Shown: positions 1-64,000 of the stretch, one piece after another
How the letters are laid out: every line of letters begins with the position of its first letter
Numbering within the stretch: position 1 is the stretch's first letter
Sequence record: OR455461.1
Reading direction: 5' to 3' (one strand)
Length of the DNA: 64,000 nt
DNA from: Staphylococcus phage AH12
Position numbers and translations under genes: made by a program
The notes under the pieces: model-generated
What the model was told of the DNA's origin: nothing
What the model saw: the letters and a program-made list of their open reading frames with translations, nothing else
Databases searched by the model: none

Positions 1-660
1 ATTAATTCTTAATGGTAATAAATTAATTAACTTACGTTTTTTATATCCATCATCTGAGTTTAATAATCCTGCAACAATTGATCTAGGGTTAGCATACTCT
101 TCATCAATCTTATTAAAGTTACTATAACTCATTACTGCTTCACACTTAATAGCAATATCAATATTATCTTCAGATAAATCAACTGCATTAATATCTACAT
201 CTGATTTTTTAATTTTAATATGACTGAAGAAATCAGTTAAGTCAGCTCCTTTACCGTCTTTACCTCTTGTTAAAGCTGATTTAGTTACTAAATAATCTCC
301 TTTAGTAGTTAAAATAACTAATACACTATTACCGTCATATTTTTGAGTAATTAATAATTGTTTACCATTTAAACTTTTATCATATATCCATTCAGATAAT
401 TCTTCTACAGAATTAACCTTAGAAACTGTTCCTACTAATTCAGGATATTCATGAGAAACATCTACTAACTTTTTACCTTTAGAAGGTAAAGCTCCACCAT
501 TAAATGGACGGTACTTTTCATATTCTCTTAATAATTTGTCAAACTCTTCATCAGTTAACTCTGGTTGGTCTGATGTGTTATAATATACATAAGATTGATC
601 CTCTAAATATTTTTGTACTTCATCTAAATTACTTTCATTTACTTCGTTAAATTTTGTCAT
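1..660 (-). CDS. ligA: NAD-dependent DNA ligase, N-terminal part (gene continues beyond window start)
   Basis: Minus-strand ORF starts ATG at 658-660 (AAGGAG upstream) and reads MTKFNEVNESNLDEVQKYLEDQSYVYYNTSDQPELTDEEFDKLLREYEKY (LigA Ia-domain pattern), then KYDGNSV (KxDG adenylation motif) and TRGKDGKGADLT (LigA TRGDG-like). No stop before position 1. Confidence 0.55.
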   Translation of the reverse strand, partial: MTKFNEVNESNLDEVQKYLEDQSYVYYNTSDQPELTDEEFDKLLREYEKYRPFNGGALPSKGKKLVDVSHEYPELVGTVSKVNSVEELSEWIYDKSLNGKQLLITQKYDGNSVLVILTTKGDYLVTKSALTRGKDGKGADLTDFFSHIKIKKSDVDINAVDLSEDNIDIAIKCEAVMSYSNFNKIDEEYANPRSIVAGLLNSDDGYKKRKLINLLPLRIN

Positions 661-679
661 TATCTTTTCCATCTCCTTA

Positions 680-964
680 TTAATATAAAAACGTATTGTA
701 CAACAAATCAAAAACAAAAATGGCTATTACACATACTATAAATGAAATCAATGTTATCAACGATCCCATAAATAATATGTGAGAATCTTTTGCACAGATT
801 GCCACAACAAGTGCAATTATTCCTACAATTATACTTATTATTGATCCCATTATTAAAAATGCTATTAATGCAAGAATGAAATTTACTGCAATTACCATTA
901 TCTTTTCTATCTCCTTATATAAAAAAATTATTAAATTAAGAGTAATGATGAAGTTAATCATCAT
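680..964 (-). CDS. small hydrophobic membrane protein
   Basis: 94-aa ORF with 2-3 predicted TM helices; AAGGAGATAGAAAAG ATG start context. Confidence 0.4.
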   Translation of the reverse strand: MMINFIITLNLIIFLYKEIEKIMVIAVNFILALIAFLIMGSIISIIVGIIALVVAICAKDSHILFMGSLITLISFIVCVIAIFVFDLLYNTFLY

Positions 965-1001
965 TACTCCATTTTTATAATATATATTTAAATAATAATT
1001 T

Positions 1002-1199
1002 CTAAAAAGAAGTCAAATGCCAGTATATAATAAATGTCAATGATAATGATAATACTATTTTTATTAAATTTATTTTTATATCTTCTCTAAACATTTCATT
1101 AAAAATTGAAATAAATAAAAATGAAATTTCTGTTATAAAAAAACTTAAACTAATAATACCAATCCAAAATAAAATAATCACATATATACCTAACAGCAA
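1002..1199 (-). CDS. small hydrophobic membrane protein
   Basis: 65-aa ORF, mostly hydrophobic. Confidence 0.3.
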   Translation of the reverse strand: MLLGIYVIILFWIGIISLSFFITEISFLFISIFNEMFREDIKINLIKIVLSLSLTFIIYWHLTSF

Positions 1200-2368
1200 C
1201 TTAAAAACATCCTTTCTCGTTTATCTTTTTCCACTTTATTAAATAAAGGACCAAAATATAAATTATCGCTTATTTTTTTATTTTCTTTTTCATATTCGAA
1301 AATTTCATATAACATATTAAAAGTAAAGTTATTACTTCTTATATAAGGAGTATCGTATAAGTTTGATACTGTATAAACATTCATAATGTAATATTTGATA
1401 GCTTCTAAGAAATTGTTGAATTTATATTCTTTATCATTTCTAAATAATTTTAAATAAAAATTATTTGAAAGTTCAAAGTCATATAACCTTTCAATTTTAA
1501 TAAGAGTATTAAATAGATGATTATTTTTATGGTCTTTATGATTCTCTATCAAATTATCTTCAATAATCTCAGTATCTAAAAATATAAATTTATTTCTTTC
1601 TTTAGTATATTCAATGATATTATGAATATTGCCATTCATCATTAAGTTTAAAATTAAACCATTACTATATTTATTGTCTAAATTTACAAATTCATTAATA
1701 AAGTCTGAAAACGTATCTTCTGAAAGGATAAAACGTGTAAAGTTACTCTCAATATCATCTGATGGTTCTATATATTCATAATAGCTATCAACATTATCAA
1801 TATCAAGAAAAATGGTAGACATCTTTGAAGTGTAGTATTTTTCGTCATTATCTAATTCATTAAAGAAATTATTATTTTTAGAAAATTCTTTAATTAATTT
1901 TTTATTAAAATCGTATGGATGTACAGTTAATGCACCTAACGAACTCATTAAATCTTCATCAGTTAATATATTTAAATATAACAATATAGTCTTAATATAA
2001 GATATCGAAACTACAAAATCTTTTCTTTCATAATTTTTAAAATTTTTTTCCATATCTAAAAATATTTCATATTGATTTACTTGATTTTCTTTAATTAAAT
2101 TACCTAAATACATTATTATTAAATCATCATTATTTTCATTTGATAATTCAATTAATGTATCTTTATATTTACTTAATTTATCTTCTATATCTTTATAAAA
2201 GATGGATGTTTTTCTAAAGAAAGTTTTACCACTAAAATAAATTAGGTAATCCATTAATTCTTCAAATAATAATTTTTCATCTTTTCTAATTTTCTCTTTA
2301 TTAATCTTTATATTATTATACTTATTCTCAATTAATAACAAATCTTTTTCTTCAATTACATATTTCAT
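1190..2368 (-). CDS. hypothetical protein
   Basis: 392-aa ORF; GGAGATGG RBS before ATG at 2368. Confidence 0.5.
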   Translation of the reverse strand: MKYVIEEKDLLLIENKYNNIKINKEKIRKDEKLLFEELMDYLIYFSGKTFFRKTSIFYKDIEDKLSKYKDTLIELSNENNDDLIIMYLGNLIKENQVNQYEIFLDMEKNFKNYERKDFVVSISYIKTILLYLNILTDEDLMSSLGALTVHPYDFNKKLIKEFSKNNNFFNELDNDEKYYTSKMSTIFLDIDNVDSYYEYIEPSDDIESNFTRFILSEDTFSDFINEFVNLDNKYSNGLILNLMMNGNIHNIIEYTKERNKFIFLDTEIIEDNLIENHKDHKNNHLFNTLIKIERLYDFELSNNFYLKLFRNDKEYKFNNFLEAIKYYIMNVYTVSNLYDTPYIRSNNFTFNMLYEIFEYEKENKKISDNLYFGPLFNKVEKDKRERMFLSCC

Positions 2369-2382
2369 ATCTTTTCCATCTC

Positions 2383-3090
2383 CTAATTAAATGATTTTGA
2401 TGCATAATGTGTTTTTAATTTTTTAGATATGTGTTCTTTATCTTCTTTATTTATTTGATTAAATAATCTTAGATTGAAGTTTTCCATTTCTTTAATTGAA
2501 TCTAATCTTAAGGCATAATCATCTAGCAGTGCCATAACACGAGCTCCATTCATTATTGAACTATTAAGCGAATCTTCACTTACTAAAAAATCTTTATCAG
2601 ACACTACTTCAGAATTCATGACAATTTTAAAACTGGTATTTTCATTATATTCTGAATTAATAGATTTTAAATAATTTATTAAAGTCTCTACTATTAAGAA
2701 TAATTTTATTTTTACTCTACTTATTGTTAGATGATTCTTAGTTGCGTTTATTTCAAATTTATGATTAAAATGTGAATATACAATATTAAATAATTTCTTT
2801 TCATTATAGTAGTCTATTATTTCTTTAAGAGAATCTATATTTAGTTTATCAGATAATACATATTGAAAAGCAGTAACTAAGAGTAACTCATATCTTCTAG
2901 CATTATCAAACAATTCATTGTCATCCATTTCACTTTCTTGTTGTTTAATCATGGGTATAAGTCTATCTATTTTCTCTGAATCACTTATTTTGCTATTATA
3001 TTTATTTTTCATTTCTTTAGTATCCATATAATCCATTAGATCTAATTTAGTTCTAATGGATATATTAGGATTTTTATTATAATTATACAT
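2383..3090 (-). CDS. hypothetical protein
   Basis: 235-aa ORF, tightly packed with neighbours; AGGAGATTAATATT ATG. Confidence 0.5.
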   Translation of the reverse strand: MYNYNKNPNISIRTKLDLMDYMDTKEMKNKYNSKISDSEKIDRLIPMIKQQESEMDDNELFDNARRYELLLVTAFQYVLSDKLNIDSLKEIIDYYNEKKLFNIVYSHFNHKFEINATKNHLTISRVKIKLFLIVETLINYLKSINSEYNENTSFKIVMNSEVVSDKDFLVSEDSLNSSIMNGARVMALLDDYALRLDSIKEMENFNLRLFNQINKEDKEHISKKLKTHYASKSFN

Positions 3091-3103
3091 AATATTAATC
3101 TCC

Positions 3104-3664
3104 TTATTTAAAATTATTTCTGACTAGATATTTTTTAACTTCTTTCTCAAACTCTATAGATAAATCTTCATAAAATTCTTTTTCTTCTTTAATATATTCC
3201 ATTAAAGCTTTTAAGTACATAATGTGATCAACTATAATTATCTTATTTAATGTTGTATTATAATATAAATATATTACATCATCTTTTGAAGAAAATTGAC
3301 TTAAAGTTTCTTGATTAGGTGTAAATAAATCTCTTTCTAACATATTGACAAAATCTTCAAAATTCTGGAACTTACCCGAATGTAAATCTAAAAATTCTTT
3401 TAATAAATTTATTAAATGATAATCAACAACGGAATGTCTAATGAAATTCTTTAAATCTTTTGACATTACTATCATGCTAACACCTTTTCTCATTAACTCA
3501 TGTTTGTAATTATTAAGTATATATGTTAAAACTTCATTTTCATCATTAACTTCATTATACATTCTTCTTTTATCATTAAAAGACATATCTTTTCTAATAA
3601 TTTCGTCAAAAGCCTTTCTATCTTTTTCCATTATATCTGCATTAAATATTTTTTCAATATACAT
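3104..3664 (-). CDS. hypothetical protein
   Basis: 186-aa ORF; AAAGGAGATTTTAG ATG. Confidence 0.5.
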   Translation of the reverse strand: MYIEKIFNADIMEKDRKAFDEIIRKDMSFNDKRRMYNEVNDENEVLTYILNNYKHELMRKGVSMIVMSKDLKNFIRHSVVDYHLINLLKEFLDLHSGKFQNFEDFVNMLERDLFTPNQETLSQFSSKDDVIYLYYNTTLNKIIIVDHIMYLKALMEYIKEEKEFYEDLSIEFEKEVKKYLVRNNFK

Positions 3665-3677
3665 CTAAAATCTCCTT

Positions 3678-5540
3678 TTATCTAAATATATTTTTAACTA
3701 ATTCTGATTTAAAACTCTTTCTCAATTTAGTAGATTTTTCTGGCATGTAATTATCTAAATAATCACATAAACCATTGCAGAACTCATTAATTGATAATCT
3801 ATTAATATTAATCTTGTCATATGATATAATTAATTCATTGACTTCAAAACTATATCTACCTTTCAGTTTCTTAGATATATTAGTTATTATAGTTTTAGCT
3901 ATTTTATCATATTTAATATCAAATACAACATCTATATCTAAATCATGTAATAATTCAATATTAATTCTATTTTCAAAATAATCATTTAAATCTTTAAAAT
4001 AATATTTATCAAAATTGATATCAATATCGTAAGTGAAATTATTAAATATAGTATTAATTATATCTATTTGATCTTCATTATCATTACCTTTATTGAATAT
4101 TAAAGGTGTAATAATATTACCTACGGATAGGTCAATATGGTTAATCTTACTTAATCCTTTTTGGTAGAAAATAGAATTAATATTCATTTTAATTCCAATC
4201 TCTATAACTTTTTTAATCTCCTTTTTATCCATTAATTTATTTATAATAACGCTATTATTAATTTCATTAATAATACGTTTTAATTTATAACTATTAGAAC
4301 ACATTATTAATTTAATTAATATATTAGAAATTTCAAATTCTTTTCTAGTAAGATTTTTCGGATCATAGAAATATTTAAATAGAGTATCATAATATTCTTT
4401 AGAACCAATTATACATCTTTGATTGGTTAAATATGATAATGATTTGAGTACTCTTGTTTTATTAATCATTTTATGTTTATTTAATTTATTCTTTTCTATA
4501 TAAATATCATTAATATAATGACCTAATAAATGATTACAATAAGGATCTCTATGTTCACTTGTAGATGAAATTGCTTGTATATTTTCTCTACTAGATACTA
4601 AATCTTTATCTCTGAAAGTATTTCTTCTAACAGTAATAATTTCATCATTAAATAAATCTATCAAAAGAATATTAGGTTTATAAATATCGTATAGAAATTC
4701 TTGTTTAATATCTTTATTAAAGCTATTATTCATTACTTTATTTATTAATATATAAATGAGATCTTCAAATTCATTAAAATATCTGTCTATTATCAATGAA
4801 AACAGATTATTCCCTGTTCCTTCTTTATAATCTATATATTTAGGCGATCTATAATATTCATGCTCATTAGTTAATACATTTAATAGACCTTGCAAATTTT
4901 CATTAGATTCTATTTTTGAACTTATATATTCTCTAACTAAGTTAATAAAATAATCATGTAAATTAATATTAGTATTTTTTATTTTAACACTACTCATTCT
5001 ATCTTTTGTTAAATATAATAATCTATAATAAGGAAATACTATATTTCTATTAAATTCATTTATATTCATACTAGATATTGATAAAGGATAATCTAAATTC
5101 ATAGATTTTAAATAAGTGATTACTATGCTAAAATATTCTATATCTGAAATATATTCGGTTATTACATTTCCTTGCATCTCTGTTCTTAGTTTTTCATTTT
5201 TATATTTGACTTCTAAAGTACTTAATAAATCTTTATATAAACTTCTTTCACGTGCGTCTAACTTACCTGATTTCAGTTGATCCTTTAAATATCTTATTGA
5301 TGTTTCTGAAGACATATATTTTTTATCATCATATATAAATTTTTCATATAAATCATCCATATAATTATAACTTATCTTATTTATTATTCCTATTGATTCA
5401 CTAAAATACTCTTCTAGAATATATTTAATTTTATTATCTTCAATATCAAATATATCAGATAACTTTAAATCAACACCTTCTAAATATTTAAAACTTTCTT
5501 TAATGTAGAACTCTAAACTTTCTGTCATTATCCAATTCAC
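3678..5540 (-). CDS. hypothetical protein (620 aa)
   Basis: Long uninterrupted ORF; AGGAGAGTGAATTGG ATA ATG. Confidence 0.55.
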   Translation of the reverse strand: MNWIMTESLEFYIKESFKYLEGVDLKLSDIFDIEDNKIKYILEEYFSESIGIINKISYNYMDDLYEKFIYDDKKYMSSETSIRYLKDQLKSGKLDARERSLYKDLLSTLEVKYKNEKLRTEMQGNVITEYISDIEYFSIVITYLKSMNLDYPLSISSMNINEFNRNIVFPYYRLLYLTKDRMSSVKIKNTNINLHDYFINLVREYISSKIESNENLQGLLNVLTNEHEYYRSPKYIDYKEGTGNNLFSLIIDRYFNEFEDLIYILINKVMNNSFNKDIKQEFLYDIYKPNILLIDLFNDEIITVRRNTFRDKDLVSSRENIQAISSTSEHRDPYCNHLLGHYINDIYIEKNKLNKHKMINKTRVLKSLSYLTNQRCIIGSKEYYDTLFKYFYDPKNLTRKEFEISNILIKLIMCSNSYKLKRIINEINNSVIINKLMDKKEIKKVIEIGIKMNINSIFYQKGLSKINHIDLSVGNIITPLIFNKGNDNEDQIDIINTIFNNFTYDIDINFDKYYFKDLNDYFENRINIELLHDLDIDVVFDIKYDKIAKTIITNISKKLKGRYSFEVNELIISYDKININRLSINEFCNGLCDYLDNYMPEKSTKLRKSFKSELVKNIFR

Positions 5541-5573
5541 TCTCCTTATTTATAAAAAATAATGATTTAACTA

Positions 5574-6194
5574 TTAAATAAAATTATCTTTTACTGCATA
5601 TTTATTCATTTCTTTAATTAATGATTCAACTATTTCTTCTTTTAATGAATCTAATAAAAACTTCTCTAAAGAATCTATAAATTGTTTGTATGTTAATTCT
5701 TTCCATTCTGATTTAATATTAATATATAAAGATCTTTGTCCTGAACTAAATGCTTCATATTCTTTATAAAATACTTTAGCAATTTCTTTGAATGTCTTCT
5801 TACTAATTATAGGTAATTCTTCTACATTATCTAAGAAGAAATAATATAGAGGATATACTTCATCTTCTGTATATATTTTAGAATCTATAGATATTTTTAT
5901 AGTATGTGCATCCAATTTTTCTTTACCACTATTGTTATACAGAGATATATCTCCTATTTCTAAATTATTTAAACTCATATCACTATTTTCCTCCATATCT
6001 TTAGATTTAGTAGAAGACGTTTTCCAAACTTCAGTAGTAGAAAAAAGATTATTTTGAGATGGAAGGTTATAATTTACTTTTTTTATATCTGTATGAACTC
6101 CAATATTATCTACATCTATATCAAATCTTTCAGCTAATTTTTTATATGTTTCCATAAAATCTTTATTAAAATCTCTATTAATTTTAATCACCAC
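5574..6194 (-). CDS. hypothetical protein
   Basis: 206-aa ORF. Confidence 0.45.
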   Translation of the reverse strand: MVIKINRDFNKDFMETYKKLAERFDIDVDNIGVHTDIKKVNYNLPSQNNLFSTTEVWKTSSTKSKDMEENSDMSLNNLEIGDISLYNNSGKEKLDAHTIKISIDSKIYTEDEVYPLYYFFLDNVEELPIISKKTFKEIAKVFYKEYEAFSSGQRSLYINIKSEWKELTYKQFIDSLEKFLLDSLKEEIVESLIKEMNKYAVKDNFI

Positions 6195-6248
6195 TTTTTA
6201 TTAAATAAGGAGTAATGATGAATTTAATCATCATTACTCCAATTATAT

Positions 6249-6626
6249 TTATTTTGAATCTTCTTTAATTTCTTTAACTAAATTATTTATTTCTGTAGAT
6301 GTTAAATCTTTAATATCATCTACATTTTCGAATTTTTCCATTAAGAACTCTAATTGATCTGGAGAAAGATCCATAATTGAATAAAGATCTTCTTCTTCTG
6401 CTTTATTGTAATCAATACTAACATTTAATGGACTAAAGTAAGCATTAAGTACTTTAGTGTTGTTATTTTGATATCTTTTTTCAAATGTAGTATTTAATTT
6501 AAAAGGATTACCTGTATATAACTCTACTAATAAACGTTTTCTTAAGTCTTCATTATTAGAGTACATATTAGTTAATTCATTAATAGCTTTGATAGATCCA
6601 CCGATCATCATGTTAGTTGTTTCCAT
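6249..6626 (-). CDS. possible terminal fragment (last exon) of RNAP beta-like subunit
   Basis: MMIGGSIKAINELTNMYS resembles beta FGGQRFGEMEVWALEAYG. It lies directly downstream of the intron array. GCGGTGAG ATG start context. Confidence 0.35.
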   Translation of the reverse strand: METTNMMIGGSIKAINELTNMYSNNEDLRKRLLVELYTGNPFKLNTTFEKRYQNNNTKVLNAYFSPLNVSIDYNKAEEEDLYSIMDLSPDQLEFLMEKFENVDDIKDLTSTEINNLVKEIKEDSK

Positions 6627-6654
6627 CTCACCGCAGTTATTCTAAATATTATTA

Positions 6655-6780
6655 TTTAGCTAGACTATATCATTACCATTTAAGGTAGAATATATTTAGT
6701 CGTTGAACACTAATTAAAGTGATGCTGATTAATTTAATAATCTCTCAGCAATTAATATTCTTTACATTTATACATTTCTA
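6655..6780 (-). mobile_element. mini group I intron-like element (copy A)
   Basis: Minus-strand reading gives AAUUGCUGAG (P-like), AAUCAGCAUC (Q-like), GUUCAACGACUAAAUAU (R-like), a hairpin, then GAUAUAGUCU (S-like); boundaries approximate. Confidence 0.55.
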
Positions 6781-6877
6781 TATAACGGAGCCTTTTATTT
6801 GACTCTGAGAGGATTGTTGTTTATTCTTGATCTGTAAAACTTAGACATTTATATTAACTATATTTATTTAAAAAATA

Positions 6878-6995
6878 GATTAGACTATATCATTACCATT
6901 TAAGGTAGAATATATTTAGTCGTTGAACCTCTTATTTGAGGATGCTGATTAATTCAATAATCTCTCAGCAATTAATATTCTTTACATACATATTA
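6878..6995 (-). mobile_element. mini group I intron-like element (copy B)
   Basis: Same P/Q/R/P8/S architecture; IGS-like GAAAUA sits 13 nt before the P3 strand GAAUAU. Confidence 0.55.
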
Positions 6996-7117
6996 TTTCT
7001 AATACATGGGACACAAAATTTATCCGGTGTTCTTGTGGGAATACCACTGTAATTATTAAAGTCAATTGATTTTGCACTTAATTTCTATTTTATTAATCTT
7101 TATAATATAATTTATAA

Positions 7118-7235
7118 AGTATAGACTATATCTTCATTCTATATTATAGAAGAACTATATTTAGTCGTTGAACACTATTTAAAGTGATGCTGATTATTTT
7201 ATTACTCTCAGCAATTAATAATTTAATAATTCTTT
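7118..7235 (-). mobile_element. mini group I intron-like element (copy C)
   Basis: Same architecture; P3 here is GAAUUAU/AUAGUUC, which covaries with other copies; P9-like hairpin CUUUAUAA...UUAUAAAG. Confidence 0.55.
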
Positions 7236-7283
7236 AATTTATATAAAGAACGGCAAATAATTTACCTGATGGTTCATGTTTTA

Positions 7284-8831
7284 CGAATCTATATTAACTT
7301 CATATAGATCCCAGACTATATCTTAAAGTCTATGAAGACCTTTCACTTATTTAGTCGTTGAAGCTCTTTAATTATATTTTCAATCTCTTTTAAATGGTCT
7401 TGTTTATAGTTTATTCTATAAAGAGGAATATTTTTATTGATACAATATTCATCTTTCATTTTATCTTTCATTCTAATCTCTTCTAATTTTTCTTTAGGAA
7501 ATCTGCTACTAGGATTTTTCCTAAAATGCTGTTCACCATCATATTCAATTAGTACATTATAATCTACTAAATAAAAATCAAATCTTAAATTTTGATTTAT
7601 TTTTAGATCTTCAAATGTTTTCTCAAACTCAACATTTGTATTCGTATCAATTAAATATTTTTCTATTTGACGGTGAGCTAATGAATTTGCATACTGTTTT
7701 GCACAAAAAGGACATTTATTTATAGAATCTTTAAAATATTCTGCTTTCATTTTAAAATTATTTCCACATTTTTTATGATGAAAATTGTAAATATTTTTAG
7801 TTCCCTTGAATTCATTATCTAGTATTAAATATTCATTTGAATTAAATTTTTTATTACATATTTCTAGAAATTCTTTTTTTGTTAAGAATTTATTCTCTAA
7901 GCTACAATGTGGACATTTATAATCATTATTTAACATATTATTTGCTAGCATATTAAAACTTCTGTTACATTTTTTATGAAGGAAATTATGTTTAGTTTTA
8001 ATTCCTTTAAACTTGTCATCTAATAATTCGTAATCATCATAATCTTTTCTATTTTCTTTCATTTTTTCATTAAATGACTTTTTATCGTATTTTAATAATT
8101 TAATTTTATCACAATTAGGACAAATAATAACATTATTTAAAAAACTTCCTCCGGTCATTTCAAATTCAGTTCCACAATCATCATGTTTAAATTTTGTTAT
8201 TTTAGAGAATCCATTATACTTTCCTAAAATAGAATACCCACTTATATTTTTCTCTTTTTTAGCCTTTTCTAAAAACTCTTCATTACTATATTTCACAGAG
8301 AAACAACAATTTGGGCATCGATTCATATTGTATAAAAATTCAGAACCTTTCATTGTAAAATATTTTCCACATTCTTCATGGTAAAACTTATGGTGTTTTT
8401 TAGTACTTTTAAAATCATCAATTAATTTATAACCTTCAGTACTTTTTCTTTTGTTTGCTTCTTCCATAAAAGTTTTATTATTGTATTTTAAACCATTTTC
8501 ACATTTAGGACATCTCTTAGAGTAATCTAAAAAACCTCTACCTGTCATTTCAAATTCAGTTCCACAATCAACATGTAATATTTTATGATTAAATTTATAA
8601 CCTTTATACTCTTCTAATAATTCATAATTTCCAATATTCTTTTCTTTTATTTTATTCATATATTCTTCATGTGTTAATTTTACCATTTATTTCCTCACCT
8701 TTCCAGACCAATAGAAAGGATTTTAATATAATTAAATTAGCATGCTGATTACTTTTAAAGCTTCTCAGCAATTAAAGTGATTTTTCATTTATTGTTACCA
8801 ATATAAGGAAGCTAAAACATAATTTGTCTTT
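7284..8831 (-). mobile_element. group I intron-like element carrying an endonuclease ORF (interrupts RNAP beta-like gene)
   Basis: The P/Q half is at about 8725-8790 (AUGCUGAUUA ... CUCAGCAAUUAA). The R/P8/S half is at 7311-7370. P9 hairpin GAUCUAUAU..AUAUAGAUUC is followed by G at 7284. The 447-aa ORF lies between the two halves and its C-terminus overlaps the R box. Confidence 0.5.
7343..8686 (-). CDS. intron-encoded zinc-ribbon-repeat protein with C-terminal PD-(D/E)xK (Vsr/DUF559-like) endonuclease domain; putative homing endonuclease
   Basis: Five repeats of an H-x2-CG-x2-F-x-M-...-CP-x-C zinc-ribbon unit; C-terminus RFDFYLVDYNVLIEYDGEQHF matches the Vsr/DUF559-type nuclease signature; the final codons (NLRQLNK) are encoded by the intron R box. 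Confidence 0.6.
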   Translation of the reverse strand: MVKLTHEEYMNKIKEKNIGNYELLEEYKGYKFNHKILHVDCGTEFEMTGRGFLDYSKRCPKCENGLKYNNKTFMEEANKRKSTEGYKLIDDFKSTKKHHKFYHEECGKYFTMKGSEFLYNMNRCPNCCFSVKYSNEEFLEKAKKEKNISGYSILGKYNGFSKITKFKHDDCGTEFEMTGGSFLNNVIICPNCDKIKLLKYDKKSFNEKMKENRKDYDDYELLDDKFKGIKTKHNFLHKKCNRSFNMLANNMLNNDYKCPHCSLENKFLTKKEFLEICNKKFNSNEYLILDNEFKGTKNIYNFHHKKCGNNFKMKAEYFKDSINKCPFCAKQYANSLAHRQIEKYLIDTNTNVEFEKTFEDLKINQNLRFDFYLVDYNVLIEYDGEQHFRKNPSSRFPKEKLEEIRMKDKMKDEYCINKNIPLYRINYKQDHLKEIENIIKELQRLNK

Positions 8832-9384
8832 ACTTCAGGTGATACAAATCTCCAACCATAAATGTTCTATTACTAACATCTAGTCGGTTTTTCTTAATAT
8901 TGTATTTATTGAATAAGTATCTGATTTGTTCAGATTCAATATTATCAAAGAAAGGTGCTTGATGAAGTACAATACCATTTTTAATAAAGTCTTCAATAGC
9001 TTCTTTAGTTTCTTCACTATCTAAACTATCAAATAATCTTACATAATTATCATAAGATACTTTATCTGCATCTTTGATATATTCTAATAAATATTCTTTC
9101 TGCTTATTAACATCATCTAACTTACTAATACGATGTCTAATAACGCTTGAAATATGATTTAATTCTAATTCCACTAATGCTGAAGGATTTCCTCTATTAA
9201 TAATACCCATATTATTATGAATTAAGTCTACTCTTTTCTTAATAGGAGTTTTATTATCTTTGGTGAAATCTTCTCCATCAAATTCAGTAATCATTGGCAT
9301 TTCATTATCTGGAACAATCTTAGCTACTACACCTTTTCCACCGTATCTTGTGCTTATTTTTGCATTTATGTTAATGAACTTCAT
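8830..9384 (-). CDS. rpoB-like: RNA polymerase beta-subunit fragment (exon c; real exon probably begins at 9362)
   Basis: KISTRYGGKGVVAKIVPDNEMPMI..GIINRGNPS matches the beta region [27 protein letters not shown]; it ends VGDLYHLK, comparable to VGYMYMLK. Confidence 0.7.
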   Translation of the reverse strand: MKFININAKISTRYGGKGVVAKIVPDNEMPMITEFDGEDFTKDNKTPIKKRVDLIHNNMGIINRGNPSALVELELNHISSVIRHRISKLDDVNKQKEYLLEYIKDADKVSYDNYVRLFDSLDSEETKEAIEDFIKNGIVLHQAPFFDNIESEQIRYLFNKYNIKKNRLDVSNRTFMVGDLYHLK

Positions 9385-9545
9385 AGACTTTACTAAGAAG
9401 ATCAGACTATATCATTACCTTCATATAAGGTAGAATATATTTAGTCGTTGAACACTATTTATAGTGATGCTGATTAATTTTATAATTCTCAGCAATTAAT
9501 ATTCTTTACATATAAATTTTCATTCATAAGGGACCTATTAATTTG
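9363..9545 (-). mobile_element. mini group I intron (183 nt) in RNAP beta-like gene
   Basis: The 5' exon ends GGAU and pairs with the IGS GUCC. Core boxes P, Q, R and S are present, with P3 GAAUAU/AUAUUC and P8 UACCU/AGGUA. The predicted join ...KKPLVHG|SKISTRYGGKGVV has exactly the same length as E. coli [25 protein letters not shown]. Confidence 0.6.
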
Positions 9546-18061: not shown

Positions 18062-19159
18062 TTATCTCTCCGTTTCTTGCATTTCTATTCTTTCAGTATT
18101 TTGTTTAATTTCTTTAAGTTCTTCATACCCTCTTTGTCTTTCATTATAAGCTTCTTCAGACATACGTTTTAAATCTTCTGTCATCTCAATCATATTATTT
18201 TGAGTTTCTTTTAATACATCAATATCAATAAATGATTTATTAGATTCGTTAAACATTTGGATAGCATTATCTTTAAGGATATTAGAGTTACTCAATAGAA
18301 TATCAGAAGTTGCTTCTCTAATAGCTTTATTAGTCTTAATAGCTTGTTGCTGTTGAATTAAAATAACTGCTTTAGTTAATTGAGACTTCCAAATAGGAAT
18401 ACTATTTACTAATGAATTATTAATACTTTCTTTTAAGTTATGGTTAATATTTTTAACCATTTCTAATTCGTAAACATTTTGTTTTGATAGAGCTAATGAA
18501 GTTCTTAAATCGTATAAACGTTTATCTAAATTATCTAAACCTTGTTCTTTATCTGATACTAATTGAATTTGATTTTGTTTACTTTCATCGTCATTAATAT
18601 TTTTAACTTCTTCTCTATCTTGCTTGACTTCAAGTCTTAAGTCTTCTTGCTTTTGGCTAGCTGCTTCAATGTAATCATTTAAAGTTTCATAATAATCTTT
18701 ATTAGATTGAATTAATTTATCTAATGAACTATTTGAATGATCTATATAAGAGCTTCCTTCTTTTAATTGTTTCTCTATGAATACCATATTATTTGATGCT
18801 GAATCAACTTTAGATAATTCTTTACCAATTAATTTGTTCTTTTCTTTATTAAAGATACCTTTGATTTTCTCTAATATACCAGGTTTATCAACATCTGTAT
18901 TAGCATCATCAACAGCCTTCTGCGGATCATAGGAATTAAACACATCTAACATTTCTTCTAGAACTTTATTTATTTGCTCATTTGAATCATTTTCTTTAAT
19001 ACGTTTTAACACTTCATCTGATTCTTTAGAAAGTTTATTTTGAACTTCATGACCATAATTAATAATAGTACTTTTATCAAGTACATTAATCTTATCTGCT
19101 TTCTTAATTACCTCTGGTGAAATATCTTTTCTTTCTACTAATTGATTATTATTTTCCAT
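18062..19159 (-). CDS. TelA-like (toxic-anion-resistance family) coiled-coil protein
   Basis: 365 aa; N-terminal pattern L..YG.EVQ..LS..SD.VL...K..D similar to TelA/YceH; long coiled-coil regions. Assignment is from memory only. Confidence 0.35.
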   Translation of the reverse strand: MENNNQLVERKDISPEVIKKADKINVLDKSTIINYGHEVQNKLSKESDEVLKRIKENDSNEQINKVLEEMLDVFNSYDPQKAVDDANTDVDKPGILEKIKGIFNKEKNKLIGKELSKVDSASNNMVFIEKQLKEGSSYIDHSNSSLDKLIQSNKDYYETLNDYIEAASQKQEDLRLEVKQDREEVKNINDDESKQNQIQLVSDKEQGLDNLDKRLYDLRTSLALSKQNVYELEMVKNINHNLKESINNSLVNSIPIWKSQLTKAVILIQQQQAIKTNKAIREATSDILLSNSNILKDNAIQMFNESNKSFIDIDVLKETQNNMIEMTEDLKRMSEEAYNERQRGYEELKEIKQNTERIEMQETER

Positions 19160-19230
19160 ATCCTATACATCTCCTAATTTAATTATTTATTAAGTAAGTG
19201 AGTCTGATATTATTTTCAGACTCACTACAT

Positions 19231-19821
19231 TTATTTTATTTTTAATTTATTATTAGAATACTTAACAGTATCCCCTTCTTTAATTTTATCGTAATCTTTT
19301 TTAGTAACAGTTAGTAATTGTTTCTTATTATCTTTAGTTTTAATTGTTATTGTATATAACTTTTGATCTTTATTCATTTGGTTCATTAGAATTGATTTCT
19401 GTTTCTTTAAATTATTTTGATTATGAAATCCGCTAAATAATAAATAATACATCATTATATTATTCATGTAACTACTTTGCCTAAGTTGTGAATTATATGA
19501 ATTCATTTGATTATTTTTATTATACATATTATTCGGATTAGTTAAAGATGATGAACTATTTCTATTCATACTGCTGTTCAATGAACTATTTCGACTTGCA
19601 CTATTAGCACTATTTTGTGCGTTCATACTACTTTGCATAGCTGATCTACTTGCTGCTGATGAAGAACTCATACTAGAACTTGATGAAACTGATGATCGAC
19701 TTGAAACTGATGAAGAAGATGAAGAACTACTGGAAGTTGAACTTCCAATAGCTAATACATCTTGACTAGTAAATGATAATAATGTAATTATTGACACTAG
19801 GACCATAGAAAATTTTTTCAT
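19231..19821 (-). CDS. secreted serine-rich low-complexity protein
   Basis: Signal peptide, then runs of S and other low-complexity sequence. Confidence 0.45.
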   Translation of the reverse strand: MKKFSMVLVSIITLLSFTSQDVLAIGSSTSSSSSSSSSVSSRSSVSSSSSMSSSSAASRSAMQSSMNAQNSANSASRNSSLNSSMNRNSSSSLTNPNNMYNKNNQMNSYNSQLRQSSYMNNIMMYYLLFSGFHNQNNLKKQKSILMNQMNKDQKLYTITIKTKDNKKQLLTVTKKDYDKIKEGDTVKYSNNKLKIK

Positions 19822-20195
19822 TATTTTTCCACTTCCTCTTTACTTTCTACTTCTCCTTCAATATCTTCTTGATTATAAGTCATATATGGCTGTCTATATA
19901 CATGATATTTATTACCATCAATAACTAATTTAGGTTTTTCATCTGGATCTTTTAAGATATGTTCATATAATTCACGACTTTCAATTGATTTAGTTTTTAC
20001 TTCATTGTCCTTATTCTCGTAAGCAATTTCAGCTCTAGGATACTCACTATCTCCATTATTTAAAACCTCATAATATACTAATTTATAATTACTTTTCTCT
20101 GATTTTTCTTTACTAGGTTTTTGTTCTTCGCCGCTACATGCTGCTAAAATAACTGCTAAAAATATTGTTAGTCCTAAAATCATTAATTTCTTCAT
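19821..20195 (-). CDS. lipoprotein
   Basis: MKKLMILGLTIFLAVILAACSGEE lipobox. Confidence 0.55.
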   Translation of the reverse strand: MKKLMILGLTIFLAVILAACSGEEQKPSKEKSEKSNYKLVYYEVLNNGDSEYPRAEIAYENKDNEVKTKSIESRELYEHILKDPDEKPKLVIDGNKYHVYRQPYMTYNQEDIEGEVESKEEVEK

Positions 20196-20201
20196 TTTAA
20201 T

Positions 20202-20459
20202 TTAAATCCCCTTTATCCTTTTTATTAAATCTCCAAATTCACTTATAGAATTATAAACTTTATCTCCATTCTCTTCTGTCTTCTTAGATAAATAATACTG
20301 AATGTCATTTTTATCCATTACCATATAAACTTCTAAAATTTCTTTTCTTTCATTTTTTGCTAAATTAGAGCTATCAAAATCACATCTAAATAGATAATTA
20401 CTTATGGCATTTAACTTATATACATCGACATATTTTTCTATCTGTTTTATTTCATCCAA
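20202..20459 (-). CDS. small protein, paralog family B
   Basis: IEKYVDVYKLNAISNYLFRCDFDSS...YYLSKK is paralogous to ORF 23678-23968. Confidence 0.45.
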   Translation of the reverse strand: MDEIKQIEKYVDVYKLNAISNYLFRCDFDSSNLAKNERKEILEVYMVMDKNDIQYYLSKKTEENGDKVYNSISEFGDLIKRIKGI

Positions 20460-20478
20460 TGTTTTACCTACTCTCTAT

Positions 20479-20766
20479 TTAAATTTTACTTGCAAAATTC
20501 TTTAGAACTGATAAAATTGCTTCCTTGTCTACACTACTTGAATCTGATTCTTTACGTGAAATATCTTTTAAACCTTCTGCAATCTTACCTAATGATTCTT
20601 CATATCTATATTCTACATGTAATTTTTCTAATTTTAAGTATTTTTCAAATACTTCTTCTTTAGATTTTGGTTCTAAAGAATCAAAATCATCTCCTTGTAA
20701 AGATATACTTAATGCATCCAATTTTTCTTTATTAATATAATCGCTTAATTCTTTTCTCATATTCAA
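20479..20766 (-). CDS. small protein, distant member of family B
   Basis: DYINKEKLDALSISLQGDDFDSL. Confidence 0.4.
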   Translation of the reverse strand: MNMRKELSDYINKEKLDALSISLQGDDFDSLEPKSKEEVFEKYLKLEKLHVEYRYEESLGKIAEGLKDISRKESDSSSVDKEAILSVLKNFASKI

Positions 20767-20799
20767 TTCATCTCCTAATATTATTTGTATTTCTTTCTT

Positions 20800-21168
20800 C
20801 TAACCATGTACTCTCCAAAATGACTCATTAATTCTTTTCCCAATAACTTCATTTAAATTAATTAAACCACTTATTAAATCTTGATCCTTAATAATATCAT
20901 ATACTGCATTAAAATCAATCGTTTCACGTTCAATTTCAGGAATAGTGATATAATCTTCTTCTTCCATCGCATTACTTTCAGTATCATAATAAAACATATC
21001 ATGACTTTCCACATTAACACTCAAATCTCTACTATTTAACTTTTCACCATCAATAAAAAGATTATAAAAAGCACTACCTGGTTCCGATGGATACCATGCT
21101 CTTTTATTCAACTCATTCAATAATTGTGCCGCTTCTTTAATTGTAAAAACTTCTCCAAATTTTTTCAT
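20800..21168 (-). CDS. hypothetical protein
   Basis: 122 aa. Confidence 0.4.
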   Translation of the reverse strand: MKKFGEVFTIKEAAQLLNELNKRAWYPSEPGSAFYNLFIDGEKLNSRDLSVNVESHDMFYYDTESNAMEEEDYITIPEIERETIDFNAVYDIIKDQDLISGLINLNEVIGKRINESFWRVHG

Positions 21169-21242
21169 ATCTAAATCATCCTTTTCATTATTTTATTTTA
21201 TCTTTCAATGTTATAATATATATTTATAACATTTTTAAGTGA

Positions 21243-21449
21243 TTAACCACCATATTGTATGTCTTCATTAACTCTACTACTAATCAAATTATCCTTCTCA
21301 TATATTAGGTAGCTAATAAAAGCAGATGCTTGTTTTACTGTCATGTTCTTAATTTGTTCCTCATTTCTATTATGCTCTAAATAACCGCCTATAGAGAATA
21401 TATGATCTTTTAACTCATTTATAAAATTAATTTGTTTTTCTGTTGGCAT
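21243..21449 (-). CDS. hypothetical protein
   Basis: 68 aa; GGAGGAGATAATC ATG. Confidence 0.4.
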   Translation of the reverse strand: MPTEKQINFINELKDHIFSIGGYLEHNRNEEQIKNMTVKQASAFISYLIYEKDNLISSRVNEDIQYGG

Positions 21450-21463
21450 GATTATCTCCTCCT

Positions 21464-21820
21464 TTATAATTTATATAATGCCATTACTGTATTGATGGTT
21501 AATACAAATAAACTTATCATATAAATATTTTTATATAAGCTTGATACATTATTCTTATCAATTGATTTAAATAAAAAGAATATAAATGAACCACCAAAAA
21601 CTATTATTGATAATAATGAAACTCTTGGGTCAATATAGTTATTAAATAACATAATAAAGTTTGATATTAAAAGTATGAAGCTTATTGAAAATAATAGCTT
21701 CATTTGTTTGATTACTATATTCTGTTTCATATTTCCTATATTACTAAAAACAAACATTAACACCAACAAAGTATAGGTAATTAATGAAACCATTGTAATT
21801 AAATTTATAAACATATCCAT
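21464..21820 (-). CDS. membrane protein
   Basis: 118 aa, 3-4 TM helices. Confidence 0.4.
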   Translation of the reverse strand: MDMFINLITMVSLITYTLLVLMFVFSNIGNMKQNIVIKQMKLLFSISFILLISNFIMLFNNYIDPRVSLLSIIVFGGSFIFFLFKSIDKNNVSSLYKNIYMISLFVLTINTVMALYKL

Positions 21821-21833
21821 TTCACTCTCCTAA

Positions 21834-22493
21834 TTAAATATTTGAATCCCAATAATAACTATTTTTAGATTTTAATAAAAAGTTATTACTTATAGAATTC
21901 CTTATATTATGTGTAATATTTTCATTTCCAACTAAAGACCATATAGTGTATATAAAAATTGATTTAAAAGTATAACCTCTATCATCTTCATTTAATATAT
22001 CTTTTTTATACTGTAATAATTCTTTAAATTCGAAATATTTATTTATAATATCATCTACACTAAATTCAGGTATATATTTACTTCCAGATACATATAGTAT
22101 TGCAGAAACTTTAATTATATATTTTTCTAAATCGGATTCTTTAATATTCTCATTTCTTATCTCATCTAACATCTCCATCAATCTCTGTTCGTACGTTAAA
22201 TGAGGTTTATGATTATTAAAACCAAAACGATTTATTTCATCATTAACTCTATTTTCTATATTATCTAGTCTTCTTTTTAGATATTTATCATTTCTATTAA
22301 TTTGTCTTCTATAATCTTCACTAAGATTAATTGATGTATGACCATAATGATTATCTCTATTATATATTCCTGAATTCATTCCATTAATAATACTATTCAT
22401 TTGTCTTTCTATATTTTCATTACTTCTATCATGTATATTATCTAAACTATTTATTAAATAATCAAAATCTTCTTGCATTCCCATATTTTTCAC
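21834..22493 (-). CDS. hypothetical protein
   Basis: 219 aa. Confidence 0.45.
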   Translation of the reverse strand: MKNMGMQEDFDYLINSLDNIHDRSNENIERQMNSIINGMNSGIYNRDNHYGHTSINLSEDYRRQINRNDKYLKRRLDNIENRVNDEINRFGFNNHKPHLTYEQRLMEMLDEIRNENIKESDLEKYIIKVSAILYVSGSKYIPEFSVDDIINKYFEFKELLQYKKDILNEDDRGYTFKSIFIYTIWSLVGNENITHNIRNSISNNFLLKSKNSYYWDSNI

Positions 22494-22501
22494 CTCTTAC
22501 T

Positions 22502-23659
22502 CTATTTGGAATATTCTTTAAATTCTTCAATATCATTTAGTCTTTTCTGTTCTACTAATTTTTTATGAAGATTTTTAATAAATTTTTTCTTCTCTTTATC
22601 ATTTAATCTATAATTAGTTTCTATCATGTTAGACCAATGATTTTTATCTAGATCTCTATCAATTCTTTTATCTTCAAGATAACTTAAATTATCATTTCTT
22701 CTTTTAATATCGGAAAGCACATATTTCAATAATCCTTCAGTGTTAAAAGAAACTTTTTCAACTTTTATATCATATAAATATAAATACAATTTTTTATCAA
22801 TAAGAGATTCATTATTTAAAGATTCATGTTTAAAGAATATTTCAGAATTTTCATCCATATGATAATATTTGTACTGTCTGCTATTAAAGAAAGCCAATTC
22901 ATTATTGGATTGGTTTATGAAAAATTCTGGGCGATATATTAATCTCATTTCATTGCCGCTATTTTCATGAAATTGTAATTCATGTTTTTTAATATAGACA
23001 TTTTGATTTTCATCCACTATAACTAATTGAATCTTCTCATTTACTTCAACTAGTCCAATTAAAATTTTAGTTCCGAGAAAAGAATACTTATACATTTTAT
23101 TAATATAGTCAGAATGAAGTTCAAAAGAAGATTTTTCTAATTTAGGTAATTCATTTATATCCCTGTCTATTAAATCTTTAAATTGTCTAATAAAATTATT
23201 ATCATCCTTTTTCATTTCATCTATATTTTTATAGAATGTATTTAATAATAATATTGGTAACATTTCAAATGACATTTCATAATCAAATAATTTACCTTTT
23301 TCAAATGGATCTATTGCAAAATGTGATGTTTGTGATGGATCTTTGTCTAATCTAGCATCAAATATTGGTATATCAATATTTCTGTTAAACTCTAATTCTG
23401 GGTGACTTAATAAATAATGTAAAGAATAATATCTTTCTTTTCCATCGAAAGCATTTTCTAATTTATATGAATGATTAAGTTTATTCATTAATCTTTCTTC
23501 ATCTAAAGTTATTAATTCTTCAGCTTCTTTAAATTTTTTATCTTCATTATTACCTATTTTTCTTTTATTTTTTCTAAAAATAATATTTGAAATTACTATT
23601 GTAGTGATTCCCCCTACAATACCAGTTCCTGAAAATGCATATAACAAAATATCAGACAT
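22502..23659 (-). CDS. membrane-anchored protein, paralog family A
   Basis: Shares ERYYSLHYLLSHPELEF and DKNHWSNMIETNYRLNDKEKKKFIKNL with ORF 16732-18060. Confidence 0.5.
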   Translation of the reverse strand: MSDILLYAFSGTGIVGGITTIVISNIIFRKNKRKIGNNEDKKFKEAEELITLDEERLMNKLNHSYKLENAFDGKERYYSLHYLLSHPELEFNRNIDIPIFDARLDKDPSQTSHFAIDPFEKGKLFDYEMSFEMLPILLLNTFYKNIDEMKKDDNNFIRQFKDLIDRDINELPKLEKSSFELHSDYINKMYKYSFLGTKILIGLVEVNEKIQLVIVDENQNVYIKKHELQFHENSGNEMRLIYRPEFFINQSNNELAFFNSRQYKYYHMDENSEIFFKHESLNNESLIDKKLYLYLYDIKVEKVSFNTEGLLKYVLSDIKRRNDNLSYLEDKRIDRDLDKNHWSNMIETNYRLNDKEKKKFIKNLHKKLVEQKRLNDIEEFKEYSK

Positions 23660-23677
23660 ACATTTATTCCTCCTTTC

Positions 23678-23968
23678 TTAGTTGAAATGTTGATCTCTAA
23701 TTTCTTCAGCTATTTCTTTTGTTGCTTCTGAGTTTGATTTCCCTAATTCTTCTATCTTTTTAGCTAAGTAATAATTAACATCAGTTTTATCCATTTCCAT
23801 ATATAATTTTAAAATTTTTTCTCTTTCTGGAACTCCTAAATTTAAATATTCAACCTCATTTCTTTGAGTTACACTGTTATAATCACATTCAAATAAATAA
23901 TTACTTATCGCATTTAACTTGTTTACGTCTAAGTATTTTTCTATTTGACTTATTTTGTCAGAAACCAT
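23678..23968 (-). CDS. small protein, paralog family B
   Basis: Paralog of ORF 20202-20459. Confidence 0.45.
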   Translation of the reverse strand: MVSDKISQIEKYLDVNKLNAISNYLFECDYNSVTQRNEVEYLNLGVPEREKILKLYMEMDKTDVNYYLAKKIEELGKSNSEATKEIAEEIRDQHFN

Positions 23969-24076
23969 TTATTTCCCACTCCTTAAAATTTATAATTTAT
24001 TTATTTGTACAAAAAATTAAAATAATAAGGATAATGACTAAATAGTCATTATCCAAATTTTAAATATTAATTTATA

Positions 24077-24358
24077 TTATAATAATCTTCTTTCTTCCTG
24101 AATATATATTACTTTATTTCTGTTGATTGTAATTCTCTTTTCATCAACCAATTCAATCTCTATGAAGTCCTCATTCCCTTCATATAATCCATGGAAAATT
24201 CTATCAATGGAATTTGATTCACTATTCAATACATGATAAGCGTCATATCTTAAATCATTCATAGTTATGGTTTTTCCTTCTAGGTATTCACTTTCATAAA
24301 ATTCAATTTTTTCTCCATTTTCAAGTGCCATAATATAAACTTTAACTTTAGTTTTCAT
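24077..24358 (-). CDS. hypothetical protein
   Basis: 93 aa. Confidence 0.4.
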   Translation of the reverse strand: MKTKVKVYIMALENGEKIEFYESEYLEGKTITMNDLRYDAYHVLNSESNSIDRIFHGLYEGNEDFIEIELVDEKRITINRNKVIYIQEERRLL

Positions 24359-24374
24359 AATTAATTCTCCTATT

Positions 24375-24722
24375 CTATATTTGATTATTTTGTTTTAAAT
24401 GAGGTATTAAATCATCATATACATAATTATCTACTCTAATTCCAAAATCCTCAGATGAATCTGTTACCAATATATTATTGAATGTGAATTCATCTTCAAA
24501 TAATAAAGATTTATCAGAAGTATCAATTCTAAATATTCCCTTTATATTGACTGTGTTGTTATAGTTATTTTCATATTCTATGTCTTCGAAAACTAAATAA
24601 ACGTTCTCATCATATTTCTCGCTGTATACTTTCCAAAATCTGTATAAAGATGATTCAATATCCACTCTACCCAATATTTCATTTATAGAATTTAACTCTG
24701 CTTTTTCATAATCTTTACTCAT
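24375..24722 (-). CDS. hypothetical protein
   Basis: 115 aa. Confidence 0.4.
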   Translation of the reverse strand: MSKDYEKAELNSINEILGRVDIESSLYRFWKVYSEKYDENVYLVFEDIEYENNYNNTVNIKGIFRIDTSDKSLLFEDEFTFNNILVTDSSEDFGIRVDNYVYDDLIPHLKQNNQI

Positions 24723-24807
24723 ATCTAATTCACTCTCCTATTTAAAATAATAATAATAGATAATAACTTTTTTAATTATTATCTATTATTTAGTTCATTG
24801 AAATCAT

Positions 24808-25098
24808 TTATCTAATGACTTCTTTAATTTCTTGTAATGCATAATATCCTGGGTTAAATACATGCATTAATCCATATCCAAATAAAGCTAAATCAATTCC
24901 AATAACTAAAATAACGATCAATACAATGATAGGTGATAAGTTACCCATGACATTTAATTTTTTAAATGCATAATACAAAATAGCAAATACGATTAAACTT
25001 AATAAAACTAAACCTAATCCTACGAAAACTTGATGTGTTACTAATGCACTCCAACTTGTACCTGCTGCCTTTTCTACTGAACTTGTTAATTCTTTCAT
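24808..25098 (-). CDS. membrane protein
   Basis: 96 aa, 2-3 TM helices. Confidence 0.4.
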   Translation of the reverse strand: MKELTSSVEKAAGTSWSALVTHQVFVGLGLVLLSLIVFAILYYAFKKLNVMGNLSPIIVLIVILVIGIDLALFGYGLMHVFNPGYYALQEIKEVIR

Positions 25099-25237
25099 AT
25101 CTATTACCTCCTGTTTTTTATTAGAAAGATAATGATTGATATTATCATCATCTCATTATAATAATATATGCTTAAAATACATTTAATTTCAATATAATAG
25201 AGGTAATGACAAGTTAATGTCATTACCTCTTTATTCA

Positions 25238-25384
25238 CCTTAGTAAGTAAAATACTATTACTATAACTAAAATTGCAACTACAATTCCAGACCATCCCAC
25301 AGGTGGTATTATTGCTAATGGTCCACGGAATATAATACCTAGTATTAATAAAATTACTAGTATAGCTATTAACCAAGTAATCAT
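25238..25384 (-). CDS. small membrane protein (not in supplied ORF track)
   Basis: MITWLIAILVILLILGIIFRGPLAIIPPVGWSGIVVAILVIVIVFYLLR, preceded by GAAAGGAGTAACTAT ATG and followed by a GAGGTAATGAC hairpin. Confidence 0.4.
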
Positions 25385-25450
25385 ATAGTTACTCCTTTCT
25401 TAATCTCCATATATTATGAGATATAAGGATAAAAGGTTGTTTTATAATTA

Positions 25451-25752
25451 TTATTCTTCTTGATCATAATCAGTTCTAGTATCTTTAAGTAAATCTGAAT
25501 CTATACCAGCACCTAATAAATAATAGTAAGTGGTATTCAAAGTAGTTTTATCAGAAAGATCGTCTGGTAAATCTTCTAGACGAGTATAACCATACATTGA
25601 AATGTTTTTATTCATTTCCTGTTTAGCATTCATAGAGTCTGAACGAGGACCCATTAATTCTCTTAATATATCTTGAGACCCAATTGCTCTTAATGCTGAA
25701 GCTTCCATATTTGATACAGAAGCTACCTTGTCCGCACCTGAGAGTTGCGATT
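25451..25752 (-). CDS. 3' exon of an intron-split gene (function unknown)
   Basis: The in-frame GC-rich coding segment QLSGADKVASVSN precedes the annotated Met with no start codon. It begins right after the P9/omega-G of intron copy 25.8k. Confidence 0.4.
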
Positions 25753-25900
25753 ATCCTATATATTTCTATATAAGTCAGACTATATCTTATACTCTTTATG
25801 AGTACCATTATATTTAGTCGTTGAACAATCAATTTGATTGATGCTGATTAACTTTAATTTTCTCAGCAATTAATAATATTATCATTATCATATTACTATA
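25746..25900 (-). mobile_element. mini group I intron-like element (copy 25.8k)
   Basis: P/Q/R/P8/S boxes; P9 hairpin CUUAUAUA-GAAA-UAUAUAGG; ends ...AUAAUCG before CAACUCUCAGGU. Confidence 0.5.
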
Positions 25901-26019
25901 ATAAGCGGCCAAAATTTTTTCATTAAAACCGGTTTTCATTGATCTCGAGGAAGCGTCTAGACTGTATGCGTTTTTCTTTGAGAGGAGCTGCTGTACAATA
26001 ACTTCATACACTATTTTTA

Positions 26020-26150
26020 ATTAGTGTTTAGACTATATATTCATCCTATTAGGAGTTTTAATTTTAGTCGTTGAACTTTATTAAGATTATTCACTTAATA
26101 TTAGATGCTGATTAGCTTCATAAACTTTCCCAGCAATTTAAAAAATTTTA
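26020..26150 (-). mobile_element. mini group I intron-like element (copy 26.0k)
   Basis: Variant boxes AAAUUGCUGGG (P), GCUAAUCAGCAUC (Q), GUUCAACGACUAAAAU (R), GAUAUAGUCU (S); P8 is UCCUA-U-UAGGA. Confidence 0.5.
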
Positions 26151-26226
26151 CATATACATTACTGCATAAGGAGGCTACAACAGTATTTAACCTCTTAACA
26201 TGTAAGTCATTTATCTTTACTATATT

Positions 26227-26354
26227 CATTTTATAGATGAGACTATATCTTCTTTGCCATATATTTAGTCGTTGAACAATTCAATTGATGCTGATCAACT
26301 TTAAATGTCTTTTCAGCAGTTAATATGATTTTAATTGAGCTCATACATAAGTTA
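26227..26354 (-). mobile_element. mini group I intron-like element (copy 26.2k)
   Basis: The upstream exon ends UUGGGU and pairs with the IGS GCUCAA. The P1 pair is identical to that of GyrB intron 2. The last annotated codons of ORF 26341-28026 (LTYV plus stop) are intronic. Confidence 0.5.
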
Positions 26355-28026
26355 ACCCAACTGGTACTTTATATCTAGTTCTTAATGGATCTTCTTTATT
26401 TCCATCATGTCTATAATAAACAAATTCATTCATAGGAACTTCTAATTTGTCTAAAGCTTCTTGTATTTGATTAATATCAGCTTCAGATTTATTAGGTAAA
26501 ACTTCTATATAGAAATTCTCATCACTATTTATGAAACGTTTAATATATCTCATAAATTCTTCATCATTCATTTCATCGTAAAATGATTTATAATTTCTCA
26601 TATTACTTTGATCTTTATCTAATGAAGATATAACATCAAGTATTTTATTTTGAATTTCTTGACGTTTCTTTTTATTGTCGCTTACTGCTTCATTTAAGAT
26701 TGATTCTGGTTCTAGAATAGTTTCATTTAAAGTATTTTCATTGAATTCCATAAAGAATCTTTCGATTATTTCTATATCACTAGATATTGCTTTTTGGAAT
26801 TCAAAACTAGCAGGAATTTCTTTAACACTAAATTTGAATTCTCCATTATCTTTAACATTCTCATCGAAACCAAATTTGTCTGCACTATATCTATTAATAT
26901 CTTCCATATTACCAAATATAATTGGACTATCAATACTAAAGTCTGCTAATACATATCCTTGTCCATTATATGACACAGGGAAAAGTTTTATTCTATTTTT
27001 AGATGGTTCTACATATGAAATTAACTCTATAGATTTGATCCCTAATTTCTTTTCCAATATTTTAAAATAAAGTAAAGATAATAGGTTAGGATTTATTCTT
27101 CCTTGATCTGGTTTAATAGAGAAGTTTTTATCTAATATCATTGAAGGAGTTACTGTATAATATACTTCTTCAGATTTATCTTCAGTAAATACAGGTTTAG
27201 AATTTTTAGTTTTATTATATAGGTAATTAAAAACATCTAATTCATTTTCTAATTGATACTCATAAATTATATCATTTAATTTATTATCAAATTCATAGTC
27301 TCCATAGAATTTATAGATGTCAGTTTCATTATATTTCAAAACTTCTTTATTTGTGAATAAAGGTGAATTGAGTACATTATTCTCTGTAAATATTTTATTG
27401 TATATAATATCTTCTTTAGAATCTGAGAAAATATTATTTCCCATAGATTCTAAAACTTTTACTAAAGTTCTTAATTTAGCATCATTATAGAAATTATACT
27501 TATCTTTATTATAACTTACATATTCTTCAGAATTTAAATACTCACTAAAATCTTTTCTTTTAGTTGAATCTTTACTTAGAAATCTAACTTTAGTAACTTC
27601 TGTAAGCTTATCAATATCATTCAAAATAGTTTTAATACTGCCAGTATCGTTAATAACGATAGGATTTCCACCTTTATAATCTCCAGCATAATCTATTAAT
27701 ATATCTTCTTCTCTACTCTTTTGATTTTGAAGAACGATGAATCTAATTTGTGTATTATCATTAAAATACTTAATTAAACTAATATCAAACCAACAAGAAT
27801 TTCCTTTTTTATCATGAATTTGATTTTCATTATAATCTAATAGAAAATCTATTTCTGATTCAGTGACTAATATTTCTGTTTCATTCACTAAATCAATAGG
27901 AGATTTAATTACACTGATATTATCTGATCCACATTCAGAACAAGATGTAATATCTTCATTATATTCTTGAACTTTGCTACAAGAATTACATCTAACGTAT
28001 TTATTTTTCAATTCATTCACTTCCAA
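26341..28026 (-). CDS. zinc-ribbon-containing protein, probable 5' exon of an intron-split gene
   Basis: 561 aa; N-terminal CNSCS...CSECGS zinc ribbon; the C-terminus runs into an intron (coding probably ends at 26355). Confidence 0.5.
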   Translation of the reverse strand: MEVNELKNKYVRCNSCSKVQEYNEDITSCSECGSDNISVIKSPIDLVNETEILVTESEIDFLLDYNENQIHDKKGNSCWFDISLIKYFNDNTQIRFIVLQNQKSREEDILIDYAGDYKGGNPIVINDTGSIKTILNDIDKLTEVTKVRFLSKDSTKRKDFSEYLNSEEYVSYNKDKYNFYNDAKLRTLVKVLESMGNNIFSDSKEDIIYNKIFTENNVLNSPLFTNKEVLKYNETDIYKFYGDYEFDNKLNDIIYEYQLENELDVFNYLYNKTKNSKPVFTEDKSEEVYYTVTPSMILDKNFSIKPDQGRINPNLLSLLYFKILEKKLGIKSIELISYVEPSKNRIKLFPVSYNGQGYVLADFSIDSPIIFGNMEDINRYSADKFGFDENVKDNGEFKFSVKEIPASFEFQKAISSDIEIIERFFMEFNENTLNETILEPESILNEAVSDNKKKRQEIQNKILDVISSLDKDQSNMRNYKSFYDEMNDEEFMRYIKRFINSDENFYIEVLPNKSEADINQIQEALDKLEVPMNEFVYYRHDGNKEDPLRTRYKVPVGLTYV

Positions 28027-28172
28027 TTCTTTTTATTTCTTAATATGATGATGTTTCTTTACAAATTTACCAAAAAATTAAATAAAATAGGTAATGACCA
28101 AATTAATGATCATTACCTGTATTTAATATTATTTATAATGAATATACTTTACTAATTACAAATCAAACTTTT

Positions 28173-64000: not shown

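What the first reader, a model, noticed from the sequence alone, without database searches (positions are those of the whole stretch)
6627..8831. Composite intervening region after beta exon c: an ORF-bearing intron plus three tandem mini-introns; a conserved beta segment is unaccounted for
The P/Q half of an intron sits at 8725-8790 and the matching R/P8/S half at 7311-7370. The two halves flank a 447-aa ORF whose last codons are encoded by the R box. Free-standing intron ORFs in T-even phage introns often sit in this kind of arrangement. Three further complete intron-like copies follow at roughly 220-nt spacing (7118-7235, 6878-6995, 6655-6780). The next ORF, 6249-6626, resembles the terminal beta region around GGQRFGEMEVWALEAY. 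Between exon c (ends like YMLK) and that ORF, the highly conserved beta segment [24 protein letters not shown] is missing. I could not find a clean micro-exon for it in the spacers. One frame of the 7236-7283 spacer gives KHEPSGKLFAV. One frame of the 6996-7117 spacer gives SGIPTRTPDKF, weakly reminiscent of [12 protein letters not shown]. Either micro-exons, a twintron-like arrangement or a degenerate or alternative structure is present.
Basis: inference. Interest (0 to 1): 0.6.

Follow-up and report, generated by a model that had tools for sequence, protein, structure and literature searches.

The report
Four tandem introns split polymerase gene
A Staphylococcus jumbo-phage RNA polymerase gene is cut by six small group I introns, and the protein segment that seemed to be missing is encoded in three tiny exons (20, 63 and 44 bases) between four of them; a close relative already carries this layout in its GenBank record.

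Summary
The window comes from an AR9-like Staphylococcus jumbo phage; its closest relatives are Machias and PB50.

On the minus strand, 10814-6249 encodes the C-terminal half of the non-virion RNA polymerase beta subunit. It is split into 7 exons by 6 group I introns:
- I1, 173 nt
- I2, 183 nt
- I3, 1548 nt, with a 447-aa endonuclease ORF in the P6 loop
- I4, 179 nt
- I5, 176 nt
- I6, 168 nt

The "missing" segment lies in micro-exons 7283-7264, 7084-7022 and 6845-6802. They read (L)KHEPSGK, LSAKSIDFNNYSGIPTRTPD and SKFYRSRINNNPLR(V).

The spliced 712-aa product has these properties:
- It is colinear base for base with the uninterrupted PB50 allele.
- It aligns end to end with intronless homologues.
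- It matches the solved AR9 subunit (E = 2e-135).

Every junction is U|...G|. The P3-P8 core covaries: 94.9% of cells are paired, against 27-47% in slid controls. Rfam's group I model matches the five mini-introns but below its threshold (16-42 bits, cutoff 50).

It is not a twintron, not degenerate and not a sequencing error. Machias is already annotated with five of these introns, and Twort orf142 is a precedent with a 23-nt exon. The intron RNAs themselves, a 144-185 nt family, appear not to have been characterised. Splicing is inferred, not shown.

The parts
10287..10814 (-). Exon 1 of the nvRNAP beta C-terminal-half gene (aa 1-176)
   Evidence: Spliced mapping against intronless DC4; ORF
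10114..10286 (-). Intron I1, ORF-less group I mini-intron, 173 nt (site A)
   Evidence: Junction GAAT|aaaatt...ctatag|GAAGAT. CM hit 122.3 bits. Rfam RF00028 18.3 bits, E = 0.046. Present in PB50, absent from Machias.
9546..10113 (-). Exon 2
9363..9545 (-). Intron I2, ORF-less group I mini-intron, 183 nt (site B)
   Evidence: Junction GGAT|caaatt...aaatg|CAAAAA. CM hit 123.2 bits. RF00028 42.3 bits, E = 2.9e-9.
8832..9362 (-).
7284..8831 (-). Intron I3, ORF-bearing group I intron, 1548 nt (site D). P1-P6 5' half at 8831 to about 8735; P6'-P9 3' half at about 7370-7284.
   Evidence: Junction GAAGT|aaagac...gattcg|TAAAAC. P1 GAAGU/GCUUC, P2 with GUAA loop, P9 hairpin. P3 CACUU/AAGUG is compensatory relative to the minis. 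8-bp P10 AUGUUUUA/UAAAACAU read from the sequence. Same intron at the same site in Machias.
7343..8686 (-). Intron-encoded endonuclease ORF, 447 aa, in the P6 loop. Five Zn-ribbon repeats plus a C-terminal nuclease domain. SD aggtgagga at 8700-8692. The last 8 codons overlap P6'/P7/P3'.
   Evidence: PHROG 559 'HNH endonuclease' E = 1.3e-69, plus 'homing endonuclease' and 'intron encoded nuclease' PHROGs. Zn_ribbon_8. DUF5889 26.9 bits and DUF2726 E = 0.0037 on the C-terminal domain. 38% identical to the Machias HEG, but the last 23 aa are identical.
7264..7283 (-). Micro-exon E4, 20 nt, TAAAACATGAACCATCAGGT, encodes (L)KHEPSG
   Evidence: Colinear with PB50 and DC4. Seven synonymous differences from PB50 cluster here.
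7085..7263 (-). Intron I4, mini-intron, 179 nt (site E)
   Evidence: Junction CAGGT|aaatta...aaatag|AAATTA. CM hit 94 bits. RF00028 16.3 bits, E = 0.13. Present in Machias, absent from PB50.
7022..7084 (-). Micro-exon E5, 63 nt, encodes KLSAKSIDFNNYSGIPTRTPD
6846..7021 (-). Intron I5, mini-intron, 176 nt (site G)
   Evidence: Junction CGGAT|aaattt...aaatg|TCTAAG. CM hit 121.2 bits. RF00028 33.6 bits, E = 8.8e-7.
6802..6845 (-). Micro-exon E6, 44 nt, encodes SKFYRSRINNNPLR(V)
6634..6801 (-). Intron I6, mini-intron, 168 nt (site H)
   Evidence: Junction AGAGT|caaata...aactg|CGGTGA. MFE fold shows P1, P2 (GAAA loop), P4-P5, P7/P8 and P9, z = -4.0. CM hit 122.5 bits. RF00028 42.4 bits, E = 2e-9, full model 1-253. 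Present in Machias, PB50, MarsHill and Madawaska.
6249..6633 (-). Exon 7 (terminal), begins (V)GEMETTNMMIGGS...; includes the stop codon

Best explanation
Minus strand 10814-6249 is one gene, the C-terminal half of the beta subunit of the phage's non-virion multisubunit RNA polymerase. Six group I introns of one closely related family interrupt it.

Five introns are ORF-less and very compact (168-183 nt: P1, P2, P3, P4, P5, P6, P7, P8, P9, no peripheral domains). The sixth (I3) has the same core, with a homing-endonuclease ORF looped out of P6.

They leave micro-exons of 20, 63 and 44 nt.

Proposed mechanism:
1. The gene is transcribed as one precursor.
2. Each intron folds on its own and pairs its internal guide sequence with the 3-5 nt that precede its own 5' splice-site U.
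3. Each is removed by the usual two guanosine-initiated transesterifications, ending at its terminal G.
4. Six precise excisions restore a 712-aa reading frame.

Shown from sequence and comparison: the exon map, the intron core fold, and the presence/absence polymorphism of the introns among sister phages.

Inferred, not shown:
- that splicing occurs, and whether it is truly protein-independent;
- that the endonuclease drives homing;
- that the ORF-less neighbours I4 and I5 travel with I3 by co-conversion.
For: Gene identity and exon map
- The spliced product is 2139 nt with a single terminal stop.
- Exons E3-E6 joined are 658 nt and align without a gap to the 658-nt uninterrupted stretch of PB50. 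In the last 200 nt, 189 bases are identical.
- The protein is colinear with intronless DC4, S6, PALS_2 and SA1.
- It matches AR9 nvRNAP chain 7S00_C over residues 15-664, E = 2.2e-135, straight through the micro-exon region. It also matches E. coli beta 1050-1312.
- It hits Pfam RNA_pol_Rpb2_6 above its cutoff.
- The micro-exon-encoded stretch is contiguous in AR9, PBS1, BpSp and phiR1-37.

Splice sites
- In all six introns, and in two more in gyrB, the 5' exon ends in U and the intron ends in G at the positions required by colinearity.
- G is only about 14% of this strand, by my calculation from the GC content and skew.

Intron structure
- P1 hairpins containing the splice-site U.G, P2 hairpins (GAAA or GUAA loops in 5 of 6) and P9 hairpins are predicted for every intron.
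- On 26 copies, 94.9% of cells are paired, against 27-47% when partners are slid. Seventeen of 30 pairs show double changes. P3, P5, P6 and P8 covary and P7 is invariant.
- Rfam RF00028 aligns full length to each mini: I6 42.4, I2 42.3, I5 33.6, I1 18.3 and I4 16.3 bits.

Mobility
- Site occupancy differs among six related phages. D, E and G are present together in the window and Machias, and all three are absent from PB50, MarsHill and Madawaska.
- The family has 10-33 copies in five genomes and none in DC4, S6, PALS_2 or SA1.
- Seven synonymous differences from PB50 fall within 13 nt of micro-exon E4, with none in the preceding 185 nt.

Other
- The ORF matches phage intron/homing endonuclease families.
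- Machias is annotated with a 6-piece join for this gene.
Against: - There is no RNA evidence. Splicing is inferred.
- All Rfam scores are below the family's gathering threshold of 50 bits. Nothing is reported at gathering or in a 6-kb E-value scan.
- The exon part of P1 is only 3-5 bp. In a shuffling test it is individually unconvincing: 16-58% of shuffles do as well for five of the six introns.
- P10 is clear only for I1, I3 and I4 (read by hand).
- The covariation alignment was fitted to the model. Many copies are orthologues or recent paralogues, so the counts overstate independent events.
- With 4-bp P5, P6 and P8 and about 75% A+U, autonomous folding is not guaranteed. A protein cofactor may be needed.
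Confidence: 0.9

Rival explanations
1. Tandem, near-identical introns do not always act independently. The halves of neighbouring introns could assemble hybrid ribozymes, or use each other's splice sites. This would give exon-skipped isoforms lacking E4, E5 or E6, as a regulated or leaky output. This is a refinement of the best explanation, not an alternative to it.
For: - The I5 and I6 cores differ only at a few positions, in P5 and P6.
- I2 and I5 share the same guide sequence GUCC and exon tail GGAU.
- Exon skipping is documented for the 23-nt exon between the similar introns 2 and 3 of Twort orf142, and for engineered tandem introns (PMC10136302).
- SIOphi polymerase transcripts skip an exon (PMC11878797).
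Against: - Skipping E4 (20 nt) or E6 (44 nt) shifts the frame.
- Skipping E5 removes 21 conserved residues.
- The guide sequences of adjacent introns differ (GCUUC, GCC, GUCC, GCUC). In the engineered system that was enough to enforce exon inclusion.
Confidence: 0.15
2. The gene is a decaying pseudogene, or a set of separately translated fragments. The repeats would be intron relics, or non-intronic repeats such as MITE-like elements or terminators, that are not removed from the RNA.
For: - Rfam gathering finds no intron.
- PB50 annotators called the pieces as separate CDSs.
- The pieces 10263-10814, 9538-10074, 8830-9384 and 6249-6626 are open ORFs on their own.
Against: - The micro-exons have no start codon, yet they keep frame and sequence with intronless homologues.
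- Differences from PB50 inside E4 are all synonymous.
- The homologous region is one continuous chain in the solved AR9 enzyme.
- The core helices covary.
- The same arrangement is conserved at 94-99% identity in Machias.
Confidence: 0.03
3. Twintron or nested arrangement: mini-introns inserted inside a larger intron that spans 8831-6634, removed stepwise.
For: The intron cores lie close together.
Against: The sequences between the cores (7283-7264, 7084-7022, 6845-6802) are present, in order and in frame, in the uninterrupted alleles of PB50, DC4, S6, PALS_2, SA1 and AR9. They are therefore exons. Each intron has its own P1, terminal G and complete core.
Confidence: 0.02
4. Assembly or sequencing artefact: collapsed or duplicated repeats, or indels, in the 6.6-7.3 kb spacers.
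For: The repeats are highly similar. Korn et al. presume the DNA of these phages is uracil-substituted, which interferes with sequencing.
Against: An independently sequenced genome (Machias) has the same four introns with identical lengths of the three minis (179, 176, 168 nt) and the same micro-exons. The spliced frame is intact without any correction.
Confidence: 0.01

Closest known systems
nvRNAP beta-C gene of Staphylococcus phage Machias (MW349128, CPT_Machias_266; Korn et al., bioRxiv 10.1101/2020.12.14.422802)
   Same: It is the same gene. Introns sit at the same sites D, E, G and H, the three minis have the same lengths, and the micro-exons are the same. Machias is annotated as a 6-piece join predicted from protein alignment.
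   Different: - The window has six introns, not five. It carries sites A and B (shared with PB50) and lacks site C.
- Its intron-D endonuclease is a different, longer allele: 447 against 318 aa, 38% identity.
- The paper predicts exon numbers only. In the passages I read it does not describe intron class, structure or the repeat family.
Twort orf142 (tail tube gene), three group I introns with a 23-nt exon between introns 2 and 3
   Same: - It is a Staphylococcus phage gene with tandem, mutually similar, ORF-less group I introns separated by a micro-exon (PMC10136302).
- A Twortvirinae genome has a related core just downstream of its tail tube gene: 34.8 bits with my model, E = 7.9e-5.
   Different: - Here there are four consecutive introns and three micro-exons, six introns in all, in a polymerase gene.
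- The introns are much shorter and have no room for P7.1/P7.2 between P7 and P3'. That these helices mark subgroup IA2 is from my own knowledge.
- Exon skipping is documented for Twort and untested here.
Coxiella burnetii 23S rRNA gene, two group I introns flanking a 34-nt exon
   Same: A short exon lies between two group I introns (PMC10136302).
   Different: That is an rRNA gene with introns of different subgroups. This is a protein-coding gene with paralogous introns.
Intron-disrupted RNAP and replication genes of Bacillus jumbo phage AR9
   Same: It belongs to the same phage clade, and a similar repertoire of genes is disrupted (Korn et al.).
   Different: In AR9 the region homologous to the micro-exons is contiguous. 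I did not examine the AR9 introns.
T4 td/nrdB-type phage introns with an endonuclease ORF looped out of a peripheral helix
   Same: I3 has its ORF in the P6 loop with its own Shine-Dalgarno sequence. The ribozyme core is split into two halves around it. That T4 introns are arranged this way is from my own knowledge.
   Different: The ORF's 3' end overlaps P6', P7 and P3' of the core. The endonuclease has Zn-ribbon repeats plus a DUF5889/DUF2726-like domain, not GIY-YIG or a clear HNH domain.
Azoarcus tRNA-Ile intron, a compact group I intron with P2-P9 and no large peripheral domains
   Same: The minimal architecture is the same: P1-P9 with GNRA loops on P2. Azoarcus being about 205 nt is from my own knowledge, not checked here.
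   Different: The phage minis are 144-185 nt. They lie in mRNA, are about 75% A+U, and have 4-bp P5, P6 and P8. Some copies lack P8.

Membership tests
Group I intron (Rfam RF00028) | Conserved core helices P3-P8 with the P4 (P/Q) and P7 (R/S) sequence elements | tested here: met
   - P/Q and R patterns are found far above chance.
- On 26 copies 94.9% of cells are paired, and P3, P5, P6 and P8 covary.
- RNAalifold recovers P4, P5, P6, P7 and P8.
Group I intron (Rfam RF00028) | Covariance-model score at or above the curated gathering threshold (50 bits) | tested here: not met
   There is no hit at gathering. Scores are 42.4, 42.3, 33.6, 18.3 and 16.3 bits, with E from 2e-9 to 0.13, when short stretches are searched. 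The shortfall comes from large deletions in P5, P6 and P8 relative to the 253-position model (alignment).
Group I intron (Rfam RF00028) | 5' exon ends in U, paired with G of an internal guide sequence (P1) | tested here: inconclusive
   U is present at all six 5' splice sites, and a cognate G-initiated complement lies 9-20 nt into each intron. The helices are only 3-5 bp, and 16-58% of shuffles match them for five of the six introns.
Group I intron (Rfam RF00028) | Intron ends in G (omega-G), and excision restores the host reading frame exactly | tested here: met
   All six introns end in G. The spliced sequence is colinear with PB50 and gives a 712-aa ORF.
Group I intron (Rfam RF00028) | Guanosine-dependent self-splicing | not testable with these tools
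   This needs in vitro transcription and a GTP-labelling assay.
Subgroup IA2 (Twort / T4-like phage introns) | Extra helices P7.1/P7.2 between P7 and P3' (definition from my own knowledge) | tested here: not met
   Only about 3 nt (AAA/AAU) separate the P7 5' strand GACUA from P3' in all copies.
Twintron | One intron inserted within another, so that the inner one must be removed first | tested here: not met
   The spacers between cores are exon sequence in the intronless alleles. Each intron has its own complete core and termini.
Intron-encoded homing endonuclease | Recognisable nuclease domain of a known homing-endonuclease class | tested here: inconclusive
   - PHROG 559 ('HNH endonuclease') E = 1.3e-69, and the 'homing endonuclease' PHROG 9084 E = 6.9e-22.
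- Pfam gives only DUF5889 at 26.9 bits (cutoff 27.1) and DUF2726 at E = 0.0037.
- No solved relative was found.
- From the motif FDFYL...IEYDGEQH I suspect a DUF559/Vsr-like PD-(D/E)XK fold. This rests on my own knowledge and is untested.
Intron-encoded homing endonuclease | Cleaves the intronless allele near the insertion site and promotes homing | not testable with these tools
   The evidence is indirect only: presence/absence of the intron among sister phages, and a cluster of synonymous differences 8-20 nt downstream of site D in the intronless PB50 allele.
Multisubunit RNAP beta subunit (C-terminal half, jumbo-phage nvRNAP) | Homology across the whole spliced product, including the terminal exon | tested here: met
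   7S00_C matches at E = 2.2e-135 over residues 15-664. E. coli beta 1050-1312 matches at E = 1.1e-13. RNA_pol_Rpb2_6 scores 38.5 bits against a cutoff of 23.4.

The most novel reading that the evidence does not exclude
The ORF-less elements may form a distinct, ultra-compact subclass of group I intron. They are 144-185 nt here, and some copies lack P2 and/or P8. If so, they would be smaller than the classic minimal self-splicing examples.

The family has multiplied like a non-autonomous transposon to 10-33 copies per genome in one branch of Staphylococcus jumbo phages, and is absent from sister phages. Copies re-target new sites by changing 3-5 guide nucleotides.

The D-E-G cluster in the polymerase gene would then move as one cassette, driven by the single endonuclease in I3.
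Probability: 0.35. Interest if true: 0.65.

Novelty: new member of a known kind. Interest (0 to 1): 0.45.

Why it matters
An enzyme that, by analogy with AR9 (my own knowledge), the phage probably needs for its later transcription can be made only if six ribozymes each cut and join precisely. Four of them act within 127 nt of coding sequence. This is one of the densest arrays of self-splicing introns I am aware of.

It is also a natural test of how short an exon can be. The 20-nt exon must serve both as P10 partner of the upstream intron and as P1 partner of the downstream one. It also tests how near-identical tandem ribozymes avoid exon skipping.

In practical terms, standard annotation fails here. 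Rfam at gathering threshold sees nothing, and gene callers report four unrelated-looking fragments and drop 42 residues of a conserved part of the enzyme, as in the PB50 and LY01 records.

If the 144-185 nt RNAs self-splice, they would be attractive minimal ribozymes.

Tried and rejected
- Rfam at gathering on the whole window and at E <= 10 on 6 kb returned no intron. The hits appear only when stretches under 1 kb are searched. They were lost to the speed filters, not to score.
- Automatic refinement of junctions with 45-nt flanks was misled wherever a flank ran into the neighbouring intron. I fixed the junctions by hand and checked them against PB50.
- A shuffling test of guide-sequence complementarity proved weak, so I do not use P1 as primary evidence.
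- Hand curation of the four tandem introns of LY01 did not give clean U|...G| junctions for the first two. I left it unresolved.
- Literature searches for the smallest known group I intron were unproductive. The size comparison therefore rests on my own knowledge.
- The PDB sequence search with the endonuclease found nothing meaningful, and NCBIfam found only a Zn ribbon.
- A strict core pattern found one IMG/VR contig and no hit in 185,579 representative bacterial and archaeal genomes.
- I considered and rejected a twintron, a pseudogene, non-intronic repeats and an assembly artefact (see rival explanations).
Full report
**Source and gene**

The window is very A+T-rich (GC about 0.18-0.30). 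It comes from an AR9-like Staphylococcus jumbo phage. A 4.8-kb query around the finding matches only nine Staphylococcus jumbo phages. The best matches are Machias (94.5% identity, 71% covered) and PB50 (95.8%, 63% covered). In those records the region is annotated 'non-viral RNA polymerase beta subunit', next to a UvsX-like recombinase. Four relatives carry the gene as one uninterrupted ORF of 711-713 aa: DC4, S6, PALS_2 and SA1.

**Observation**

- The P...Q pattern AATTGCTGAGAR-N-AATCAGCATS occurs six times in the window, against 0.00 expected.
- The R box TTCAACGACTAAATA occurs eleven times, against 0.52 expected.
- The 447-aa ORF (8686-7343) lies between the two halves of one core. It ends inside the R box region.

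**Exon map**

I aligned the intronless DC4 coding sequence to the window with an intron-aware alignment. I then fixed each junction by reading the sequence. This gives seven exons and six introns on the minus strand:

| Element | Coordinates | Length |
|---|---|---|
| E1 | 10814-10287 | 528 nt |
| I1 | 10286-10114 | 173 nt |
| E2 | 10113-9546 | 568 nt |
| I2 | 9545-9363 | 183 nt |
| E3 | 9362-8832 | 531 nt |
| I3 | 8831-7284 | 1548 nt |
| E4 | 7283-7264 | 20 nt |
| I4 | 7263-7085 | 179 nt |
| E5 | 7084-7022 | 63 nt |
| I5 | 7021-6846 | 176 nt |
| E6 | 6845-6802 | 44 nt |
| I6 | 6801-6634 | 168 nt |
| E7 | 6633-6249 | 385 nt |

The joined sequence is 2139 nt with one terminal stop. Across the region in question it reads ...MVGDLYHLK|LKHEPSGK|LSAKSIDFNNYSGIPTRTPD|SKFYRSRINNNPLR|VGEMETTNMMIGGS....

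The best control is PB50. It is about 96% identical and lacks introns at sites D, E and G. Exons E3-E6 joined are 658 nt and align without any gap to the 658-nt continuous PB50 stretch. In the last 200 nt, 189 bases are identical.

The protein evidence agrees:
- The spliced protein matches the solved AR9 nvRNAP subunit (7S00 chain C) over residues 15-664 at E = 2.2e-135. The alignment runs straight through the micro-exon region. It also matches E. coli beta residues 1050-1312.
- It hits Pfam RNA_pol_Rpb2_6 above the cutoff.
- The micro-exon-encoded stretch is contiguous in AR9, PBS1, BpSp, phiR1-37 and a Listeria phage.

So the 'missing' segment is present. It is simply a divergent version of the bacterial motif. 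The terminal ORF alone has no Pfam hit, but it is the true C-terminus of the subunit.

**Why these are group I introns**

- At every junction the 5' exon ends in U and the intron ends in G. G makes up only about 14% of this strand, by my calculation.
- For each intron, folding predicts three hairpins: a P1 hairpin that contains the splice-site U paired with G, a P2 hairpin (GAAA loop in I1, I2, I5 and I6; GUAA in I3), and a P9 hairpin before the terminal G.
- I built a covariance model of the core (P3, P4, P5, P6, P8 as pairs). It finds ten mini cores plus the split I3 core in the window, and 16 more in the homologous loci of Machias, PB50, MarsHill, Madawaska and LY01. It finds none in the intronless loci.
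- On the 26 good copies, 94.9% of cells form standard pairs, against 27-47% when the 3' partners are slid by 1-3 columns. Seventeen of 30 pairs show changes on both sides. P3, P5, P6 and P8 all covary, P4 varies partly, and P7 is invariant.
- Caveats on that count: the alignment was fitted to the model, and many copies are orthologues or recent paralogues.
- Rfam's group I model aligns over its full length to each mini when short stretches are searched: I6 42.4 bits (E = 2e-9), I2 42.3, I5 33.6, I1 18.3, I4 16.3. All are below the 50-bit gathering score. The alignments show why: P5, P6 and P8 are cut down to 4-bp stubs.
- No space exists between P7 and P3' for the P7.1/P7.2 helices typical of Twort- and T4-type IA introns (the definition is from my own knowledge).

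**Weak points**

- The exon part of P1 is 3-5 bp: GUUC, GUCC, GCUUC, GCC, GUCC and GCUC against GAAU, GGAU, GAAGU, GGU, GGAU and GAGU. In a shuffling test this is not individually significant.
- P10 is clear for I3, where 8 bp (AUGUUUUA) pair with the first 8 nt of the 20-nt exon. I1 and I4 each have 4 bp. The other three are not convincing (read by hand).

**The ORF in I3**

The ORF has its own Shine-Dalgarno sequence and sits in the P6 loop. Its last eight codons overlap P6', P7 and P3'.
- It has five Zn-ribbon-like repeats and a C-terminal domain.
- It matches PHROG 559 ('HNH endonuclease', E = 1.3e-69) and other 'homing' or 'intron encoded' nuclease PHROGs.
- In Pfam the C-terminal domain matches only DUF5889 (26.9 bits, cutoff 27.1) and DUF2726. 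The catalytic class is therefore unresolved.
- Machias has the same intron at the same site, but with a 318-aa ORF only 38% identical. The exception is the last 23 residues, which overlap the ribozyme and are identical.

**Mobility**

Intron occupancy differs among six sister phages. Positions are DC4 nucleotide coordinates.

| Site | DC4 nt | Phages carrying an intron |
|---|---|---|
| A | 525 | window, PB50 |
| B | 1093 | window, PB50, MarsHill |
| C | 1115 | Machias, MarsHill, Madawaska |
| D | 1627 | window, Machias |
| E | 1647 | window, Machias |
| G | 1710 | window, Machias, LY01 |
| H | 1754 | all but LY01 |

- LY01 has its own set of four tandem minis.
- By blastn the family has 29, 21, 33, 10 and 12 copies in Machias, PB50, LY01, MarsHill and Madawaska. 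It has none in DC4, S6, PALS_2 or SA1.
- Outside these phages, a strict core pattern found one IMG/VR contig and no representative bacterial or archaeal genome.
- A weaker relative lies next to the tail tube gene of a Twort-like phage.
- Against PB50 the spliced gene differs at 69 of 2139 positions. Seven of these, all synonymous, fall in 13 nt of micro-exon E4. The preceding 185 nt have none.
- That pattern fits co-conversion with the introns, or a cleavage-resistant intronless allele. One of the changes (GGT against GGG) supplies the U needed at the I4 splice site.
- D, E and G are present or absent together in five of the six phages. From this I infer that the ORF-less I4 and I5 ride with the endonuclease-bearing I3.

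**Comparison with what is known**

- Korn et al. reported that many genes of Machias, MarsHill and Madawaska are intron-disrupted. They predicted exon numbers from protein alignments, and the Machias record joins six pieces for this gene. In the passages I read, intron class and structure are not described.
- Micro-exons between tandem group I introns have precedents: 23 nt in Twort orf142, where exon skipping occurs, and 34 nt in Coxiella 23S rRNA.
- The finding is therefore a new member of a known kind: a new genome with a new combination of six introns. Two features stand out. The density is unusual, with four introns in 127 nt of coding sequence. The RNA family is compact and abundant, and standard tools miss it.

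**Seen in passing**

- The same family interrupts the gyrB-like gene twice, including a 144-nt copy with no P2 and no P8.
- It also interrupts the virion RNAP beta gene three times in tandem, with a micro-exon of about 19 nt.

These copies are the most unusual objects in the window and deserve their own follow-up.

Noticed in passing
window 38082-38225 (minus strand): A 144-nt intron of the same family lies in the gyrB-like gene, exactly between GLG and EVN of the intronless S6 gyrB. It ends U|...G| and scores 27.7 bits on RF00028 (E = 7e-5). It has no room for P2 and no P8 hairpin: P3' is joined to P7' by CAAAGAA. The MarsHill and LY01 gyrB introns also have P8 reduced to about 2 bp. A group I core without P8 would be unusual if it is active.
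   Followed up: partly
window 38820-38996 (minus strand): This is the first gyrB intron, 177 nt, of the same family (RF00028 35.4 bits). The gyrB-like gene is therefore split into three exons: 40511-38997, 38819-38226 and 38081-37913.
   Followed up: partly
window 25700-26345 (minus strand): Three more tandem mini-intron cores (26239-26335, 26029-26152, 25776-25885) follow the virion RNAP beta N-terminal ORF (26341-28026). A micro-exon of about 19 nt, ACTTACATGTTAAGAGGT(T), encodes YLHVKRL of the S6 homologue. Machias joins only three pieces here although three cores are present, so an exon may be missing from that annotation. The first 5' splice site has no obvious U.G pairing.
   Followed up: partly
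window 28173-31727 (minus strand): The 1184-aa gyrA-like ORF contains an intein-like insert (…SRYCLTGNH…FIHHNTEMRL…). This agrees with the LAGLIDADG intein reported for MarsHill gp228 by Korn et al.
   Followed up: no
window 7264-7283 compared with L002 (PB50) 3140-3797: Seven synonymous differences from PB50 cluster within 13 nt of the 20-nt micro-exon. The background is 3.2%, and the 185 nt upstream have none. Possible causes are co-conversion, a cleavage-resistant intronless allele, or selection for P1/P10 pairing.
   Followed up: partly
window 7343-8686 compared with L001 (Machias) 3617-4573: The same intron at the same site carries very different endonuclease alleles: 447 aa with five Zn-ribbon repeats against 318 aa with three, 38% identity. 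The last 23 residues overlap the ribozyme core and are identical. The ORF seems to evolve or be exchanged independently of the ribozyme.
   Followed up: partly
all 26 family copies (window, L001-L003, L007, L008): A GAAA loop on P2 goes with the P8 hairpin CUACCUUAAAUGGUA, which resembles a tetraloop receptor. Copies with other P8 sequences have GUAA, GCAA, GUGA or non-GNRA loops. This suggests an L2-P8 tertiary contact that holds the compact fold together. The copies are not independent.
   Followed up: partly
whole genomes of related phages: The mini-intron family has 10-33 blastn-detectable copies in Machias, PB50, LY01, MarsHill and Madawaska, and none in DC4, S6, PALS_2 or SA1. Korn et al. 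note a retron-like reverse transcriptase of unknown role in their three phages. A link to intron spread by reverse splicing is pure speculation.
   Followed up: no
window 5500-11500 compared with 6620-7300: The RF00028 matches with E = 2e-9 are reported only when under 1 kb is searched. A 6-kb scan at E <= 10 reported none, so the speed filters drop these A+U-rich compact introns. Genome-scale Rfam annotation of such phages will under-report introns.
   Followed up: yes
L008 (LY01) 4738-5525: LY01 has four tandem mini-introns in the same part of the gene, with apparently even shorter exons, for example CCATCAGGT (9 nt). I could not place clean junctions for the first two. The record annotates only fragments as hypothetical proteins.
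   Followed up: partly

Follow-up and report, generated by a model that had tools for sequence, protein, structure and literature searches.

The window, by which we mean the whole 64,000-nt (64-kb) stretch analysed, comes from a Machias/PB50-like, probably uracil-DNA, jumbo phage of Staphylococcus and holds eleven introns, namely ten ORF-less introns and one (intron C) that houses an ORF. Intron C is one of six introns (A to F) in the gene encoding the C-terminal part of the non-virion RNA polymerase beta subunit. Its elements and its neighbours are as follows.

7284..8831, minus strand: predicted group I intron C (1548 nt), housing the ORF; delimited by relatives with and without the intron and by in-silico splicing
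8808..8812, minus strand: internal guide sequence GCUUC, read from the sequence
8775..8780, minus strand: P3 5' strand UCACUU, complement of AAGUGA at 7348..7343
8743..8770, minus strand: P4, UGCUGA (8770..8765) with UCAGCA (8748..8743), the P and Q elements, around a tiny P5; invariant in 11 of 11 introns
7343..7362, minus strand: R element with J6/7 UUCAAC, P7 5' strand GACUA (7356..7352) and P3 3' strand AAGUGA (7348..7343)
7284..7342, minus strand: P8 hairpin, S element with P7 3' strand UAGUC (7318..7314), P9 hairpin (7311..7285) and terminal G7284
7264..7283, minus strand: 20-nt micro-exon UAAAACAUGAACCAUCAGGU, coding for LKHEPSG, between introns C and D
7085..7263, minus strand: ORF-less group I intron D (179 nt), a possible hitchhiker
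6846..7021, minus strand: ORF-less group I intron E (176 nt), a possible hitchhiker

The 5' splice site of intron C follows CTGAAGU and the intron ends …GAUUCG, with G7284 as its final base. P1, which has a U·G pair at the splice site, forms between the internal guide sequence GCUUC and GAAGU (8836..8832) at the end of the exon, and the same pairing is found in L003, a diverged phage contig. The splice-site U·G and the terminal G were also present in introns A, B, D, E and F. The first-pass annotation had placed the ORF within an intron-like element, and this was borne out: P, Q, R and S elements lie on both sides of the ORF, and the RNA polymerase beta ORF becomes continuous once all six introns are excised in silico. 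The spliced ORF encodes a protein of 712 amino acids with 83% identity to the uninterrupted protein of phage S6 (590 of 714 aligned positions identical, 3 gap positions).

The core pairings were then compared across the introns of the window. The P7 pairing GACUA/UAGUC occurs in intron C and is invariant across the ten ORF-less introns, among which P3 covaries, with three of its six pairs changing on both sides. P3 cells were paired in 98.4% of cases compared to at most 47% when the partner was slid, and none of 500 shuffles reached 98.4%; intron C carries a further P3 variant (UCACUU/AAGUGA). From a MAFFT alignment, in which P5, P6, P8 and P9 were misaligned, RNAalifold retrieved no pairings other than the invariant P4 and P7, and the covariation test was therefore limited to P3, P4, P7 and two P6 pairs. 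The Rfam group I model had no match in the window, either at the gathering threshold or at E values up to 10, and it equally missed the Twort, LY01, PBS1 and L003 loci. We treated these misses as insensitivity of the model to small or ORF-split introns, and did not take them as absence because the hand-derived structure passes the covariation and excision tests. Intron C is confirmed at the sequence level as a predicted group I intron, and its self-splicing is putative.

It is extremely improbable that there is no intron here and that the RNA polymerase subunit is made from separate small genes, with the ORF a free-standing endonuclease gene in an intergenic spacer. The PB50 record, with four separate 'non-viral RNA polymerase beta subunit' CDS, and the negative Rfam search would agree with such an arrangement, but exons of 20, 44 and 63 nt are too short to be genes and the protein obtained by exact excision is collinear with the gene of S6 and PALS_2, which is uninterrupted. 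The P/Q/R/S core, the P3 covariation, the splice-site U·G and the terminal G also speak against it, and the Machias record itself annotates a six-exon join.

The ORF, located in the P6 loop of intron C, encodes 447 amino acids from an ATG start to a TGA stop (7345..7343) and is preceded by a Shine-Dalgarno-like GGAAAGGTGAGG at 8704..8693. Its product matched PHROG 559 (E = 1e-69), had 96 homologues and gave an AlphaFold2 model with a mean pLDDT of 88. It is the sole homing-endonuclease gene of its family within the 64-kb window.

7343..8686, minus strand: candidate homing-endonuclease ORF (ORF list, PHROG 559, 96 homologues, AlphaFold2 model)
8501..8686, minus strand: zinc module 1, residues 1-62, H38 C41 C59 C62 (scan, alignment, secondary-structure repeat)
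8306..8500, minus strand: zinc module 2, residues 63-127, H103 C106 C124 C127 (scan, alignment, AlphaFold2)
8111..8305, minus strand: zinc module 3, residues 128-192, H168 C171 C189 C192 (scan, alignment, AlphaFold2)
7904..8110, minus strand: zinc module 4, residues 193-261, H237 C240 C258 C261 (scan, alignment, AlphaFold2)
7703..7903, minus strand: zinc module 5, residues 262-328, H304 C307 C325 C328 (Pfam, alignment, scan)
7346..7696, minus strand: Vsr-like (EDxHD-type) PD-(D/E)xK nuclease domain, residues 331-447, with conserved D370, E381/D383, H387, D408 and K411

A regular-expression scan for [H]xxC-(10-30)-CxxC found exactly five sites, at residues 38-62, 103-127, 168-192, 237-261 and 304-328. 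Five units of the form HxxCGxxFxM…CPxC had been proposed; the number holds and four of the five fit as written, the fourth having CN instead of CG. The units share 30-46% pairwise identity, and in the AlphaFold2 model a helix, three strands and a short helix follow one another five times. Module 2 has 71% identity to module 2 of the L003 orthologue, and C258 and C261 of module 4 are invariant or almost so across the family. Module 5 contains the top Pfam match of the ORF product itself, Zn_ribbon_8 (residues 299-330), which at 29 bits fell below the cutoff of 34.4. Among homologues, DUF4379 and CapR matches exceed the Pfam thresholds and DUF723 matches also occur, and the top Foldseek match of the model was a DUF4379 protein (6yxx_E2). 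The ORF product had no NUMOD or helix-turn-helix match in Pfam, and its N-terminus consists of the five zinc modules.

The first-pass annotation considered a five-finger array unusual, which we could not uphold: arrays of three to five modules have already been described (PMC12350094). About one fifth of the 96 homologues have at least 430 amino acids, and about 8% of the best 150 nuclease-domain matches have an N-terminal region long enough for at least five units. The regular-expression count is too low for homologues with a degenerate first ligand pair, and module number in homologues was therefore also judged from protein length and from the position at which the nuclease domain starts.

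The fold of the C-terminal domain was resolved by structure comparison only. A Vsr/DUF559-type fold had been proposed for it, and the Vsr-like part of that assignment stands by structure comparison; the Pfam DUF559/DUF2726 match was not significant. For the ORF product, Pfam returned only sub-threshold zinc-ribbon and DUF2726 matches, the latter (E = 0.054) being the only Pfam nuclease match. PDB gave no significant nuclease match to the protein, the full-length profile or the nuclease-domain profile (best 3hrl, E = 0.48), and a search of NCBIfam with the ORF product gave no useful match. The nuclease-domain profile matched about 48,600 cluster representatives. The motif RFDFYLVDYNVLIEYDGEQHF spans residues 368-388, and D370, E381, G384, H387, D408 and K411 show no variation across an alignment of 40 family sequences. 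The spacing from D370 to H387 is 17 residues, the same as from D196 to H213 of I-Bth0305I. The first EDxHD position is H338 where the family consensus is E; the L003 orthologue likewise has H, and the Machias protein has V. The equivalence of H338 to E170 of I-Bth0305I and E25 of Vsr is drawn from sequence alignments and spacing. PHROG 559 and many RefSeq homologues bear the label 'HNH endonuclease', which we rejected, as there is no HNH match in Pfam and the sole nuclease-like domain has the Vsr fold. This common label on the protein family is a misannotation and is corrected here.

The ORF does not stop short of the ribozyme. It continues through the P6 3' strand, J6/7 and the P7 5' strand and ends in the P3 3' strand, reading GAG CTT CAA CGA CTA AAT AAG TGA over the R element. 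The stop codon had been placed inside the P7 core; the UGA in fact belongs to the P3 3' strand AAGUGA, and what remains true is that it adjoins the P7 5' strand and that the ORF runs through the R element. Further elements near the two ends of the ORF are:

8705..8741, minus strand: extended P6 5' strand, in the ORF 5' leader, forming a duplex with 7400..7363
7363..7400, minus strand: extended P6 3' strand, also coding for …DHLKEIENIIKEL
8693..8719, minus strand: local hairpin CCUUUC (8719..8714)/GAAAGG (8702..8697) over the Shine-Dalgarno GGAAAGGUGAGG, read from the sequence

The extended P6 duplex has a predicted energy of -26.2 kcal/mol, and no duplex of this stability arose in any of 176 other ORF windows or in 300 shuffles. 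Its L003 counterpart (-22.5) shows compensatory changes and was likewise unmatched among 172 other ORF windows. The hairpin over the Shine-Dalgarno, which also occurs in L003, and the extended P6 are mutually exclusive, and this hairpin may have a regulatory role. The last ~19 codons of the ORF would also serve as the 3' strand of an extended P6 of ~30 bp and as J6/7, the P7 5' strand and the P3 3' strand. It should therefore not be possible to translate the ORF end and fold the core at the same time, which would link ORF translation to the splicing of intron C. The ORF of I-TevI, in the td intron of phage T4, has its own ribosome-binding site, which can be sequestered in a hairpin, and its 3' end enters the ribozyme core, so that translation and splicing interfere; I-TevI itself is a GIY-YIG nuclease with one zinc finger and a helix-turn-helix. 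By analogy, the window ORF may be subject to I-TevI-like regulation. No R element was found near the end of the family ORF in LY01, and in Twort the family ORF sits in the P8 loop; the overlap of ORF tail and core therefore belongs to the intron lineage and not to the protein family.

Site C is polymorphic. Intron C is present in Machias and L003 and absent from PB50, MarsHill, LY01, S6 and PALS_2. The L003 intron at the same site holds an orthologous ORF with 53% identity and collinear modules, and the Machias intron holds a different gene of the same family with three modules. The five-module cassette of the window and the three-module cassette of Machias have 31% identity in the nuclease core, and both are joined to an identical 43-codon tail that the ribozyme requires for P6, P7 and P3. 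The family is also represented in other introns (Twort TerL IepA, LY01) and by free-standing genes. PB50 lacks exactly introns C, D and E, the latter two lying 20 and 83 exon nt from site C. Compared to the window, PB50 has seven synonymous differences at +7 to +19 of site C, clustered in the 20-nt micro-exon, and none in the 179 nt upstream. Intron occupancy of sites A, B and F varies among relatives independently of site C.

We propose, with a probability of about 80%, that the ORF encodes a site-specific homing endonuclease, built of CapR-like zinc modules and an EDxHD/Vsr-like nuclease and carried in the P6 loop of an RNA-polymerase group I intron. The enzyme would be translated from its own Shine-Dalgarno and ATG, and on the unspliced message ribosomes would halt at the UAA formed at the exon-intron junction. 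The five treble-clef-like zinc modules would bind a long stretch of DNA across the intron-less junction (…TATCACCTGAAGT|TAAAACA…) of a co-infecting relative, and the C-terminal Vsr-like domain would cut close by using D370, H387 and D408 with Mg2+. The predicted cut lies near the intron-less site C junction (…CCTGAAGT|TAAAAC…), and by analogy with I-Bth0305I the endonuclease may act as a dimer. A search of site C for an I-Bth0305I-like pseudo-palindrome gave nothing convincing. Uracil probably replaces thymine in the phage DNA and target recognition may therefore differ from expectation. Recombinational repair off the intron-bearing genome would then copy intron C and its ORF into the cut site, together with flanking DNA, namely the 20-nt micro-exon and, downstream of it, the ORF-less introns D and E.

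In CapR, DNA binding depends on the zinc cysteines (PMC8096241). The five modules may further form a modular DNA-reading array, with each ~65-aa module contacting a short block of base pairs and modules being reshuffled naturally to retarget or tighten specificity; we consider this idea unlikely. Were it correct, site C would amount to a natural experiment, since the same intron bears two unrelated cassettes in sibling phages; the intron would set the 3' end of the ORF, the cassettes would be exchangeable and translation of the tail would gate splicing.

The enzyme had originally been put forward as the candidate that mobilises the mini-intron family. As the homing enzyme of its own intron C, with DNA cleavage as its presumed activity, the ORF product is the obvious candidate; that a single enzyme mobilises the entire family, some ten ORF-less mini-introns in rpoB-like, gyrB and other genes, is not plausible, and we rate it as very unlikely. 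The mini-intron cores are nearly identical, every insertion site ends in RRRT and no other homing-endonuclease gene of this family lies in the window, as one enzyme serving all introns would have it. Within the RNA polymerase gene, however, the six insertion sites share only this purine-rich RRRT just 5' of the splice site, and a target motif common to all introns was rejected because the exons around the eleven sites have no extended motif in common. An enzyme with several modules should recognise a long and specific stretch of DNA (for comparison, I-Bth0305I makes contacts over as much as 60 bp) and would be specific for its own site; a gyrB target is therefore not expected. Moreover, sites A, B and F are occupied independently of site C, and only introns D and E co-vary with C in PB50, as co-conversion predicts. 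At most, introns D and E could hitchhike with C by co-conversion.

An alternative to active homing is that the window holds a decaying or domesticated copy, whose zinc modules still bind DNA or RNA (as a CapR-like repressor or a splicing helper) and which has lost cutting and homing. Homing endonuclease genes often decay after fixation at a site, the domestication of a homing endonuclease into a DNA-binding derivative has a precedent in CapR, and the first motif residue has changed from E to H338, with H or V in the nearest relatives. Against this, E170 of I-Bth0305I is described merely as a residue that 'might participate' in catalysis, and the window ORF is full length with D370, E381, H387, D408 and K411 all intact. 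Length, all five modules and the nuclease domain are retained in the 53%-identical L003 orthologue, a sign of purifying selection on the entire protein, and site C is still polymorphic among close relatives. We therefore judge decay to be quite unlikely and retain the active homing endonuclease as the preferred reading.

The locus offers a cleanly delimited and apparently intact example of a very large class of zinc-module and Vsr-like nuclease proteins. Intron-less cognate targets exist in PB50, S6, PALS_2 and MarsHill, and the diverged L003 orthologue and the three-module Machias alternative serve as comparators at the same site. It is suited to three questions: how the modules read DNA, whether uracil DNA is needed, and how translation and splicing of the ribozyme-embedded tail are balanced.

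The EDxHD prototype is I-Bth0305I from the recA group I intron of Bacillus phage 0305phi8-36 (PDB 3R3P), with the composite motif E170, D196, N208, H213 and D222. The window enzyme shares its Vsr-like catalytic fold, with D370, H387 and D408 present and invariant, but the nuclease domains have 17% identity and no sequence-level match, and the first motif residue is E in I-Bth0305I and H in the window protein. I-Bth0305I carries two N-terminal NUMOD2/helix-turn-helix motifs and no zinc modules, whereas the window protein carries five zinc modules; its ORF interrupts P5, that of the window P6. E. coli Vsr (PDB 1CW0, 1VSR) and DUF559 proteins (PDB 3HRL) are fold comparators of the nuclease domain. 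Vsr, the very-short-patch repair endonuclease, consists of one domain and acts as a nickase in mismatch repair; it has a zinc site of its own and tryptophans that intercalate, lacks a DNA-binding array and is not mobile. CapR, from the Vibrio PLE satellite, and the ICP1 T5orf172 homing endonucleases (PMC8096241) contain a related zinc-containing DNA-binding module. In those proteins it occurs once, either fused to a GIY-YIG-superfamily (T5orf172) domain or without such a partner, and in the window an array is joined to a Vsr-like nuclease.

The closest known enzymes are those of jumbo-phage introns, including introns of AR9/PBS1-type phages, which combine three to five CapR/DUF4379-like modules with an EDxHD/Vsr-like nuclease (PMC12350094; NAR, 2025). 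The window enzyme adds a member to this published, biochemically uncharacterised kind and leaves the current understanding of homing unchanged. Similarly to it, these enzymes have three to five ~60-aa modules related to CapR, DUF4379 and DUF723 followed by a ~100-aa C-terminal EDxHD/Vsr-like domain, reside in introns of jumbo-phage RNA polymerase genes and belong to a very large, mostly unannotated family. The window copy differs from them in its setting, a group I intron of the non-virion RNA polymerase beta C-terminal gene of a Staphylococcus jumbo phage, in its five modules, at the top of the module range, and in an ORF 3' end that forms part of the ribozyme's P6, P7 and P3.

The 447-aa ORF at 7343..8686 lies, like every long ORF of the window, on the minus strand; it is flanked by fragments of a gene annotated as 'non-viral RNA polymerase beta subunit', and a UvsX/RecA-like gene adjoins. 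Over this region the window is 94-96% identical to the Staphylococcus jumbo phages Machias (MW349128) and vB_StaM_PB50 (OR770614). Both are AR9/PBS1-like; in such phages the DNA is presumed to be uracil-substituted, and introns and homing endonuclease genes are numerous (bioRxiv 10.1101/2020.12.14.422802). Beside the ORF, also on the minus strand, we found the group I elements P (AAUUGCUGAG), Q (AAUCAGCA), R (GUUCAACGACUAAAUA) and S (AGAUAUAGUCU), and the window contains ten further copies of these elements that lack an ORF. None of these introns was detected in the window by Rfam, and their structure was therefore tested directly. When the ten ORF-less copies were aligned, P4 and P7 showed no variation and the long-range P3 covaried, both sides being changed in three of six pairs. 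P3 pairing holds in 98.4% of cells; sliding the partner lowers this to 47% or less, and 0 of 500 shuffles attain the observed level.

Intron boundaries were set from close relatives: 6846..7021 and about 7086..8824 are absent from PB50, about 10111..10286 is absent from Machias, and the 713-aa gene of phages S6 and PALS_2 is uninterrupted. The introns, the ORF and the helices of intron C are as follows.

10286..10114, minus strand, intron A, ORF-less
9545..9363, minus strand, intron B, ORF-less
8831..7284, minus strand, intron C, 1548 nt, housing the ORF in its P6 loop
7343..8686, minus strand, homing-endonuclease ORF (predicted), ATG start, TGA stop, 447 aa
8836..8832 (exon GAAGU) with 8812..8808 (GCUUC), minus strand, P1 of intron C
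8780..8775 (UCACUU) with 7348..7343 (AAGUGA), minus strand, P3 of intron C
8770..8765 with 8748..8743, minus strand, P4 of intron C
7356..7352 (GACUA) with 7318..7314 (UAGUC), minus strand, P7 of intron C
7264..7283, minus strand, micro-exon of 20 nt from intron C to intron D
7263..7085, minus strand, intron D, ORF-less
7021..6846, minus strand, intron E, ORF-less
6801..6634, minus strand, intron F, ORF-less
about 25745..26370, further ORF-less introns (three copies), P/Q/R/S elements
about 38075..38245 and 38815..39000, further ORF-less introns, P/Q/R/S elements

Introns A to F each start after a U able to pair with an internal-guide-sequence G and end in G. Removing all six in silico produced a 712-aa ORF, identical to S6 at 590 of 714 aligned positions with three gap positions, in which V is joined to GEME within a conserved beta-subunit motif. 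Restoration of the host ORF, together with the P/Q/R/S elements and the P3 covariation, bears out the first-pass annotation in placing the ORF inside an intron-like element. The five ORF-less introns with mapped ends have near-identical P4, P7 and J6/7 cores and measure 168-183 nt, shorter than the small benchmark, the Azoarcus intron (~205 nt). A UAA in the exon frame is created exactly at the exon/intron C junction (AAG U/AA; 8832..8830), so ribosomes on unspliced RNA would stop at once; an in-frame stop also occurs within 2-10 codons inside introns A, B and D. Elsewhere, an ORF-less intron splits the GyrB gene (38976..40511 and 38208..38792; HATPase_c, DNA_gyraseB and Toprim domains) in the Toprim motif, directly after …IIITSDAD, and a second lies ~0.75 kb downstream. 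ORF 26341..28026, which belongs to the gene with the three 25.7-26.4 kb introns, had no Pfam match.

The tail of the ORF is built into the ribozyme. It runs through J6/7 and the 5' strand of P7, and its UGA falls within the 3' strand of P3; the first-pass annotation had put the stop codon in the P7 core, which misses by one helix. Base-pairing between the ORF's 5' leader (8741..8705) and its final codons (7400..7363) lengthens P6 by ~30 bp. This duplex, at -26.2 kcal/mol, was equalled by none of 176 other 49-nt ORF windows (mean -11.6) and none of 300 shuffles. The orthologous intron of a diverged phage contig (L003) has the same arrangement in a different sequence with compensatory changes (-22.5 kcal/mol, 0 of 172 windows). 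In both, a local hairpin (CCUUUC/GAAAGG) overlaps the Shine-Dalgarno sequence and competes with the P6 extension. We infer that translating the ORF and folding the ribozyme core would be mutually exclusive here, as is known for I-TevI of the T4 td intron.

Exactly five HxxC-(10-30)-CxxC sites were found in the protein by pattern scan (residues 38-62, 103-127, 168-192, 237-261 and 304-328), in units of ~65 aa with 30-46% pairwise identity, and the AlphaFold2 model (mean pLDDT 88) repeats a helix, three-strand, short-helix pattern five times. The five tandem zinc units are therefore confirmed. A five-finger array had been called unusual; five is at the upper end of the range but not exceptional, as about one fifth of 96 relatives recovered from a large protein collection reach at least 430 aa and ~8% of the best 150 nuclease-domain matches have room for at least five units. 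In a 40-sequence alignment the N-terminal unit number varies, the C-terminal ~110 residues are conserved, and D370, E381, G384, H387, D408 and K411 are invariant.

The C-terminal string from which the first-pass annotation proposed a Vsr/DUF559-type PD-(D/E)xK fold corresponds to residues 368-388. Searches of the PDB by sequence, with the protein and with profiles, gave no significant nuclease, though structure comparison supports the assignment. Foldseek matched the full-length model to Vsr at probability 1.0 and its repeats to a DUF4379 protein; the nuclease-domain model (pLDDT 93.7, pTM 0.85) had RAP domains and other PD-(D/E)xK nucleases among its lower-ranking matches. The 'EDxHD' family is defined by I-Bth0305I residues E170, D196, N208, H213 and D222 (PMC3239194). 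D370, H387 and D408 fit this motif, with the same D-to-H spacing of 17 residues, whereas the first position (SKGE in the family consensus) is H338 here; its closest orthologue likewise has H, and the Machias protein has V. The fold assignment is therefore right.

Homologues were found by tblastn in 419 phage records, mostly from Staphylococcus, Enterococcus, Streptococcus, Bacillus and Lactococcus phages, variously labelled 'HNH endonuclease', 'homing endonuclease', 'VSR homing endonuclease' or 'intron-encoded protein A'. The protein matches PHROG 559 (E 1e-69), which, with many RefSeq records, names the family 'HNH endonuclease'; given a Vsr-fold catalytic domain and no HNH motif, this label is a systematic misannotation. 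All Pfam matches of the protein itself were below threshold; the zinc units of relatives exceed those for DUF4379 ('probable treble clef zinc finger') and the CapR homology domain, and some relatives' nuclease domains that for DUF2726. The best three nuclease-domain matches (P0097-P0099; ~600 aa, two matched stretches each) may be tandem or fused double endonucleases.

Family members also occur in other settings. Twort IepA is located in the P8 loop of a TerL intron, flanked by the R element on one side and the S element on the other, and the Streptococcus thermophilus phage P7154 homologue is free-standing with terS and terL on either side. Phage LY01 (L005) has at 3990..5063 (minus strand) a 358-aa member, 30% identical and with three modules, which lies close to site B within another intron of the RNA polymerase; no R element was recognisable near the end of that ORF. 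Movement of the gene family is thus not tied to a single intron, which is typical of homing endonuclease genes in phages. Occupancy of site C is as follows.

Window phage: intron present; five modules, 447 aa
Machias: intron present; different gene, three modules, 318 aa
L003 (Logan contig): intron present; orthologue, 53% identical, modules collinear
PB50, MarsHill, LY01, S6 and PALS_2: intron absent; no gene carried

The L003 orthologue is 71% identical in module 2 and 63% in the nuclease domain. The Machias intron shares 92-96% identity with the window in its flanks, but the inner gene (L002 2453..3409) differs, with no unit-to-unit orthology and a nuclease core only 31% identical; the last 43 codons are identical. 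The difference is a cassette exchange, with its junction inside the nuclease domain, upstream of the part required by the ribozyme. PB50 lacks C, D and E together and keeps A, B and F. Relative to PB50, the micro-exon contains seven synonymous differences, among them Ser AGT versus TCA, all between +7 and +19, compared with none across the 179 nt upstream of site C. This pattern fits homing with co-conversion: the C-D(-E) block would have been gained or lost by recombining with a diverged partner. Sites A, B and F, like an LY01-specific site ~11 nt downstream of C, vary independently in their occupancy. Three insertion sites fall within ~20 nt of the conserved beta-subunit segment …YHLKLKHEPSG…, making it an insertion hot spot. 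The proposal that this enzyme mobilises the mini-intron family is not supported: the window has a single copy of its gene and eleven introns, and all that the insertion sites have in common is RRRT ahead of the splice site. An enzyme with a long target would be expected to act on site C specifically, and the introns of gyrB (whose identity as GyrB was confirmed) and sites A, B and F need some other explanation.

ORF 7343..8686 is a real, intact, well-placed intron-encoded predicted homing endonuclease gene. Introns and homing endonuclease genes of this phage clade had been annotated before (bioRxiv 10.1101/2020.12.14.422802), and the Machias record already carries a six-exon join. The architecture was published in August 2025 for homing endonucleases in group II and group I introns of AR9/PBS1-type phages, from profile searches and structure prediction (PMC12350094). 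The large family size described there agrees with our nuclease-domain profile search (48,653 50%-identity cluster representatives at E <= 1e-3; 24,842 at E <= 1e-10). Full-text literature searches found no biochemical study of any zinc-module member; in the CapR module the zinc cysteines are required for DNA binding (PMC8096241). The enzyme type is already known and recently described. Locus-specific details worth recording are the ORF tail built into P6, P7 and P3, the cassette exchanged within one intron, the co-conversion signature in a 20-nt micro-exon and ORF-less introns of only 168-183 nt; a specialist would be little surprised by any of them, and they make the locus a good experimental system.

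Follow-up and report, generated by a model that had tools for sequence, protein, structure and literature searches.

Staphylococcus phage AH12 (OR455461.1) carries on the minus strand of the 64,000-nucleotide stretch analysed here (the window) a 561-aa ORF (28026..26341) and, downstream of it, an 85-aa ORF (25708..25451). Are these separate coding units, or pieces of one gene split by introns? The window shows ~96% DNA identity to the Staphylococcus jumbo phages Machias and PB50. Sequence comparisons indicate that the two ORFs, together with two micro-exons located between them, are a single minus-strand gene, orthologous to AR9 gp077 and encoding a C-terminal fragment of the virion RNA polymerase beta subunit. 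It is highly probable that this gene is composed of four exons and three very small group I introns of an ORF-less, phage IA2-like type, gene model and intron type being judged jointly, and that it is spliced as predicted in Table 1.

Exons and gene identity

The limits of exons and introns were set from the uninterrupted orthologs of UFV_DC4 (DC4), SA1 and Bacillus phage Goe21, which fix them. The four-exon product is collinear with these proteins and gap-free, so that the homology runs on from the upstream ORF into the downstream segment, as the original prediction would have it; identity to the DC4 ortholog is 79.7% (676 aa). The C-terminal region aligns as one stretch, spanning all three junctions, to residues ~1213-1313 of bacterial RNAP beta (phmmer against PDB beta chains, E ~2e-3). 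Analysed as unspliced pieces, the upstream ORF covers positions 2-108 of phrog_3233 ('RNA polymerase beta subunit') with residues 452-558 of the exon 1 product, and the downstream piece covers positions 137-223 (E 2e-11 and 1.6e-10, respectively). The intervening gap of 28 positions is approximately what exons 2 and 3 provide. The match to Pfam RNA_pol_Rpb2_7 is sub-threshold (E 0.012), and tblastn against AR9, PBS1 and Goe21 gave 55-60% identity. The earlier guess of a beta-prime piece is therefore replaced by the beta subunit, given the orthology to AR9 gp077 and the phrog_3233 matches.

Table 1. Exons, introns and predicted structural elements of the AH12 virion RNAP beta gene.
Feature	Coordinates	Strand	Remarks
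Exon 1	26355..28026	-	ends ...GUU GGG U (phase 1); junction from alignment to intronless orthologs
CxxC-x12-CxxC, putative zinc ribbon	27931..27990	-	C13, C16, C29, C32 (561-aa numbering)
Intron 1	26354-26208	-	147 nt; RF00028 26.0 bits, E 3e-4 (match 26226-26364)
Intron 1 guide GCUCAA	26340-26335	-	15-20 nt into intron
Intron 1 P3	26328-26323 with 26262-26257	-	
Intron 1 P4	26318-26313 with 26294-26289	-	
Intron 1 P6	26287-26277	-	
Intron 1 P7	26272-26266 with 26245-26240	-	
Intron 1 P9	26236-26220	-	
Intron 1 terminal G	26208	-	
Exon 2	26190..26207	-	18-nt micro-exon ACUUACAUGUUAAGAGGU; codes (Y)LHVKR(L)
Intron 2	26189-25996	-	194 nt; RF00028 48.4 bits, E 5e-11 (match 26009-26199)
Intron 2 guide GCCUC	26175-26171	-	
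Intron 2 P2, GUAA loop	26168-26153	-	
Intron 2 P4	26135-26130 with 26111-26106	-	
Intron 2 P7	26071-26065 with 26035-26030	-	
Intron 2 P8	26054-26044	-	
Intron 2 P9	26026-26009	-	
Intron 2 terminal G	25996	-	3' end fixed by orthologs
Exon 3	25928..25995	-	68-nt micro-exon, 45.6% GC; codes (L)QQLLSKKNAYSLDASSRSMKTG
Intron 3	25927-25748	-	180 nt; RF00028 35.4 bits, E 4e-7 (match 25756-25935)
Intron 3 guide GCCG	25909-25906	-	
Intron 3 P2, GUAA loop	25904-25885	-	
Intron 3 P3	25878-25873 with 25811-25806	-	
Intron 3 P4	25868-25863 with 25847-25842	-	
Intron 3 P6	25840-25826	-	
Intron 3 P7	25821-25815 with 25782-25777	-	
Intron 3 P8	25805-25789	-	
Intron 3 P9	25774-25755	-	
Intron 3 terminal G	25748	-	
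Exon 4	25451..25747	-	297 nt including stop TAA 25453-25451; codes QLSGADKVASVSNMEASAL...DYDQEE

The 561-aa ORF is present as described, with TTG 28026 as its maximal start, but the start annotated in Machias and the N-termini of homologs indicate that translation probably begins at TTG 28011, which would reduce its length to 556 aa. The zinc ribbon assigned to this ORF holds as a conserved motif, as every Staphylococcus-phage homolog, the most divergent being 51% identical, retains the four cysteines, but Pfam zinc-ribbon matches are sub-threshold (E 0.03-0.2). At the other end, the intronless orthologs place the last four residues of the ORF (LTYV) and its stop codon inside intron 1, and the downstream exon begins with QLSGADK, both as proposed. 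The two spacers suspected of hiding micro-exons each contain one. An open frame had been singled out in the first spacer (LHVKRLNTVVAS...); LHVKR(L) is exonic, while the remainder corresponds to P1/P2 of intron 2.

Around exon 2, intronless orthologs read VPVG-Y-LHVKR-L-QQLL, and the six residues encoded by this exon are identical to those of DC4 despite several synonymous changes. Exon 3 and exon 4 are 91% (tblastn) and 90% identical to the corresponding DC4 residues and to the DC4 C-terminus, respectively. Over the 29 codons of exons 2 and 3, the 25 nucleotide differences from DC4 result in 20 synonymous codon changes and 1 amino-acid change, a pattern that shows strong purifying selection on the micro-exons. 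In the proposed model, the gene is transcribed as a single pre-mRNA, and three splicing events join 1672 + 18 + 68 + 297 nt into 684 codons (679 from the likely start). The restored reading would be ...YKVPVG-Y-LHVKR-L-QQLLSKKNAYSLDASSRSMKTG-QLSGADK..., matching bacterial beta at ~1229-1260. All three introns lie within 30 codons of the most conserved segment of the gene.

A gene that is dead, or made as separate polypeptides by means of the annotated stop, a non-coding repeat and an 85-aa ORF read from its own ATG, would be compatible with the automatic annotation of PB50, PALS_2, LY01 and S6, whose records list the pieces as separate ORFs, and with the protein database, which for interrupted relatives contains truncated products only (544-579 aa). 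This is most improbable, as the micro-exons lack a start codon and yet are under strong purifying selection, a product starting at the 85-aa ORF's own ATG would lack 13 conserved residues, and the P1 pairing described below co-varies with synonymous exon changes. Moreover, the segment that would be missing is part of the conserved beta core. Since close relatives in which this gene is interrupted in the same way are viable and form plaques, we infer that the three introns are spliced out in the cell.

Splice sites, guides and covariation

The three introns were matched by RF00028 in a search of the 1.1-kb interval 25400-26500 with laxer filters, and their scores (Table 1) are all under the 50-bit gathering score; whole-window Rfam scans at gathering scores and at E ≤ 0.01 gave no match. 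The three element copies of the original prediction are thus real, although the limits assigned to them cover intron cores only; for copies 2 and 3, and consequently for the micro-exons, these limits missed the true ones by 2-39 nt. Allowing up to two mismatches, the window contains 12 occurrences of the core motif GTTCAACGACTAAA, 11 of which are on the minus strand, against 0.35 expected by chance, and none of 100 shuffles produced as many. The P3/P7 pseudoknot and the P4-P6 domain are present in canonical order, and none of the introns contains a homing endonuclease ORF.

In each intron, P1 would form between the end of the preceding exon and a guide sequence within the intron. The pairs are UUGGGU/GCUCAA, as predicted earlier (...GUUGGGU is followed by UAAC...), GAGGU/GCCUC and CGGU/GCCG, and all of them terminate in a U.G pair. 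The 5' junction lies in every case directly after the U paired to the guide G, and the last nucleotide of each intron is a G (omega G). Guanosine would attack after the U of P1, and the freed exon would then attack after the terminal G of the intron. Inspection by eye revealed weak P10 pairing with the 3' exons, or none. Exon and guide vary in concert. For instance, at the site of intron 1 (site A), GGG-U/GCUCAA in the window, Machias and PB50 is replaced by GGA-U/GUUCAA in Madawaska and LY01. At that of intron 3 (site D), CCGGU/GGCCG in the window corresponds to CGGGU/GGCCCC in PB50 and MarsHill. These compensatory changes across orthologous introns show, at the level of sequence, that P1 pairing is under selection.

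Covariation extends to the core. In an alignment of 16 family members, in which the columns of P6 and P8 were fitted to hairpins by hand, and P5 (too AU-rich to assign confidently) and P9 (columns shifted by MAFFT) were omitted, 99.7% of the cells are paired, versus 87% in shuffles, and 11 pairs are changed on both sides, a number reached in none of 500 shuffles. P3, P6 and P8 covary across the family, P8 doing so in introns 2 and 3, where it is present, while P4 and P7 are invariant. Four of the six pairs of P3, the columns of which were not fitted to the structure, covary. The fold model outscores all shuffled and slid controls.

A first exon model, in which 3' ends were taken from the Rfam alignment and exons 2 and 3 read LKINDLHVKR and LYEVIVQQLL..., was rejected because it introduces insertions of 4 and 5 residues relative to the intronless orthologs. 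These insertions disappear when each of the 3' splice sites is moved on to the next G that keeps the frame. In introns 2 and 3, nearer G residues lead to a stop codon or a frameshift (a stop codon for G 26009 of intron 2). Skipping of exon 2 would be an in-frame deletion of 6 aa, since 18 nt is a multiple of three, and an intron 1 ending at G 26220, with a 30-nt exon 2 (LKINDLHVKR), would keep the frame as well; exon skipping has reportedly been seen in orf142 of phage Twort, a gene with three introns. Either pattern is nonetheless improbable. No insertion is seen in any of the intronless orthologs or in bacterial beta, which read VG-Y-(L/I/M)..., and the nearer G of intron 1 leads to a stop codon in the Madawaska ortholog. 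The 3' end AAAUG is conserved in five site-A mini-introns, in the site-C intron of Madawaska and in GyrB intron 2, and the conservation of the six exon 2 residues in DC4 also argues against skipping. The four-exon structure of Table 1 is thus preferred.

Introns lacking P2 and P8

P2 and P8 are missing both from intron 1 and from its paralog, GyrB intron 2 (38225-38082, 144 nt). The two introns share the exon end UUGGGU and the guide GCUCAA, as originally noticed, and match at 125 of 147 positions. The P8 block of intron 1 is deleted in the Rfam alignment, and no P8 can form, since just 5 nt (CAAAG) separate P3' from J8/7 (AAGAUA). Literature searches on the smallest group I intron and on P8-less introns retrieved no description of a form lacking P2 and P8. 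The 147-nt intron therefore looks new, a novelty that rests on absence of evidence in the literature searched.

P8 is counted in the catalytic P3-P9 domain (reviewed in PMC3984707), which makes autonomous catalysis by intron 1 uncertain. It is quite conceivable that the introns are removed in vivo but that intron 1 is not an autonomous ribozyme and needs a phage or host protein, or some other factor. Intron 1 has the lowest Rfam score among the three introns, and its helices are short and AU-rich (26% GC). On the other hand, P1, P3, P4, P6, P7 and J8/7 are all intact. The P8-less design is present in virion RNAP beta (sites A and C), GyrB and prohead protease, all essential genes of phages that are viable, and P8-less cores are found in unrelated huge-phage contigs (46 matches in IMG/VR), a spread across genes and phages that argues for a robust, portable design.

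Closely related copies follow UUGGGU (beta site A and GyrB), UUGGAU (site A of Madawaska and LY01, where the guide has changed in compensation) and UUGAGU (beta site C of Madawaska). The feature common to the beta site A and GyrB targets is the 6-nt complement of the guide, as reverse-splicing transposition would predict. Across relatives, a stretch of ~70 codons of this gene contains insertion sites for group I introns at five places and for a group II intron at one. The suggestion made at the outset, that the introns home to similar targets, is plausible at most. A tentative, on balance doubtful, proposal is that intron 1 and its GyrB paralog self-splice autonomously without P2 and P8, which in P8-bearing relatives look like a tetraloop and receptor pair, and have spread by guide-directed reverse splicing, perhaps via the reverse transcriptase reported in these phages. 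In that case they would rank among the smallest group I ribozymes in nature, with an undescribed minimal architecture, and mini-introns that self-splice would offer compact natural ribozymes for structural studies and engineering. Near-identical mini-introns in different genes, alike only in the 6-nt guide complement, are circumstantial evidence of reverse-splicing transposition, of a kind for which rDNA has been the main source until now.

Comparison with known systems

The Machias ortholog CPT_Machias_239 (QQO92615.1, 'viral RNA polymerase beta subunit') has the same three introns at the same positions, and its micro-exons are the same or nearly so. RNAP genes are known to be intron-disrupted in these phages, Machias included (Korn et al., J Virol 2021; 10.1101/2020.12.14.422802). 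The disruption itself is thus not novel, whereas the smallest intron, devoid of P2 and P8, looks new. The annotated Machias CDS consists of three pieces, whereas four are needed by the sequence. The 18-nt exon that separates introns 1 and 2, at positions 243592-243609 of the Machias record MW349128, is probably missing from the annotation. Moreover, the product is labelled 'N-terminal' in the Machias note, whereas the part of beta to which it is homologous is the C-terminal end, and the introns are given no structural description. Intron-joined CDSs are annotated for AR9 gp077 and for the Machias, Madawaska and MarsHill orthologs, the latter three by alignment to YP_009282982. The AH12 gene needs a four-exon annotation, its 18-nt exon being invisible to ORF callers and BLAST.

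AR9 gp077 (YP_009282982), ~55% identical in the C-terminal region, has two group I introns, one of which is located at the exact codon boundary of intron 3, after ...MK(S/T)G; sites A and B are empty. At roughly 320 nt, the AR9 introns exceed those of the AH12 gene in size, and an HNH endonuclease is encoded in one of them. The AR9 protein has an N-terminal HD domain; the Staphylococcus protein features instead the Cys4 N-terminus, which does not align to AR9, and a Pfam search of the AH12 product gave no match to an HD phosphohydrolase domain. In a review, the HD fusion is described only for Bacillus jumbo phages.

The window introns match the RF00028 consensus at P4 (UUGCUG...AUCAGCA), P7 (ACGACUA...UAGUCU) and J8/7 (GAUAUA), and their core sequences also match T4 td. 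The td, nrdB and sunY introns of T4 are phage group I introns of subgroup IA2, as are those of Twort orf142, a precedent for three introns within a single phage gene. Characterised ORF-less phage introns are ~250 nt long, and the Azoarcus intron measures 205 nt. Compared with phage IA2 introns, those of the window (147-194 nt) are much smaller and lack P7.1/P7.2 and P9 extensions, and intron 1 also lacks P2 and P8.

Larger introns occupy the same sites in relatives. In PB50 and MarsHill, a 1.3-kb endonuclease-bearing intron is present at the site of intron 3, with a near-identical P7'-P9 3' end. Three Logan contigs of more distant relatives (L013, L014 and L015) feature full-size site-A introns at the same insertion point, after CCAGUUGGGU. 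Their guides are GCUCAA (L013), the one-base variant GCUCAAG (L014) and GCCCAA (L015), and their similar 3' ends are GAUAAUG (L013 and L014) and GAUAAAUG (L015), the latter identical to that of the window. These introns, which also lack a hairpin between P3' and J8/7, retain P9.1/P9.2, a td-like P7.2 hairpin and an extended P5; their length is ~330 nt, or ~1.3 kb where an endonuclease ORF is included. P3 is UCGCAU/AUGCGA in the Logan introns and UCAUAU/AUAUGR in the mini form, a compensatory change of two pairs. One insertion site thus offers a size series from ~1.3 kb with an endonuclease, through ~330 nt, to 147 nt without P2 and P8, and the locus provides an example of the limits of group I intron shrinkage inside an essential gene.

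Identity of the interrupted gene

Over positions 25300-28200, the window shares about 96% identity with two jumbo phages of Staphylococcus, Machias (MW349128) and vB_StaM_PB50, and about 80% with Madawaska, UFV_DC4 (DC4), PALS_2, S6, SA1, LY01 and MarsHill. All of these phages are AR9-like and have two multisubunit RNA polymerases each. The Machias counterpart is a single CDS, annotated as viral RNA polymerase beta subunit, made of three joined pieces whose boundaries were predicted from alignment to AR9 YP_009282982. In Machias and in the window alike, the gene comes right after an intein-containing gyrA. The last ~107 residues of the upstream ORF correspond to positions 2-108 of PHROG 3233 ('RNA polymerase beta subunit'), and the translated downstream segment corresponds to positions 137-223, with a weak Pfam match to Rpb2 domain 7. 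According to a review, the counterpart of this subunit in the virion RNAP of Bacillus jumbo phages is a C-terminal fragment of beta. On sequence grounds, the window gene is orthologous to AR9 gp077; this orthology, the PHROG and Pfam matches and the review identify the product as beta. The original prediction of one intron-split gene is supported; its guess of a beta-prime piece has to be corrected to beta. Bacillus phage proteins feature an N-terminal HD domain, whereas Staphylococcus phage proteins have a conserved N-terminal CxxC-x12-CxxC instead. Translation probably starts at TTG 28011, judging from homolog N-termini and from the Machias annotation.

The gyrA orthologs of Machias and Madawaska likewise have an intein in their annotation; inteins and group I introns, joined in relatives by group II introns, thus occur together in this cluster. 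In the intergenic region that separates gyrA from the beta gene, a hairpin with a T-run behind it (AGGUAAUGAUC...GGUCAUUACCU AUUUUAUU) coincides with a terminator annotated at the same spot in Machias, and the beta gene therefore probably has its own promoter. The Machias match differs in length by ~525 nt because the window is missing a 465-nt ORF (hypothetical protein) that follows the beta gene in Machias, ahead of a small gene.

Exon structure and splice sites

All the sequence features predicted originally are present, although element boundaries had to be corrected. The 561-aa ORF (28026..26341, minus strand) ends with ...VPVG LTYV stop, the GUUGGGU/UAAC boundary is in place, and GCUCAA lies 15-20 nt further on. 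Exon end UUGGGU and guide GCUCAA are common to intron 1 and GyrB intron 2, a mini-intron found elsewhere in the window, so that the comparison drawn originally is confirmed.

The beta gene is uninterrupted in DC4, SA1 and Bacillus phage Goe21, and the junction region of intronless orthologs reads YKVPVG-Y-LHVKR-L-QQLLSKKNAYSLDAS(S/T)RSMKTG-QL... A first exon model, with 3' ends taken from Rfam alignments, was rejected, as it added stretches of 4 and 5 residues that these proteins lack. In the final model, U precedes each 5' splice site and all three introns end with G. A nearer G as the 3' end of introns 2 and 3 results in a stop codon or the wrong frame. The nearer G of intron 1 (26220) is in frame in the window; in Madawaska, where the intron likewise ends with AAAUG, it leads to a stop codon.

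The four exons total 2055 nt (684 codons). The spliced product is 79.7% identical to DC4, gap-free at every junction, and its C-terminal region matches bacterial RNAP beta (~residues 1213-1313) in one stretch through the three junctions (E about 2e-3). Exons 2 and 3 (29 codons) differ from DC4 at 25 nucleotides, with 20 codons changed synonymously and 1 amino acid changed, which is evidence that these micro-exons are expressed. Skipping of exon 2 would keep the frame, given its length of 18 nt; that its six residues are conserved speaks for its inclusion as the normal case. Sequence comparison demonstrates the exon structure and selection on the exons.

Features of the beta gene, its neighbours and related loci (positions refer to the window unless another sequence is named)
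Feature	Sequence	Position	Strand	Remarks
Exon 1	window	28026-26355	minus	1672 nt; ends GUU GGG U
Intron 1	window	26354-26208	minus	147 nt
Exon 2	window	26207-26190	minus	18 nt
Intron 2	window	26189-25996	minus	194 nt
Exon 3	window	25995-25928	minus	68 nt
Intron 3	window	25927-25748	minus	180 nt
Exon 4	window	25747-25451	minus	297 nt including stop
gyrA	window	28173-31727	minus	1184 aa including intein
Hairpin and T-run	window	about 28081-28118	minus	
GyrB intron 1	window	38810-38969		P8-bearing family member
GyrB intron 2	window	38225-38082	minus	144 nt; without P2 and P8
GyrB N-terminal ORF	window	38976-40511		ends ...IITSDAD
Second gyrB ORF	window	38208-38792		ends ...NYFKGLG
Six further family introns	window	6618-7400, 9360-10256	minus	
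465-nt ORF	Machias (L001)	4311-4775		
Beta-prime mini-intron	Machias record (L065)	about 115330-115480		
Site D 1.3-kb intron	PB50 (L002)	3749-5067		last 40 nt almost identical to intron 3: AAGAUAUAGUCUGRCUUAUAUAGAAAUAUAUAGGAUAAYYG
Site D 1.3-kb intron	MarsHill (L010)	1673-3000		as PB50
Group II intron	PALS_2 (L007)	~1692-2275		
Group II intron	S6 (L009)	~1116-3035		437-aa ORF inside
Group II intron	LPJP1 (L011)	~1690-2310		
Group II intron	L014	~4942-5500		
Site A	window, Machias, PB50, Madawaska, LY01, L013-L015			after VPVG + 1 nt; group I
Site B	window, Machias, PB50, LY01			after LHVKR + 1 nt; group I
Near B	PALS_2, S6, LPJP1, L014			after KRL; group II (GUGYG ... domain V ... AY)
Site C	Madawaska			after QQLLS; group I
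Site D	window, Machias (mini); PB50, MarsHill (with endonuclease); AR9			after MKTG; group I
Site E	AR9			further downstream; group I with HNH

P1 pairing and introns at the same sites in relatives

At site A, the insertion point of intron 1, exon GGG-U is paired with guide GCUCAA in the window, Machias and PB50, and GGA-U with GUUCAA in Madawaska and LY01. At site D (intron 3), the combinations are CCGGU and GGCCG in the window and Machias, CGGGU and GGCCCC in PB50 and MarsHill. Exon changes at the P1 sites are synonymous and each is matched in the guide, a pattern expected only if P1 pairing is in use; selection on P1 is evident at this level. We infer that the beta-gene introns are spliced, because Machias and PB50, which carry the gene in the same interrupted form, are phages that have been isolated and propagate, and because the interrupted segment belongs to the conserved beta core. 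One RNA would be transcribed across the whole gene, and the three introns would be excised by the standard two-step guanosine-initiated mechanism, intron 1 with or without help, yielding a 679-684-aa subunit.

In more distant relatives from Logan assemblies, site A introns are larger, measuring about 330 nt in L013 and L014; the L015 intron contains an endonuclease ORF and reaches about 1.3 kb. Their guides are GCUCAA, GCUCAAG and GCCCAA, respectively. All three have 3' ends similar to that of the window intron, a P3 two compensatory pairs apart from the mini-intron P3, and no hairpin between P3' and J8/7. They also feature a P7.2-like hairpin, which resembles that of T4 td. The P7'-P9 3' end of intron 3 is near-identical to that of the endonuclease-bearing intron of PB50 and MarsHill, whereas the 5' half and core differ, which suggests intron-intron recombination, core replacement or heavy reduction.

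The group II intron of the beta gene starts with GUGYG, contains a canonical domain V (GAGCCGUAUGAG..GAAA..CUCACGUACGGUU) and ends with AY; in L014 it coexists with the site A group I intron. Group II introns have been reported in phages, LPJP1 and AR9 included (PMC12350094).

The intron family and its form lacking P2 and P8

An Rfam search of positions 25400-26500 returned three full-length matches to the group I intron model RF00028, with scores of 48.4, 35.4 and 26.0 bits (E 5e-11, 4e-7 and 3e-4, respectively), none of which reaches the 50-bit gathering score. The whole window as a single query gave zero matches, which we attribute to stricter filters for longer input. The conserved J6/7-P7 motif GTTCAACGACTAAA occurs 12 times in the window (<=2 mismatches; chance expectation 0.35), 11 times on the minus strand.

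Sixteen family members from the window, Machias, PB50, Madawaska and LY01 were parsed using the invariant anchors UAA-UUGCUG, UCAGCA, UUCAACGACUA and AUA-UAGUCU. The 6 nt upstream of J3/4 are fully complementary to the 6 nt after J7/3 in 15 of 16 introns, in five different sequences; when P3 partners are swapped between introns, the mean is 4.07/6. In a formal count, 99.7% of cells are paired versus 87% in shuffles, 11 pairs are changed on both sides (0/500 shuffles as high), and every slid control falls to 22-51%. Covariation involves 4/6 pairs in P3, the columns of which were not fitted, and 3/4 in P6 and 4/4 in P8, where both column sets were fitted to hairpins. P4 and P7 show no variation. 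Membership of the introns in the group I fold family is thereby shown.

Introns 2 and 3 comprise P1, a GUAA-capped P2 hairpin, P3-P9 and a short 3' tail. Intron 1 lacks P2, the P1 guide strand reaching P3 directly via UUAAAA, and no P8 is possible, since just CAAAG separates P3' from the J8/7 sequence AAGAUA; the P8 block is deleted in its Rfam alignment. A review assigns P8 to the catalytic P3-P9 domain and mentions that P2 may be missing (PMC3984707). Seven of the 16 introns are P8-less. P8-bearing members have a GNRA loop on P2; as in known tetraloop-receptor contacts, P2 and P8 may bind each other in these members and may have been lost together.

GyrB intron 2, a paralog of intron 1, matches it at 125 of 147 positions. 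A further copy of intron 1 follows UUGAGU in the Madawaska beta gene, 12 codons downstream and again with guide GCUCAA, and other P8-less mini-introns are found in the Machias prohead protease (exon GUGAGU, guide GCUCAC) and virion beta-prime genes. In the latter, P1 would lack the usual splice-site U.G, as the putative guide region UACCAUCA has no G. The gyrB gene is split too. Of the six further window introns, four are in tandem within ~800 bp, one with coding-like sequence upstream of P7, and two lie near 9.4-10.3 kb; the annotation of the matching Machias/PB50 regions gives the non-viral RNAP beta subunit, a homing endonuclease and a UvsX-like recombinase.

Scanning IMG/VR for cores with just 8-18 nt between P7 and J8/7 gave 46 matches at 42 loci (L019-L060), mostly huge-phage contigs of 230-400 kb. 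These group I-like cores have gaps of 12-16 nt and hence no P8; in those inspected, P3' abuts J8/7 directly, and several also have a long P2 hairpin. The data suggest an unrecognised P8-less subclass. Given its presence in IMG/VR and in relatives, the P8-less design recurs among large phages and is not a local accident.

Disruption of RNAP genes by introns has been published for MarsHill-like phages and AR9; the split gene as such is already known, the Machias ortholog being annotated as spliced. Machias is annotated in three pieces, yet its DNA is collinear with the four exons of the window. We found no description of the division into four exons, one of them 18 nt long, no structural description of the 144-194-nt introns and, in a literature search incomplete in reach, none of a group I form without P2 and P8. 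The significance lies in the minimal intron architecture and the guide-matched insertion sites more than in the split gene itself. No self-splicing group I intron smaller than that of Azoarcus tRNA-Ile (205 nt) is known to have been characterised biochemically.
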